Source: Opitutales bacterium
GTDB lineage: Bacteria > Verrucomicrobiota > Verrucomicrobiia > Opitutales > JBHJGM01
Direction of reading: 5' to 3'
DNA length: 64,000 nt
Assembly (NCBI GenBank): GCA_050331595.1
Contig: JBHJGQ010000006.1
Location: forward strand, 1,049-65,048
Of this stretch, positions 1 through 64,000 are shown piece by piece; positions within the stretch are counted from its first letter, which is position 1; each line of letters opens with the position of its first letter. A program made the translations under genes and the position numbers. The notes beneath the pieces were generated by a model. It had not been told where the DNA came from and did no database searches. It saw only the letters and a list, made by a program, of their open reading frames with translations.

Positions 1-2238
1 CTGACCCCGGAGGAGTTCGCGCGCATCACCGAGGTCCTCGGGCGCACCCCCAACCTGACGGAGTTGGGCGTCTTTTCGGTCATGTGGTCCGAGCATTGCG
101 CCTACAAGCACTCGCGCCCCCTGCTCAAGCAATTCCCCAACCAAAAGCGCGACCCGCAGGCCCTGGGACAGGTGCTCGTCAAGGCCGGAGAGGAAAACGC
201 GGGCGTCATCGACATCGGCGACGGCTGGGCGATCGCCTTCAAAATCGAGTCCCACAACCACCCCAGCTACGTCGAACCCTTCGAGGGCGCGGCCACCGGG
301 GTGGGGGGCATCATCCGCGACATCTTCACGATGGGCGCCCGGCCCATTTTGCTGACCAACTCGCTGCGTTTCGGGGACATCGCCCAGTCGGCCCGCGCGC
401 GTCGCATCCTGCGCGGTGTGGTTCACGGCATCGCCCACTACGGCAATTGCATCGGCGTGCCCACGGTTGGTGGCGACGTCTATTTCGACCCCTGCTTCGA
501 GCACAATCCGCTGGTCAACGCGCTTTGTCTGGGCGTTTTGCGCCACGAGCAAATTCAGCGCGGCGCGGCCTCGGGTGTGGGCAATCCGGTGTTCTATGTC
601 GGCCCGCCCACCGGGCGCGACGGCCTTGGCGGCGCCAGTTTTGCCTCTCGTGAAATCACCGACGAAAGCGCCGACGATCGCCCCGCCGTGCAAAAGGGCG
701 ACCCCTTCATGGAGAAGCTTTGCCTGGAGGCCTGCCTCGAAATGATGGCCATCGACGGGCTCGTGGTTGGCATTCAGGACATGGGTGCGGCTGGCCTGAC
801 CTGCTCCACCTGCGAAACCGCCTCGCGCGGCGACACCGGCATCCGCATCGACTTGGACCGCGTGCCCCAGCGCGCCGCGGGCATGAGCAGCTACGAAATC
901 CTGCTTTCCGAAAGCCAGGAGCGCATGCTCGTCATCGCCCAGGCCGGGCGCGAAGCCGAACTCGAAGCCGTCTTCGCCAAGTGGGACTTGCCTGCCGTGC
1001 GCATCGGCGAGGTCACCGAAGGCGCGGACATGGTCGTCGAGCAGGGCGGGCGAACCGTCGCGCGCATGCCGGCCAAATCGCTCACCGACGACGCCCCCCT
1101 CTACCACCCCGAAGCCACCGAACCGCCCCACCTTGCCGAGGTTCGTCATTGGAAAGCGGATACGCTCCCGGTGCCCGATACCGCCCAAATCGAAGCGGCT
1201 TTGCCTGCCTTGTTGGCCCGCCCAAGCATCGCCTCCAAGCAATGCGTCTGGCGCCAGTACGACCACATGGTCGGTGCGGGAACGGTTGTGGAGCCCGGCA
1301 GCGATGCCGCCGTCGTTCGCCTCGATACGGGCCACGGCACCGAGAAGCTCATCGCCATCGCCAACGACGGCAACCCCTTTCACTGCCACCTCGACCCGTA
1401 TCTGGGCTCGCTCGGGGCGATGGCCGAGTGCCTGCGTAATTTGGCCTGCAGCGGCGCCTTCCCGCTGGGCATGACCGACAACCTCAACTTCGGCAACCCG
1501 CGCCGGCCCGAGTCCTTCCACATGCTCCGAGAGAGTGTGCGCGGCCTGGCTGAAGCGTGCGCGTTCTTCGATGTCCCGGTCACCGGTGGCAATGTCAGCC
1601 TCTATAACGAAAGTCCCGAAGGCGGCATCAAGCCCAGCCCGGTCGTTGCGGTGGCCGGGCTCATCCGCGAACGCGCCCACCTCACCCGCCAGCACATCGA
1701 CGCGCCTGGGCGGACGCTCTGCCTGCTGGGCGGTTGGCCGGACCACCTGGGCGGCTCCGAATACCTGCGCTGCATCCACAATCTGGATACGGGTGCGCCG
1801 CCCTCGGTCAACCTCGAGGCCGAACGCCGCCTGCACGATTTTCTGCGCGCGCAGATCACTCACGGTCGCATCGCCGCAGCCCACGATCTCTCCGACGGCG
1901 GCCTGCTGGTCGCGCTTGCCGAAATGCTCTTTCACGCCGAGGGCCCGCGCTTTGGCGCGGAGGTGGACCTGACCGACGCGGGTCAATCCAGGCGGCTGGA
2001 CGTGCTAGGCTTTGGCGAAGTTCACGGGCGTGCGCTCGTGGCGGTCGACCCGCAGCACCTCGACGCGCTTTCGCGCGATGCGTCCGCCGCAAATGTAGCC
2101 TGTGCTGCAATCGGTCACACCAGCACTGGCGAAGACCTTCGCGTCACGCTCCCGGGCAACGCGCCACTGCGCTGGCCGGTTTCGCAACTTCACGACGCCT
2201 GGGCGCACGCCCTGCCCCGCGCTTTGCAACAGCCATGA
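1..2238 (+). CDS. purL: Phosphoribosylformylglycinamidine synthase subunit PurL (5' end outside the window)
   Basis: Frame is open from base 1 ([33 protein letters not shown]). Motifs [35 protein letters not shown] and HDLSDGGL. Confidence 0.98.
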
Positions 2239-4154
2239 GCGACTTCATCGGCCACGAGTGCGGCGTCGCGCTCATTCGCCTGCGCAAGCCCTTGAGCCAC
2301 TTTGCCCAGAAGTACGGCTCGGCGCTCCACGGCTTCAACCAGCTCTTTCTGCTGATGGAGAAGCAGCACAACCGTGGCCAGGACGGCGCGGGTATCGGCG
2401 CGGTCAAGCTCAGCGTGCCGGCCGGGCGCGCCTACGCCTTTCGCGATCGCGAGGTCAAGGCCAACGCGCTGCAGACTATCTTCAATCGTCAGCTCAAAGC
2501 CTTCCGCAAGTTGACCGAGGCCGGCCGTCTCGACGCCGACGATCCCGCCTCCATCAAGCGCTACTGGGACTTTGGCGCGGAGGTTTACCTGGGCCACTTG
2601 CGCTACGGCACCTCCGGCTCCTACCTGCGCAGCGCCACTCAGCCCTACCTGCGCAAGAGTGCCTGGCCCACGCGCAGCCTCATGCTGGCGGGCAATTTTA
2701 ACCTCACCAACACCGGCGAACTCAACCTCGAGCATGTACGCCGGGGCGCGCACCCCATCTACGACACCGACACACAGACCATCCTCGAGGAGATCGGCTT
2801 CCACCTCGACGAGGAACACCAGCGCTTGTATCATGAATTCCGTGACGAAATCAACGGCATGCCCTCCGAGGCCATCGCGCCGCTGATCTCCCAGCGCCTG
2901 GACCTGGGCGATGTCCTGCGCCGCGCCAGCCACAACTGGGACGGCGGCTATACCATGGCCGGTGTTGTGGGCAACGGCGATTGCTTCGTGCTGCGCGATC
3001 CGGGTGGCATTCGCCCCGCCTTCTACTACGAAGACGATGAGATTGCGGCCTTTGCCTCCGAGCGCGTCCCGCTGATGACCGTCTTCGGGCTCGAGGCCGA
3101 GGCCATTCAGCAGGTGCCGCCCGGTGAGGCCGTCCTCATCAAGCACAGTGGCAAACTCACCCGCGAGCGCATCCGCGAGCCTGGCCCCCCGGCGGCCTGC
3201 ACCTTCGAGCGCATCTACTTCTCCCGAGGCAACGACCCCGACATCTACCGCGAACGCAAGGCCCTCGGTGCGGCCCTCGGCCCGCCGGTCCTGCAAGCCA
3301 TCGACAACGATCTCCAGCACGCCGTCTTCAGCTTCGTGCCCAACACCGCCGAGATCGCCTACCACGGCTTGATGGATGCGCTGCGCGAACACCGCCGGCT
3401 TGAGGTCAAGGCCGCCGTGCTCGACGCGGCCCGCAGTGGCCACATTCGCGAAGACTTGCTCGACGCGCTGCTCGACCGCGGTTGGCCGCGCGGTGAAAAA
3501 ATCGCCCATAAGGACATCAAGCTGCGCACCTTCATCAGCCAGGAGCACGACCGCCTGCAACTCGCCTCGCACGTCTACGACGTGACTTATGGCGTGGTCG
3601 CGCCTGAGGATCACCTCGTGGTCATCGACGACTCCATCGTGCGCGGTACCACCCTGCGCCAGTCCATCGTCAGGATCCTGGCGCGGACCAACCCGCGCAG
3701 CCTTGTCATCGCGTCGACTGCCCCGCAGATCCGCTACCCCGACTGCTACGGCATCGACATGAGCGAGCTGGGCAAGTTCATCGCCTTTCAAGCCGCCGTC
3801 GAACTCGTCCGAGAGGCGGGTCAGGAGTCCCTGCTCGATGAAATCTATCGCGAATGCGCGGCCAACCTGAAGGCCAACGGGCCTGTCCGGACCAACCCGG
3901 TCAAACGCCTTTACGCCGCATTTTCCGAGGACGTCGTTGCCGAACGCATCGCTACGCTCGTCCGGCCCGACGATCTGGCCTGGTCCGGCCAACTGCGGGT
4001 GCTCTACCAGTCGATCCAGAGCCTGCATCAAGCCTGCCCAAAGCATCGCGGCGACTGGTACTTTACCGGCGACTACCCGACCCCAGGCGGCCTGCGTGTC
4101 GTCAACCAGGCCTTCATCAACTTCTACGAGCACCGCGAAGGCCGCAGCTACTAG
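2235..4154 (+). CDS. purF: Amidophosphoribosyltransferase (long form)
   Basis: ATGA overlap with pur[11 protein letters not shown] Ntn start, [21 protein letters not shown] loop [16 protein letters not shown]. Confidence 0.96.
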
Positions 4155-4188
4155 GTGCACTCAGGCAACCGCTTCTGCTGACACCCCT

Positions 4189-4258
4189 CAAACGAAGCAC
4201 CAAAAACGAGGAACCAAGACCCAACCGCATAGAACTAGGAACGAGGAACCAAGACTTA
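4189..4258 (+). repeat. Degenerate 7-bp tandem repeat, RRAACNA type, about 10 units
   Basis: CAAACGA AGCACCA AAAACGA GGAACCA AGACCCA ACCGCAT AGAACTA GGAACGA GGAACCA AGACTTA, in unbroken 7-nt phase between convergent genes. Confidence 0.8.
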
Positions 4259-5329
4259 AGCCCCCTCCCCGAACGGCGTCTCTTCCCAATAAATCGTGGG
4301 AAAACGTTCGCGCAGCGAGTATTCGTAAATCGCGCGGTTCTTGAAGTAGTTGTTGGCCGACATGTAGACACGCTTGCCCAGCAGCCCCCCGGCAATGGCG
4401 ACGTGCAGCCGGTTGGTGTGGATTTCCTCGTAGGCATCGAGGTGTGCCAGCATGGCCGACACACTCATGCGCGCCGCGATTTCCGGAGCCACGTGAAAAC
4501 CGTAGACCGCCGAGATGTCGACGTTGTCCGGCGGTAGAGCGCCTTCGGGCGACTCCAGGTCCTCGCGGAAGCAATTCAGGCGCTGGCTGGCGTTTTCGGC
4601 CAGATGCAGGTGTCGCCGTAACGTCGCCCGCAGGCGCAGGCGATTTGAGCGCAGCCCCGGAGTACCCAGCCGTGTCAGGCGTTGGCGCAGCCACGCCAAA
4701 AACACCAGCGGGACCGCCGGAATCCGCCGGGCGTCTTTCACATTCAGCGAGAGTCCAAGATCGTCGGCAGGCAACGCATGGCAGTCCGGCGCGGTCCGCT
4801 GTACGTGTTCCAGCGTGCGCGGCTCGCGGCAAAACACGGTGGCCCGCCCGCCAAATTGTTTCAACAGCGCCTCCTGGCCCACGATGGTGTGCGGCAGCAC
4901 AATCAACTGCTTCACCTGCCCCGCCTGCTCTGCCAGGAAATGGGAGCCATGTTCGTACTGCGGAGTGAGCCCGCCGCCGCCGCCGTAGATGAGCACCGCA
5001 TCGCTCAGGTCTCGGGACGCGCGTCGCGGATGCAGCGGATTCCATTTCAGGCCGATCCGCCGAAAGAGCTGGTAGGTGGCGACCGCGATCAGCGAGTCAC
5101 CGGCGTTGCCGTAGTTCGCCAGAAAAAAACAGGGCCTCGTCCCCAAGGCCCGCAGGTGTGCCTCCACCGAATCTTTCGCGGGCGTGTCAATCTTTTGTAC
5201 CTGACTCAAGAATCTATATTCCTGCGTTTGCTCCGTTGCCACAGGGGCCACATCGACCAGAAAGAAGGTCGGCTTACCCTGCCTGGATCTCGAAGGCAAT
5301 CCATTCGCCCGCCGTGACGTTTCCGTCAC
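4256..5329 (-). CDS. Polysaccharide pyruvyl transferase family protein (start uncertain, probably further downstream)
   Basis: NYGNAGDSLI, YGGGG, LPHTI, FCREPRT and TNRLHVAIAGGLLGK motifs. Confidence 0.85.
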   Translation of the reverse strand: MTETSRRANGLPSRSRQGKPTFFLVDVAPVATEQTQEYRFLSQVQKIDTPAKDSVEAHLRALGTRPCFFLANYGNAGDSLIAVATYQLFRRIGLKWNPLHPRRASRDLSDAVLIYGGGGGLTPQYEHGSHFLAEQAGQVKQLIVLPHTIVGQEALLKQFGGRATVFCREPRTLEHVQRTAPDCHALPADDLGLSLNVKDARRIPAVPLVFLAWLRQRLTRLGTPGLRSNRLRLRATLRRHLHLAENASQRLNCFREDLESPEGALPPDNVDISAVYGFHVAPEIAARMSVSAMLAHLDAYEEIHTNRLHVAIAGGLLGKRVYMSANNYFKNRAIYEYSLRERFPTIYWEETPFGEGA

Positions 5330-5384
5330 AGAGTCCCGAATCTTATTGACAGGTTATCCCCACTGGAACCATCTTCCCGCACCA

Positions 5385-6038
5385 ATGGCTGACACGCTTT
5401 CGCACCGGGTTCTGGTTCTCAACCGACTCTGGCAGGCGGTCAACATCGTGGGCGTTCGCCGGGCTTTCAGTTTGCTCGTGCAGGATCACGCGCAGGTCAT
5501 CGACCCATCCGAGGGCAATTTCCAGATCCTGTCCGCCGAAGAGTGGATCGACTTCAGTCTGGAGAACCCGCCCAGCGACGACGACCGTGCCGTGCACACC
5601 GTCCAGATGCGTTTGCGTGTGCCCAGCGTGCTGCTGCTGCGCTACTTCGACCGCGTCCCCACCAAAGAGGTTAAGTTCAACCGCCTCAACGTCTTCGAGC
5701 GCGACGGCTACCGCTGCCAATACTGCGGCAAGGTCTTTGACCCGCGCGACCTCAACCTCGACCACGTGATTCCGCGCGTGCAGGGTGGGCGTACTTCGTG
5801 GGAGAACGTCGTCACCTCGTGCATCCGCTGCAACACCCGCAAGGCCAACCGCTTGCCGCACCAAGCCGGCATGCACCTCATCCGTAAGCCCGCCCGGCCG
5901 AAGTGGCGCCCCTTCATCAACTCCGTTTTGGACGAGGAAGCGGCCATCGAAAGCGACTGGCAGCACTTTTTGGCGGGTTCGGCATCGCGCCGCCACGGCG
6001 ATTTCTTCGACGAGGCCGAAGCCAGCTTGCACAGCTGA
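5385..6038 (+). CDS. HNH endonuclease (McrA-like)
   Basis: RVLVLN N-terminus. RDGYRCQYCG...LDHVIPRVQGGRTSWENVVTSCIRCNTRKANR. Confidence 0.93.
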   Translation: MADTLSHRVLVLNRLWQAVNIVGVRRAFSLLVQDHAQVIDPSEGNFQILSAEEWIDFSLENPPSDDDRAVHTVQMRLRVPSVLLLRYFDRVPTKEVKFNRLNVFERDGYRCQYCGKVFDPRDLNLDHVIPRVQGGRTSWENVVTSCIRCNTRKANRLPHQAGMHLIRKPARPKWRPFINSVLDEEAAIESDWQHFLAGSASRRHGDFFDEAEASLHS

Positions 6039-6286
6039 CTGAGCCATTTCCGCTCCTCGTGCCGGGTTGTTCGCAGTCCCTGCTTCAGGGGTCGTAACGC
6101 GTCCGTAACCGATTGCTGCGAAGTCCTTTACGCGAATCGAAGTTCTGTTCTCAAGCGAACGCAATCGCACGAGCGAACGCCGACATCGTTTCGATTCGTG
6201 TCTACAAATTTGCCTCGTGCGGAAAATCGAGACCCGATTATAGTCACCGGATTCAGTCCGTGCGAATCCTGAGACACCCAGTCGGC

Positions 6287-6736
6287 TCAGTTGCGCGTGG
6301 TCTCCTCGGCGCAGGCTGACGCGAACGACTGAATTTTTTTCCACACGTTGGATAGCCCGTTGCGCCGGTTCGGCGTCAGATGCTGCGTGATGCCGACTTC
6401 GGCCAGAAAATCCGGTTCGTTCGCCAGAATCTCGCCAGGTTCGGCTCCGCTGTACAGCTCCGTCAGCAGACCGGCAATGCCCTTGGTGATCACCGCATCA
6501 GAGTCGGTCGCGTAGTGGCAGCGCCCTGCCTCGAAGCGCGGCACCAGCCACAGCTGCGACTGGCAACCCTCCACAATAAACTCCTTGACCTTCAATGAGT
6601 TCTCCAGCGCTGGCATGCTCCGGGCCTGCTCCAGAATATAGGTCAGGCGCTCTTGCGGGTCGGGAAACAGCGAGAGTGTCTCCACCAGCTTTTCCTTGCG
6701 CGTTTTCAAATCCTGCGCGGTCTCCGGGTTGGTCAT
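6287..6736 (-). CDS. sufE: Fe-S assembly sulfur acceptor SufE
   Basis: VEGCQSQLWL, DSDAVITKG, LTPNRRNGL. Confidence 0.93.
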   Translation of the reverse strand: MTNPETAQDLKTRKEKLVETLSLFPDPQERLTYILEQARSMPALENSLKVKEFIVEGCQSQLWLVPRFEAGRCHYATDSDAVITKGIAGLLTELYSGAEPGEILANEPDFLAEVGITQHLTPNRRNGLSNVWKKIQSFASACAEETTRN

Positions 6737-6811
6737 GGGCCTAACTTAGCCGACCGCGTGCCGCCCGCAAGAACGCGCTTACTGAAACCCCAACGCCCTA
6801 TCGGCATTCAA

Positions 6812-6839
6812 TTGACACTCCTTTTACATTTTGCAGACT
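6812..6839 (+). promoter_or_regulatory. Possible sigma70 promoter
   Basis: Perfect TTGACA, 16-nt spacer, weak -10 CAGACT. AGAGGT RBS follows before the ATG at 6858. Confidence 0.35.
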
Positions 6840-6857
6840 ACAACAGAGGTGTCATCG

Positions 6858-7973
6858 ATGCTCATTTCCAGCCCGCAAACCTCGGTGGCCTACGGGGCAC
6901 CGTGTTACTGGCTGCGTGGCGACCGCATCGAGCTGTTCGTCACTGCCCGCGGCGGGCATCTGGGGCCGACCTCCTTCAAGCTCAAGCACCGCTGGGTGCG
7001 CCCGCTTTCTCTGCCGCCCTGGCAACCGGAGGACCTTCACCCCGAACTTCCGGTCGTTCTCCAAAACCTGCGCGGCGACTTTCTTGGCCTGCCCTTTGGC
7101 GAGAATCACGCGGGTCCGCCCCATGGCGAGCCGGCCAACGCCGAGTGGTCGCTCGTAGGCCAGAGCTTTCGTGAACTGCGTCTCGCACTGGACTTGCAGA
7201 GCCCCCGCGGCCGCATCGAGAAAACCCTCACCCTTGGCGATAACGAGCGCGCGCTCTACCAGCAACACGTCATTGAAGGCGTCCAGGGCCGCTTGCCGCT
7301 GGGCCAGCATGCGATCCTCGAGTTTCCCGAAGACGCGCCCGGGCACGTCAGCGTCGCGCCCTTTGCCCATGGGCAAGTCACGCCGCTGCCTTTCAACAAC
7401 CCTGCTCAGGGTGACTATGGGAGCCTTCAGCCCGGTGCCACGTTTGATTCACTTGAATCGGTACCCCTGCGCGATGGCGGCACCACTTCGCTGGCCAGCT
7501 ATCCTGCGCGCGAAGGCTTCGAAGATCTTGCCATGGTTTCCAGCCAGCCCGAAGGCCTGGGCTGGACCGCGGCCGTGCTCGATGGCTACATCTTTCTCTC
7601 GCTGAAAAACCTCGCCGTGCTGCCCAGCACGCTCCTGTGGTTCAGCAACGGCGGTCGCTGGCAGGCGCCTTGGCAGGGGCGCCACCGCCGCCGCCTTGGC
7701 CTGGAGGAAGTCTGCAGCTACTTCAACGGCGGCATCGATGCCTCCCGGCGCAACCCGCTACAGGAACAAGGCATCCCGACCGTCCGCCGCTTCTCCCGTC
7801 GCGAGGCCACCGTCGTGCGTGTCGCTCAGGTGGTGCATCCTGTTGCAAAGGACTTCGGCGCGGTTGCCACGGTCACGCCCACCGCCGACAAACCCGAGGT
7901 CATCGCCGCCAACGCCTGCGGCCAATCCGTGGCCATCCCCGTCCATTGGTCCTGGGTCCTCGACTCTCCTTAG
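6858..7973 (+). CDS. Conserved hypothetical protein, galactose-mutarotase/aldose-epimerase-like fold
   Basis: LRGDF...PFG, PPHG...N..W, LGQHAIL and final GLEEVCSYF resemble the aldose-1-epimerase-like superfamily. Confidence 0.6.
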   Translation: MLISSPQTSVAYGAPCYWLRGDRIELFVTARGGHLGPTSFKLKHRWVRPLSLPPWQPEDLHPELPVVLQNLRGDFLGLPFGENHAGPPHGEPANAEWSLVGQSFRELRLALDLQSPRGRIEKTLTLGDNERALYQQHVIEGVQGRLPLGQHAILEFPEDAPGHVSVAPFAHGQVTPLPFNNPAQGDYGSLQPGATFDSLESVPLRDGGTTSLASYPAREGFEDLAMVSSQPEGLGWTAAVLDGYIFLSLKNLAVLPSTLLWFSNGGRWQAPWQGRHRRRLGLEEVCSYFNGGIDASRRNPLQEQGIPTVRRFSRREATVVRVAQVVHPVAKDFGAVATVTPTADKPEVIAANACGQSVAIPVHWSWVLDSP

Positions 7974-8046
7974 CCGAAGCAGCGCGCCTTCTGTTCAATC
8001 AACGCTTCTTCGCCTCTGCCTCCACGCTGTCCTCCCATTCAAAGCA

Positions 8047-8937
8047 TCAAGCGGGTCCCTGTCGCTGCCGCCGGTACGCCGTTGGGCTCAGCTCCGTGGC
8101 CTTGCGAAAACGTGTGCTGAAGTAAAACGCGCTGCTGAAGCCGCAATGCTCGGCGATCGCATGGATCGGCTGCCCCGTCCACTCGAGCAGTTCCCGCGCA
8201 TGGCGTAGCCGCACGCCCTCCAGGTGCTCCAGCACCGTTTGTCCGGTTTGTTCGCGAAACAAGTGCGCCAGCCGCGACTCGCTCAGGCCCACCGAGCGCG
8301 CGATTTGCGACAACGTCAGCGCTTCGCCAAAGCGCTGGCCCATCAATGCCATCGCCTGCGAGACGCGTTCGTCCAGTCGCCCATGCGCTCGCTGCGGATT
8401 GACGCTCTCGGCGAACAACAGCGCACGTTCCAGCGCATTGCGCGCGAGCCATTCGCTGCGCGGCAGACCTCCCTGACGCAGCCGGTTCATCGTCACCAAC
8501 GCCTCGCCAATGGCCGTACCGGTGGCTCCGCCCGGAAGCTCCAGGTGCCGCAGTCCCGGCCAGACAATGGGCCAATCCAAGAGCGGCTGCCACTCTGCCG
8601 GCGCGGCGAAATGCGCGAAGAGGAACACCCACTGGCCCGCTTTGGGTTCGGTCCCATAATCCTGCGCCGCACCTAAATCGTAGAGGTGCAGTTGCCCGGC
8701 TCGTGCGTGAGCCTTCTGCCCCTCTGGGCTGAAGAAGCGCCCACAGCCCGATAGCGTGGCAAACAACAATCGATCCCCGGAGCCGTTCGGGCGCACTGTC
8801 CGGTAGCTGGAACCCTCCTTAAAGTGGCCGCTGAACAGATTCCCCACCGGCCGCGTCCGTGCGTGGTGCTCGATATGCGCGCCGGGTCCCGGTGGAGGCA
8901 CACGCCTTGTCGACCGCCCAGCCTCATGCGCCACCAT
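8047..8937 (-). CDS. AraC family transcriptional regulator
   Basis: C-terminal LSESRLAHLFREQTG...IAEHCGFSSAFYFSTRFRKATELSP. N-terminal AraC ligand-binding domain (RPNG...QDYG). Confidence 0.95.
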   Translation of the reverse strand: MVAHEAGRSTRRVPPPGPGAHIEHHARTRPVGNLFSGHFKEGSSYRTVRPNGSGDRLLFATLSGCGRFFSPEGQKAHARAGQLHLYDLGAAQDYGTEPKAGQWVFLFAHFAAPAEWQPLLDWPIVWPGLRHLELPGGATGTAIGEALVTMNRLRQGGLPRSEWLARNALERALLFAESVNPQRAHGRLDERVSQAMALMGQRFGEALTLSQIARSVGLSESRLAHLFREQTGQTVLEHLEGVRLRHARELLEWTGQPIHAIAEHCGFSSAFYFSTRFRKATELSPTAYRRQRQGPA

Positions 8938-9002
8938 GCGTTGGGAGCTTTGGTTCAGTTGGCCGATCTAGCAAGATATTAAAGGTATCTGGCAGCCCCG
9001 CC

Positions 9003-9019
9003 TATTCCAAATTGGAATA
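9003..9019. promoter_or_regulatory. Palindromic operator candidate TATTCCAA-A-TTGGAATA
   Basis: Perfect 8-1-8 inverted repeat in the divergent AraC/PhyH promoter region. Confidence 0.5.
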
Positions 9020-9039
9020 CAATGCATTAGAATGCCTGC

Positions 9040-9864
9040 ATGATTTTAGCTATCCAAACCCGCGTTCCCGCCGATGACCTCGAACGACTCAAGCTCGCTT
9101 TCGACGAAGTGGGCTATGCGATTGCCGCCCAGTGCTTCTCCCCTGAGGAGGTCGACGAAATTCGCGAGTACTTCCAACAAGGCACTCGCCTGGCGACCAA
9201 GGATGGCGGCTTTGACAAGGGCATGCTTGCCGGCAAGCAGGGCGCAGAGCTGCAGCAGTGGCCGCGCTTCCTTCACCCTCACCGCGACCACCCGCTCGCC
9301 CTGCGCGCACTCCTGCATCCGCGCGTGCGCAGCATCTTGCAGAGGCTCTTCGGCACCGATCCACTGGCCGCGCAGAGCATGTATTACTTTAAGTCACCGG
9401 GGGCCGGCGGTCAGCAGCTGCACCAGGACAACATTTACCTTCAGGCCGAACCGCACACCTGCATCGCTGCCTGGACCGCCATCGATGCGGCCGATTCGGC
9501 CAACGGCGGTTTGATGGTCGTCCCGGGAACCCATCGCATGGAGTTGGACTGCCGCAAGAACGAGGAAGGCGAAACCCACGCACGCCGCATCCGGTTGCCC
9601 GAGGGCGCCCGTGCCGAGTGCCCGGAATTGCAACCGGGCGACACGCTCTTCTTCAACGGCCAAATCATTCACGGCTCCGGTCCGAATCGTACCACCGACC
9701 GCTTCCGCCGCTCGTTCATCGGGCACTACATCTGCGGGACCAGCGAAATGGTCGCGCGCTTCTACCATCCTGTGCTCGACTTCGAGGGCCGCACCGTTTC
9801 CATCGCCGAGAACAGCGGCGGTGGTCCCTGCGGCATCGACATGAGCAACCAGGGCGCCTACTGA
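9040..9864 (+). CDS. Phytanoyl-CoA dioxygenase family (Fe/2OG) protein
   Basis: QSMYYFK, HQD, AWTAID...NGGLMVVPGTH, GDTLFFNGQIIHGSGPN. Confidence 0.93.
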   Translation: MILAIQTRVPADDLERLKLAFDEVGYAIAAQCFSPEEVDEIREYFQQGTRLATKDGGFDKGMLAGKQGAELQQWPRFLHPHRDHPLALRALLHPRVRSILQRLFGTDPLAAQSMYYFKSPGAGGQQLHQDNIYLQAEPHTCIAAWTAIDAADSANGGLMVVPGTHRMELDCRKNEEGETHARRIRLPEGARAECPELQPGDTLFFNGQIIHGSGPNRTTDRFRRSFIGHYICGTSEMVARFYHPVLDFEGRTVSIAENSGGGPCGIDMSNQGAY

Positions 9865-9980
9865 GGCGACATCCAGATCAAGCCTGTGTATTGCTTGTTT
9901 GGATACGTCAGGCAGGCCCGATTGCCAAAAAAACGTCCGCCGTTTTTGAGTTCAGAAGGCGCCTTGCGCGGCGGATGGCG

Positions 9981-11372
9981 TTACGCCGAGGGCTTGGTCA
10001 TCGCCATGGGCTCGAGCGCTTCGTCCAGGGTTTTTGCGTCGAGCAGACCCTCCTCCAGCACGACTTCGCGCAAGGTCTTGTTTTCGGCGAAGGCCTTCTT
10101 GGCCACTTTGGCGGCGTTGTCGTAACCGATGTGCGGGTTCAGCGCGGTGACGAGCATCAGGCTGCGTTCGACCAGTTCCTGGCAGCGCTCGCGGTTGGGC
10201 TCGATGCCGGCTACGCAGGCGTCGGCAAACTGGCGCGCACCATTGGCCAGGCAGGTAATCGAGTCGTGCAGGGCCATCGCGATCAGCGGGATGGTCACGT
10301 TGAGTTCAAAGTGCCCGTCGCGTCCGCACATCGCCACCACCATGCTCAGACCCTGCGCGTAGATGCACACCTGCACGAGCATTTCGCTCATCACCGGGTT
10401 GACCTTGCCCGGCATGATCGAGGAACCCGGCTGCGTGGCCGGCAGGTTGAGTTCACCCAGGCCGCTGCGTGGACCCGAGCCCAGCAAACGGATGTCGTTG
10501 GCCACCTTCGTCAGGCTGGCGGCAATGGTGGAGAGCTGCCCGGCCACCTCGACCGAGTCGTCGCGTCCGCCCTGTGCCTCAAAGTGGTTGTCGGCTTCGC
10601 GAAAGGCGATGCCGGTCTTCTGCGTCAGGTCGGCGCAGACCAACCCGGGAAACTCCGGATGGCAATTGATGCCCGTGCCCACGGCGGTGCCCCCGATGGG
10701 CAACTCGCTCAGGACGCCGATGCATTTCTCGGCGCGCTCGACGGATTTTTTGAGCTGCGCGGCGTAGCCAGAAAACTCCTGGCCCAGTGTCAGCGGCGTG
10801 GCGTCCATCAGGTGCGTGCGGCCAATCTTGACGATGTCGGCCCATTCCCGAGCTTTCGCGTCGAGGGCTGCGTACAAATGCTTGAGCGCAGGCACCAGCG
10901 TTTCCTTCAGTGCCACGGCCACGGACACGTGCAAGGTCGTCGGCACGATGTCGTTGGAGGACTGACCCAGGTTCACGTCATCGTTGGGGTGAATCGGGTC
11001 CTTGCTGGCGATGGGCTTGCCGGCCAGCACGCTGGCGCGGTTGGAGACCACTTCGTTGATATTCATGTTCGAGGAGGTCCCCGAGCCGGTTTGAAAAACG
11101 TCCACCGGAAAATGTTCGCTGAGCTTACCCTCGGCAACCTCGGCGCAGGCCTGGCGAATCAGATCGGCCTTCTCCTTGGGCAGGCGCCCGAGCGTTTCGT
11201 TGGCGCTGGCACAAGCCGCTTTAAGCACGCCGAGCCCGCGGATGAACCCCTCGGGCATGGGCCGGCCACTGATCGGAAAGTTCAGCACGGCCCGCTGCGT
11301 GGAGGCACCGTAGAGGGCATTCTCCGGCACCTGCATTTCACCCATGGAGTCTTTTTCGCTTCTGGTGGACAT
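9981..11372 (-). CDS. fumC: Class II fumarate hydratase
   Basis: FQTGSGTSSNMN, HPNDDVN, KIGRTHLMDA, GSSIMPGKVNP. Confidence 0.97.
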   Translation of the reverse strand: MSTRSEKDSMGEMQVPENALYGASTQRAVLNFPISGRPMPEGFIRGLGVLKAACASANETLGRLPKEKADLIRQACAEVAEGKLSEHFPVDVFQTGSGTSSNMNINEVVSNRASVLAGKPIASKDPIHPNDDVNLGQSSNDIVPTTLHVSVAVALKETLVPALKHLYAALDAKAREWADIVKIGRTHLMDATPLTLGQEFSGYAAQLKKSVERAEKCIGVLSELPIGGTAVGTGINCHPEFPGLVCADLTQKTGIAFREADNHFEAQGGRDDSVEVAGQLSTIAASLTKVANDIRLLGSGPRSGLGELNLPATQPGSSIMPGKVNPVMSEMLVQVCIYAQGLSMVVAMCGRDGHFELNVTIPLIAMALHDSITCLANGARQFADACVAGIEPNRERCQELVERSLMLVTALNPHIGYDNAAKVAKKAFAENKTLREVVLEEGLLDAKTLDEALEPMAMTKPSA

Positions 11373-11518
11373 CGCGCGAGACGTTAGGAAGCCTTATTCG
11401 CGCAAAGCAAACCAAATACGCGCGCTAATGCCGGATTTGCTGTCGACGTCGGACGGACTCCTGTGCGCGCATCGTGTACGTAGGGCTTATTTGAAAAGCC
11501 GTACCATCGTAAAAAGTC

Positions 11519-11886
11519 CCGCTGATCCTATCCGACGATGGGGTGCAGCAAGCAATTGCAGCCGCGGCGCTACAGGGTCAGACGGTCCGTCGCTGCGTGC
11601 AGGAAAGTGTGGACGGCGCTCTGCGTTCCGCAGAAAACACGCAGGCCAGTCCGGGCGTCTGGATGATGGGTTCGAGCATTTGTTGGCTGCGGCTACGTTG
11701 CTCCGGCCAGACCTGGAAACGGCGCGGCACGGCGCCACCCTCTGCCACGAATTGAAGCAGGCTGGAACGCCCATCTCGATAAACGACTGTTGGATGGCGG
11801 CACAGGCGCGGTAAATGAAACTGCACGAGCTCACGCCGGATGTGCACTTCGAGCACGTGCCAGACTGCCGGTTGGTGCGTTGGTAG
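11519..11886 (+). pseudogene. Decayed VapBC-type toxin-antitoxin remnant
   Basis: Antitoxin-like LSDDGVQQAIAAAALQGQTVRRCVQESV...WMMG in one frame. PIN C-terminal half LLRPDLETARH...ELKQAGTPISINDCWMAAQAR*MKLHELTPDVHFEHVPDCRLVRW* in another, with an in-frame TAA at 11812-11814. Confidence 0.7.
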
Positions 11887-11901
11887 TCTGGCCCGGGACG
11901 T

Positions 11902-13251
11902 TCAAGGCTTTTGCGTTTGTTCCCGGAGGAAGGTGCGGCGGGAGAAATAAAGGCGGCGCGAAGCGGGGCCGATGGTCGTCTTGAGGTAGTGGGCGATGCG
12001 CGGATTGGCCGAGGCGGCGTCGTAGAGTTCGATCATCTGCGAGGTGTTGGCCTCATCTTGAACCACGTCGCGGATGTACTCGTGGGGCGTCGTTCCGGGG
12101 ATGCTCACCCATTGCTCGGATTGCAGGTCGGGCTCGGCCATCAGGCAGAGGTTGGGATAAAAAGCAAAGAACGCGTTGAGTGGGGATGGTTCGGCCTGGT
12201 AGCGCGCGAGCAGAATCGGCGCGATCGCCTCGTGATGTTTGGAGACCAGCCAGGAGCGGTAGGGCCAACCGCCATGACGCTCATTGTAGACGATGGCCCA
12301 CTTGACCTGGGACAGATACATACGGGCGCGGGCCCAGGCAAGTTCCTCCGCGTCGTGCGATTCTCGGAGGACGCGTCGCCACTCCTGATACTCGGTGTTT
12401 TGCTGCTGAATCGCGCCGACCACGATCCGCAGGTCGAGTGTTTCGCCGGCCAGTTCGTACTCGAGCACCTCGTCGAGGGTGTACTGCGTGTAAAGCTCCG
12501 CTTCCTCGGCTTCGGTCAGGCGCAGTTCGGCGGCAATGGAGCGCACGCGTCTATCGATGGCTTCGGACTGTCCGAGCAGGGCGGATTCCAGGCGAGCCGC
12601 CAGTGCGAGTTTCTGCTGCAGGGCGAGGGCTTCGCGCAAACGAAAGAGCGTTTGGTCGAGGGCCTTGAGGAGGCGCAGGCGGTTGGCTTCGTCTGAAAAT
12701 TCTTCAGAGAGCGCGTCGTCGACCCCGCGCTCAATCGCGTCGGCCAACTCGGTGTACAGTTGGCCGGACTCAATGCCGGAAATGGAGGTGAAGCGCTCCT
12801 GACTGTCCTTGACGTCATGGTTGCGAAAGGCCCGCCAGACCTGCTCGGCCACATAAATCTCGAAGGCCGCAAAGAGGGCGGCCTCGTCGGTGAAGGCCGG
12901 GTCTTGCAGTGCCGCGGTCTCGTACCGCGTGCGAATTTCAGCCACCTCCGCGCGCAGTTGAACAATGCCGCTCACTTGCTGGTTGTAGTCGCGCTCATCG
13001 TTGCGAAAGAGGTAGAGCGCCGGCACGTGGGTCAGGGTTTCCAGCACGCGTCGGCCAACGGCATCTTCAAAGGTGGGCAAGGGGACGGTGCCGTCGCGCA
13101 CCAGGCGGAAGGCCCGCTCGTAGGCGTCGAAAGTGTTGAGCCGTGGCGAGGCTGGGATACCGGCGCGCACGTAGCTGTCTTCATCCAGGGCGGCGATCGA
13201 CGTGGCGAGTAAGACCGCCGCCAGACTGCCGATGCAAACTGACTTTCGCAT
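11902..13251 (-). CDS. Hypothetical exported protein
   Basis: About 450-aa ORF with a signal-peptide-like N-terminus (MRKSVCIGSLAAVLLATSIAA). No family recognised. Confidence 0.75.
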   Translation of the reverse strand: MRKSVCIGSLAAVLLATSIAALDEDSYVRAGIPASPRLNTFDAYERAFRLVRDGTVPLPTFEDAVGRRVLETLTHVPALYLFRNDERDYNQQVSGIVQLRAEVAEIRTRYETAALQDPAFTDEAALFAAFEIYVAEQVWRAFRNHDVKDSQERFTSISGIESGQLYTELADAIERGVDDALSEEFSDEANRLRLLKALDQTLFRLREALALQQKLALAARLESALLGQSEAIDRRVRSIAAELRLTEAEEAELYTQYTLDEVLEYELAGETLDLRIVVGAIQQQNTEYQEWRRVLRESHDAEELAWARARMYLSQVKWAIVYNERHGGWPYRSWLVSKHHEAIAPILLARYQAEPSPLNAFFAFYPNLCLMAEPDLQSEQWVSIPGTTPHEYIRDVVQDEANTSQMIELYDAASANPRIAHYLKTTIGPASRRLYFSRRTFLREQTQKP

Positions 13252-13328
13252 TCGCCGGGACACGCACATACCAACACCTTCTAGGGCAGTTGCCGGGGCT
13301 GTGTCCAGCGGAGCCGTTGCGACGGGGG

Positions 13329-14501
13329 TTAGCCCGCACCTTCGGCCGAAGCGGGTTCCTCCGCCGGGGAGGGCCGATCTTCGGGTGAGGCCACACCCGC
13401 ATCGGGCGCGGTGAGGATGCCGCCTTCGCGCTCGATGTTGGCCCAGTTGACTTCGCGCCGCCCGAGTTTCAGAGGCAGTTCAAAGGCCTCGCCTTCGCGC
13501 ACGACGCCCACGGCAACGAGCTTGTCGGGGCGCAGGTAAAAACTTGCCTGGCGCAGGTCGGCGTCGCGGCGGATGGCGTACTCGGCCACGCGTTCGATCA
13601 CGTCGCCTTCACGCAACCCGGCGGCTTCGGCCGGGCTGCCGTTGGCGACCTCTTCGATCACGACCTGCACCCGGCCGTCGAGTTGGGAGAATTGCCGCAC
13701 GCGAAAACCGAAGGAGGCGTAGCTGACCTCGCCTTCGAGCAGGATGTCGTCCTTCACGCGGTTGACTGCGCGGGCGGGCAGCACGTAGGACGAGCGCAGC
13801 TCAGGCAGGGAGGCGGTGATCATGCCGATCAGGTCACCGTTGAGATCGAAGACAGGTGAGCCGCCTTCGCCGCCTTCAGCCGGAATACTGGTGCGCAGGT
13901 GCAACGTGGGCAGGCGAACGGGCCCGTAGTTGGCGTCGATGCCCTTGACCTGGCCAAACGAGGGGGCCGGGCCGAACCACAATTCGCAGGTGATGGCTTG
14001 CACGAGGGTGCCCGCTCCGGGCGGAGCTCCGGCGTCGCTGAAGCGCAGAAAATGTTGACCCTCAGGCACTTCCATCACACGCAGGATGGAGATGTTGGTC
14101 ACTGGGTCCTGGCCGATGAGTTCGGCGAAAATCTTGAGGCCGTCGGTCAGTTCGATCCAGATGCGTTCGGCCCCCAGCGTGATGTTCGCGTTGGTCAGCA
14201 CGTGACCTTCGCGGCTGATGAAGAAGCCTGTGCCGACAAACTGAACCGGTCGCGGGGCTTCTTCGCTGGAATCAGCCCGCCGCTCGGAGGCGGCGAAAAC
14301 CTTCACCACCGCGCGCTTGTTTTGCTCGAAAACCTCGACCAAGCGGCGTTGCAGGGTGAGGTACGAGTCTGTCGGGAGGGCCGGAGAGGTTGTCACCGCG
14401 CCGGGGGATGTACCGGCATTTGTAGCGGTTCCGAGCGCCTGCGCCGAGGCCGCGGTCGAAGCCGCGAGCGCGCAGAGGCAGGTGAGGAACCATCGAATCA
14501 T
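13329..14501 (-). CDS. HtrA/DegQ-like trypsin-fold + PDZ protein with degenerate catalytic triad
   Basis: Signal peptide, GTGFFIS.EGHVLTNAN, GQDPVTNISIL, GGEGGSPVFDLNGDLIG, PDZ GSPAEAAGLREGDVI. Confidence 0.9.
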   Translation of the reverse strand: MIRWFLTCLCALAASTAASAQALGTATNAGTSPGAVTTSPALPTDSYLTLQRRLVEVFEQNKRAVVKVFAASERRADSSEEAPRPVQFVGTGFFISREGHVLTNANITLGAERIWIELTDGLKIFAELIGQDPVTNISILRVMEVPEGQHFLRFSDAGAPPGAGTLVQAITCELWFGPAPSFGQVKGIDANYGPVRLPTLHLRTSIPAEGGEGGSPVFDLNGDLIGMITASLPELRSSYVLPARAVNRVKDDILLEGEVSYASFGFRVRQFSQLDGRVQVVIEEVANGSPAEAAGLREGDVIERVAEYAIRRDADLRQASFYLRPDKLVAVGVVREGEAFELPLKLGRREVNWANIEREGGILTAPDAGVASPEDRPSPAEEPASAEGAG

Positions 14502-14549
14502 TGGAGGCAAGCAGCCCTTCGGGGAGGCTGCCGACAGAGGCAAGGCAGC

Positions 14550-15146
14550 TTAGTAGAAGGCCGTTCGAGCGCGGTGTGCGCTGGTTTCGGAAAGTGGTTT
14601 GGTGGCGGCGATGCGCCCGGTGACAAACTGAGTGTCGGGCGCGGAGGCAACACGCAGGACGGTGCGCGCCGCGACGAGATCGAAACCCCTATCCTCCACG
14701 GGAGCGGGTGCGGAGACCGCCAGCACGGGAAATTCAGCTTGAGCCGGGTCGATCTCAGCCACCGCGAGGATTTGCGCAATGGGCGCTTCCAGTGGGATTG
14801 CCGGGGCGGATCCTTCCGCCGGAGCCGGACGAGGATCTTCGCTGGCGATGTTGGTTGAGCCGGCGTCGGTGCTGGAAAAGGAGCCCAGCTGCCCCAGGAA
14901 AGCGAGTGCGATGGAGGCCGCTGCCGCCGTGGCTGCAATCCCCAGTCGCCAGTGCGCGTTGACGAAAGTCCAGAGGCGGTCGCGGCGTGAACCGCGGCCC
15001 ATCGCATGGCGCAGGGAGCGCTCGGCGAGTTCACGCTCGAAGCGGTCCCAAAACGCGGGGTCGGGACGTTCCTGGCGCTTGAGCCGAAGGAGGTCGCCCA
15101 CTTCGACGTGGCCTTTCTTGTTCTTGAGCAGATCTTTAAGGCTCAT
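14550..15146 (-). CDS. Putative anti-sigma factor, single transmembrane helix
   Basis: Directly downstream of an ECF sigma. LLRLKRQERPDPAFW cytoplasmic part followed by a hydrophobic helix. Confidence 0.65.
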   Translation of the reverse strand: MSLKDLLKNKKGHVEVGDLLRLKRQERPDPAFWDRFERELAERSLRHAMGRGSRRDRLWTFVNAHWRLGIAATAAAASIALAFLGQLGSFSSTDAGSTNIASEDPRPAPAEGSAPAIPLEAPIAQILAVAEIDPAQAEFPVLAVSAPAPVEDRGFDLVAARTVLRVASAPDTQFVTGRIAATKPLSETSAHRARTAFY

Positions 15147-15278
15147 GGATGGTCTTTGGGGACCGGCGGGGCATCCGGAGCGTGGCGAGGCTGTCTTCGC
15201 GATGGTGGCGTTAACGTGCTGGGTGTGCGGGGAAGTTTGATGGATGGTGCAGCAACTTGAGACGGAAAAAACTGTGGG

Positions 15279-15995
15279 TCAGCCGAGGTAGCCTTCCAGC
15301 TCGGCCTGAAGACGGTTTTTGGCGTAGTGCAACCGGGAGCGGACCGTGCCTTCGGAGCAGCCCAGAACGGTGGCGATCTGGTGGTGACTCAAACCCTCAA
15401 TTTCGTACAGAACAACCACGGTCCTATGCTTCATAGACAGGCTCTGGAGCGCTTCGTTCAGTTTTTCCTGAAGCTCACGCAGGAGGGTGCCGCGTTCGGC
15501 CCCGGTGCGCGCCACGAGGGTTTCGAGCATTTCCTCGGGCACGCCCTCTTCATCGAGTTGGTCGAAGCTGAAAAAGCGCCGGTAGCGGTTCTTTTTGAGG
15601 AAGCTGAGGGTGTTGTTGACGCCGATGCGGTACAGCCAGGTGAAGAAGGCGCTCTTGCCCTTGAAGCGACCGATCGAGCGGAAGGCTTTAATGAAAGCTT
15701 CTTGGGTCAGGTCGGACGCATCTTCGTGGTTGGCCGTGAGGTTGTAGATGACCGAGTATAGGCGTTCACGGTACTTGCGCACCAACGTGTCGAAGGCCGA
15801 GGTGTCCCCTTGCTGCACGCGCTCGACCAAGGCGAAATCGACCTCGGACGGGCTGGCCGTCGCCTGGGCCCGCGCGCTGACAACGTCGGTCAGCGTCTCG
15901 GTGGAAGCTTTGTCGGGTAGTGCGGCCACGGTGAGTTCGACTCTGCCACGTAGATGACGGCTTTCGGTCGTTGAATCAATCGCGAATGCCCGCAA
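15279..15995 (-). CDS. ECF RNA polymerase sigma factor (RpoE/SigW-like); start uncertain
   Basis: GDTSAFDTLV, DLTQEAFIKA, FKGKSAFFTWLYRI, GTVRSRLHYA. Confidence 0.95.
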   Translation of the reverse strand: MRAFAIDSTTESRHLRGRVELTVAALPDKASTETLTDVVSARAQATASPSEVDFALVERVQQGDTSAFDTLVRKYRERLYSVIYNLTANHEDASDLTQEAFIKAFRSIGRFKGKSAFFTWLYRIGVNNTLSFLKKNRYRRFFSFDQLDEEGVPEEMLETLVARTGAERGTLLRELQEKLNEALQSLSMKHRTVVVLYEIEGLSHHQIATVLGCSEGTVRSRLHYAKNRLQAELEGYLG

Positions 15996-16104
15996 AGGCG
16001 TAAGGGAAAATTGTAAAGAATCTCAGATTTTCGAGCCGGTGGCTTCAGTCATGTTCCCCAGCGACGATAGGGCATGGAGACGTTAACGCCTAAGGATTGC
16101 TCCC

Positions 16105-16464
16105 ATGTCTGACACACCCTCCTCCGATTCCACTCTGGTTCACACCGAAACAAACGCCTCCCGTCTCTTCCGCGAAGTCGTCGTCATCCTGCCCCGCCGA
16201 ACGCCCAAGACCGGCTCGCACTTTTACTGCCTGACCTCCGAGGGGCCCAAGGCGCTCTACGACGAAAACGTCTTCGAATACCTGGTCTCCGACGACGAGA
16301 TCATGGTGGAGTTTTGCCCTGGTGACATCTGGGCGTATCCCTCGGTGACTTCGGGCCCGCTGTCCAGCCGCCTGGACGAGCGCTTGAAGGCGCTGGTGCG
16401 CACGCGCTGCGCCGCCCGCCTGCATCAGACCCGCCAACGTCAGGCCCGCCGCAGCGCGGTCTAG
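16105..16464 (+). CDS. Hypothetical protein
   Basis: 119-aa ORF with coding-like codon usage, divergent from the ECF sigma. Confidence 0.6.
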   Translation: MSDTPSSDSTLVHTETNASRLFREVVVILPRRTPKTGSHFYCLTSEGPKALYDENVFEYLVSDDEIMVEFCPGDIWAYPSVTSGPLSSRLDERLKALVRTRCAARLHQTRQRQARRSAV

Positions 16465-16531
16465 GCTGGGTCTGTAGAAACCAAATGCCTGCGGGATTCA
16501 GCCTGGTGGGCAACTGCGTGGTTCTCGGGCG

Positions 16532-17467
16532 TCAGTGGCCTTGCAGACGCTGCAGGCGCTCCTGGATGAGGGACAGGTAACGTTGCTGCGCGTCCTCGGG
16601 CAGAAAGCTCTGGCCGATGACGGGCCGCCACTTCGGCAGGCTGTCGACCAACCGCGCCAGGGTCTTGTCGACCACTTTGTCCGGAAGCCCGCAGCGTTCT
16701 TTGCCCAGGTAATCCACCAGCAGCTGCCGGGTGAAGCGGCTATTCTTGCCGCTCAGAGGCAGGGCGCTTTCGATGGCGTTGTCCAGGACCAGCGCCGTGC
16801 AGAGAAAGTCGTAACAAGGACTCAGGCGGTAGGTGCCGCGCTCCGCCCAGACGGAATAATTTTTGAGGTGCATGTCGTCGTTGCCGACCACCCAATTGAA
16901 GAGAAAGCGCTCATAAAAACGCGCCTTTTCAACTACCGGGAAGGTGCAATAGCGCTCGATCAGCTGGATCACGCGTTCGACGGAGGCATCGTACTTGGTC
17001 TCGCGCGATTCTCCGGCCAATTGTGCGAAATCCTCCACGTGCCGCCGGTTTTTCTGGCCGTGGCGGTCGAAACGGCGGATCCAGAAAACCAGCGACGAAC
17101 CATTGGCCCACAGCAAGCCGTGGTCGGGCACCTCCAGACCCAGCAGCGCTGCCAGTTTCAGCGTCAGGTCTTCGTTTTCGGGCAGGTCGGGGTAGGCCGG
17201 ATTGGGCGGCTTGAGAATGAAACGCCCGCCCGTATCCACCACCTGCATCCGTTGCCGGGCAACCTCCAGCACCGCGCTGAGCTTGGGTTGGACGCCCTGA
17301 ATGGACATGCGCGTGGCGCGCCGGGCGGCCTCCTGCAGGAGCGTTTCCGGGCTGAAGGGCAGAACGTCCAGGCGTTCCAGGCGCGGGTGCAGCCGCCGCA
17401 GCCCGGCCTGCGAGTAGCGGGTTTCACCTTTTTGCAAGGGCGCGTAGGTGATGGGACAACGCTGCAT
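16532..17467 (-). CDS. hipA: HipA-family Ser/Thr kinase toxin (HipT-like, lacks N-subdomain 1)
   Basis: MSIQGVQPKLS Gly-rich loop, FILKP, ENEDLT, RRFDR, EDFAQL, GNDDMHLKNYS, LSPCYD. Confidence 0.93.
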   Translation of the reverse strand: MQRCPITYAPLQKGETRYSQAGLRRLHPRLERLDVLPFSPETLLQEAARRATRMSIQGVQPKLSAVLEVARQRMQVVDTGGRFILKPPNPAYPDLPENEDLTLKLAALLGLEVPDHGLLWANGSSLVFWIRRFDRHGQKNRRHVEDFAQLAGESRETKYDASVERVIQLIERYCTFPVVEKARFYERFLFNWVVGNDDMHLKNYSVWAERGTYRLSPCYDFLCTALVLDNAIESALPLSGKNSRFTRQLLVDYLGKERCGLPDKVVDKTLARLVDSLPKWRPVIGQSFLPEDAQQRYLSLIQERLQRLQGH

Positions 17468-17793
17468 CAGGATGCCGCCTCCACGCGGACGTCGCCCACC
17501 AGATCCGTGCCGACCGCCACCAACTGGTCGAAGTAGTCGTAGCGGTCGAGCTTGAGGGTGCGCAGGAGCGCGTCGAGCTGAGCGCCTTCAGGAAGCAGGC
17601 CATCGAAAAAAGGCGGGAAGTGCGTCCAGGCGTAGGGGTCCGCGCGCACGGGCAGGCTCAGGGAAACGGGTGGGCCAGCGTAGGCCTCGGCGTAGGCAAA
17701 GCAGTAGCTGCCGTCCTCGAGCCGTTCCAGGTGACCGGCGAGGACATCGCTCTTGAGTACACGGGCCGAACGATGGCATGGCGGCGCGCTCAC
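17467..17793 (-). CDS. HipA N-terminal domain protein (HipS-like)
   Basis: AGHLERL..GSYCFAY...PVSLSLP...FPPFFDGLLPEG...DLVGDV. GTG start overlaps the HTH stop (GTGA); its TGA overlaps the kinase ATG. Confidence 0.88.
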   Translation of the reverse strand: MSAPPCHRSARVLKSDVLAGHLERLEDGSYCFAYAEAYAGPPVSLSLPVRADPYAWTHFPPFFDGLLPEGAQLDALLRTLKLDRYDYFDQLVAVGTDLVGDVRVEAAS

Positions 17794-18008
17794 GTCAGAT
17801 CGATGGAGGCGTCGCGGTGCGGCAGGTGCGCCTGAAGACGGATGTTGAGCACGCGGCAAACGGCCTGAATCGTCGCAAAGCGCGCCGTCACCCGATTGTT
17901 CTCCAATTGCCAAATCGCGGTCGTGCCCACGCCCGAGAGTTCGGCGAGTTGCCGCTGCGTCAGCCCGGCCGTCTTGCGGGCCTCTGCGATGATGCGCCCA
18001 ATGGTCAT
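17790..18008 (-). CDS. XRE/Cro-CI HTH regulator (HipB-like)
   Basis: IAEARKTAGLTQRQLAELSGVGTTAIWQLE. Confidence 0.9.
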   Translation of the reverse strand: MTIGRIIAEARKTAGLTQRQLAELSGVGTTAIWQLENNRVTARFATIQAVCRVLNIRLQAHLPHRDASIDLT

Positions 18009-18242
18009 TGTCGCTAAAACGATAAAATGGTCAATTTACTGGATTTGTCGAGTTTGAATGCAGGCAGTCTGGCTAAAAATATCGTTAAAGCAGAAAATTC
18101 GGCTATTTTGCTCGATGCGCAGCGCCTTCAGGGTTCAGTGTAGCCAAAAACATCGCTTTTACGATAAAAATTGAGGAACTGGTGCGTTCCTCGTGTCTAA
18201 GGCTTCTAGAACCAGATAAAATATCGTTTAAGCGATGTTTTC
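18005..18242. repeat. Array of four palindromic repeats (AAAWATCG-N6-CGATAAAA) with exact 71-bp period
   Basis: TCG cores at 18011, 18082, 18153 and 18224. Intervening segments of about 45 bp are dissimilar. Confidence 0.8.
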
Positions 18243-18263
18243 GTGTCGCTTCCATCGAACACT

Positions 18264-18306
18264 CCCGCTACACGTCGTCGTGATTGCCTCGACGACGTGT
18301 AGCGGG
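18264..18306. terminator. Perfect 17-bp hairpin downstream of phoU (terminator or REP-like)
   Basis: CCCGCTACACGTCGTCG, 9-nt loop, CGACGACGTGTAGCGGG. No clear U-tract. Confidence 0.55.
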
Positions 18307-18315
18307 TCACCAAAC

Positions 18316-19002
18316 CTACGCGTTGGGGCGGATGGATTCGCGGGCGGCTTCGCCGCCGTAGCGCACGTCTTCGCCGCTGAGCAGGAAGATAACCTCCTCG
18401 GCGATGTTCTTGGCGTGGTCGCCGATGCGCTCGAGGGAGCGGGCGACGAAAATCAGCTCGATGGCCTGGTCGCAGAGGTGCGGGTTGTCGACAATGACCT
18501 GCTTGTAATGCTCGCTGGTTTCGCGATTGAGCGCGTCGATCTCTTTGTCGCGCATGGGGATGGTGAGGGCCTTTTCCAGGTCCTCCTCGATGAAGCTGTC
18601 GAGCGCGTCGCGCAGCAGTTCCAGGCTCATCTCGGCCAGTTCGGGCAGGCGGTAGGTGCTTCGCGGGGGGTGGCTCAGGGAGAGGGCGCGGGCGCGTTTG
18701 GCGATGCCGGTGGCCTCGTCGCCGACGCGCTCCAAATCGTGCGAGGCTTTCATGGCGGTGGTGAGCAGACGCAGGTCGGAGGCGACCGGCGAGCGCAGGC
18801 TGATGTAGCGGATGGACTCGCGGTCGATGGTCAACTCCAGCGAGTCGACGGCGGCGTCCATGTCGATGACTTCGCTCGCCAGTTCGGCATCGGCTTTCAC
18901 GAGGGACTCGATGGCGAGGCGGGTGACTTCGATGGTCAGCTCACCCATGCGCACGAGGTTGGTGCGCAGGCTTTCGAGTTCGTTGTGGAAGTAGCGTCTC
19001 AC
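18316..19002 (-). CDS. phoU: Phosphate signalling complex protein PhoU
   Basis: PVASDLR, DLERVGD, LERIGDHAKNIAE. Confidence 0.97.
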   Translation of the reverse strand: MRRYFHNELESLRTNLVRMGELTIEVTRLAIESLVKADAELASEVIDMDAAVDSLELTIDRESIRYISLRSPVASDLRLLTTAMKASHDLERVGDEATGIAKRARALSLSHPPRSTYRLPELAEMSLELLRDALDSFIEEDLEKALTIPMRDKEIDALNRETSEHYKQVIVDNPHLCDQAIELIFVARSLERIGDHAKNIAEEVIFLLSGEDVRYGGEAARESIRPNA

Positions 19003-19064
19003 GGCGAGGTGGGCGTTGCGCTTGGGTTTGAGAGGTGATGGCTGGTTGGGAAGGCGGGATCGGG

Positions 19065-19919
19065 CTAGCCGAAGCGCCCGGAGACGTAGGCTTCGGTTTT
19101 CTCGTCCTGCGGGTTCATGAAAATGCGCTCGGTCTCGTTGTACTCAATGAGTTTACCCAGGAAGAAGAAGGCGGTGCGGTCGGAGACGCGCGCAGCCTGC
19201 TGCATGTTGTGGGTCACGATGACGATGGTGTAATTCTTCTTCAGCTCGTGGATGAGTTCCTCGACCTTGGCCGTGGCGATGGGGTCGAGCGCGCTGCAGG
19301 GTTCGTCCATCAAAATGATTTCTGGTGCGACCGCGAGGGACCGTGCAATACACAGGCGCTGCTGCTGCCCGCCGGAAAGGGACAGACCGCTTTCGTTGAG
19401 GCGGTCCTTGATCTCGTCCCAGAGGGCGGCCGCGCGCAGGCTCTTTTCGACGATGTCGTCCAGGTCGCTCTTTTTCTTCACGCCCTGGATGCGCAGGCCG
19501 TAGGCGACATTTTCATAGATGGACTTGGGGAAGGGGTTGCTCTTTTGGAAGACCATGCCCACGCGTTTGCGCAGCTCGATGACGTCGACGTTTTTGTCGT
19601 AGATGTCCACGCCCTTGATGCGGATGGCGCCGCCGCCGATGCTGGCCACGTCGATCAAGTCGTTCATGCGGTTGAGGCAGCGTAGCAGCGTGCTCTTGCC
19701 GCAGCCGGAGGGGCCGATGAAGGCGGTGACCAGGCCCTCTTGAATCTGCATGTCGATGGCGTGCAGCGCCTGTTTGGAGCCGTAAAAGAAATCCAGCTGG
19801 TCGACCTCGATGATGGTGCGCTGCGTTTCGGCGGGGTCGCTCGTGGACTGCTTGACCTCGAACGGGGCCTTGCCGGTCTCGGTTCGCGGTGTGGTGGGAT
19901 TAGCGGTCGTCTCGCTCAT
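19065..19919 (-). CDS. pstB: Phosphate ABC transporter ATPase
   Basis: [51 protein letters not shown]. Confidence 0.98.
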
Positions 19920-20096
19920 CGGAGGTGCGTTCGTTGGCGGCGCAGGCAGCGGTTCAGGCCAAGGAGGTTATGGCGAGCTTGCCGGTTGGATGCCAGATCA
20001 CAACCGCACGCGTCGAAAATTCGCGGCTCATGGCTGCTGGGGTGCGGTTCGTTTGCGGTGACATTTGGGAAAGTTGGGTTGGGCGAGGCATGAGGC

Positions 20097-21731
20097 TTAC
20101 CAGCGGTAGAGTTTGCGCATGCGTACGCGCAGAAGAATGGAGGCCAGGGCAAAGCCGCCGACCAGCATGAGGAAGACAAAGCTGGCCCCGAACTGCATCG
20201 GCTCGGTGTAGACGGTGCGGTTGATCTGGAGGCTGACCACGTAGATATGATACGGCAGGGCCATCACCCCTTTGACGAAAAACTCCCACCAGTGCTCGCC
20301 TTGCCAGGGGAACTGGCTGGCGCGGGCGAAGGCGGCGGTATACATGATGGGCGCGGTTTCGCCGGCCACGCGGGTCAGGCCGAGGATCGAGGAAGTCAGG
20401 ATACCCGGCAGCGCGTAGGGCAGCACGTTGGTGCGGATGGATTGCCATTTCGTCGCACCCAGTGCCAGCGAGCCTTCGCGAAAGCCCATCGGCACGGCCC
20501 GCAGGGATTCCTCGCTGGCGGCGATCACGATGGGCAGGACCATGAAGGCCAGGGTGAAGCAGCCCGCCGTCAGCGAGACGCCCAGGTCCAGCGCGATGAC
20601 AAACATGCCGAAGCCGAAGATCCCAAAGACGATGGAGGGCACCCCGGCCAGGTTGAGCACGGAGAGACGGACCGTGTCCAGCAGTGTGCCCGCGCGGCTG
20701 TACTCGCTCAGGAAGATGGCGCAGAGCACGCCCAGGGTCAGCGCGATGGCCATCGCCCCGACCGAGAGCAGCAGTGTGCCGACGATGGGAAAAAGGATGC
20801 CGCCCCCGGCGTAGGAAAACGTCTGGCTGGTGATGGGCGTGTAATCTTGGTTGACCAGCCATTCTTCCCAGGCGCTTTGGCCCAGGGACTCGGACGTGCC
20901 GTCGAGCTCGAAGCGGTAGCTGACGACATTTTCCGAGACCAGGGCATAGAGGTCGGTTTCGCGCTCGGCCAGGTGCGCCTCAAGCTCGGCCAGCGGGACG
21001 ATGAAATCGGGTTCGCGTGCGGCTGGCGCGGAGGCGTTGGCGGGTGCGTCGAGTTTGTCCGGGTCCTCGGCCGCGGGCAATTCGCTGGGCGGGCTGTAGG
21101 CCAGGCGTACGTTGGTCAGGCCGTCCAGTTCGCTAAAATAGGCCCAGCGCGCGTTGAAGCTGTAGAGGCGAAAGAGCGAGTCGCCCAGCTGGTTCATCAC
21201 CTGGTAGCGCACGGGGGCTTCGCGCTGGAGGTCGCCGAAAGTGGCGCCGGTCTCCTCGAGCAGTTCCTCGAGTTCGGGCCGGGTCATGGTTTCGGACTGG
21301 CCCTGCCAGGTGAAGTCGAAGGCGAGGTTGCGGCGTCCGTCATCCGCGTCGAAGGGCTCCAGCGTTTGCCGGGTAAAGTTGGAGAGCTGGCTGAGGGTGG
21401 AGACGTTGCCGGGCACCTCACCCTGGGCAATGGGGAAGACGTGCAGCGTTTCCGGCGAGGTGGCCAGGAAGGTGTTGGTGAAGTAGGGGAAGGTGTCGGT
21501 CGTTTTGAAGGAGCCAAAGACGACCGGAGCGCCGCGCCAGGCGATCATCAGGAAGATGGTGGCGGCGGCCAGGATGATGCCGTAGGTGGCCAGCCGGAAG
21601 ATGTTCAAGGCGATCTGCTCCTGCACCTTGGCCTTGGTGACCTGCTTGCCAAAGGGGTTGCCGCCCGGCGGCACGGTTTCGTGCTTGGGCTTTGGCGGCT
21701 CCGGGGGCGCGGTGGTGGTGGTCTCGCTCAT
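20097..21731 (-). CDS. pstA: Phosphate ABC transporter permease PstA with large extracytoplasmic insertion
   Basis: [33 protein letters not shown]. Confidence 0.95.
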
Positions 21732-21752
21732 GGGCTGGAATCCAGGGTGGCG

Positions 21753-23555
21753 CTAGACGCGCTCGAAGCGTCGCAGGACGCGCTGGGCGGTGAAGTTGAT
21801 GGCCAGCGAGACAAAGAAAAGGACCAGCCCCACGCAGAAAAGCGCGCGGTAATGGATTTCGCCGGTCTTGGCCTCGCCCAGCCCGCCGGCGATGGAGCCG
21901 GTCATGGTGTGCACGGGCTCAAAGATGGCCCCGAGACCTTCGGTGGTGAAGCTGGGCACTTCCGGGCGATTGCCGGCAACCAGCAGCACGACCATGGTCT
22001 CGCCGATGACGCGCCCGAAGCCGAGCAGGACCGCGGAAATGATGCCCGAGAGTGCGGTCGGTACGATCACGCGCAGGGCCGTTTGCCAGCGGGTGGCACC
22101 CATGGCGAAGGAGGCTTCCTTGAAGGCGCCGGGCACGTTGTTGAGTGCGTCCTCGGCCAGCGAGAAAATGGTCGGCACGGCCATCAGCGCCAGCAGTGAG
22201 CCGGCGGTAAAGGCGTTCAGGCGCGCCTCGACCGGAAAAAAGGGTAGCCAGCTCAGCGCGGGGTGCTGCGAGAGGTCCACGATGACCGTACTCCAGATGA
22301 CGATGCCGAAGAAGCCGAGCACCACCGACGGGAATGCGCTGATGAACTCGACGGCGGGTTTAAGCAGTTCGCGCTCGGTTCGGGCCGAGAACTGATTGAC
22401 GTAGATGGCCATGCCGATGCCGAAGGGCACAGCCAAAAACAGCGCGATGGTCGAGATGAGCAGTGAGCCCGTAAACAGCGGCAGGAGCCCGTAAAAGGAT
22501 TGAAAGGCGCTGCCGGTATTCCAATCACTGCCAAAGAGGAAGTACCACAACGAAGCACCCCAGCTGTAGCCCTCCTCGGGGTCCCAGTCGGCCATGGCGG
22601 CCTCGCGCTCGCGGGTTTCCTCGATGAAGCTTTCGAGCTTCTCGCCAATCTCCTCAAAGCGTGCCTGAATCTCGGGTGAGGGCAGGGTGGGTGCGTTGGC
22701 CAGGGCGGCTTCGGCGCCCTCAATCAGGTCCGCGTTGATCTGCTGAAAGCGGGGAAAGTCCTCGCGCAGTTCCTCGACCGTTGCGGCCAGGTCGACCTCG
22801 ACGATGACGATGCTGTCGAGTTCGGCTTGGGCCTCGGCGATGCGGCGTTCGAGTTGCTCGGCCTCCAGCTCCAGTTCGAGGGCTTTCGCGGAGTTACCCT
22901 CGAGGTTTTCGTTGAAATCGACCAGTCGGTCTTTGAGCTCGGTTTTTTCGCCGCGCAGGCGCTCCAGCGAGCGATTGAGCCCGGCGACGCGTTTGCGCTG
23001 CGTTTGGGAAACCAGCCACTGGTCGCGGGCGGAGCGTGCCTGACCCTGCCACTGCACCTGGAGGTCGGTCAGCGGGCGGCCCAGGTCGGCCAGGTCGAAG
23101 AACCAGCCGCGGTCGTCGAAGGAGTAGCGCGCGTCGACGTAGTCCCACTCGGCGTCTTCGAGATCGCGCAGGGAGGCGTCGGCATACTCGGCTTTGGTGG
23201 CTTCGTTTTGGCGAAAGTCCTCGGCCAGGGCTTCGAGCTGGGCGATGTCCAAGGCGGAGGCCTCGCGGGAGAGTTCCACGAAGTCATCGTTCTGCTCGAT
23301 GACGAAGTTGACGTACTCCAGCCCGGCTTCGCGGTAGAGGCGCAGCTCACGTTCGTGCAGATCAAAAAAGGCCAGCCCCTCGCGAAAGAGGAAGATGGTG
23401 ATCAGTGCCAGCACGATCAGCGCGACGAACGCGTTACCGCCGAAGAAGGCCTTGATTAGCCGGTCTTTTTCGAAGCGGGCAAACACGCCGCTTCTGGGCT
23501 GCACCAGGGCTTTCTCAAGCGGCTGTTCGTCGCGGTTGCCGGGCGTTGGAGACAT
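21753..23555 (-). CDS. pstC: Phosphate ABC transporter permease PstC with large coiled-coil insertion
   Basis: FPSVVLGFFG, EASFAMGATRWQT, GRVIGETMVV. Confidence 0.95.
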   Translation of the reverse strand: MSPTPGNRDEQPLEKALVQPRSGVFARFEKDRLIKAFFGGNAFVALIVLALITIFLFREGLAFFDLHERELRLYREAGLEYVNFVIEQNDDFVELSREASALDIAQLEALAEDFRQNEATKAEYADASLRDLEDAEWDYVDARYSFDDRGWFFDLADLGRPLTDLQVQWQGQARSARDQWLVSQTQRKRVAGLNRSLERLRGEKTELKDRLVDFNENLEGNSAKALELELEAEQLERRIAEAQAELDSIVIVEVDLAATVEELREDFPRFQQINADLIEGAEAALANAPTLPSPEIQARFEEIGEKLESFIEETREREAAMADWDPEEGYSWGASLWYFLFGSDWNTGSAFQSFYGLLPLFTGSLLISTIALFLAVPFGIGMAIYVNQFSARTERELLKPAVEFISAFPSVVLGFFGIVIWSTVIVDLSQHPALSWLPFFPVEARLNAFTAGSLLALMAVPTIFSLAEDALNNVPGAFKEASFAMGATRWQTALRVIVPTALSGIISAVLLGFGRVIGETMVVLLVAGNRPEVPSFTTEGLGAIFEPVHTMTGSIAGGLGEAKTGEIHYRALFCVGLVLFFVSLAINFTAQRVLRRFERV

Positions 23556-23641
23556 GGGAAGGGAGAGGCGAAGGCACAGGGGGCGGGACGGGGGACCCGC
23601 GAGAAGGGTTGGCGGACGGGGCAGAGGGCCGCCGGCCGGCA

Positions 23642-24649
23642 TCAATACAAAGGGAGGAAACCGGACTTGCGCACAATGGCCTGTCCCTTCGGGCTCAAGG
23701 TGAAACCGATGAAAAGGTTGGTCATGTCGCTGGGCTCGTTGGGAATGTAGTAAAACAGCGGGCGGCGGATCGGGTAGTCCGGGTCATTGGGCAGCATGCC
23801 GTCGACCGCCACCACTTTCAGCCCGCTCTTTTCGATGAAGGCCAGCCCGACGTAGCCCACGCCGCGCCGGTTGTTGGAGACCTCCTCGGCAATCTGCTCG
23901 TTGCCCTTCATCTCCTGGCGATTGCCTCCATAGTCCTGCCCGCGCAGGGCCATGTCCTGAAATTCCTTGAAGGTGCCCGAGGCGGAGTCGCGTGTGTAGA
24001 CCGAAACCGGACCCGGCCGCAGGCCGCGCACGCGCAACTGGCCCCAGTCGCGAATGTTGCCGGTGAACAGCTCCTCGACCTGTTTGGCGGTGAGGTTGTC
24101 GATGGGCGAGTCCTCGTTGACGACGATGGCGATGCTGTCGTAGGCCACGGCGACCTCGCGCACGCGTATGCCGCGCTCGTTGGCCTTGACCACTTCGCCG
24201 TCGCTGATGTGGCGGCTGGACATGGCGATGTCGGCCTCGTTGTCGAGCATGGCGTTGATGCCCGTGCCCGAACCCTCGGCCGCAATTTCAGGGCTCACTG
24301 CCACGCCAAAACGCCGCAGTTCGACCTCAAACTCTTCCATCAGGCTGGGCACCATCTTCGCCCCCAGGGTGTTGGAGCCCTTGATGACGATGCGCTGATC
24401 CTGAGCCACGCGACGCTCGGGTGGCGGCTCGGCGACGGGCGGCGGGGTGGGCGTGCGCGTTTCGTCGACGAGCTCGGTCTGCGTATCCGTCGGGGGCGCG
24501 GGCGTTTCCCGAACCGTTTCCTCTGGAGTGGGCGCGTCGTTGTCGGAAGTGACCAAAAGGGCGAAACCGGCGATCAACACCGCACCCAGTCCGATGGTGG
24601 CGACGGCGGTTTTCCACTTTTGCATGGTGGGGGTCAGATGATTCTGCAT
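23642..24649 (-). CDS. pstS: Phosphate ABC transporter substrate-binding protein (start uncertain)
   Basis: IKGSNT, GSGTGI, DIAMSSR, RDSASGT, GYVG, YPIRRPLF. Confidence 0.93.
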   Translation of the reverse strand: MQNHLTPTMQKWKTAVATIGLGAVLIAGFALLVTSDNDAPTPEETVRETPAPPTDTQTELVDETRTPTPPPVAEPPPERRVAQDQRIVIKGSNTLGAKMVPSLMEEFEVELRRFGVAVSPEIAAEGSGTGINAMLDNEADIAMSSRHISDGEVVKANERGIRVREVAVAYDSIAIVVNEDSPIDNLTAKQVEELFTGNIRDWGQLRVRGLRPGPVSVYTRDSASGTFKEFQDMALRGQDYGGNRQEMKGNEQIAEEVSNNRRGVGYVGLAFIEKSGLKVVAVDGMLPNDPDYPIRRPLFYYIPNEPSDMTNLFIGFTLSPKGQAIVRKSGFLPLY

Positions 24650-24677
24650 TTTCACGCGAATCAGTCAGAATAACAGC

Positions 24678-24710
24678 CCTATGTGACGCAAACGTGAAGT
24701 AGATGTAACA
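24678..24710 (-). promoter_or_regulatory. Pho box-like site, three 11-bp direct repeats
   Basis: Minus strand TGTTACATCTA CTTCACGTTTG CGTCACATAGG, just upstream of pstS. Confidence 0.75.
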
Positions 24711-24733
24711 ATCCACGTTGCTTAACGCAGGGT

Positions 24734-27352
24734 TCAGCTTGGGGCCACTGGGGGTTCGCTGCCCTGCGGGGCCAAGGCGATCAACTCGTCGAGCGAGGCG
24801 AAGAAGCCGGCCCAGTCCTCGTTGCGACCCTCTTCGACCAGCCGGTCGTACAGCGCGCGCTTCTCGTTTTTGAGGCGCTGGATGCGTTCTTCGAGCGTGC
24901 CGTGCGCGATCAGGCGGTAGACGAAGACGCTCTTTTTCTGGCCGATGCGGTGAACGCGGTCGATGGCTTGCTCTTCCACAGCGGGGTTCCACCACGGGTC
25001 CATCAGGAAAACATAGTCGGCGGCGGTCAGGGTGATGCCGGTACCACCAGCGCGCAGGCTGACGAGGAAGAGGCCAGCCGAGCGGGTGCGCTGGAACTGC
25101 TTGACCGGCGTGGCGCGGTCGGTGGTTTTGCCGGTCAGCTCGAACAGGGGTAGATTGGGGAAGCGCGTCTGCAACTCCGGACGCAGTCGCCGCAGCAGCT
25201 GCACGAACTGGCTGAAGATGACGGCTTTTCCGCCGTTGCTGACAACCTCGTCGAGCTTGGTCAGCAGCGCGCCGATTTTGCCGCTGTGCTCCACGCCGGT
25301 TTCAACCCAGGGCAGCAGACCCGGATCGCAACAGATTTGCCGCAGGCGCGTGAGTAGGGTGAACAGGCCAATGGTGTTATCGCGGGCGGCCTGCTTCACG
25401 TCGTTGCCGAGGCGAGTGCGGCCTTCCTCCACCAGGCGCTTATACTCGGCGCGCTGGCGATCGGTCAGCGGGCAGGCCAGCTCCATGACGACCTTGGGCG
25501 GCAACTCGGCGGCGACTTGCTTTTTGGTGCGGCGAAGCATGAAGGGGTTGATTTGCTGGCGCAGGCGCTCGAGGGCGGCGTCGCGGTCGGTGTCCAACGC
25601 GCGTTCAAAGCGCCGGCGCGTGCCCAGCAGGCCCGGCATCAAAAAGCGAAAGAGCGTCCACAGGTCCGACGGGCGGTTTTCCACGGGCGTGCCGGTCAAG
25701 GCGATGCGGCGCTCGGCTTTCAGGCCGATGCAGGCCTGGCTGACCTTGGCCTCGGGGTTCTTGATCGTTTGTGCCTCGTCGAGGATGGCGTAACCGAATT
25801 CGGTCGCGGGCAAGAGGTGCTTGTGCCGGCGCAGCTGCGTGTAGCTGGAGAGCCACAGACGCGCTTCGGGCCGGTGGGTGAAGTCGTTGCCCGAGCGCAA
25901 CACTTCGACTTGCGCGCGCATCTGCGGAAAGAAGCGCTCCATTTCCTGTAGCCAGACGGGCACAACGCTGGCCGGGCAGACGACCAGGGCGGGCTTTTCC
26001 AGTGTTTCTTCGGCGGCCAGCAAGGAAAGCACCTGCAGCGTTTTGCCCAGGCCCATCTCGTCGGCCAGCAGGGCGCCGCAGTGGTTTTGGCTAAGGTGCC
26101 GCAACCAACTCGCTCCCAGGCGCTGGTAGTCGCGCAGAAGTTCGGGCAGGCCGTCGCTCTGCGCAGGCGCCTGGGTGAGCCGATCCCGCCATTGTCGCAA
26201 GGGATCGGACAGCGCGATGCTCACCGCGTCGCGGGCAAAGAGGGAGAAGAGCATGTAGCGCGGGGGTTCGCCCTGTTCAAAAATCTCGCGCAGATCGTTG
26301 AGGACATCGGCCTGCGGGCGCTTCAGCCGGGCCAGCCCGCGACCGGGAAGCAGCACCATCTCGCCGTCTTGCTGGAGCAGGCGCTGGGTCTCCTCGCTGG
26401 AAAGGCTTTGGTCGCCCAGGCGCAGATCCCAGGACACGCGCAATTGATCGCCCTGGCCCTGGTCCAGAAGCCCTTCGACCGACACGTCCTGCACGCCGCG
26501 GTCGATCAGGTACAGGTCGTCGGGCACCTCCAGGGTGAAGTACTTCTCAAAGTCCGGCAGGTCCTGACGCACGAAGCCGCCCAGCCGTGTCAGGTCTTCC
26601 ATCCGGTAGACCGATTGGTCGGCGTCGAAACGGAAGCCGGCCTTGTGGGCCTTACGGGTGAGGCGGATGAGGCGCTCGCGCTCCTGTACGGCGAGGTCTT
26701 CGCCACGGACGCTGCTGGCCCCGTACGCCGGGCGCTCGCCGCCGTTGAAGCCGGGCAGGGGCTGCCAGAAGGCGCGCAGCAGCAGGCCGCTGGTTTCGAG
26801 CTTCAGCCGCAGAACGAGTTGGCGGGTGGGCTCGGCGGTCTCGGTCGAGGCGGCGTCCGTGGCGGTTGGGTCGGTGGCGGCTGTAGTACCGTTGGCGGGG
26901 GGAGAGGCCGCGGTGTTGGTGGGGTTGCCCTTCGCCTCGGGCGAGCCAGGGGAATCCCGCTCCGCTTCGCCATGATCGGCGGCACCGTTGGTCGCGGGCG
27001 AGTTGTCCAGATCGAGTCCATCGACCTCGTCGGCGACCAGTTCCTCGATCTCGTACAACCCGGCGGCGGCCAGTGAATGGCCCCGACGTGTTTCCTGCGT
27101 GGAAGAGCGCACGCGCAGCGCGCCCTCTTCCCAGTTCATGAGGGCGTAGCAGTCTTCCTGTTCGAAGCGTCCGTGGACGATGGCGTCGCTCTCGCCCAAT
27201 TCGATCGAGCGAATCTCGCCCTCGCGGTAGAGCCGGCGACCCTCCTCAAGTTCCTCCGCTGAGAAACGTGACTCCCAGTCCAAGGTCAACTGGGTGAACC
27301 ATTCGCGCAGGGCGCGGGCGGTGTAGGTCCGCTTTGGACTGCGTAAATCCAT
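24734..27352 (-). CDS. SNF2-family (HepA/SWF-SNF) helicase
   Basis: LADEMGLGKT, LDEAQTIKN, LTGTPVEN, LRRTK, FSQF, SLRAGGTGITLT, DPWWNPAVEEQAIDRVHRIGQ. Confidence 0.96.
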   Translation of the reverse strand: MDLRSPKRTYTARALREWFTQLTLDWESRFSAEELEEGRRLYREGEIRSIELGESDAIVHGRFEQEDCYALMNWEEGALRVRSSTQETRRGHSLAAAGLYEIEELVADEVDGLDLDNSPATNGAADHGEAERDSPGSPEAKGNPTNTAASPPANGTTAATDPTATDAASTETAEPTRQLVLRLKLETSGLLLRAFWQPLPGFNGGERPAYGASSVRGEDLAVQERERLIRLTRKAHKAGFRFDADQSVYRMEDLTRLGGFVRQDLPDFEKYFTLEVPDDLYLIDRGVQDVSVEGLLDQGQGDQLRVSWDLRLGDQSLSSEETQRLLQQDGEMVLLPGRGLARLKRPQADVLNDLREIFEQGEPPRYMLFSLFARDAVSIALSDPLRQWRDRLTQAPAQSDGLPELLRDYQRLGASWLRHLSQNHCGALLADEMGLGKTLQVLSLLAAEETLEKPALVVCPASVVPVWLQEMERFFPQMRAQVEVLRSGNDFTHRPEARLWLSSYTQLRRHKHLLPATEFGYAILDEAQTIKNPEAKVSQACIGLKAERRIALTGTPVENRPSDLWTLFRFLMPGLLGTRRRFERALDTDRDAALERLRQQINPFMLRRTKKQVAAELPPKVVMELACPLTDRQRAEYKRLVEEGRTRLGNDVKQAARDNTIGLFTLLTRLRQICCDPGLLPWVETGVEHSGKIGALLTKLDEVVSNGGKAVIFSQFVQLLRRLRPELQTRFPNLPLFELTGKTTDRATPVKQFQRTRSAGLFLVSLRAGGTGITLTAADYVFLMDPWWNPAVEEQAIDRVHRIGQKKSVFVYRLIAHGTLEERIQRLKNEKRALYDRLVEEGRNEDWAGFFASLDELIALAPQGSEPPVAPS

Positions 27353-27474
27353 TGGGTAGGCAGCCAGAGCCGCGAGCCGATGGGCGCGCGCTGGATGGCG
27401 TCGGATGAAGCCTAATAAAACACCAGGGAGGCCACCCTGAGGCAAGCCGTTTTGGGACGCCGCCCCACGTGCGC

Positions 27475-27711
27475 TCAGTTGTCCGGGGCGTTGTTCTGCT
27501 GAACCGGGTCAGAGGGATACTTCATGCCGGTCATCGTGAGCCGGGGCCGCGAGCAGCTGTAACCCTCGTCATCGAAGACGATCACCCAGGTGCCCTAGGG
27601 CGCGATGCGGCTAGGGTCACGCGTAGGCACACGGTATTCGTTGCCGTTGACCATCATCAGCGTGAACGGCCTTCCAGAGTCGATCGCGGTGCGCCGTTGG
27701 TCCGCGGTCAT
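27475..27711 (-). pseudogene. Small hypothetical gene interrupted by an in-frame TAG
   Basis: MTADQRRTAIDSGRPFTLMMVNGNEYRVPTRDPSRIAP*GTWVIVFDDEG...LTMTGMKY. TAG at 27595-27597. Confidence 0.55.
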
Positions 27712-27767
27712 TGAGTGGATCGCTACAGGCTCGCGCGGGGACTCGCAAGGCGTTTGGGTTTGCGTCC

Positions 27768-28190
27768 GTGGCTGTGCACATCGAACACCTGCAACTTCGC
27801 ACCCAGGGCAAGGGCACCTACGAATTCACGGCGCAGGTGGAGCGCGCCCTGCGCTCGCTGGATTTGGAGAAGGGCACGGTTACGCTCTTCTGCCAACACA
27901 CCAGCGCGAGTCTGGTCCTGATGGAGAACGCCGACCCAACCGCCCGGAGCGACCTGGAGCGTTTTCTCGACCACCTCGTGCCTGAAGTTGGCGCCATCGA
28001 CTACGCGCACACCCAGGAGGGGCCCGACGACATGACCAGCCACATCAAAATGGCGCTGATGCGAACCAGCGAGGTCATCCCGTTCGAACGGAGTCGCTTG
28101 TTGCTGGGCACTTGGCAGGGGATTTTTCTGTGGGAGCACCGCGTGGCCCCACGCACGCGCACCGTCGTGCTCACCTTCCAGGGGGACTGA
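27768..28190 (+). CDS. yjbQ: YjbQ family (secondary thiamine-phosphate synthase, UPF0047)
   Basis: FCQHTSASL..ENADP, HTQEGPDDMTSHIK, LGTWQGIFLWEHR. Confidence 0.93.
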   Translation: MAVHIEHLQLRTQGKGTYEFTAQVERALRSLDLEKGTVTLFCQHTSASLVLMENADPTARSDLERFLDHLVPEVGAIDYAHTQEGPDDMTSHIKMALMRTSEVIPFERSRLLLGTWQGIFLWEHRVAPRTRTVVLTFQGD

Positions 28191-28390
28191 ACTGAAGGTG
28201 CCTACACGCTTTTGACAGCCCTTTTACACCGGCGGGCGGCAGGCTTGAGGACAGGGTCAGGTGTAGGCCAGAGGCCGGGGTGGAAATGCCTGTAAAATGA
28301 AAAGGCTTTCTCCCATCGCTTTTACGCCGATGTAGAGCGCGGATACGCTGGCGGCTGGTTCACCCATCATCGAATCATCCGTTATGAGCC

Positions 28391-28927
28391 ATGAAACATC
28401 ATACCCCCTCCGCGTTCAAAATGGCGCGGGCCCGCCTAAATCTTCCAGCGCAGGTCCGTTCCAATAACCGCGTGCAGCGCCGACCGGCCTTCACGCTGGT
28501 GGAAATCATGATCGTGGTGGTCATCATTGGCCTTCTTGCCGCCATTGCGATCCCCACCTTCCAGCAAATCCGCCGCGAATCGCGGGCGGCCACCTTTGTG
28601 GCCGACCTGCGCGTCTTCCGAGACGCCCTCGACGTCTACCTGACCGGTGCCGAAGACTACCCGGTGGACTCCGGCTCGGGCAACTTCCCACCGGAGCTCG
28701 CCGGCTTCGTCAATTCCGACCTCTGGACCCGTGAAACGCCGATTGGCGGTGATTGGGATCTGGAGGTCCTCGACACCGGTATCACCGTCGCTGTCGGCGT
28801 CCACAACTTCGGGCCCGACACCGAGATGATGCAGATCGTCGACGACAAAATGGACGACGGTAACCTCAACACGGGTCGGCTTCGTCTGATCGATACCGAC
28901 CGGTACTACTGGGTCATCGAAGAGTAG
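28391..28927 (+). CDS. Type IV pilin / type II secretion pseudopilin-like protein
   Basis: Class III signal RRPA^FTLVEIMIVVVIIGLLAAIAIPTF. Confidence 0.9.
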   Translation: MKHHTPSAFKMARARLNLPAQVRSNNRVQRRPAFTLVEIMIVVVIIGLLAAIAIPTFQQIRRESRAATFVADLRVFRDALDVYLTGAEDYPVDSGSGNFPPELAGFVNSDLWTRETPIGGDWDLEVLDTGITVAVGVHNFGPDTEMMQIVDDKMDDGNLNTGRLRLIDTDRYYWVIEE

Positions 28928-29008
28928 CCTCCTCCGGGCCGAGCACCTTTCTTGCCGCGCGTATCGCAAGCTTGAGTCGCCTGTGCGCTCCAGCTTAGAA
29001 ACGCGTCC

Positions 29009-29842
29009 ATGAGGAGGGGCCCAAGGTGCTGCCGGTTATCCATCGGCCCGGCCCTGCTGTGCGTCGCTTTTTTGGCGGCGTGCGGCGGGTCGGGCGAAGG
29101 TGTACCCGAGCGCGAAGCCAACGATCCGCGCTTCGTCGACGCGCAGCAGCTGTTCCTGCGCGAGGGTCGTAAGCAGGAGGCGCTGACGGCTTTTGTGCAG
29201 CTGGCCCGCGTGCGCGACCACGCGCCGGAGTCACACCTGTACGCCGGGCAGATTTACCTGGAGGAGTTTGGCGAGCCCATTCTGGCCATCTACCACTTTC
29301 GCCAGTATCTGGAACAGGAGCCCGACGGCCCGCATACGAGCCAGGTCCGCGCCTGGATCGACACGGCCAAGAAGGAGTTCATGAAGGGTCTGCCCAACCA
29401 GCCCTACCGTGACCGGCTTGAGCGGCTCAGCCTGCAAGAAACCATCGAGACGCTGCAGGCGGAAAAGCGCAACCTGGAGCGGGACCTGCGCACCGAACGT
29501 GACAAGGTCGACCGGCTCAGTCAGGCCCTGGAGCAGATGCTGGCCGAGCAACCGCCGACGGCTCTCTCTGGAAACGTCAGCCTGGGCGTCCTGCCGGCAG
29601 GCAACGCAAACACGCCCGCCGCGGCTCCGCCGCCCCAGCCGGAGTTTCCCCGCGCCAACGTCAACGCCGACGCGCGGGCGCCCGCCTTTTACGAGGTACA
29701 GACCGGCGACACGCTCACCGGCATTGCCCGCATCGTGTACGGCAACGGCAATCTCTGGCGCCGCATCCTCGAGGCCAACGAAGATGTGCTGGGCTCGCCC
29801 GACGACCTGCGCCCGGGCATGCGTCTGCGTATCCCGCGCTAA
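29009..29842 (+). CDS. Lipoprotein with TPR, coiled coil and C-terminal LysM domain
   Basis: LAAC lipobox, TPR-like ESHLYAGQIY...AIYHFRQYL, YEVQTGDTLTGIARIVYG...LRPGMRLRIP. Confidence 0.9.
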   Translation: MRRGPRCCRLSIGPALLCVAFLAACGGSGEGVPEREANDPRFVDAQQLFLREGRKQEALTAFVQLARVRDHAPESHLYAGQIYLEEFGEPILAIYHFRQYLEQEPDGPHTSQVRAWIDTAKKEFMKGLPNQPYRDRLERLSLQETIETLQAEKRNLERDLRTERDKVDRLSQALEQMLAEQPPTALSGNVSLGVLPAGNANTPAAAPPPQPEFPRANVNADARAPAFYEVQTGDTLTGIARIVYGNGNLWRRILEANEDVLGSPDDLRPGMRLRIPR

Positions 29843-30011
29843 AGAGAGGCCCGGGTACCTGGGTCTTCGTTGCGCGCTTGTTGCGGTTGAAGGCAGCGCG
29901 TAGCCCTGGTCGCTACGCACGCAACGGGTGACTGACCCGAGTGTGCCACCGGGCAGGCCCGAATGCTCGAGGTCTCCAGACCGGCGACCCTGCACCAAAG
30001 CCCTTGGACGC

Positions 30012-30046
30012 TTTACCAAGAACCAGGAACAAAGAACGAAGAACCG
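30012..30046 (+). repeat. 7-bp tandem repeat, RGAACNA type
   Basis: TTTACCA AGAACCA GGAACAA AGAACGA AGAACCG. Confidence 0.75.
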
Positions 30047-30119
30047 CAACGGAGCGTTCCTAGCAGCCTTCGGCCAGGGGCTGGCCTTTCCGGCAAAGAC
30101 GCGTTAGGCTTCGTCCCGA

Positions 30120-31298
30120 ATGCGTTACTTCGATTACAACGCGACCGCCCCGCTGCTGCCTGAAGCGCGCCAGGTCTGGCTGGAGGCGTTGGAGGTGCAC
30201 TGGCACAATCCAGACAGTCCGCACGGCCCGGCGGCGCGTGCGCATGCTCGCCTTGAAGAAGCCCGCGAACGCCTGGCCGCCCTGCTCGATACCGTACCTG
30301 AATCGATCGTCTTTACTTCGGGCGCGACGGAGGCCAACAACGCCGTGTTGGCCGACGCGGCGGCGCATGCATTGCCGCAACAGCGCGTCCTGGTTTCTAC
30401 GATTGAGCATCCCTGCGTGCTGGAGCCTGCGCGGCAGTTTTTTGGCCCGGATCGCTGCGCGCTTCTGCCCGTCGACGCCCAGGGGCGCGCCGACCTGACA
30501 GTGCTGGAAGCCGAGCTGGCCCGCGGGGATCTGGCCCTCGTCGCCTTGATGGCGGCCAACAACGAGACGGGCGTCATCCAGCCGTGGGCCGAAGCGATTG
30601 AGCTATGCCAGGCGAACGGTGTGCCGCTGCTCATCGACGCCGCGCAGTGGCTGGGCAAGCGTCCGGCGGCGGGGCTGTGCGCGGCGGATTATGTGACGGC
30701 GTCGGCGCACAAGTTTGGTGGGCCGCTGGGGGTGGGTTTGATGCACGTGCCGGCAGCGCGCCATGACTTTGCCGGGCTGCGTGGCGGCGATCAGGAAAAG
30801 GCCCGACGCGCGGGCACTTCCAATTACCCGGCCATCGCCGGCCTGGTTGCCGCCTTGGAGGCGATGGAATGTCGCATCGCCAACGAGCATGGCATCTGGC
30901 TGGAGCGTCGCGAATCGTTTGAACGGGCGGTGCTGGCGGGCATCCCCGAGGCGCGGGTGCTGGGTCACGAGGCCGAGCGGCTGCCGGGCACGGTCAGCCT
31001 GAAGCTGCCGCGGGCCGATAACCTGCGCTGGGTGCGTCTGCTCGACCGACGCGGCTTTGCGTTGTCGACCGGCTCGGCCTGCGCCACGGCCAAGGAAGGT
31101 CCCTCGCAGGTGCTCGCGGCGATGGGCTTGAACGCCGAGGACGCCCGGCAGGTGGTCCGCGTGAGCGCCGGCCCCGACACCTCGACTGACGACTGGCAGG
31201 CCCTCGCACAGGCTTTGATCGAAACGGCCAACGAACTGCGCCAGCGCCAGTCCGCCGATGCCGCACGTTCGAGCGGCTCGCGGGTGATTTCTATTTGA
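30120..31298 (+). CDS. iscS: Cysteine desulfurase (NifS/IscS group I)
   Basis: YFDYNATAP, FTSGATEANN, IEHPCV, NNETG, SAHKFGGP, STGSACA. Confidence 0.92.
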   Translation: MRYFDYNATAPLLPEARQVWLEALEVHWHNPDSPHGPAARAHARLEEARERLAALLDTVPESIVFTSGATEANNAVLADAAAHALPQQRVLVSTIEHPCVLEPARQFFGPDRCALLPVDAQGRADLTVLEAELARGDLALVALMAANNETGVIQPWAEAIELCQANGVPLLIDAAQWLGKRPAAGLCAADYVTASAHKFGGPLGVGLMHVPAARHDFAGLRGGDQEKARRAGTSNYPAIAGLVAALEAMECRIANEHGIWLERRESFERAVLAGIPEARVLGHEAERLPGTVSLKLPRADNLRWVRLLDRRGFALSTGSACATAKEGPSQVLAAMGLNAEDARQVVRVSAGPDTSTDDWQALAQALIETANELRQRQSADAARSSGSRVISI

Positions 31299-31315
31299 GG
31301 GGTCATTGCAGCCCT

Positions 31316-31343
31316 TGGTCGAGGGTCGATGGTCCATAGTCCA
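31316..31343 (-). repeat. 7-bp tandem repeat, TGGACCA type
   Basis: Plus strand TGGTCGA GGGTCGA TGGTCCA TAGTCCA. Confidence 0.65.
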
Positions 31344-31444
31344 GGATCTCGGAAGTGGCTTGCGTGGGGTCCTCGTCGTTGGGCAGGCTGTCGGGCGTTG
31401 TGCGACAGATGACTTCAAGGCGAGCGGCTTCCGTGTGCCCGTGG

Positions 31445-32149
31445 ATGCGTCTTGGAGCGTTTGCTTGGGCGCTGGCTCTGGTGTTGGTACTGACCGGCTG
31501 CGAGTGGCTGGGCATCGGCAAGCAGCCGCAGGCGACCCCCGAGGAGGCCTATCTGGCGTACGTTGAAGCCGAGGCATCGGGCGACGTGGAGACCTTGGTG
31601 GCGCTGACCATTGGCGGCACCGATTTTGACCGGGAGCTGACCTTCGGCCGGGCGCGCCAGACTCAACTCAGCCACGCGATCCATCGGCAGGTGCGTACGC
31701 GCTTTGGCGATGCCGGTTGGGAGGCGCTTAATGGAAGGCGGCCCGGTTCACCGGGGCCTCCTTTCAGGCTGAGATCAGAATCTGTGGAGGACGTGGTTGA
31801 GGAAGCGCGAGCGGAGTTGCAGAGCGCAGGCCTGGAGGTGGACGTTTCCGGCGACACGGCCATTATTTTCGATCCAAGTGTAGGGCGGGATCCGGCCTAC
31901 GCCTTCTTGCGCCGTACCTACCGTGGTTGGCTGCACGATCTGGGCCGGCAAAACCCCGCCGAGCTCGAGCCCGAGCAGCGTGCCGAAGCGGCCAGACGGC
32001 TCGGGCAGATGCTGGAGGCGCTGGAAGCGGTCCTGGCGCAGGCAGAGGACCCGCGCAGCACGCTGGAGGACGTGCGCCAGGCCAAAGAGGTGTACGATGT
32101 GGCCATGGGGGAATTGATGGGCTTTTTGATACGGGCAAGTCGACCCTGA
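31445..32149 (+). CDS. Hypothetical lipoprotein
   Basis: LVLTGC lipobox. TPEEAYLAYVEAEASGD resembles an NTF2/DUF4878-like start. Confidence 0.7.
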   Translation: MRLGAFAWALALVLVLTGCEWLGIGKQPQATPEEAYLAYVEAEASGDVETLVALTIGGTDFDRELTFGRARQTQLSHAIHRQVRTRFGDAGWEALNGRRPGSPGPPFRLRSESVEDVVEEARAELQSAGLEVDVSGDTAIIFDPSVGRDPAYAFLRRTYRGWLHDLGRQNPAELEPEQRAEAARRLGQMLEALEAVLAQAEDPRSTLEDVRQAKEVYDVAMGELMGFLIRASRP

Positions 32150-32199
32150 GCGCCCGCGCCGATTTCAGGTGGCTGGTTTTCGGCCGATGAAGCAGGGTG

Positions 32200-33144
32200 A
32201 TGCGATTGGCTTTGGCAACCTTCTGCGTGGGCTTTGGCCTGGCCGCCTGCGCGTTTTACCTGGTCCTGGAGTTCGGGGTTTTGGGCGGATCGGGCGAGTC
32301 GGCCTATGCGAGCGCAGGCGTGGCGGAGTCCTCCCCCTCCACGCCCTCGGATTTCTACGGCAACCAGGAGCGCGAGTGGCTCCCCCTCGACAGCGATGAC
32401 CTGTCTCCGGGGGAGGGGCGCGGTTCTGGCGGTTCGCGCGACGAGGGTCCCAGCATCCACCACCCCGCGCCGCCGCCGCCGATTCCGACCGGCGTGGGTC
32501 CAACACCGGCGGAGGCCATCCGCACCGACGACGGTCGCTTCGCCTTTGAGGACCCACAATCGGCCTGGCGCAGCTTCGTGAATTCGGTCTATTCAGGAAA
32601 CTTTGACCGCGCAATGGCCCACCTGCCGCCGCACGGCACCCTGCAGGCCGCCACTTCGGCGTCGGCCACCGCCGTGCCGACCATGTTGGCGCAGCTGCGC
32701 GACCGCTTTGTGGCGACCTACGGGGAGGCCGCCTTTCAGGAGTTTGCGACCCAGGTGGGCGGCCCGGGTGGCACCTTTCCGGTACCCGAGACCGCGCAGC
32801 AGACCGCCATCGCCGAGCAGGTGCCCGTCCCTCTCGACGAAAACACCCTGCGCTTCCTCTTTAGCGACCAGGAGTTCATCGTGACCAAGACTGGCGAAGG
32901 CTGGATTGTGCAGGGCGACACCATCGAGCCGGGGCAGGAGCAGGTTGCGAAGATGGCGTACGAGATGGAGGCTGCCTTTGCCAACGCGCTCGCGGCCACC
33001 ACCGACCAGATCGGCGAACCCGGCATGGGCCCGCAGGCGCTGGCCGGCGAACTCCAGCAGCAGCTACAGCAAAGCACCATGGCGATTTTCCAGAACTTGC
33101 CCGGCGGCAACATTCACAATCCCGACTACGGCAAGGATTTTTAG
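32200..33144 (+). CDS. Hypothetical membrane-anchored protein, likely paralogue of the upstream lipoprotein
   Basis: N-terminal TM, Pro/Ser linker, DPQSAWRSFVNSVYSGNFDRA...RFVATYGEAAF. Confidence 0.7.
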   Translation: MRLALATFCVGFGLAACAFYLVLEFGVLGGSGESAYASAGVAESSPSTPSDFYGNQEREWLPLDSDDLSPGEGRGSGGSRDEGPSIHHPAPPPPIPTGVGPTPAEAIRTDDGRFAFEDPQSAWRSFVNSVYSGNFDRAMAHLPPHGTLQAATSASATAVPTMLAQLRDRFVATYGEAAFQEFATQVGGPGGTFPVPETAQQTAIAEQVPVPLDENTLRFLFSDQEFIVTKTGEGWIVQGDTIEPGQEQVAKMAYEMEAAFANALAATTDQIGEPGMGPQALAGELQQQLQQSTMAIFQNLPGGNIHNPDYGKDF

Positions 33145-33340
33145 GGCGGGCTGCGAACGAAGCCAGCGTTCGGAAGCTGAACTTGGGCAGGAGAGAACGC
33201 GGAACCGGGCAGGAGGCCGCGGTACGGTTCGATCTCCCCTGCCTCGCGACGAGTGTGCAGTCCAGCCGAGCCACGGTCGCGGCGGGGGGCGGGGACTTTT
33301 TTTCGTGCTTCGGTGAGGGCTTTTCCTGTTCTGTGGCGGG

Positions 33341-34468
33341 ATGCGCCTGTTGCGCCTGAACGCCCAGAACTTTCGCAACGTTGAGCTGGTCCGCCTTGCC
33401 TTGGGCGGAAAGAGCCACTTCCTGCTCGGGCGCAACGGCCAGGGCAAAACGAATTTTCTGGAAGCGGCGGGGCTTTTGGGGGCGTTGCGCTCGTTTCGCA
33501 CCAACGACGCTGGCGCCCTGATTCGCCAGGGTCAGCCCCAGGCGCGGCTCTTCTACGAAGTCGAGAGGGCCGGCGGTCTCGACTGCAAGGTCGATCTCAC
33601 GCTCGAGCCCAAGGGCAAGACGCTGCAAGTCGACGGTGAACGCATCGCTCGCCTGGGCGATTTCCTGGGGCGTTTCCCGGCAGTCGTCCTGTCTTCCGAC
33701 GACAACCAGCTGCTGCGGGGTTCGCCGGGTGCGCGCCGGCGCTTTCTCGACCTGCACCTGTCCTCGCTCGAACCGGCCTACTACGAGCACCTGCGCCGTT
33801 ACCACCGGGCCCTGGCCGCGCGCAATCGCCTGCTCAAGCAAAGCCGCGCCGGCAACTCGCAGCAATCCTCGGCTGCCCTCGGCTCGTTTGAAGAAGCGAT
33901 GGCTCCCGAAGCAGCCGCCCTCGCCCGCAGCCGTCGACGCGAAGTCAAGGTGCTGGAGACACACTTCATCCGCGCCTACGCAGCCTTTGCCGAAGCCGCG
34001 GAGGCGCCCCGCGTGTGCCTGAAGCTCTCCCTTGATACCGATCAACCGGACGCCTTTCGCGATGCCTGGCTGGCCAACCGCGAGCGCGACCTGCGCCTGG
34101 GCTCCACCAGCGTGGGCCCGCACCGCGACGACCTGGCCTTCACCGTCTTGGGGCGTTCGGCGCGCGCGTTTGGCTCGGAGGGTCAGCAGCGCAGTTTCGT
34201 CATCGCGCTGCGCCTGGCGCAGTTCGCGCGGCTGAAGGAAGCGCTCGGGCAAACCCCGCTGGTCCTGGCTGACGACGTTCTGGGCGAACTCGATCCGAGG
34301 CGTCGAGATCGTTTTTGGAATGCGCTGGAGGGCGACCCGCAGGTCCTGGCCACGGGTACGAGTCTTCCGGTGCTGCCGGTCGAGCGGGACTGGCGGCTGG
34401 TCGAGGTGGCCAGTGGCGTCTTTACACCGCGCGAGGGACCGCCCAGCGTCGACCCTATCGACGCATGA
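33341..34468 (+). CDS. recF: DNA replication/repair protein RecF
   Basis: NFRN, GRNGQGKTNFLEA, SFRT, RRRFLD, GPHRDD, GSEGQQR, LADDVLGELD. Confidence 0.97.
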   Translation: MRLLRLNAQNFRNVELVRLALGGKSHFLLGRNGQGKTNFLEAAGLLGALRSFRTNDAGALIRQGQPQARLFYEVERAGGLDCKVDLTLEPKGKTLQVDGERIARLGDFLGRFPAVVLSSDDNQLLRGSPGARRRFLDLHLSSLEPAYYEHLRRYHRALAARNRLLKQSRAGNSQQSSAALGSFEEAMAPEAAALARSRRREVKVLETHFIRAYAAFAEAAEAPRVCLKLSLDTDQPDAFRDAWLANRERDLRLGSTSVGPHRDDLAFTVLGRSARAFGSEGQQRSFVIALRLAQFARLKEALGQTPLVLADDVLGELDPRRRDRFWNALEGDPQVLATGTSLPVLPVERDWRLVEVASGVFTPREGPPSVDPIDA

Positions 34469-35223
34469 CGCTGGCCGAACTGAGCACGGAGCAATGGCTG
34501 TGGGGCATTCTGGGCGCGGTCCTGGTTGGCCTGGGCAAGGGCGGGCTGCCGGGTCTGGGCAACCTGACTGCGGGCATCTTCGCGCTGGCCTTTGCCGCCA
34601 AGCCCTCGGTCGGCTTGCTCCTGCCGGTATTGATCTGTGCCGACGTGGTGGCGATCATCGTCTACCGGCGGGCGGCGCGCTGGGACTACGTCTTTAAGCT
34701 GCTGCCGCCGATGGTGATGGGATTGCTCATTGGCTGGTACGTTTTCGGACGCATCGAGAGCGCCGACGTGCGCACGATCATTGGCGCCACCTTGCTGGGG
34801 ATGACCGCGCTGCATTTTCTGCGCAAGTGGTGGCTCGGACGCAGCGGCAGCGAGGACACTCTCTCGCAAAGCCGCATTTTTGCCGGGGTCACCGGCATCC
34901 TGGGCGGGGTGGCAACGATGCTGGCCAACGCCGCCGGCCCGGTGGCAGCGATGTACCTGATGGCCGTACGCCTGCCCAAAATCGCCTTTGTCGGCACTTC
35001 GGCCTGGCTGTTTTTCACCATCAACTGGATCAAAATCCCGATGCACGTGAACCTGGGCACGGTGACCTTCGAGTCGATTGAAGTGAGTTTGGCCTTCGGT
35101 GCGTTTGCCGCCGCGGCGGTGCTGGTGGCCCCGCTCCTGCTCAAGCGGATCAACCAGCAGCTTTTTGGCGCACTGGTATGGTTCTTTGTGGTGGTGGGCG
35201 GCGTGAAACTACTCGTGGGGTAG
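34465..35223 (+). CDS. Sulfite exporter TauE/SafE family membrane protein
   Basis: GLGKGGLPG, LLPVLICAD, TMLANAAGP, about 8 TM helices. ATGA overlap with recF. Confidence 0.88.
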   Translation: MTLAELSTEQWLWGILGAVLVGLGKGGLPGLGNLTAGIFALAFAAKPSVGLLLPVLICADVVAIIVYRRAARWDYVFKLLPPMVMGLLIGWYVFGRIESADVRTIIGATLLGMTALHFLRKWWLGRSGSEDTLSQSRIFAGVTGILGGVATMLANAAGPVAAMYLMAVRLPKIAFVGTSAWLFFTINWIKIPMHVNLGTVTFESIEVSLAFGAFAAAAVLVAPLLLKRINQQLFGALVWFFVVVGGVKLLVG

Positions 35224-35311
35224 GGCCTCGTTCACGAGTATTGACTTTCCGAATACGCCGGAAGCGGTGTTGGGTTGCCAACGGCGGCGGAGCCGGCTTC
35301 ACTCTGCACTC

Positions 35312-35929
35312 ATGCCACGCGCCTCCAGCCGCGATTTGTGGACGGCCAAGTTGACCGGTCAGCCGGCCCCGGCGGGAACCGCTTTACGGGCCCGCCGCGC
35401 CGAAGCCGTTTGGACCGAGCGCACGCTGTCCAACGAGGCTTCCCGGAGTTTTGTGGGCACGGTCCTGGGCATCGACCCGAGTTTGCGCGGAACGGGTCTG
35501 GCGGTGGTGCGATTCGAGACGGGGCTGGAGGGCATGCTTGTGTCCAGCCAAACACTACGCCTTCAGTCGAAGCTGACCCGGCCTGAATGCCTGGCGGCGA
35601 TCGCCCGGGCGGTCACCGAAGCGATTCAGTCCCACGCCGTGGACGCGGTTGCCGTGGAGGAAACGATTTACGTGCAGAACGACCGCACGGCGCAGATCCT
35701 CGGGGCGGCCCGCGGGGCCGCCATCGCGGCGGCGGCGTTGCAGCACTTGCCCGTGGCCGAGTACGCGCCCAAGCGGATCAAGCAAGCCGTGACCGGTCGG
35801 GGTCAAGCCAGCAAGGAACAGGTCGCGGCCATGCTGGTGAGCCTTCTTCAAAACACCCGCGCGCTTCCTCCGGATGAGTCCGACGCCGCCGCCGTGGCTT
35901 TTACCCATGCCGCGATGACGCGAGGGTGA
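35312..35929 (+). CDS. ruvC: Holliday junction resolvase RuvC
   Basis: VLGIDPSLRGTG, AVEE, LGAARG, EYAP..IKQAVTGRGQASKEQV, DESDAAAVA. Confidence 0.96.
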   Translation: MPRASSRDLWTAKLTGQPAPAGTALRARRAEAVWTERTLSNEASRSFVGTVLGIDPSLRGTGLAVVRFETGLEGMLVSSQTLRLQSKLTRPECLAAIARAVTEAIQSHAVDAVAVEETIYVQNDRTAQILGAARGAAIAAAALQHLPVAEYAPKRIKQAVTGRGQASKEQVAAMLVSLLQNTRALPPDESDAAAVAFTHAAMTRG

Positions 35930-36257
35930 AAAGGCGCAGGGCAGTCAGCCTTCGGGAGTTAGCAGTTCGAATCGAGAAGATAGAAGCAAACGCCCTCGCC
36001 AGCAGCATAGCTGGGTGTGAGGCGACGTTGCACTGAGGTGCGAGCCTGTGCCCTCGAGTTGTTTTGTGGTGATTTCGTCGAAGCTGCCTGTTCAGTTCGA
36101 AATCCGAATCGCTCCAGGGCCGAAGCCAAGGCATTCGGTTTCAGCTTCGTCTGACTCTGTCATTACCCGTGCCCAAAGAAAACCGGCAGCGCGGGCCTAG
36201 CCGTCACTGCCGGTCGAAAGTGTTTGTCTGCCGCGGGCGAGCGCGACGTGTGTGCGC

Positions 36258-36863
36258 TCAGGCTTGCTTGGCGTACAAGGCGACGTCAATCTCGAAGTCG
36301 ACATCGTTGCCGACCACGCCCTGGCCGCCGTCCACGTCCCAATCGGTGCGGTCAATTTCGCCAGAGGCCGTGAAGGCCAGCGCGGTCTGCTGATTGCGCG
36401 GATTTGTTTTCTTGCCCAGAAACTCGGCGGCAAACTCCACGGGTAGCGTCTTGCCGTTCATGGTCAGCTCGCCGTGAATCGTGAAGTGCCCTTCCTTGCC
36501 CTGCACGGGCACCCACTTCGTCGACTTGAAGGTCATCATCGGGTGCTGTGCGGTGTTGAAGTAATCGTCCTGTTGCAGGTGCTTGTCGCGGTCGGCGTTG
36601 TTGGTGTCGACTGAGCGCAGGTCGATTTTGGCTTCGACGTAGGCCTTCGACCAATCATCGCCTGGGACCTTGGCAAAGCCTTCGAACTTGCCGAAGGAGC
36701 CCGGCACGCGGGTCAGCAGGTGGCGAATCTTGAAGGAAACCCCCGAGTGGACGGTGTCGATGGTGTAGACGGCACCGGCTTTGTCGCCGTGGTCGTGGGC
36801 CTGGAGGCTGGAGAGGCTCAGCGTGGCCGCGATGAGCCCAGAGAGGATGGCTTTTTGGAACAT
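36258..36863 (-). CDS. YceI family lipid/polyisoprenoid-binding periplasmic protein
   Basis: Signal peptide, YTIDTVHSGVSFKIRH, SVDTNNADRDKHL, GELTMNG, IDRTDW. Confidence 0.93.
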   Translation of the reverse strand: MFQKAILSGLIAATLSLSSLQAHDHGDKAGAVYTIDTVHSGVSFKIRHLLTRVPGSFGKFEGFAKVPGDDWSKAYVEAKIDLRSVDTNNADRDKHLQQDDYFNTAQHPMMTFKSTKWVPVQGKEGHFTIHGELTMNGKTLPVEFAAEFLGKKTNPRNQQTALAFTASGEIDRTDWDVDGGQGVVGNDVDFEIDVALYAKQA

Positions 36864-36910
36864 AGCGTTAATGATAGTAGGTTGTTGTTTGTTTTTCAAA
36901 GTCCCGAAAC

Positions 36911-36935
36911 AAAAGGCGACCCTTGCGGGCCGCCT
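36911..36935 (-). terminator. Rho-independent terminator after the anti-sigma gene
   Basis: Minus strand AGGCGGCCC-GCAA-GGGTCGCCT followed by TTTG. Confidence 0.6.
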
Positions 36936-36959
36936 GAGAAAAGGTGCCTGTGACTGGAA

Positions 36960-37856
36960 TTAGATTTCCGAGGCCATCAGTAGTTCTTCGAGTTCGTCGA
37001 CGGTGCCGTCGATGACAAGAACGTAAAACTGGTCGCCGTGCGCCCAGACACCCACGGCCTGTTCGCCGCGCTGGGTCAGGATGGGGCGGCTCAGGTCCAC
37101 GTCCATATCGTCCTTGGCACCCCAATACAGGTGACGGGTGTTACGTTCGCCGATACAAACGCTGCCCACGGCGCGACCGTTCCAGATGAAGGCCCGACAG
37201 CCAACCGGCTTGTCCACCTCGAGCGCGTCGGGGATGGCTGCCATTTGTGGCGCGGGTGGGCGATGACCTTCCATCTTCATCGCGGTCAGGTCTTCGCCCA
37301 CCAGGTGGAGGTCGGCGCGGGTCTGGCCGCGGTAGTCGCGATGAAAAGAACGTTCGCCACGTCCGATCATTTCGGCCTCGTGGACCATGTCGGTGAAGAG
37401 GGCATCCAGCGCGGGCTCAACCTCCTCGGCGGCAACGATGCGTGGGCCGGTTTCCTCGCCCGGGTCGTAAAGCACGAAGGCCAGACCGACCAGCAGAATC
37501 AGCGACGCCGCCAGTGGCAGTACCCGCGACCATAGCGCACTCAAACCGCTTTCGCTGGAAGCAGCCTGCGGTTGGAAGGGCACCACGTTCTCCTCCGTCT
37601 GCGGCGCTTCCGCCGTGGGCTGCACCTGACGGTTGGCGGCGGCGGCAAGAATGCGCTCCTTCAGGTCTGCCGGAGGCGTGCTTTCACGCAACTTCGCAGC
37701 AAAGGCCTTGTCGAAGGCGCTCTCCTCATCGTGCCAAGCTTTCAGGGCATCGTCGGCTTGCGCAGACTCGAGCGCCGCACGCATGTCGGCGTCTTCGGCG
37801 TCGGCCCCGCTGGGTCGATAGGCTTGGAGAAATTTTTTGGCTTCTTCGGGTGTCAT
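36960..37856 (-). CDS. Putative anti-sigma factor, TM-anchored
   Basis: Follows an ECF sigma. LQAYRPSGAD...FD..FAAKL...PPADLKERIL, then a TM and a periplasmic domain with two Cys. Confidence 0.7.
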   Translation of the reverse strand: MTPEEAKKFLQAYRPSGADAEDADMRAALESAQADDALKAWHDEESAFDKAFAAKLRESTPPADLKERILAAAANRQVQPTAEAPQTEENVVPFQPQAASSESGLSALWSRVLPLAASLILLVGLAFVLYDPGEETGPRIVAAEEVEPALDALFTDMVHEAEMIGRGERSFHRDYRGQTRADLHLVGEDLTAMKMEGHRPPAPQMAAIPDALEVDKPVGCRAFIWNGRAVGSVCIGERNTRHLYWGAKDDMDVDLSRPILTQRGEQAVGVWAHGDQFYVLVIDGTVDELEELLMASEI

Positions 37857-37893
37857 GGCTACTCCGATGAGAGCGTTGGCGGCAGGGATTATT

Positions 37894-38415
37894 TCAACTA
37901 TCTTGGCTGGCGGCCTCTTTTTCTGCCGTTAGGATTTTTTTGAGCTGAGCTTTGCCGCGTGAGAGTCGGGACATGACCGTGCCGATGGGGATGTCCAGGG
38001 TGGCGGCGATTTCCTTATAAGAGAGATCTTGCAAGTAAAACAAAGTCAACGGAGCGCGGTAGGCTTCGTCGACCTGCTCCAGGGCGGAAACGGCGCTGTG
38101 GCTGTCGGTAGTTGTCACCACATCGGGACTCACTGGTGGAGCCTCCGCTTCCAGCAGTTCCGGCTCGTAGCTGGCCATGCTGGCGCCGCGGCGGCGCACC
38201 CGCAAAAACTCCCGGTACAGCGTGGTGAACAGCCACGACTTGATCTTGCCCGCGTCACGAATGGCCGAGCCCTTTTCGGCGTAGATGAGAAAGGTTTGCT
38301 GCACCAGATCGCCGGCTTCGTGCTCGTTCTTGGCCAGGCTGTGGCCGAAGCGGTACAGGTTCTCGTAGTACTGTTCAACCACTTGGCTGAACTCAGGCAT
38401 GGCGGCCTCTGTCAT
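37894..38415 (-). CDS. ECF RNA polymerase sigma factor
   Basis: AGDLVQQTF, KSWLFTTLYR, LSYKEIA..LDIPIGTVMSRLSRG. Confidence 0.95.
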   Translation of the reverse strand: MTEAAMPEFSQVVEQYYENLYRFGHSLAKNEHEAGDLVQQTFLIYAEKGSAIRDAGKIKSWLFTTLYREFLRVRRRGASMASYEPELLEAEAPPVSPDVVTTTDSHSAVSALEQVDEAYRAPLTLFYLQDLSYKEIAATLDIPIGTVMSRLSRGKAQLKKILTAEKEAASQDS

Positions 38416-38555
38416 GGGCGAAAGGTCGGGATCGCGCGCTAGAAGGGCCGAATACGTCAATGTGCCCTCCATCGAATGGCTGGAAGTGCGCGAGGCTAAG
38501 GGGGTTGCTCTTTGCGGCGCAACAGAAAAGCAAATCGCAGCTGCCGGTTGCGCCG

Positions 38556-39641
38556 TCATCCCCGTATCAGCATGGCGTCGCCGTAGCTGAAGAAGCGGTA
38601 GCCCCGGGTGATGGCCTCGGTGTACAACGTCTTGAGCCAGTTGATGCCTTCGGTGCGGCCCGGGGTGAGAAACGCCGACACGAGGCAGAGCAGGGTGGAG
38701 CGCGGCAAATGAAAATTCGTTATCAATGCGTCCGCGTTCGCAAATTCAGCCGGCGGATAGATGTAAATGTCCGCCTGAGCCACGAAAGGCTGCCCGTCCT
38801 CGCCGCGGTGGCCGGCGGCTTGTTTGCGCGCACAATCTTCGAGGGCGCGTAAACTGGTGGTGCCCACCGCCAGGCGCGGTCCGGCTTCAGGCCGCTGCAG
38901 TTCGGTCAGGGTTTCCGGCGGGATGACGTAGGTCTCGGTGTGGATGGTATGGTCCTCGACCGTGTCGGTCTGAATCGGCTGAAAGGTATCCAGGCCCACG
39001 TGCAGGCTCAGGTCATGGCTGCGGAAACCGTCTGCTTCCAAACGCTCAAGCAGTTCGGGCGTGAAGTGCAGACCGGCAGTGGGTGCTGCGGCGGCCACGG
39101 GCTGACCGGGCGCGGCGTAGACGGTCTGGTAGCGCTCGCGGTCGAGTTGCGCCAGTTCGGGCCGCTCACGCCGAATGTAGGGCGGCAGCGGCATCTCGCC
39201 CAAGGCTTGCGCGAGGGCGGTCACGCTGCGTGCGCCATCCACCTTGAAGCGTACGAGTGCGGGCCCGCGTTCGGGTTTTTTTTCGACGGTGGCCCGGAAC
39301 TGCCCGTCGAGGCCAAAGGTGGCGCCTGCGGGCAGTTTCTTGCCTGGGCGCAGCAGGCACCACCAGCGGTTCGCCTCGTCGGGGGTGGGGTGCAGGAGCA
39401 GGCACTCCACCGCCCCGCCGGTGGGGCGGGTGGCGCGCAGGCGCGCGGGCAGGACGGCGGCGTTGTTGCGAAAGAGGCGCGTGCCCGGCGGCAGCAGCTG
39501 GGGCAATTCGTGAAAGCGGTGATGGCTGATGCGCTGCGTCGTGCGGTCGACGACCATCAGCCGAGAGGCGTCGCGACGCTCGGCAGGCACCTGCGCGATG
39601 CACTGGGGGGGCAGGTCGAAGTCAAACTGGGCGGTGTCCAT
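38556..39641 (-). CDS. queA: S-adenosylmethionine:tRNA ribosyltransferase-isomerase
   Basis: FDFDLP..IAQ, PLPPYI, YQTVYA, AAPTAGLHFT, TNFHLPRSTL, YRFFSYGDAM. Confidence 0.98.
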   Translation of the reverse strand: MDTAQFDFDLPPQCIAQVPAERRDASRLMVVDRTTQRISHHRFHELPQLLPPGTRLFRNNAAVLPARLRATRPTGGAVECLLLHPTPDEANRWWCLLRPGKKLPAGATFGLDGQFRATVEKKPERGPALVRFKVDGARSVTALAQALGEMPLPPYIRRERPELAQLDRERYQTVYAAPGQPVAAAAPTAGLHFTPELLERLEADGFRSHDLSLHVGLDTFQPIQTDTVEDHTIHTETYVIPPETLTELQRPEAGPRLAVGTTSLRALEDCARKQAAGHRGEDGQPFVAQADIYIYPPAEFANADALITNFHLPRSTLLCLVSAFLTPGRTEGINWLKTLYTEAITRGYRFFSYGDAMLIRG

Positions 39642-39757
39642 GCGGCGGGCCAAAGCGGGTTTTCGGGTTGGACTGTGGCCGAAAGCCGCGTTTGTTCAAT
39701 GGTTTGCCGCCCGTGGTCAACACCGCGTGGCCGCACCTGATAAACGCCACCACGCCC

Positions 39758-40954
39758 ATGCCCGTCCCGCTGCTCGACGTCAACGCCCAGAACCTGCCGC
39801 TCGAGGCCGAGTGCAAAGCCGTCTTCGAGCGCGTCTTCCGCTCGGGCCGATTCATCATGGGCGAGGCGCTGACGCAGTTCGAAACCGACCTGGCGGGCTC
39901 CCTCGGTGTGGCGCACGCGCTGGGTGTTTCCTCGGGTACCGATGCCTTGCTGCTGGCGCTGATGGCGCTGGAGATCGGTCCGGGCGACGAGGTGATCGTG
40001 CCCTCGTTCACGTTTTTCGCCACGGCGGGTGCGGTGACTCGGGTGGGGGCCAAGCCGGTCTTCGCCGACGTTTGCCCGTACTGTTTCAACCTGCAGCCGG
40101 ACGGTCTCGAGGCCCTGGTCACGCCGCGAACGAAGGCTATCTTGCCTGTGCACCTGTTTGGCCAGGCCGCCGAAATGGACGAGCTGCTCGAGGTGGCTCG
40201 GGCGCGGAACGTGCACGTGATCGAGGATGCCGCGCAATCGCTGGGGGCCCGTTACAAGGATCGCGCGGTCGGCACGCTGGGCACGTGCGGCACCTTCAGT
40301 TTCTACCCGTCGAAGAACCTCAGCGGCTTCGGCGACAGCGGGCTATTCGTGACCGACGACCCCGCGCTGTACGCGCGTGCCAAGGCCCTGCGGGTGCACG
40401 GAATGGAGCCCAAATACCACCACGCGCGGGTCGGCGGCAACTTTCGGATGGACCCGCTGCAGGCGGCGCTGCTCTCGGTCAAGCTGCCACATCTGGAGGC
40501 CTACAACGCCGCGCGCCAGGCCAACGCGGCCTACTACGCAGAGCAGCTGACACGGATTCCCGCTGCCGCGTTGACGGACAAAGCCGCCTGTGGGGCGGAG
40601 GCTTGGCCAGCTTCCAACATGACTCAGTTGCTGCTGCCAGTGGCGTATCCAGAAAACCATCACATCTGGAATCAGTACACGCTCCGCCTGCGCTCCGAGG
40701 AAGGCGGCCCGAACCGCCGCGACGCCCTGCGCGCGCACCTGGCCGGTCGCGGAATTGGCTGTGAGGTTTACTACCCCATCCCGCTGCACCGCCAGCCGTG
40801 TTTCGCCGATGTCGTGGCCGAGGGCACGCACCTGCCACTGAGCGACCAACTGGCGGACGAGGTGCTGAGCCTGCCGATTTACCCGGAGTTGACCCACGCC
40901 CAGCTCGACGAGGTCATCGTGGCGATTGCTGATTTCTTCGAATCCCGGACCTGA
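39758..40954 (+). CDS. DegT/DnrJ/EryC1/StrS PLP-dependent aminotransferase
   Basis: SSGTDAL, PVHLFGQ, IEDAAQ, FSFYPSKNL, GGNFRMD, LSLPIYPEL. Confidence 0.95.
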   Translation: MPVPLLDVNAQNLPLEAECKAVFERVFRSGRFIMGEALTQFETDLAGSLGVAHALGVSSGTDALLLALMALEIGPGDEVIVPSFTFFATAGAVTRVGAKPVFADVCPYCFNLQPDGLEALVTPRTKAILPVHLFGQAAEMDELLEVARARNVHVIEDAAQSLGARYKDRAVGTLGTCGTFSFYPSKNLSGFGDSGLFVTDDPALYARAKALRVHGMEPKYHHARVGGNFRMDPLQAALLSVKLPHLEAYNAARQANAAYYAEQLTRIPAAALTDKAACGAEAWPASNMTQLLLPVAYPENHHIWNQYTLRLRSEEGGPNRRDALRAHLAGRGIGCEVYYPIPLHRQPCFADVVAEGTHLPLSDQLADEVLSLPIYPELTHAQLDEVIVAIADFFESRT

Positions 40955-41059
40955 GCCGAAGGGATCCTTTCAGATCACCTGAAATCCCCGTCAGTGCCTG
41001 CGGGCTGCCCCGCATTGGATCCGCGCTCAAGTCCGCGGCCTTGGGTTCTCCATCAACAT

Positions 41060-41087
41060 AGAACCAAAAACCAAGAACCAGGAACCA
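41060..41087 (+). repeat. 7-bp tandem repeat, RRAACCA type
   Basis: AGAACCA AAAACCA AGAACCA GGAACCA, between convergent genes. Confidence 0.8.
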
Positions 41088-41104
41088 AGAAAAACCGTGC
41101 TTCG

Positions 41105-42799
41105 CTACGGCGCAACGCTGGCGACCCAGGCGCGGTCGGTTTCCGAGAATTTATCGAGCGTGACCCAGACGTCGCGGCCCGACGGCATCATGCGCAGGTG
41201 CACGGCGTCCTCGCGCACCGCCAGCAGGCTCGCGCGAACGGTTTGCTGGGGATTCTCGCTGCTGGTCCAGACGCGCTCCGGGGCAATCGGTTCCGGCGCG
41301 GGGGTGGCGAAGGCGCTGGGCCCGGTGGCCGTCTCGCCGACGAGCGATACCATACTCTGCGCCGGCATGCGCACTGTCAGCGTGTCGCGCTCGACGTTCA
41401 CTGTGCCGACGTCCTTAAAGTCCTCATCCTCGGTCGTGCGAAACTGGGTCATGCGGTCCAGGCCGGGAACGTTCTTCAGGACCAGCTCAATCTCGGCATC
41501 CTCGCGTTTCGGGTTGATCAGGACGATGGAGAGCTGGCCGGATTCGGGATGTCGATAGGCGCTGGCGGAAACACCGTCGTCGCTTGGCTTGGCCTGGATG
41601 CGCTGGGCCCCGCGGTCGATCACCTTGGAGAAATGGCGTACAGCGTGGCTTTTCTTGGTCAATTCGTGGTTCACCATCAGCGCGTGTTGCGTGGGCTTCG
41701 GCTCAGTGATTTGCCAGGGGACGAAGGCCGAGGCGTTGCCGTGAACGAAGCTGTTGTGGATGGCGGCCGCCACGCCGCTGAGCGGCTCGGGCCAGGCGTG
41801 TTTGCCGGTGCCGCCCTCGGTGATCCAAAAGGGTTTGCCGGTAGCCTCGATGGTCGCCCAAAACTCGGCGGTGGAGGTGGCGCTGTGGTCTTCGCGGTGC
41901 CCGTCGACGTAGCCGTGCGTGGCCCACACGTCCAGGTGCTGCCTGGCTTTGCCGCTGGTCAGTTCAGCGATGAAGGGCGGATTGCCGTGTGAGTAATTGT
42001 GGCCGGTCATCGTTTCCGGGCCAAAGAGCAGGATGTTTTCCTTGCCGGCGTCGTCGAGGGCCTCGCCCAGCAGCACGATGATGTCGGCGTAGTCTTCGGC
42101 GGTCCAGATGTTGCTCTGGAACCACTGAGTGAAGATGACCTCGTTACCCGCGCTGATCGCCTCCAGTGGCGTGCCGTTATCCGCAAAGAGCCGCGCCATT
42201 TCGACCAGCCAGGCGACGAAATGCGGGTAATGCTCGCGCGTGACGTAGTTTTGAGAGCGCCCGTAGGTCAGCGCGTTGTTGCCCAGGTTCAGGCGGTTGC
42301 GCGCATTCATGCCCTCCAGCTGCGGATCGTACAGCCCGCGCGTCGTCTGCCCGTGGGCTTTCATCCATTCGGGCGGTGACCAGACCGTACCGATGATCAT
42401 CATGTCGGGATTGACCCGCTTGAGCTTCTTCGCGAAGTCCAAAAAGACATCCACGCGGCCCGAATAGCCATTCATGCGAAAGGTGCGGAAATCGAAATCG
42501 TCAGGCTCGACCGGGGTCGGCTGGGTGCCGCCGGACAGTTCGCAGCGCAGGATGTTCAGGCCCATGTCGTCGGCGTAGAGGCGCGCCAGGCGCTCGTCGT
42601 AGGTGCGTTCGGGAAACTTGCCCCAGCTGATCAGGCAGGTGCCAAAACCGTCAATCGTCTGAAACGTGCGGCTGGCATCGACCGTGATGGTCTGCTCGAA
42701 ACGGGCCTGGGCCAGTGTCGGCAGGCTCAGGAAAATCAGGGCGCTAAGGACGCGGGCGTTTTGCCGGGAACGCAGGAAGGGGAAGCGGATGGTGCGCAT
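41105..42799 (-). CDS. Glycoside hydrolase family 30 (xylanase-like) with C-terminal SHD1-like domain
   Basis: Signal peptide, FQTIDGFG, GLNILR, WSPPEWMK, acid/base SAGNE, nucleophile FWITE. C-terminal RVWTS...V.ASLL...V.LDKFSETDRAWV. Confidence 0.85.
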   Translation of the reverse strand: MRTIRFPFLRSRQNARVLSALIFLSLPTLAQARFEQTITVDASRTFQTIDGFGTCLISWGKFPERTYDERLARLYADDMGLNILRCELSGGTQPTPVEPDDFDFRTFRMNGYSGRVDVFLDFAKKLKRVNPDMMIIGTVWSPPEWMKAHGQTTRGLYDPQLEGMNARNRLNLGNNALTYGRSQNYVTREHYPHFVAWLVEMARLFADNGTPLEAISAGNEVIFTQWFQSNIWTAEDYADIIVLLGEALDDAGKENILLFGPETMTGHNYSHGNPPFIAELTSGKARQHLDVWATHGYVDGHREDHSATSTAEFWATIEATGKPFWITEGGTGKHAWPEPLSGVAAAIHNSFVHGNASAFVPWQITEPKPTQHALMVNHELTKKSHAVRHFSKVIDRGAQRIQAKPSDDGVSASAYRHPESGQLSIVLINPKREDAEIELVLKNVPGLDRMTQFRTTEDEDFKDVGTVNVERDTLTVRMPAQSMVSLVGETATGPSAFATPAPEPIAPERVWTSSENPQQTVRASLLAVREDAVHLRMMPSGRDVWVTLDKFSETDRAWVASVAP

Positions 42800-42992
42800 G
42801 GAGAACAGAACGAGGGTGAACGAGAACAGGTGTTTTGATCCTGTAGCGTTGCGTATCCCGTGACAAGTCTGTGCGTCGCAGGTTCCTCGGGTTGCTCAGC
42901 GTCGACAGTCCCCGCTGGGGCGCAAAGGTTCGCCTGATTGCCGGCTGAACCTAACGTTCATAGAATAATCCAAAATGAGTTGGCCGGATCGC

Positions 42993-43019
42993 TTAAGAAA
43001 CCTTCGCAACCAGCGATTA
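42993..43019 (+). promoter_or_regulatory. Weak sigma28 (FliA)-like promoter candidate upstream of the MCP
   Basis: TTAA-N15-AGCGATTA against consensus TAAA-N15-GCCGATAA. Spacing is right, the match is partial. Confidence 0.25.
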
Positions 43020-43083
43020 CTGAAACGCATTTGGTGTACTTACCCGAGAAAGGCACCCAGGCGCCGCTCGCCGCACTAATCTG

Positions 43084-45432
43084 ATGAAACTGAGCACGAA
43101 AATCACGTTTGGCTTTGCGGCGGTTGTCGCCGTCACCGCCGTACTGGGCATTGTCGCCCAAATCTCCATGCGCTCGGCCAGCAGCGCTGCCGATGTCATG
43201 GCCGAGGCCTATCTACCTGAAGTCCAAGTTTCGGCGAGGATCGAAAGCAACGCGACGTCGGCCATGTTCGACTTGCGCGGGTACGGTTTCACGAGCGACG
43301 AAAAGTTTCTGCGTCTGGGCCGGGGATTTCTCGAGGAAGTGGGCAAAGCGCTCGACGATGCGGAGCAACTCGCCGAAGCACACAGCCTGCCCGCCTTGGC
43401 CCAAACCGTTGAGGAGGCCCGCAGTGCGCTGGTTGCCTATCAGGGGGAAGTCGAGACGACCGTGGGGATCAATCGCTCGATGGACACCAAGCGGGGCGAA
43501 ATGGACGCCGCCGCCGGCACCTACATGACCGCGCTCCACGGTTTTGTGACCGGACAGGAAACCGCCCTCGAACGCGATTTGTCCGAACGTCAGACGAAGA
43601 TCGGCCTGGTGGTGCAAATCATTGATAACGCGGCCGAGGCGCGGGTCTCCAATTTCAAGTCTCAGGCCACCGGCGACCTCGGAACCCTCGACGAAGCAAT
43701 CGCGCGCATCGACAAGATCGACGGCTTGGCCGATCTGCTGGGTTCGGTTACGCGCCGCGAGGTGGATTTGCAGCGCATCGACGAAATCGTGGCCGCGGCC
43801 AACGCGTATCAGGACGCGATGAAGGCGTTTCGGCAGGGGCTGGTCCAGAATCTCGCCGACGACAGCCCGGTCATCCGCAACGCACGTCGTGAGATGGATG
43901 CCAGCGCGGGCATCATGATGCAGCAATGCCGTGATTTTCTCGATGGCCAGAGCAAAGCCCTGAGTACCGACATCAATGAACGCATTGAAAAGATCCGCCT
44001 GGCCGAAACTGTCCAACGCCTCGGCAACGAGGCGCGCGGGGCTAACTTTAAGGCGCAGGCGCTGCGCGATTCAGCCATCCTCGAGGAGGGCCTGACCAAT
44101 TTTTCGAAGATTACCCAGCAGTACGAAGCCTTACGCAAGATCACGCGGTTGCCCGAAGACCTGGCCCTGATCGCTCAAACCGAAGAAGCGGGTCAGGCCT
44201 ACGAAACGGCGATGCAGGGCTTTTTGGCCGACTGGAAGCGCCTGCAAGTCCTCAACAAGCAGCGCGTGGTGACCAGTTCCAAGATGGTCGACGCGGCCCA
44301 GAAAAGCGCGACGGCTGCCATGGAACACCTGACCAGCAAGACCAGCGATGTGACCGATACGCTCGGCACTGGGTCGACGGTGATCTTGGTCGGTTTGCTC
44401 CTGGCGATTGTCGCCAGTGTGGTGCTGGCGTTCTTCATCGTGCGCAGCATCAGCCAGGCCGTGCGCGAAGTGGCCAACGACCTGCGCGATGCCTCCACCC
44501 AGGTCACCAGCGCGGCCAATCAAGTCTCCAGCGGAGCGCAGGATATGGCCAACGGCGCCTCCGAGCAGGCCGCCGGCATCGAGGAAACCTCGTCCTCGCT
44601 GGAGGAACTCAGCTCGATGACGCATCAGAATTCCGAGAACGCCGGTCAGGCCAACACCCTGATGTCGGAGAACTCCAAGCTCGTTGAGGAGGTCAACCAG
44701 TCCATGGGTGAGCTGACCCGACAGATGGCCGAGATTTCTGAAGCCAGCGGCGAGATGCAGAAGATTATCAAGACGATCGACGAAATCGCCTTTCAAACGA
44801 ACCTGCTGGCACTCAACGCGGCGGTTGAAGCTGCCCGCGCGGGGGAGGCCGGAGCCGGTTTTGCCGTGGTTGCCGACGAGGTGCGCAACCTGGCCATGCG
44901 TGCCGCTGAGGCGGCCAAGAACACCTCCAGCCTGATCGAAAGTTCAGTGGAGAAAATTGGCAGCGGCAGTGAGATTGTCGAACGCACCAACGAGGTCTTT
45001 ATCCGCGTGGAAGAGGGCTCGCGCCAGGCCGTCGAGCTGGTGGAGCAGATTTCCAACGCCTCGCGCGAGCAGGCCAGCGGTCTGGACCAGATCAACAAGG
45101 CCATCGCTGACATGGACAAGGTGACCCAGCACACCGCCTCGGGCGCGGAGGAATCTGCCTCGGCCGCGCAGGAACTGGCCACGCAGGCCGACAAGATGTA
45201 CAGCTTTGTGAAACTGCTCGTGCAGATGGTCGACGGCCAGGGCGGACTGCGCGGCATGCAGCCGGCCAGCGGCGGTAGCTTCGGCGGAGGTAGCGCGCCG
45301 CAGCGTTTTGCGGCGCAGCCTGCCCAAAAGGAAGTGGCGGTGCCCTCAGGCGGCGGTGGCAGTGGCCACGACGGTTTCTTTTTGACCGACGATCAACCCG
45401 GCGACGACGGCTTCGATCCGCTGACCCGATAG
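43084..45432 (+). CDS. Methyl-accepting chemotaxis protein
   Basis: Two TMs flanking a roughly 400-aa helical sensor. [40 protein letters not shown]. Confidence 0.97.
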
Positions 45433-45647
45433 GGCCTTCGGGCATTCCCTGAAGGTTCGTTAAGCGCTGCTATACAGGCGCTTGCATGCACTTTTTGGCT
45501 TCGGGCCAGGCGTGTTTTGCCTTGTCTGGAGTACGCCGAGTGGGATACTGTAGAGGATTGAAACCCTTGAATGCGGGCGCGTGTTGTGCTCGCTCAGCGA
45601 ACGTCTATCCTGCGCCGGCTTGCCGCGCGCGCCACCGAACTTGCGCT

Positions 45648-46049
45648 ATGTGTCTGAACCGTCTCGCACCCTCGATCTCGTTTGCGATCCCTCATGAATC
45701 CGAACCCGGCGCGCTGGCCTGCCACACCGAGCTGACGCTGCAGGCCGACGGCACACGCGTCTGCCGCGTTCGCCTGTTCAGTGGCGTGGGTCTGTCCTCG
45801 TTTGATGCGCTGGAGCACAATTTCAGCGAAATGGCGGCGTCCCACCCGACCCAGGCGATCATCGACCTGCGCGCCATGCCCAAACCGCCAACCTACCTGG
45901 TGCACGTGCTGGATACGTTTATTCGCGCGGTGAAACGCAACGGTGGCCAGGTAACCATGCTCTTGCCCGCCCTCGGAGAAAGCCCCAGTGGCCGCGCCCT
46001 CTTCACCCAGACCGGCTCCCGCCCGCCCTTCAAGATGACGGGGTGCTAG
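45648..46049 (+). CDS. Hypothetical protein, STAS-domain-like
   Basis: AIIDLRAM...VLDTFIRAVKRNGGQVTM resembles STAS. The phosphoacceptor DSS motif is absent. Confidence 0.5.
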   Translation: MCLNRLAPSISFAIPHESEPGALACHTELTLQADGTRVCRVRLFSGVGLSSFDALEHNFSEMAASHPTQAIIDLRAMPKPPTYLVHVLDTFIRAVKRNGGQVTMLLPALGESPSGRALFTQTGSRPPFKMTGC

Positions 46050-46054
46050 GCACG

Positions 46055-46432
46055 TCAGTCCAGCACGTAGCGGCTGAGGGTGCGAAAAACCTGGTCGACG
46101 TTGCTGGAGCCCTTGAACTCCAGGAGAAGCGGTTCGCTCTGGCCGCGGATCCAGAGCTTGATCTCGGCGTCGAGGTCGACGTGGCCGGTGTTCTCCTTGG
46201 AAAAACGCTCCACGCTGCGGTAGGGGATGCAGAGGTACTCGCGCTTGCGCCCGGTCAGCCCCTGCTTGTCGACAAAGACGATGCGCTTACTGGTCAGCAC
46301 GACCAGGTCGCGGATGAGTTTGTAGGCCTGCTCGATGGTCTCGCCCTTGATCAACAGGCCCTCCATGTCTTTTTCGAGGCGTTCGGCATCGACTTCGGAC
46401 GCGTGCCCGAGCAATCCACTGATGAGTCCCAT
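46055..46432 (-). CDS. Bacterial PH-domain protein
   Basis: LIRDLVVLTSKRIVFVDKQGLTG, IPY..V.RFS.E..GH.DLDAEIKLW. Confidence 0.9.
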   Translation of the reverse strand: MGLISGLLGHASEVDAERLEKDMEGLLIKGETIEQAYKLIRDLVVLTSKRIVFVDKQGLTGRKREYLCIPYRSVERFSKENTGHVDLDAEIKLWIRGQSEPLLLEFKGSSNVDQVFRTLSRYVLD

Positions 46433-46560
46433 GGGTGAGGAGTCTGGGCTGCCAAGGCGCTTGCCGCAATTGCGGAAAGCGCGTGCGTAGGCTTGCCAAC
46501 GGTCGTGCCCGCTGCCGACAATTCCTGCTTTCGCCCGCCTGAAATCCTCGCCTCCCGCCC

Positions 46561-48063
46561 ATGACCGCCTCGCCGCGCAACATTCTGCTCATCACCGCCG
46601 ACGAAATGCGTGGGGATGCACCCGCCTTCATGGGCAACCCCGATTGCCAGACGCCCCACCTCGACCGCCTGGCCGCGCGCGGTTCGGTGCTGGAGAACCA
46701 TTTTTGCGTCTTCCCCAAGTGCGTGCCCAGTCGCGTGTCGATGCACACAGGCCGTTACACGCATACGGAAGGGTACCGCTCCGTCATGCCGGACAACCAC
46801 ATGCCGCGCGGCCAGCCCAACTTTCCCGAGCAGCTGCGCTTCGCCCATGGTTACGAGACGGCCGTCTTCGGGCTCAACCACGTCTGGGACGATCGCTGGT
46901 TCTACGGTGACAACACGCCTCACAGCGGCGTGGTCGACTACACCTCCTTCACCAATGGCCCGCTGCGCGAAATGGCCAAAAAGCCCGCGCACTATCCCCC
47001 GCGCAATCCCGATGGGCCTGAGCCGCTTGGACCCCTGGACGTGGACTACGGCGGCTGCGAGGAAGGCGTGGTGGAGGGCTTCCTCGACCAAAACCGCTGC
47101 GACCAGGCCATCGGCTACATCGAGCAACTGCGCGACCGCTCCAAGCCGTTTTTCCTGCAGCTGAACATCAGCAAGCCGCACCCGTCGTACGCGGTTTGCG
47201 AGCCGTACTTTTCGATGTACGACCGCGCCCGGCTGACACCCTTTCCGCACACCCTGCCCACGAATGCCACGCTCTCGCTGCGCGCGCAGCGCGCGCATCG
47301 TCTCGGCGTCGACGTGGAGGAAGCCGTGTTGCGCGAGATTCAGGCGGTGTACTATGGCATGTGCACCTTTGTGGACCACCACATCGGGCGGGTGCTGGAC
47401 TGTTTGCAGGCGCAGGGGCTGGAGGAAAACACGCTGGTCGTGTTCACCTCCGACCACGGCGACTTTGCCGGGCAATACGGCATCAACGAAAAATGGGACA
47501 CCACCATGGCCGATTGCCTGTTGAAAGTGCCGCTGATCCTGGCCGGTCCCGATATCCCACAAGGGCAGCGCTTCGACGGGCTGACCGAGCACGTCGATTT
47601 GCCCGAGACGTTCTTCGATTACCTCGGCCTGGAGAACACCGAGCCCACGTGGCACTGGCATGGGCGCAGCCTGTTGCCGGTGTTGGAGGGCGCGCCGGGC
47701 AAGGATGCCGTATTTGCCGACGGTGGACACGAGGCACCGATGCGCGCGCGCTTCAACCGGCCTGTGTACCAGGAGAAAAAAGGTCGCCGGGTGAAGGCCA
47801 CCGGCGGCAAGCAGCTGACCTACCAGGAGGCGCCCGATGCCATGGCGCGCGCCAAAATGATCCGCATGCGTGACTGGAAACTGGTGGTGCGCGAAACCGG
47901 CGGCAACGAACTGTACCACCTGAGCGAAGACCCCTGGGAGCTGAACAACCTCTACGGTCAGCCCGGCACTGAGGCCGTGACGCTCGAACTGCAACGCGGC
48001 CTGTTGGAGTGGTGCCTGCGCACGGACACCGACCGTCCCTACCTGCAGAATGTGGGCGCGTGA
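46561..48063 (+). CDS. Formylglycine-dependent (Cys-type) sulfatase
   Basis: NILLITADEMR, CVPSR motif, TGRY, PHP, FTSDHGD. Confidence 0.94.
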   Translation: MTASPRNILLITADEMRGDAPAFMGNPDCQTPHLDRLAARGSVLENHFCVFPKCVPSRVSMHTGRYTHTEGYRSVMPDNHMPRGQPNFPEQLRFAHGYETAVFGLNHVWDDRWFYGDNTPHSGVVDYTSFTNGPLREMAKKPAHYPPRNPDGPEPLGPLDVDYGGCEEGVVEGFLDQNRCDQAIGYIEQLRDRSKPFFLQLNISKPHPSYAVCEPYFSMYDRARLTPFPHTLPTNATLSLRAQRAHRLGVDVEEAVLREIQAVYYGMCTFVDHHIGRVLDCLQAQGLEENTLVVFTSDHGDFAGQYGINEKWDTTMADCLLKVPLILAGPDIPQGQRFDGLTEHVDLPETFFDYLGLENTEPTWHWHGRSLLPVLEGAPGKDAVFADGGHEAPMRARFNRPVYQEKKGRRVKATGGKQLTYQEAPDAMARAKMIRMRDWKLVVRETGGNELYHLSEDPWELNNLYGQPGTEAVTLELQRGLLEWCLRTDTDRPYLQNVGA

Positions 48064-48120
48064 TTGGCCGCGTCTGGTGCGGGGGCTTGCCGCCGTGGGC
48101 CAGGCAGACATGTTGGCAGG

Positions 48121-48669
48121 ATGTCCACCTCGGTCTTGATTTGCTTTGCCCATCCGGCCTTTGAGCGTTCGCGGGCCAACCGGGCGCTGCTCGAGGCGGT
48201 GCGCGTAGTGGACGGGGTGCGCGTGCACGACCTTTACGAGGCGTATCCGGACTTCGTGATCGATGTGCCCGCCGAGCAGGCGCGAATGGAGGCGCACGAG
48301 GCCATCGTCTTTCAGTTTCCGTTTTTCTGGTATTCCACCCCGGCAATTTTGAAGGAGTGGCAGGACCTGGTGCTGGAGCACGGCTGGGCCTACGGCTCGG
48401 ACGCGACCGCCCTGCGCGGCAAGCGCTTCCTTTGCGCGTTGACCACCGGTGGCGGCGTGGGCAGCTACGGACCCTCCGGCGGCAACCGCTACAGCGTGCC
48501 CGAACTGCTTCGTCCGCTCGAGCAGACCGCTCGCCTGTGCGGGATGGAGCCGCTGGAGCCCTTCATCGTCTATGAAACCCACAGCCTCAGCGACGCGCAG
48601 CTCGCCGCCGAGGCCCAACGCTACGCCGCGCGCCTGCAGGCGCTGACGACACCGGTTGCAGGACGATGA
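48121..48669 (+). CDS. kefG: K+-efflux ancillary NAD(P)H oxidoreductase KefG/KefF
   Basis: FAHP..ERSRAN, DLYEAYPDF.ID, FQFPFFWYSTPAILKEWQD. ATGA overlap with the kef gene. Confidence 0.88.
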   Translation: MSTSVLICFAHPAFERSRANRALLEAVRVVDGVRVHDLYEAYPDFVIDVPAEQARMEAHEAIVFQFPFFWYSTPAILKEWQDLVLEHGWAYGSDATALRGKRFLCALTTGGGVGSYGPSGGNRYSVPELLRPLEQTARLCGMEPLEPFIVYETHSLSDAQLAAEAQRYAARLQALTTPVAGR

Positions 48670-50738
48670 CCGAGCTGCTCCAGCAATCGTTTCTGCTGCT
48701 GCTGACGGCGATCATTGCCGTGCCGGTTTCGCGGCGGCTGGGGCTGAGTTCGGTGCTGGGCTACCTGGTGGCCGGGGTGCTGATCGGGCCCTACGTGCTG
48801 GGCTTTGTCGGCGGCGGCGAAGGCGAGGAGCTGATGCACGTGGCCGAGTTTGGCGTGGTCATGATGCTCTTCCTGATCGGCCTGGAGGTGGACCTGAAGC
48901 GGCTGTGGCGGCTGCGCGGGGCCATTTTTGGAGCGGGGGGACTGCAGGTGACGATGGCCACCGGCGTCATCGGCGGGGCGGCTTACGCGTTTGGCTTGCC
49001 CTGGCAAACCTCGCTGGCCTTCGGGTTCATTCTGGCGCTTTCGTCGACGGCTATTGCGCTGCAGACGCTCAATGAGAAAAACCAGCTGGGCAGCCCTGGC
49101 GGGCAAAAGGCGTTCGCGGTCCTGCTGTTTCAGGACATTGCGGTCATCCCGGCGCTGGCGCTCTTGCCGCTGTTGGCGCTGCCCGCGGGAACGTTGACGG
49201 GCACGGCCACGGATCCTCAACCCTCGCTCGAAGCCACCGCACCGGCCCTTGCCCATGCGCAGGAGGCCCATGACACGAACGACGCACACGCCGGCGACGA
49301 CCATGGCGAATCGATGGACCACCTGATCGCGGAGTTGCCCGTGTGGGGGCAGGTTAGCGTGACCTTGGCGGCCCTGGCGGCGTTGGTGTTTCTGGGCCCG
49401 CTGTTGGCGCGGCGTGTATTTCAGGTGGTGGCGGGGTTGCAGATTCGTGAGCTGTTTACGGCGGCGGCGCTGCTGCTGGTCATTGGCGTGTCGCTGCTGA
49501 TGCTGCTGCTGGGTCTGAGTCCGGCGCTGGGCGCATTTCTCGCGGGCGTGGTGCTGGCCGGCAGTGAATTTCGCCACGAAATCGAGGCCGACATCGAGCC
49601 GTTCAAAGGGCTGCTGCTGGGGCTGTTTTTCATCGCGGTGGGTGCGGGGATGAACCTGAGCCTGTTCTTGGAGATCCCGTTGTTGATCCTCGGTTTGGCG
49701 CTGCTGCTGACCATTGGCAAAAGCGTGCTGCTGTGGCCGGTGGGCAAACTCTACCGCCTGCACCCGCAGCAAAATGCGCTCTTCTCGGTCTCGCTCGGGC
49801 AGGGGGGTGAGTTCGCGTTTGTGCTGGGCGCCTTCGCGCTGATGTCCGGTGTGTTCGACCCGGGCTTGAGCAACCTCCTGCAGATGTCGGTCGCCGTTTC
49901 GATGGCGCTGAGCCCGTTTCTCTTCCTCTTTAACGACCGCGTATTGCAGCCAAGGCTCTGCGTTTCAGCCGAGCCGGAGACCCCGGGCGACGCCATCGAC
50001 GAGAGCAACCCGATCATCATCGCGGGCTTCGGGCGGTTCGGGCACATTGTCGGGCGGCTGCTGCGCGCACATGGGGTGGGTGCGACCGTCCTCGACAACG
50101 ATGCCTCGCACGTGGAACTGCTGCGCAAGCTCGGTCTGAAGGTCTACTTTGGCGATGCCACGCGCTTCGACATGCTGGAGTCTGCCGGAGCCGCCGACGC
50201 GAAGCTGCTCGTCGCCGCGCTGGACAGCCCGCAGATGAACCTGCGAGTGATACAAACGGCCAAGCGCTACTTTCCGCACCTGAAAATTCTGGCCCGCGCG
50301 CATGGGCGTCAGGAAGCCTACCAGGTGCTCGACGCCCAGGCCGACGGCGTCTACCGCGAGACGCTCGACACCTCGCTGCGCGTAGCCGGCGATGCGTTGC
50401 GTCTGCTGGGCTTTCGGGCGCTGACGGTCGAACGGGCCCTGGCCGCCTTTCGCGATCACGACGAGCGCGTGGTGCGCGAGATGGCCGGCTACACGGGCGA
50501 CCAGCAGGCGTACATCCGGGAGGCCCGCGCGCGCATCGAGGAGCTGGACCTGCTGTTCCGCTCGGACGATCGCGGCGACCCCTTGTCCGGCCAGATGGCC
50601 GCTTGGGATATCACCTCGCTGCTGGACGATCCCGCCCTGACCGTCAGCGAGGACGCCCGAGCCCGAGTGTGCGGTGCGGGTGACGCCAGCTCCGCCCAGT
50701 CCATGAACGCGGACTCGGAACGTGTCGAACGGACCTAG
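48666..50738 (+). CDS. kefB: CPA2 K+/H+ antiporter KefB/KefC with KTN/RCK_N domain
   Basis: LGYLVAG..IGP, AEFGVVMMLFLIGLE, LSSTA, LLFQD, HEIEADIEPFKGLLLGLFF, IIAGFGRFG. Confidence 0.93.
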   Translation: MTELLQQSFLLLLTAIIAVPVSRRLGLSSVLGYLVAGVLIGPYVLGFVGGGEGEELMHVAEFGVVMMLFLIGLEVDLKRLWRLRGAIFGAGGLQVTMATGVIGGAAYAFGLPWQTSLAFGFILALSSTAIALQTLNEKNQLGSPGGQKAFAVLLFQDIAVIPALALLPLLALPAGTLTGTATDPQPSLEATAPALAHAQEAHDTNDAHAGDDHGESMDHLIAELPVWGQVSVTLAALAALVFLGPLLARRVFQVVAGLQIRELFTAAALLLVIGVSLLMLLLGLSPALGAFLAGVVLAGSEFRHEIEADIEPFKGLLLGLFFIAVGAGMNLSLFLEIPLLILGLALLLTIGKSVLLWPVGKLYRLHPQQNALFSVSLGQGGEFAFVLGAFALMSGVFDPGLSNLLQMSVAVSMALSPFLFLFNDRVLQPRLCVSAEPETPGDAIDESNPIIIAGFGRFGHIVGRLLRAHGVGATVLDNDASHVELLRKLGLKVYFGDATRFDMLESAGAADAKLLVAALDSPQMNLRVIQTAKRYFPHLKILARAHGRQEAYQVLDAQADGVYRETLDTSLRVAGDALRLLGFRALTVERALAAFRDHDERVVREMAGYTGDQQAYIREARARIEELDLLFRSDDRGDPLSGQMAAWDITSLLDDPALTVSEDARARVCGAGDASSAQSMNADSERVERT

Positions 50739-50902
50739 TCATCTGGGCTGAGCTGCTTACGTCCGTGCGTGGAGCGCTGCGCCCAGCGTCGCGTTGCAGG
50801 TGTCGCCATTGAAGGGCCGACAACGCCTGGGTTTAGCGCGTCTTTCGGCAAAAGCGTGCCATCCTGCGCCTCGCGATGATGGCGGCGCCGAGAGGATGCG
50901 AC

Positions 50903-51238
50903 TCAGACGTCGCTGCGCGTGGAGGTCGAAGCAGGCTGCTTCTCGGCGGTCGGCTCGACGGACGGGGTGACGTTGGCCGGGGATGGCGTGGACGCAATCT
51001 CACGCTTGCGGGCGTTCTCCTCGGCGGCGGCGCGCTCGGCTTCGTTGAGGCCCTCGCGGATGTTTTCCTCGACCTCGTTGGAGGCCTTCTTGAACTCCTT
51101 GATCGACTTGGCCACGCCGCGGGCCAGCTCCGGCAACTTCTTTGGGCCGAAGATGAGCAGGACCACCGCCAGGATGGCCACGACCTCCCAGATACCGGGG
51201 GTCCACATTGCCAATGTCATCGAGGCTGTGTCTGCCAT
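50903..51238 (-). CDS. tatA: Twin-arginine translocase TatA/E subunit
   Basis: GIWE..IL..VLLIFGPKKLPELARG..KSIKEFKKA. Confidence 0.95.
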   Translation of the reverse strand: MADTASMTLAMWTPGIWEVVAILAVVLLIFGPKKLPELARGVAKSIKEFKKASNEVEENIREGLNEAERAAAEENARKREIASTPSPANVTPSVEPTAEKQPASTSTRSDV

Positions 51239-51316
51239 AACGTGCAAGATAGGGTCGATTGCCGGGGAAGTAAAGCGGCGTTGCAGCGGGTCAAACCGCG
51301 TGAGGCACCGGAAGTT

Positions 51317-51793
51317 TCACTGCGCGGAAAGGCGTTCGCCCGGGCCGGGGATCGGCGCGGAGCCGGGGAGGTAGGCGACGTGGCCGGGTTGCGGACGGCC
51401 TTGCTCCACGCTCATGCCAACGGAGGTGCCGCTGCGGAAACGTGCCGGCAAGAGCACGCCACTCATCTGCCCGCGAAAGTCTACCGAGACCAGCGCCCCC
51501 TCTATCGGCAGCGAGGCCGAATCCAGGACCACCACGGCCTGACGGTTTTCCGGGCCGACCCAGGCGACTTCGCCCACGCGCACGGAAGCCCGCGGCGCGA
51601 AGGGATCCTCGCGATCACGCCCATCACCGCTCCTGGCGGCATCGTCGCTGCGGCATGCGCCCAGGAAAACAACGGCGATCGCGGCAAAGAAAACGGCAGC
51701 CCGTTGTCGGACTGCCGTGAACGATTTTTGGGGCCCTGGGTGCACGGTGTTGGCAAAACGCGGACACATGCAGCGCAACCGAGGCTGACTCAA
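51317..51793 (-). CDS. Hypothetical lipoprotein (start uncertain)
   Basis: FFAAIAVVFLGAC lipobox and a small beta-rich domain. Directly downstream of rpoD. Confidence 0.6.
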   Translation of the reverse strand: MSQPRLRCMCPRFANTVHPGPQKSFTAVRQRAAVFFAAIAVVFLGACRSDDAARSGDGRDREDPFAPRASVRVGEVAWVGPENRQAVVVLDSASLPIEGALVSVDFRGQMSGVLLPARFRSGTSVGMSVEQGRPQPGHVAYLPGSAPIPGPGERLSAQ

Positions 51794-51801
51794 GCCAATC
51801 T

Positions 51802-53541
<1,740 letters not shown>

Positions 53542-53553
53542 GGGAAAGGACGG

Positions 53554-55431
53554 TCAGTTGGAAATCAAGACGGAGGGGGAAATTTGGGGACACTCGGCAG
53601 CGAGGTCGCGCAAGCGTTTACGCTCGCGAAACAGTTCGGCCAGGCGGTCGGGCTGGTCGTTGGGGGTATTCAGGATAAGACCCTCCAGACGCCGGCGCTG
53701 TCCATCGAGGGCTTGAGCGTAGAGGCTGCGCAAGCATCGGTTGGCCGCGTCGAGGGGATCATCCAATTCACGTTCAAGGGACAAAAGGCGGTAAAGGAAT
53801 TGTTTTTCGGCGGAATCCTCCAGCGACTGAGCCCAGGACTCTCCACCTTTCCATTGATGTTCACCAATCCGGGAAAGGGCCGAGCGCAAAAGTCGCGCTT
53901 CGGGGGAGTCGTTTGCAAGCCAATCAGTGTCAAGGACCTCCGCGATGTTTGGGACAAGGTGGTCGTACCGTATGAGGAGGAATAAAAGTTCGGAGACCGC
54001 CGTTGTCAACTTCCCGGCGGAGAAACCCTCGGATTTGGGCGGAATTTCATTGACATTGCCCCGGGAAACACCCGAGCGGGCGCGTGACCACTCATTCTCA
54101 ACCACGTGCCGTTCGACCCGCAGCAAGTGCGCGGCTTCCTCCAGATTGGCCTGCGCGGCGAGGACCGAATCGCATTCGCGCAGCACCTCAACGATTTGAC
54201 GGAGGGCCTCGGCCTTGTCCCTCGGCGTAGCCTCGATGGGGTTCGGCAGCCATTCCTGCAGACAGAGCGCCATGGCCGAAAGTGGCTGTGCACGCAGTTG
54301 CTGGACGGCGTCGGCACCCTCGGATTGCAGGAGTGCGTCCGGGTCGCTGCCTTCGGGCAGCGGTAAAAAGCGCAGTTCCAGCCCGGCCTTGAAGGCAAGC
54401 GGCAGCGCGCGTAGAGCCGCTCGGCGGCCCGCCGCATCGCCATCCAGAAAAACATCGACGCGATTGCTGTAGCGGGTGAGCAGCGCCAGTTGCTCGGCAG
54501 TGATGGCCGTACCCTGCGGTGCCACGGCGGTGGTCAGTCCGTGCTCCCAACAGCGGATGGCGTCCAGCTGCCCCTCCACGAGCAAAAAGTGGGCATCGTC
54601 CTTGCCGATGGCCGTGCGTGCACGGTCGAGGCCAAAGAGCACGTGGCTTTTCTTAAAGAGCAGCGTTTCGGGCGAGTTGACGTACTTGCCGGGCACGTCG
54701 TCGGCGGGAGTGATGCCCTCGAGTTGCCGTGCGGTGAAGGCGATGACGCGGCCCTGCACGTCGCGAATGGGAATCATCAGGCGACCGCGAAAGCGTGCCC
54801 GCAGTTGCCGGGGATTGGCGTCCCCGCGGTTTCCCCAGCCGCCGCGCGGCTCGTAAAAGAGGCCACTTTCGGCGATGGCCTCCGCGGAAAAATCCAGCCG
54901 CAGGAGACGCTCCGCGAGCTTGCCGCCGTCGGGCGGGGCGAAGCCGATCTGGTACTTCGCTGCAACGTCCAGCTGGAAGCCGCGGCGCTGGATCCAGTAG
55001 TCGCGCACGGCATCGGCAGGCGCCTTTTGAGCCAGAAAGCACTCGTGAAAGTACGCCGCCGCCGCTTCGTGGATGCCGAACAGCTCCTTGCGTCGTGAGG
55101 CTCCCTGGCCTGCGGCCGGTCCTCCGCTGCCTTCCTCGTATTCGAGCGGGATGTTGAAACGCGCACACAGTGCCTCGACCGCCTCGTAGAAACTAAGGTT
55201 TTCGACCGTCTGGACGAATTTGAAGACGTCGCCCCCCTGGCTGGTCGAAAAGCAGTAGTAAAAGCCCTTGTCCGGATGAACGTTGAAGGAGGGCGTTTTC
55301 TCGTTGGAGAAGGGCGACAGGCCCAGGAAGCGGTTGCCCACGCGCTTGAGCTGCACGTGCGCGCCTACCACGTCGGCCAGGTTCACCTGCGCCCGAACGG
55401 CTTCGATACAACTTTGCTTGATTCGCGGCAT
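53554..55431 (-). CDS. dnaG: DNA primase
   Basis: EKTPSF, RFRGRLMIPI, KYVNSPET, VEGQLD, FLDGDAAG, DPD. Upstream of rpoD. Confidence 0.97.
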   Translation of the reverse strand: MPRIKQSCIEAVRAQVNLADVVGAHVQLKRVGNRFLGLSPFSNEKTPSFNVHPDKGFYYCFSTSQGGDVFKFVQTVENLSFYEAVEALCARFNIPLEYEEGSGGPAAGQGASRRKELFGIHEAAAAYFHECFLAQKAPADAVRDYWIQRRGFQLDVAAKYQIGFAPPDGGKLAERLLRLDFSAEAIAESGLFYEPRGGWGNRGDANPRQLRARFRGRLMIPIRDVQGRVIAFTARQLEGITPADDVPGKYVNSPETLLFKKSHVLFGLDRARTAIGKDDAHFLLVEGQLDAIRCWEHGLTTAVAPQGTAITAEQLALLTRYSNRVDVFLDGDAAGRRAALRALPLAFKAGLELRFLPLPEGSDPDALLQSEGADAVQQLRAQPLSAMALCLQEWLPNPIEATPRDKAEALRQIVEVLRECDSVLAAQANLEEAAHLLRVERHVVENEWSRARSGVSRGNVNEIPPKSEGFSAGKLTTAVSELLFLLIRYDHLVPNIAEVLDTDWLANDSPEARLLRSALSRIGEHQWKGGESWAQSLEDSAEKQFLYRLLSLERELDDPLDAANRCLRSLYAQALDGQRRRLEGLILNTPNDQPDRLAELFRERKRLRDLAAECPQISPSVLISN

Positions 55432-55594
55432 GCTCCCCAACCCAAATCTCAACAACAACTGCCAACACCCAAAGCAGACCGCAGGTTCCACGCGAACCCA
55501 CGGAGCGGCCCTCTAAACCACACAGTCTACACCAGTGCATTGCGAAGAAAAGCGCAAAGCTATGATTGGGAGTATTTTGTGAATAAGCCCGGGG

Positions 55595-55926
55595 TTACAG
55601 GCCTTTGCGGGTCAACTCTGTTTTTGGGTCGCGAGAAGAATGAAGGACACTCAAGACGCGGAGGGAATCTTCGACCGCGCTCACCGAATGACGGATCTGG
55701 TACTTAAATCTTCTTGTAAGAAAACGCCGAAGCTCGTTTTGCACCTGCACATCCTTGGGCACGTTCACTTTGGGCCAGGCCAAAGGATTGCGCGCGATGG
55801 GTCCCTCAACCGCCTCGAAAACCTCACGCAGAAATCATTAGCCAGAGTCTTGCCTACGGCTTCCTCCAGGAAGGTGGCAGTCTCATTCATCTCCTGCAAT
55901 GCCGCTGGATGGAACGACAGCTTCAA
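55595..55926 (-). pseudogene. RelE/ParE family toxin, frameshifted
   Basis: TTG start overlaps the antitoxin stop. MKLSFHPAALQEM...LANDF, then a 1-nt shift near 55830, then LREVFEAVE..IARNPLAWP...RRFLTRRFKYQI...LRVLSVLHSSRDP. Span is 332 nt, not a multiple of 3. Confidence 0.8.
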
Positions 55927-56126
55927 TGGCTAGAGGAACCGGCAAATCGCTGTTTGGCGTCTTCGATGGAGATGGCGGACACAGCACCGGTGGCCAACTC
56001 CAGCTCACGTTCAACCGCAATGCGGTCTCCCTCGGATTCAAGTGTACCGAGGAGTCCGCGGACCAATTCAAGACGCTCGGCATCCTCCAGCTTGAGCGCT
56101 TCGTCAAAAATCTCTTTGGGTGTCAT
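55923..56126 (-). CDS. Putative addiction-module antitoxin (TIGR02574-like)
   Basis: EIFDEALKL..AERLELV..LL.TL...ERE.EL.TGAV.AI..ED. Precedes the ParE-like gene. Confidence 0.8.
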   Translation of the reverse strand: MTPKEIFDEALKLEDAERLELVRGLLGTLESEGDRIAVERELELATGAVSAISIEDAKQRFAGSSSH

Positions 56127-56133
56127 GGGGGTA

Positions 56134-56520
56134 CTACTTCGCAGTTCGGATCGCTTCCGGAAACTCGCAGACCTCCATTTGGGCGATCCGGCCGGCTTTG
56201 AAGGTGAAGCGATGCCCAACGATTTCGTCCGCAATCAACTTGCCGTTCAGGTCGAGAACGACCTGCCGCACTTCAACCAAAATTTGTGAATCCTTTTCCT
56301 GACGGAAGCTGAGCGGTTCGACGGTGCCATCGATTTCGGTCCACTGCTCGGTTCAGTAAGCGCGGATGGCTTCCGGGCCATGCACGAACCCGTCTTTAGT
56401 GGCTCGCGGCCATTGGACATCTTCGGTCATTGTGGCCAGCGCGCCGTCGATATCGCTTGCGTTGAAGGCCTTGTAAGGGGCGCGCAGGCGCTCGCCATCG
56501 GCTGGGGTCGGATCCGTCAT
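56134..56520 (-). pseudogene. SnoaL/NTF2-like protein with a nonsense codon
   Basis: YKAFNASDIDGALATMTEDVQWP...GFVHGPEAIRAY*TEQWTEIDGTVEP...VEVRQVVLDLNG...VGHRFTF..GRI. TGA at 56353-56355 falls where this family usually has Trp. Confidence 0.8.
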
Positions 56521-56572
56521 TTTCTGGCTTTGTGGGGCTGTAAACGTCGGCGGCTTGAAGGTCGCCTTTGCC

Positions 56573-58234
56573 TCAGGGCAGCAGGCGTTCGATGGCTTGC
56601 TCGACCTCGGGGCGGCGGGGGTGACCGGGTCCCGCCTGCTGGAGAAACTGGCGGTAGTAAAATACGGCGCTGCGGCTGTCGCGCTCGATGTAGCGCACGG
56701 CGTTGGCCAACAGCAGCGTGACCTCGGGGCTGTCGGGAAACTGCGCGCTGGCGGCTTTGATCTGCTCGAGCAGACGCCGCTCAGGATAGAGCCGCCGGGC
56801 GATCTCGATCTGGTGCAGTTTGTAGGACACGTTGTTGGGTTCCAGCCGCTGGGCCTCCAGCGACATCATCTCGGCGGGTCGGAACTGCCCGTCGGCCAGG
56901 TAACTTTGGCTGAGCCGGTACCACAGCCCGGCGTCCTCGGGGGCTTCGGCCAGGGCGGAGCGGTACATACGGATGGCCAGCGGAAAGTTACCGTCAAGGC
57001 GGGCGTCGGTGGCGGACTCGATCAGGTTGTTCAGCCGCACCGAGCGAATGGTCTCCGGGTCGGTCCGCACGTCGTAAATCAGGGCGCCCACGGTGGCTTC
57101 ACCGGAGGGTGCCGGGAGCAACTCCTCGGGTTCAACGGTTTCAATCTGGGTCACGGCGATGCCGGAGCCTTCGGGCGCTTCGGCGTCATCTGCGGCGGTC
57201 AGGACTGCCTCAGTGTTGGCGGGTTCGACCGTTTCGATCGGCTGAGGGGCACCGCCGTCCTTGCCGGTCAGTGCGCCGACAGCTTCGGGCACGAGGTCTT
57301 CAAGGGCGTTTTCGGCCGAAGCGCTGGCCAGGCTTCCGGCGGCGATGGCAGCGGCGCTTTCGGCGGGGTTAATGGTTTCGCCCGTGGTGGCCTGCGCAAC
57401 GCTGCCGCTGCCTGCCGGCGGCGCCTGCTCGCCTTTCCAGGCACGAAAACGCTCGATGGCTTCGGCGTACGGACTGCTCGGGTTGGGTGCCAGGGTGTCC
57501 ATACCGGCGCGGTCGAGCAACGCCTGGGCCGCTTCAAAATCGCCGCCGTCGACCGCCAGCACGGCGAGCCCGCTGACGGCGATACGGGCAAGCGGTCCGT
57601 CGGGGTCGGCCTCAAAAACCTGCTTGTACACGCGGGCGGCCTGCACCTTTTGCTGATTGGCCAGGTACAGATCGCCCAGCGCCAGACCGTCGCCGACGTT
57701 GGTCGGCCCAGTCGGTCCAAGAGCCTGTTCAAAGGCGAAGAGCGCCTTGGACGCGTCGCCGCGGTCCATCTGGATTTGCGAGAGCGTGCGCCAGGCCTGT
57801 CGGTCCTCGGGTTGGAGTTCGAGGTAGCTCTCGTAATTGCGGGCGGCGTTGTCCAGGTCGCCCGCCAGCGCGTAAGCCGAAGCGGCTTCCAGGCGCAGGC
57901 GGGCAGGGTTGTCCTGCAGGCGCGCGGCGGAGGCAAACTGGTCTGCGGCCTTGCCGGGCTGGCCCATTTCGAGGAATATCTCGGCCAGGCGCTCACGCGG
58001 CTCGGGCCGATCGGGAAATCGCTCGACGATGGGAGTAAGCGCCGCCACCGCATCCTCATACTTACCGATGACGCGATTATCTTCGGCCCGTTGCAGCGCC
58101 GCGCTGACCACTTCATCCGCGTTGGCGGCGTTGTCCGGCGTGGATTCTGCACCCCCGCAGCCTGTCATCAGGGCGAGCGCCAGGGCCAGTGCGGTCCCGG
58201 CCAGGAAAGTGTAAGTCTGTTGCAACCCCCTCAT
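56573..58234 (-). CDS. Tetratricopeptide-repeat lipoprotein
   Basis: LMTGC lipobox. Multiple TPRs in two blocks separated by an acidic, Ala-rich linker. Confidence 0.88.
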   Translation of the reverse strand: MRGLQQTYTFLAGTALALALALMTGCGGAESTPDNAANADEVVSAALQRAEDNRVIGKYEDAVAALTPIVERFPDRPEPRERLAEIFLEMGQPGKAADQFASAARLQDNPARLRLEAASAYALAGDLDNAARNYESYLELQPEDRQAWRTLSQIQMDRGDASKALFAFEQALGPTGPTNVGDGLALGDLYLANQQKVQAARVYKQVFEADPDGPLARIAVSGLAVLAVDGGDFEAAQALLDRAGMDTLAPNPSSPYAEAIERFRAWKGEQAPPAGSGSVAQATTGETINPAESAAAIAAGSLASASAENALEDLVPEAVGALTGKDGGAPQPIETVEPANTEAVLTAADDAEAPEGSGIAVTQIETVEPEELLPAPSGEATVGALIYDVRTDPETIRSVRLNNLIESATDARLDGNFPLAIRMYRSALAEAPEDAGLWYRLSQSYLADGQFRPAEMMSLEAQRLEPNNVSYKLHQIEIARRLYPERRLLEQIKAASAQFPDSPEVTLLLANAVRYIERDSRSAVFYYRQFLQQAGPGHPRRPEVEQAIERLLP

Positions 58235-58241
58235 AAACTTA

Positions 58242-59363
58242 TTGTTAGAAACCGTAGTGAAGCCCTTCTTTCAGTGCAAGCGGATAGCCGATGCGGGGTG
58301 CTGGTTCCAGCGCCGCAGGTTGGGCGCGTCCGCTCTGATCGCTGCGCTGCTGAGCTTATCCACGCTGCTGAGCGCCCAGGAACCCTTGCCCATCGAGGTG
58401 GAGGCCCACCGGGAAGTGCTCTGGGAGTACCCGCTGGACGATTTCTCCTCGAAGGCGTACGCGATGGCTGTCGAGACGCTGATCGCGCGCTTTGAAAAGG
58501 CCCGCGGCCAAGCGCTGGAGCCGGGGGACAAACGTCGCGCGGGCCTGAAAGTTTACACGCATTCGGGCCGGGGCATGGCTACGCCCAAGCCGCTGGTGCG
58601 CGCGGTGGCGGCGGCCCTGGAACGCAGGGGCTTTACCCGCGATGAAATCTGGATCGTCGACGAGAGCGAATTTCAACTGCGCCAGACAGGTTACCTGCCG
58701 CCGATCACGCACGGGGGTACGCGCTTCGAGGGTATGCCGGTCTTAGCACTGGATACCCGCCAGTACTACGACGATCGCTGGTTTTACGACAGCCCGCTGG
58801 CCTCACGCGAACCGCGGCTGGCGCGCCGCCTGAGCGACGGGCGCGTGGCTGAGCCCGAGGAAATGACCGACGAAGAGCGCCGTAGCTACCTGCCCGTTCC
58901 TCTGCTCTTGGAAGTGGACTTCTGGATCAACCTGCCGGTGTTCCTCAACGCACAGTCACTGGGGGTCAGCGGAGCCCTGGCCAACGCCACGGTTTGGAAC
59001 GTGGACAACGCCCAGCGCTTCCTCTCCAGCGGCGCGACCGGACCCATCGCCGTGGCCGAAATCGCCGCCATCCCCGAACTGCTGGAGAGCTGGGTCTTCA
59101 CCATCGCCAGCCTGGAGTACTACCAGTTTGCCGGCGGGCCCGTTTTTAACGCCAACTACGCGGGTACCGAGGAAGCGCTCTGGCTTTCGGCCAACCCGGT
59201 GCTGATGGACTACCTGATGTACTTGCGCATCAACCGGCACCGCGAGCGTCGGGGGTTGCCGTTGATCGAGCCGGTGCCGCCCATGCTGGGCTACAGCCGC
59301 AGTTTGGGCGTGGGCGACGAACGCCTCGATGCGACCCGGCGCATCCGCTTGGAGCCTCGCTGA
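58242..59363 (+). CDS. DUF362-like exported protein (start uncertain)
   Basis: GLKV.T...ATPKPLVRAVAAALERRG, INLPV....LGVSGALAN, SANPVLMD. Confidence 0.65.
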   Translation: MLETVVKPFFQCKRIADAGCWFQRRRLGASALIAALLSLSTLLSAQEPLPIEVEAHREVLWEYPLDDFSSKAYAMAVETLIARFEKARGQALEPGDKRRAGLKVYTHSGRGMATPKPLVRAVAAALERRGFTRDEIWIVDESEFQLRQTGYLPPITHGGTRFEGMPVLALDTRQYYDDRWFYDSPLASREPRLARRLSDGRVAEPEEMTDEERRSYLPVPLLLEVDFWINLPVFLNAQSLGVSGALANATVWNVDNAQRFLSSGATGPIAVAEIAAIPELLESWVFTIASLEYYQFAGGPVFNANYAGTEEALWLSANPVLMDYLMYLRINRHRERRGLPLIEPVPPMLGYSRSLGVGDERLDATRRIRLEPR

Positions 59364-59376
59364 AGCGCCTCGGTCG

Positions 59377-60840
59377 CTACGGTGATTGCGGCGCAGCCTC
59401 GTCGGAATCCGAAGGCGTTTCGTGGGCTTCGCCGACGTGTTTTGCCAATTCTTCGCGAGCGGCTTCGTTGCCCTGGTCCGCAGCCAGCTTCAACCAGTGC
59501 AGGGCGGCTTCGCTGTCAGCCTGTACGCCTTCGCCTGCCAGCAGCATCAACCCCAAGTTGTACTGCGCCCAATCGTAACCCTGCGCGGCGGAGAGGCGGT
59601 ACCAGCGCACGGCTTCGGCATCGTCGCGCTCGACGCCCTCTCCCTGGTCGTAGGCCAGGCCCACTCGATTTTGCGCGAAGGCATTGTCTTGCTCGGCGGC
59701 TTTGAGACGCCATTGAAAGGTCATCTCCTCGTTGGCTTTGAGCCCTCCGCGACCTTCGCTGTAATAATCGGCCAGCCTGCGCTGGGCATGGATGTGATCC
59801 GCCTTCGCCCCGCGCTGGTACCAGATCAAGGCCACCGTTTCGTCCGCGCTCACGCCCAGTCCGTTTTCGTAAGCCCAGGCGACGTCGTAGGGCGCTTCCA
59901 GGTCGCCCATCTCAGCGGCTTTTTTGTACCAGCGCAGTGCTTCCTCCAGGTTGGGCTCAACGCCATCGGCACCGTTTTCCAGGAGCACGGCCAAATTGGA
60001 AGCTGCAGTCGGTGAACCCATCGAGATGGCTCTGCGGTACAACGCAGCCGCATGCGCTGGCTCGGCCTCCACGCCCAGGCCCTTTTCATACAGGTAGGCC
60101 AAGTTGTTTTGTGCTTTGCCGTGTTCCTGCTCAATGGCCCTCAAGTACCACCGTTGCGCGGCCGCGTAGTCCTGCGATAAGCCAAGTTGGCCTTCCTGAT
60201 AGGCGTAGCCTAGCTTGTTCTGAGCGTCGGCATCGCCCAGCTCGGCGCTCTTGCGGTATATTTCGAGGGCTTTGGCGATGTTTTGCGGCACGCCCAACCC
60301 ATTGTCGTAGCACCAACCCAGATTATAGATTGCGGCCGCGTTACCCTGTTCGGCGGCTTGCTGGATCAGGCGAAAGCCTTCTTCTGGATCAGCCTCGAGC
60401 CCAAGGCCGTCGATATACATCAGCCCAAGGTTGTTGAGGCCGACCAGATCGCCTTGTGCGACGGACCTGCGGTACCAGCGCAGAGCAATTTGCAGATCCT
60501 GCGGCACGCCCCGACCTTCTTCGTACAGCCAGCCCAGCAGCGCCTGCGCGTAGGCGTCACCCCGGTTGGCGTAGCGCTCCAGCGCCTGGGCGTCCTCCTC
60601 TTCGAAAAACTGCTCCAGTTCCGCGTCGCGGTTCTGCTGCAGGTTAGCGAGGATGCCGTCGACGCGTTCGGAGCCTGCCAACTCGTTTTCGCGCTCCAGT
60701 TCGTCGGTAATGGTGATCGCGATGCCGGCGGGGATGAGCACGATCAGCAGGATGATCTTCCACACACGGTTGGACCCGTCGGACGAAGGGGGGCGTTTGG
60801 GCGGCAGGGGAGGCGGCAGCGGTGGCGGAACCTGGGACAT
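59377..60840 (-). CDS. Sel1-like repeat membrane protein
   Basis: Pro-rich N-terminus, one TM, about 9 SLR repeats (AQ..LG..Y..G.GV..D...A..WY..AA.QG). Confidence 0.93.
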   Translation of the reverse strand: MSQVPPPLPPPLPPKRPPSSDGSNRVWKIILLIVLIPAGIAITITDELERENELAGSERVDGILANLQQNRDAELEQFFEEEDAQALERYANRGDAYAQALLGWLYEEGRGVPQDLQIALRWYRRSVAQGDLVGLNNLGLMYIDGLGLEADPEEGFRLIQQAAEQGNAAAIYNLGWCYDNGLGVPQNIAKALEIYRKSAELGDADAQNKLGYAYQEGQLGLSQDYAAAQRWYLRAIEQEHGKAQNNLAYLYEKGLGVEAEPAHAAALYRRAISMGSPTAASNLAVLLENGADGVEPNLEEALRWYKKAAEMGDLEAPYDVAWAYENGLGVSADETVALIWYQRGAKADHIHAQRRLADYYSEGRGGLKANEEMTFQWRLKAAEQDNAFAQNRVGLAYDQGEGVERDDAEAVRWYRLSAAQGYDWAQYNLGLMLLAGEGVQADSEAALHWLKLAADQGNEAAREELAKHVGEAHETPSDSDEAAPQSP

Positions 60841-61008
60841 TGGATGGATTGGGGATGCTGCCCCTGATTCAAGCCTTTTGGCGTCCGCGAGCAAGGTTGC
60901 AGTGATACATCCAAAGAACGGTTTCGCGCCCTGGTCCGCCTCTTGAATTCGGCCCTGGCACAAGTCCGGGGTTGCCAAGCGCTCGGGAACGCTTACCCGT
61001 TGAAGGCC

Positions 61009-61383
61009 ATGAGTATCGAGGCCTACCTGCCTGTTTTGGTCCAACTGGCCCTGGCCACCGGCATCGGCGTGGTGATCCTGGTGGCGAGCGTGATTTTTGG
61101 GCAGCGCGCCAAGAAGAATGCGATCAAGGACTCACCCTACGAGTGCGGCCTGATCGCCGAGGGCAAGGCCCACCCGCGCTTCGCCGTGAAGTTCTACATC
61201 ACCGCGATGCTCTTCATCCTCTTCGACATCGAGGTGGTCTTTCTCATCCCGTGGGTGTTGATTTACCGTGATTTCCTGGCGGCGGGCCTGCCCATTCTCG
61301 CGCCGATTCTGGTCTTCCTCTTCGTGCTGGTGGCGGGGCTGCTGTATGAGATCAAAAAAGGCGCGCTGGAGTGGGAGAGCTGA
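61009..61383 (+). CDS. nuoA: NADH-quinone oxidoreductase subunit A
   Basis: K.SPYECG, FAVKFYITAMLFILFDIEVVFLIPW, YEIKKGALEW. Confidence 0.96.
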   Translation: MSIEAYLPVLVQLALATGIGVVILVASVIFGQRAKKNAIKDSPYECGLIAEGKAHPRFAVKFYITAMLFILFDIEVVFLIPWVLIYRDFLAAGLPILAPILVFLFVLVAGLLYEIKKGALEWES

Positions 61384-61546
61384 ACCCAAGGCCTGATGGT
61401 GTCCGGGTATATGTGCTACGTTGCCACCGTCCCGAAACGCGCAGGCGGCGACACTCAATCCTGCGTTTGTGCTCGGCTGTGCGGTGAGTGATCGCTGCGG
61501 AGGGTCTTCTGCTCCGGTGCCGTCCAGCCGATAAATCATTCCGTTC

Positions 61547-62905
61547 ATGCGTCTCGACCGCTACATCGCCAAATCCAGGGTCATCGACTTGGAGAGCAAC
61601 GATCTGCGCGGTGCCCTCCAGGAGCTGCTCGAGGTCTGCAAGCTCGACGAAGTGGAGGGCTACAACCAAAAGAAGGCCCTCGACGAGTTGGTGGCGCGCG
61701 AGCAGACCATGACAACCTACCTGGGCAACGGCGTGGCCCTGCCGCACCTGCGACTCAACCTGAGCCGTCCCTACATCTTTGCGATGGGCCGTTGCCCGCA
61801 GGGCCTGGATTTCGACGGACAGGACGAGTACCGCGAGTTGCGCGTCATTTTGCTGCTGCTGGCGCGCGAAAACGAAAAGAGCTACCTCAACGTGCTCGCC
61901 TCGCTGGCCCGTATTTTTCAGGAAAAGAACACGCTCAACCGCCTGCTGCACGCCGAAGATTTGGCGGCCTTTCGCGAGCAGGTCTCGCGTGCCTTCAGCG
62001 GCGGTGACGGCCAGTCAAAAACCAAGGACAACAAGTTCAATCGCCTAATCCTGCGCGAGGCCGGCAAGATCGCCCGCGGGGCCAACTGCACGACGGTGCT
62101 GATCTTCGGCGATACCTTCGCCGGCGGCATCGACCTGGGCAACGTCTTCGGCGATTTGAAGACGGTCCTGGTCACCCAGAGTGCGACGGATGCCTCGGTC
62201 GACAATCGCTCGGTTTCGGCGGCGCTGCCTGTGCGTTCGTTCTCCAATAACCGTCTTTCCCAGCTGCGCAGCGCCGTGCTTATCGGGCTGACCCGCGGGA
62301 TCTTCAAGCACAACGAGCGCCTGTTGTGCGTGGGTGGCATCCCGCAGAGCAACCAGTTCGACCTCATCGTGGTGGTGGACGTCGAGCGCGAGTTCCAGTC
62401 GATCTTCACCCGCCAAACCGATGTGCTGCCCGAGGATGTGCGCCCCGAAACGCTTGAACGCGTGCTGGGCATTGCGACCGAGCTGGCCGTGGAAGGGCGC
62501 GAGGGCCGGCCGGTGGGCGCGCTCTTTGTGCTGGGCGACAGCGACAACGTGCGCCCCTACGCCAAGCAGCTGGTGCTCAACCCGTTCTTTGGTTACAAAG
62601 ACGAAGACCGCAACGTGCTCAACCCGTTTATGGACGAGACGGTCAAGGAGCTGTCCTCGATTGACGGTGCGTTTATTATTCGTGGGGACGGTGTGTTGGA
62701 GAGCGCCGGTGCGCTGATCCACGCTCCGGACTACACCCACACCTTGCCCAGCGGCCTGGGTTCACGCCACGCGGCGGCGGCGGCCATCTCGCTGGCGACG
62801 GACGCGGTGGCCCTGGTCGTCTCGGCCAGCAACGGGCAGGTCTCGCTCTTTCGCCGCGGCCAACTCCTGCCGGTGATCGAGCGCAACGTCGGCCGGAATC
62901 TATGA
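61547..62905 (+). CDS. PTS EIIA domain fused to a DacZ/CdaZ-like diadenylate cyclase (DisA_N)
   Basis: EIIA: RE..MTTYLGNGVALPHLR. DAC: ELAVEGREGRPVGALFV, KELSSIDGAFII, GLGSRHAAAAAIS, VVSASNG. Confidence 0.88.
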   Translation: MRLDRYIAKSRVIDLESNDLRGALQELLEVCKLDEVEGYNQKKALDELVAREQTMTTYLGNGVALPHLRLNLSRPYIFAMGRCPQGLDFDGQDEYRELRVILLLLARENEKSYLNVLASLARIFQEKNTLNRLLHAEDLAAFREQVSRAFSGGDGQSKTKDNKFNRLILREAGKIARGANCTTVLIFGDTFAGGIDLGNVFGDLKTVLVTQSATDASVDNRSVSAALPVRSFSNNRLSQLRSAVLIGLTRGIFKHNERLLCVGGIPQSNQFDLIVVVDVEREFQSIFTRQTDVLPEDVRPETLERVLGIATELAVEGREGRPVGALFVLGDSDNVRPYAKQLVLNPFFGYKDEDRNVLNPFMDETVKELSSIDGAFIIRGDGVLESAGALIHAPDYTHTLPSGLGSRHAAAAAISLATDAVALVVSASNGQVSLFRRGQLLPVIERNVGRNL

Positions 62906-62907
62906 TT

Positions 62908-63043
62908 CAGTCATCAGTCCTTGTTCGTTCGTCCGTGGTCTAGAGTCTTCGATGGTGGATGGCCCATTGCTGTGTTATGCTGTATCTATTTTCTTTTGGA
63001 CCCGGACTGGGAAACTGGGCCATCGGCCGTGGACCGTGAACGG
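62908..63043. repeat. Two inverted blocks of degenerate 7-bp repeats (TGGTCCA/TGGACCA type) around an AT-rich core
   Basis: CAGTCAT CAGTCCT TGTTCGT TCGTCCG TGGTCTA...TGGCCCA, and TGGGCCA TCGGCCG TGGACCG TGAACGG. Confidence 0.5.
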
Positions 63044-63109
63044 ATTCGGGCCTTGCCCGGCAGCCCTGCCTGTGTCATATTCATCGTTTCGATTCATTTA
63101 TTTTAAGCC

Positions 63110-63283
63110 ATGCCACGCGATCTCGTTATTCTGGAGTGCTCCGAAGCCCGCGGTGAGGGTAAGCCACCGTCCCGCTACATCACCGACCGCAACAAGAAGT
63201 TGCAGCAGGAGAAGGTGGAGAAGAAAAAGTACAATCCGCACCTCAAGCGGCACACGCTCCACAAAGAAATCAAGGCCAAGTAA
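63110..63283 (+). CDS. rpmG: 50S ribosomal protein L33 (57 aa, below the ORF-track cutoff)
   Basis: [57 protein letters not shown]. Confidence 0.95.
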
Positions 63284-63323
63284 CCGCCTGTCCCTGACTC
63301 GCGGGTCACCCGGTCAACTGAAT

Positions 63324-63351
63324 GCCTCCGCACGTTTGCGGGGGCTTTTTT
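63324..63351 (+). terminator. Rho-independent terminator of rpmG
   Basis: GCCTCCGCA-CGTT-TGCGGGGGC-TTTTTT. Confidence 0.8.
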
Positions 63352-63459
63352 GTGTCCGCATTCATTTATCTAAACGACCCTCGTCCGTGCGGGTACACCA
63401 ATGACCCGTCGCGTCGGTAGTAGTCGGCACCGCCCGCCTTGTTAGGGGCCGGGGAGTGT

Positions 63460-63759
63460 TTAGGAGGCTGCGCCGGATGCTTCGGTGGAGGAACGCGAAT
63501 TGCCGGAGCCGGCGGTCAGATCGCGCCGTGGGAGCGGTGAGGCCGTGCCCGCCCGGCGCCGGGCCCGCCAGCTTTCGCGGTGGTTGCGGATCCAATCCAG
63601 TAACGCCCGTTCGAAGCCGATGTCGTAACCGGCTTTTTCCGACTCCAGCCACTTGTGCCGGAGAATCTCCTCACGCTCTGCCAGGAATTCCTGGTAGAGA
63701 CTCGAGCGTTGGATGAAATCCTTCCGCGCGGGCGAGTTCTTTGGGTCCGGGGGCTTCAT
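63460..63759 (-). CDS. Small conserved protein, DUF4032-like
   Basis: SSLYQEFLAEREEILRHKWLESEKAGYDIGFERALLDW. Confidence 0.8.
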   Translation of the reverse strand: MKPPDPKNSPARKDFIQRSSLYQEFLAEREEILRHKWLESEKAGYDIGFERALLDWIRNHRESWRARRRAGTASPLPRRDLTAGSGNSRSSTEASGAAS

Positions 63760-63918
63760 GCGGCCAGAGCCTGATTGGGGATGAGGTCAGGCGGAAGGCT
63801 TCCGTGATCAAGTTTTGGGTATTCAACCAGTACGCCCGCTAATGTAAAGCACATCTGACGGACGAATGTACTGCGAATTAGGGACTGTTATGGGTTGAAT
63901 CGCAACTGCTTGGCGCAA

Positions 63919-64000
63919 TCAGTGTTTGGCTGCGGTCAGTTTGGCCAGGAGGGCCGCAGCCATCGCCATGAAGGCCTTGGCGGCGGTGGATTCTGGATGA
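63919..64000 (-). CDS. 3' end of a gene entering from outside the window, possibly an Mrp/ApbC ATPase
   Basis: ...HPESTAAKAFMAMAAALLAKLTAAKH* resembles Mrp C-termini. Only 26 residues are visible. Confidence 0.4.
   Translation of the reverse strand, partial: HPESTAAKAFMAMAAALLAKLTAAKH

Follow-up and report, generated by a model that had tools for sequence, protein, structure and literature searches.

The closest described counterpart of the locus analysed here is the HipBST toxin–antitoxin system of Legionella pneumophila, in which three 18-nt operators with 6-nt inverted repeats lie upstream of hipB and are separated by gaps of 53 bp (2023 mBio, PMC10653801). In the EMSA experiments of that paper, HipB shifted 50-bp fragments only when they held a complete site, and HipT, as well as HipS together with HipT, supershifted the HipB–DNA complex; two of the operators, O2 and O3, are asymmetric (PMC10653801). 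The oligonucleotide table places O1 at nt 9–26 of the 0–50 fragment and O2 across the 100/101 boundary, which gives an O1 start at −42, an O2 start at −113 and a start-to-start distance of 71 bp (PMC10653801). The authors describe the shifts as stepwise and graded, with possible intermediate occupancy, in contrast to the cooperative binding of Escherichia coli HipB; they further state that the Legionella-type motif is absent in E. coli O127, and their Fig. S4C aligns the operators of 28 species (PMC10653801). HipB of E. coli O127 represses its own promoter, and the available passages of the paper that reports this describe no operators (PMC10627512).

The hipBA system of E. coli K-12 differs from HipBST systems in having an undivided HipA and in using HipB itself as antitoxin. 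The operator consensus in K-12 is TATCC-N8-GGATA. As at the present locus, four palindromic HipB operators lie upstream of hipB and serve autoregulation (PMC4150777, PMC6581861), but their arms are 5 nt long around a longer centre (PMC10653801, PMC4150777), and the gaps measure 10, 21 and 10 bp (PMC4150777) rather than the 53 bp found here. The hipAB locus of Shewanella oneidensis likewise has four palindromes with a 6-nt centre (GTGTA-N6-TACAC), equal gaps and one site extending into the hipB frame, although its 34-bp gaps, 50-bp period, motif and two-gene organisation set it apart (PMC4150777).

The hipBST operon and its upstream region

The window, by which we mean the whole 64-kb stretch of DNA analysed, comes from an Opitutales-type (Verrucomicrobiota) genome of 3.08 Mb in 32 contigs with a completeness score of 100%. 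It carries hipB, hipS and hipT on the minus strand (Table 1), and because these HTH_3, Couple_hipA and HipA_C genes each overlap their neighbour by 4 bp, we take them to form one operon. As read from the sequence, hipS starts at a GTG that shares bases with the stop codon of hipB (GTGA). Among solved structures, L. pneumophila HipBST is the top match of all three proteins; HipT of E. coli O127 matches the window HipT at only 5.8e-29, far below the 2.7e-84 of HipT(Lp).

Table 1. Positions of the hipBST genes, the palindromic sites and the intervening features, numbered along the window
Feature	Position	Strand	Description
hipT	16532..17467	−	311-aa HipA_C kinase toxin; Pfam HipA_C 2.5e-46; HipT(Lp) 8ezr 2.7e-84, residues 1–308
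hipS	17467..17793	−	108 aa; Pfam Couple_hipA 8.7e-23; HipS(Lp) 7vkb_B, 3.9e-28
hipB	17790..18008	−	72 aa, Xre-type HTH; Pfam HTH_3 4.6e-11; best solved relative HipB(Lp) 8ezt, 5.1e-9
Predicted operator O1	18008..18025	−	TTATCGTTTTAGCGACAA; terminal base = A of the hipB start codon; position retained in L023 and L024
O2–O1 gap	18026..18078	−	53 bp; ACTCGACA common to the window and L023; TTGACC hexamer not conserved
Predicted operator O2	18079..18096	−	TTTCTGCTTTAACGATAT; left arm degenerate, likewise in L023
O3–O2 gap	18097..18149	−	53 bp; sequence unconserved, identity to relatives 0.49–0.55 against shuffled means of 0.46
Predicted operator O3	18150..18167	−	TTATCGTAAAAGCGATGT
O4–O3 gap	18168..18220	−	53 bp; terminator-like hairpin at 18173–18192, its T-run being the O3 flank
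Predicted operator O4	18221..18238	−	ACATCGCTTAAACGATAT; distal fourth site, present in L024 and lacking in L023
17-bp perfect hairpin	18264–18280/18290–18306	−	loop of 9 nt; located 9 bp past the phoU stop; no T-run following

The operon lies directly downstream of pst-phoU and in the same direction, with PhoU encoded at 19002–18316. The 307 bp between phoU and hipB contain, in order toward hipB, the 17-bp hairpin and then O4, O3, O2 and O1, and they form an AT-rich island of 35–49% GC in surroundings of ~65% GC. Both this island and the perfect hairpin on the far side of the array had been described in an earlier, sequence-only reading of the window, and both are borne out.

The 17-bp hairpin probably marks the end of the pst-phoU transcript and stands outside the array. 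We considered a dispersed repeat family as its origin and rejected it, the hairpin being present in a single copy in the genome; one relative from the same genus (L023, see below) has an unrelated hairpin at the same position. In addition, the O4–O3 gap holds a terminator-like hairpin on the minus strand with a 7-bp stem and a 6-nt loop, followed by a T-run that is also the T-tract flank of O3. This hairpin would place O4 upstream of a possible pst-phoU terminator. A hairpin like it is not evident in the other relative, L024.

Four palindromes at an exact 71-bp period

Directly upstream of hipB we observe four 18-bp palindromes of the TTATCG-N6-CGATAA type, each flanked by runs of T or A. The sequence-only reading had reported four imperfect palindromes with an exact period, and our recomputation returned identical values, with TCG starts at 18011, 18082, 18153 and 18224 and spacings of 71, 71 and 71 bp. 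It had also placed the proximal copy at the HTH start codon, which agrees with an O1 that includes the first base of the hipB ATG, at 18008, and it had called the intervals mutually dissimilar, which agrees with an identity of 0.51–0.60 among the three gaps, similar to that of shuffled spacers in between-genome comparisons (means 0.46–0.49). Its interval length of ~45 bp has to be corrected, however, since all three gaps between the 18-mers measure 53 bp.

Against the degenerate pattern TTAYYG-N6-CRRTAA, the four sites match at 11, 10, 10 and 9 of 12 positions, O2 (10/12) and O4 (9/12) being weak sites; the sites of the relatives reach 10–12 of 12. Exact ATCG-N6-CGAT occurs twice in the window, both times within the array. 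Allowing up to one mismatch, TATCG-N6-CGATA has 28 sites in the 3.08-Mb genome, of which three belong to the array and the others are scattered singly. In composition-preserving shuffles of 18006–18315, four sites matching at least 9 of 12 positions with equal spacing (±1) arose in 2 of 100000 cases. When the spacing condition was dropped, 464 of 20000 shuffles yielded four such sites, so that the number of sites is in itself weak evidence in AT-rich DNA. A chance origin of the evenly spaced array is unlikely.

The region 18006–18315 is free of letter differences, insertions, deletions and joints in four DNA runs of one study, one of which may be the source of this DNA; no RNA run was found to contain the region. 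In the runs X1 and X2, a contig matches O1, at about 18011, and then continues into sequence resembling the O2–O1 gap of the L024-type relative, so that these samples may also contain another strain of the genus.

Conservation within the genus

Two other genomes of the genus, represented by loci L023 and L024, carry hipBST at the same place after phoU, with HipT proteins 67–69% and HipB proteins 62–76% identical. L024 has four sites, at −231, −159, −88 and −16, and L023 has three, at −161, −89 and −17, with a phoU-proximal hairpin in place of O4. All eight gaps of the three genomes measure 53–54 bp. The sequences of these gaps are 0.49–0.62 identical between genomes, compared with shuffled means of 0.46–0.49, whereas the operators are 0.61–0.79 identical. 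The only short element shared between gaps lies in the O2–O1 gap, where ACTCGACA occurs in both the window and L023. The sites and the gap lengths are conserved in the genus while the gap sequences have been randomised.

The array resembles that of Legionella HipBST in its position upstream of hipB in a hipB–hipS–hipT operon, in the short HipB that follows it (76 aa there, 72 aa here), and in its 18-nt sites, 53-bp gaps and 71-bp period; in both arrays, a site consists of 6-nt inverted arms flanking an AT-rich centre of 6 nt. Some sites are asymmetric in both, and the Legionella proteins are the closest solved relatives. Unlike the Legionella array, it has four sites instead of three, the fourth being common to one of the two relatives; its arms are TTATCG/CGATAA in place of TTACTG/TTACCG, with a recognition helix changed to match; and O1 overlaps the start codon, as opposed to lying 24 nt upstream of it. 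On these sequence grounds, we identify the window array as a homologue of the Legionella HipBST operator array that shares all of its structural features except the arm sequence. The TTATCG arms read as a specificity variant of the Legionella-type operator.

Predicted operator arrays of other HipBST loci

For the wider survey, HipT relatives were collected from representative genomes (74 loci) and, at E ≤ 1e-40, from 34 of 401 genomes of the phylum. Loci were retained if HipB matched on the same strand and its start could be assigned, which left 59 non-redundant hipB upstream regions. Seven loci without a settable start near the HipB match (L048, L054, L066, L067, L071, L083 and L094) were dropped, as were loci without a same-strand HipB match within 700–800 bp of hipT, the near-duplicates L044 and L075, and upstream regions shorter than 200 nt. 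Chains of sites were traced upstream from O1 by a best-site rule, in a seed-based and a pattern-based form; these chains replaced a motif-free lag histogram, which was too noisy because palindromes yield off-register inverted matches.

A class A O1 (TTAYYG-N6-CRRTAA) is present in 34 of the 59 regions. Even spacing of palindromes, for which the sequence-only reading had proposed to test homologous hip loci at a period of ~70 bp, is indeed found there, but the ~70-bp period holds for only part of them: 18 of the 69 class A spacings measure 70–72 bp, another 43 measure 60–62 bp, and class B arrays run at 40–41 bp. The other eight class A values (31, 33, 47, 52, 53 and three of 55 bp) come mostly from weak 9/12 sites or a mis-registered O1 (L029, L098 and L099); for L029, the seed-based chain gives 61 and 62 bp. 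A class B O1 (TATACCC-N4-GGGTATA) is present in 15 regions, with 19 spacings of which 13 measure 40–41 bp, five 80–82 bp and one 52 bp, the 80–82-bp values arising because the best-site rule skips a middle site. The remaining 10 of the 59 upstream regions have neither a class A nor a class B O1; in two of them, L097 and L100, we placed a third motif, GCCTGATA/TATCAGGC, by hand at about 72 + 72 bp.

Class A sites matching at least 10 of 12 positions occupy 96 of 8118 positions in the 260 bp upstream of hipB, against 94 of 162540 elsewhere in the same loci, and are thus ~20 times denser there. The Legionella O1 is letter-identical to the O1 of L025 and L026. The design of an 18-bp site plus a 53-bp gap is not peculiar to Legionella; Verrucomicrobiota, Bacteroidota, Ignavibacteriota and Chlamydiota have HipBST systems that share it. 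In other Verrucomicrobiota, a more distantly related HipBST clade (L105–L125), with HipT proteins 33–39% identical, has class B operators at a 40–41-bp period and the HipB helix GLRFIRELEQGK. The upstream region of hipB in L120 (G163) shows spacings of 52 and then 41 bp, its gaps differing by 11 bp, and no other array of the survey clearly combines good sites with gaps of unequal length.

Among members of a clade, the spacing varies by no more than ±1 bp even though the gap sequence drifts. From one clade to another, the difference is about 10, 11 or 30 bp per gap, and the values of 40.6, 52, 61.2 and 71.3 bp fit 4, 5, 6 and 7 turns of about 10.2–10.3 bp. In a HipT tree of 58 rows, obtained with a quick IQ-TREE search, the 61-bp class forms one clade (SH-aLRT 98) and the 41-bp class another (SH-aLRT 99), with the 70–72-bp class as the paraphyletic remainder. 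As only three label changes are needed on this tree, there were few independent spacing events and kinship explains much of the regularity; the helical-turn fit is post hoc and derives from those few events, and it should be read with caution.

The motif of the palindromes changes with a helix of HipB. The helix GKTVIYDIEKGK pairs with TTACYG in the Bacteroidota loci and others, as well as in Legionella HipB and the Legionella O1; G(T/K/R)TA(I/V)W(Q/E)LE pairs with TTATCG in the genus of the window; GLRFIRELEQGK pairs with TATACCC; and SRSVVQDLEAGK pairs with GCCTGATA. The covariation of palindrome and HTH recognition helix, which had been suggested as a check on homologous loci, is therefore found, with four motif types that each have their own helix sequence across loci. 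From general knowledge of Xre/Cro-type domains, we presume that the covarying residues lie in the recognition helix. Because of this covariation, we attribute the palindromes to HipB and not to a different regulator. Operator sequence and recognition helix evidently changed in concert on several occasions.

Predicted repression by HipB

We consider it very likely that the four palindromes are operators through which HipB represses its adjacent hipBST toxin–antitoxin operon. This reading draws on the homology to the EMSA-proven Legionella operators, with the same 18-nt sites and 53-bp gaps, on the retention of sites and gap lengths where the gap sequence has been lost, and on the covariation of motif and helix. 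The same three lines of evidence favour the proposal of the sequence-only reading that HipB operators are held at a fixed distance, whereas the wrapped complex that it pictured, in which every 71 bp would hold one HipBST assembly, is a conjecture from the quantised spacing. Taken alone, the array would be an ordinary toxin–antitoxin autoregulatory region with a geometry already published for Legionella.

A HipB dimer, with its Xre/Cro-type HTH, would sit on each 18-bp TTATCG-N6-CGATAA site between the flanking T/A tracts. O1 overlaps the start codon and hence presumably the transcript start, where a bound dimer would shut off hipBST. No Shine–Dalgarno sequence fits between O1 and the hipB start, and the overlap of O1 with the start codon therefore implies either that the mRNA is leaderless, or nearly so, or that transcription starts at O1; both ways, expression would be blocked by a dimer on this site. 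O2 follows one gap upstream, such that O1 and O2 would bracket the likely promoter, and O3 and O4 would extend the array.

The O2–O1 gap probably holds the hipBST promoter. In the 61-bp clade, strong conservation in this gap marks an element, AATTGcTTG ... TAttTTTAC, that extends into O1 and that we take to resemble the Bacteroidota −33/−7 promoter type, so that O1 and O2 appear to bracket the promoter there. By analogy, the same arrangement is plausible for the window array. An earlier suggestion had been a −35-like TTGACC hexamer beside the proximal copy. The hexamer does exist, at 18034–18029, and is the sole match of a sigma-70 scan, but its −10 partner, GACAAT, lies over the start codon, and the hexamer is unconserved in L023 and L024; on both counts, we rejected TTGACC/GACAAT as the hipBST promoter.

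The quantised spacing, at roughly whole turns of about 10.2 bp, suggests a same-face cooperative assembly. A fixed, quantised centre-to-centre distance would set each HipB dimer on roughly the same DNA face as the next, and these dimers, or the HipS–HipT units that they carry, may act together by looping or wrapping. Extended to several phyla, where HipB operators stand at ~4, 5, 6 and 7 × 10.2 bp with free gap sequence, the idea of a same-face looped or wrapped assembly in which HipS–HipT units may meet is one that we put forward tentatively, as a possibility short of probable. If it is true, the four-site array of the window would be the longest version in the survey, and a repeat nearer 10.2 than 10.5 bp is what would be expected of DNA wrapped on a protein surface. 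The spacing changes only by steps of about one helical turn, and if this phasing is functional, it would offer a handle on how the load of toxin and antitoxin on HipB feeds back on transcription. In the literature searched, we did not find a link between HipB operators and helical phasing.

Alternative explanations

The same operators could be bound by HipB independently, with a 71-bp spacing that was inherited from an ancestral duplication and is mechanically meaningless. We regard this as a real though not a probable explanation, and for the role of the distal sites, independent, non-cooperative binding is a serious alternative. It accords with the graded EMSA shifts in Legionella, for which the authors favour intermediate occupancy over cooperativity (PMC10653801), and with period classes that follow clades and require three changes on the HipT tree. 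It accounts less readily for the genus, in which gap sequences are near random identity and yet all eight gaps keep to 53–54 bp, for the 43 spacings of 60–62 bp in the Bacteroidota clade, and for changes of about 10, 11 or 30 bp per gap, which lie near whole helical turns.

We consider it very improbable that the palindromes are sites for a different regulator, such as one linked to the pst-phoU operon, and that their adjacency to hipBST is accidental. In each of the three genomes of the genus, the array does have phoU on one side and hipB on the other, but related arrays lie upstream of hipBST in other phyla with different neighbourhoods, the motif changes with the HipB recognition helix, and the remaining TATCG-N6-CGATA sites of the genome (at most one mismatch) occur singly and scattered.

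A last proposal, that the array is transcribed and processed into roughly 71-nt repeat-spacer RNAs serving the toxin module, has next to nothing left in its favour, although the layout of repeat and dissimilar interval is regular and the folding energy of the minus-strand RNA is more favourable than that of shuffles (z = −3.47). The repeats are imperfect, with O2, O3 and O4 matching O1 at 12–13 of 18 positions in the better of the direct and reverse-complement comparisons; neighbouring copies pair as inverted repeats and are not near-identical direct repeats; and the fold excess is due to O4–O3 and O2–O1 pairing, as expected of any repeated palindromes. A search of the region against Rfam gave no fitting family, its snoRNA match (E = 0.16) being at chance level, and the homologous Legionella sites are protein-bound DNA operators (PMC10653801). 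The array shares with CRISPR arrays only the regular alternation of repeat and interval at a period close to 70 bp; it differs in that its repeats are not identical direct repeats, it is stable across the four runs, and no Cas1 was found in the genome. The earlier statement that cas genes are absent holds as far as Cas1 (PF01867), the only one sought, which was not found in this 100%-complete genome by a search that was positive in 7 of 14 control genomes.

Similar palindromes in metagenomes

A metagenome scan for two TTATCG-N6-CGATA sites 52–57 bp apart returned 31 loci, of which 30 had no HipB, HipS or HipT match and were set aside. It thus added no further examples of the TTATCG variant upstream of HipBST. 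Among these 30 loci are tandem repeats of 17 and 24 bp, dense clusters formed by other palindromes, and two arrays whose period is 73–74 bp. These two arrays, on the metagenome contigs L140 and L164, contain four to seven copies of the 18-bp TTATCG-N6-CGATAA palindrome, and the contig DNA searched gave no HipB, HipS or HipT match. The sole HipB-like match of the scan, L161 (640–860), has TTATCG-type palindromes between divergent Xre-type HTH genes of 103 and 67 aa, without hipS or hipT. We rejected it as a further HipBST example; it is probably another kind of switch with a half-site resembling that of the window array.
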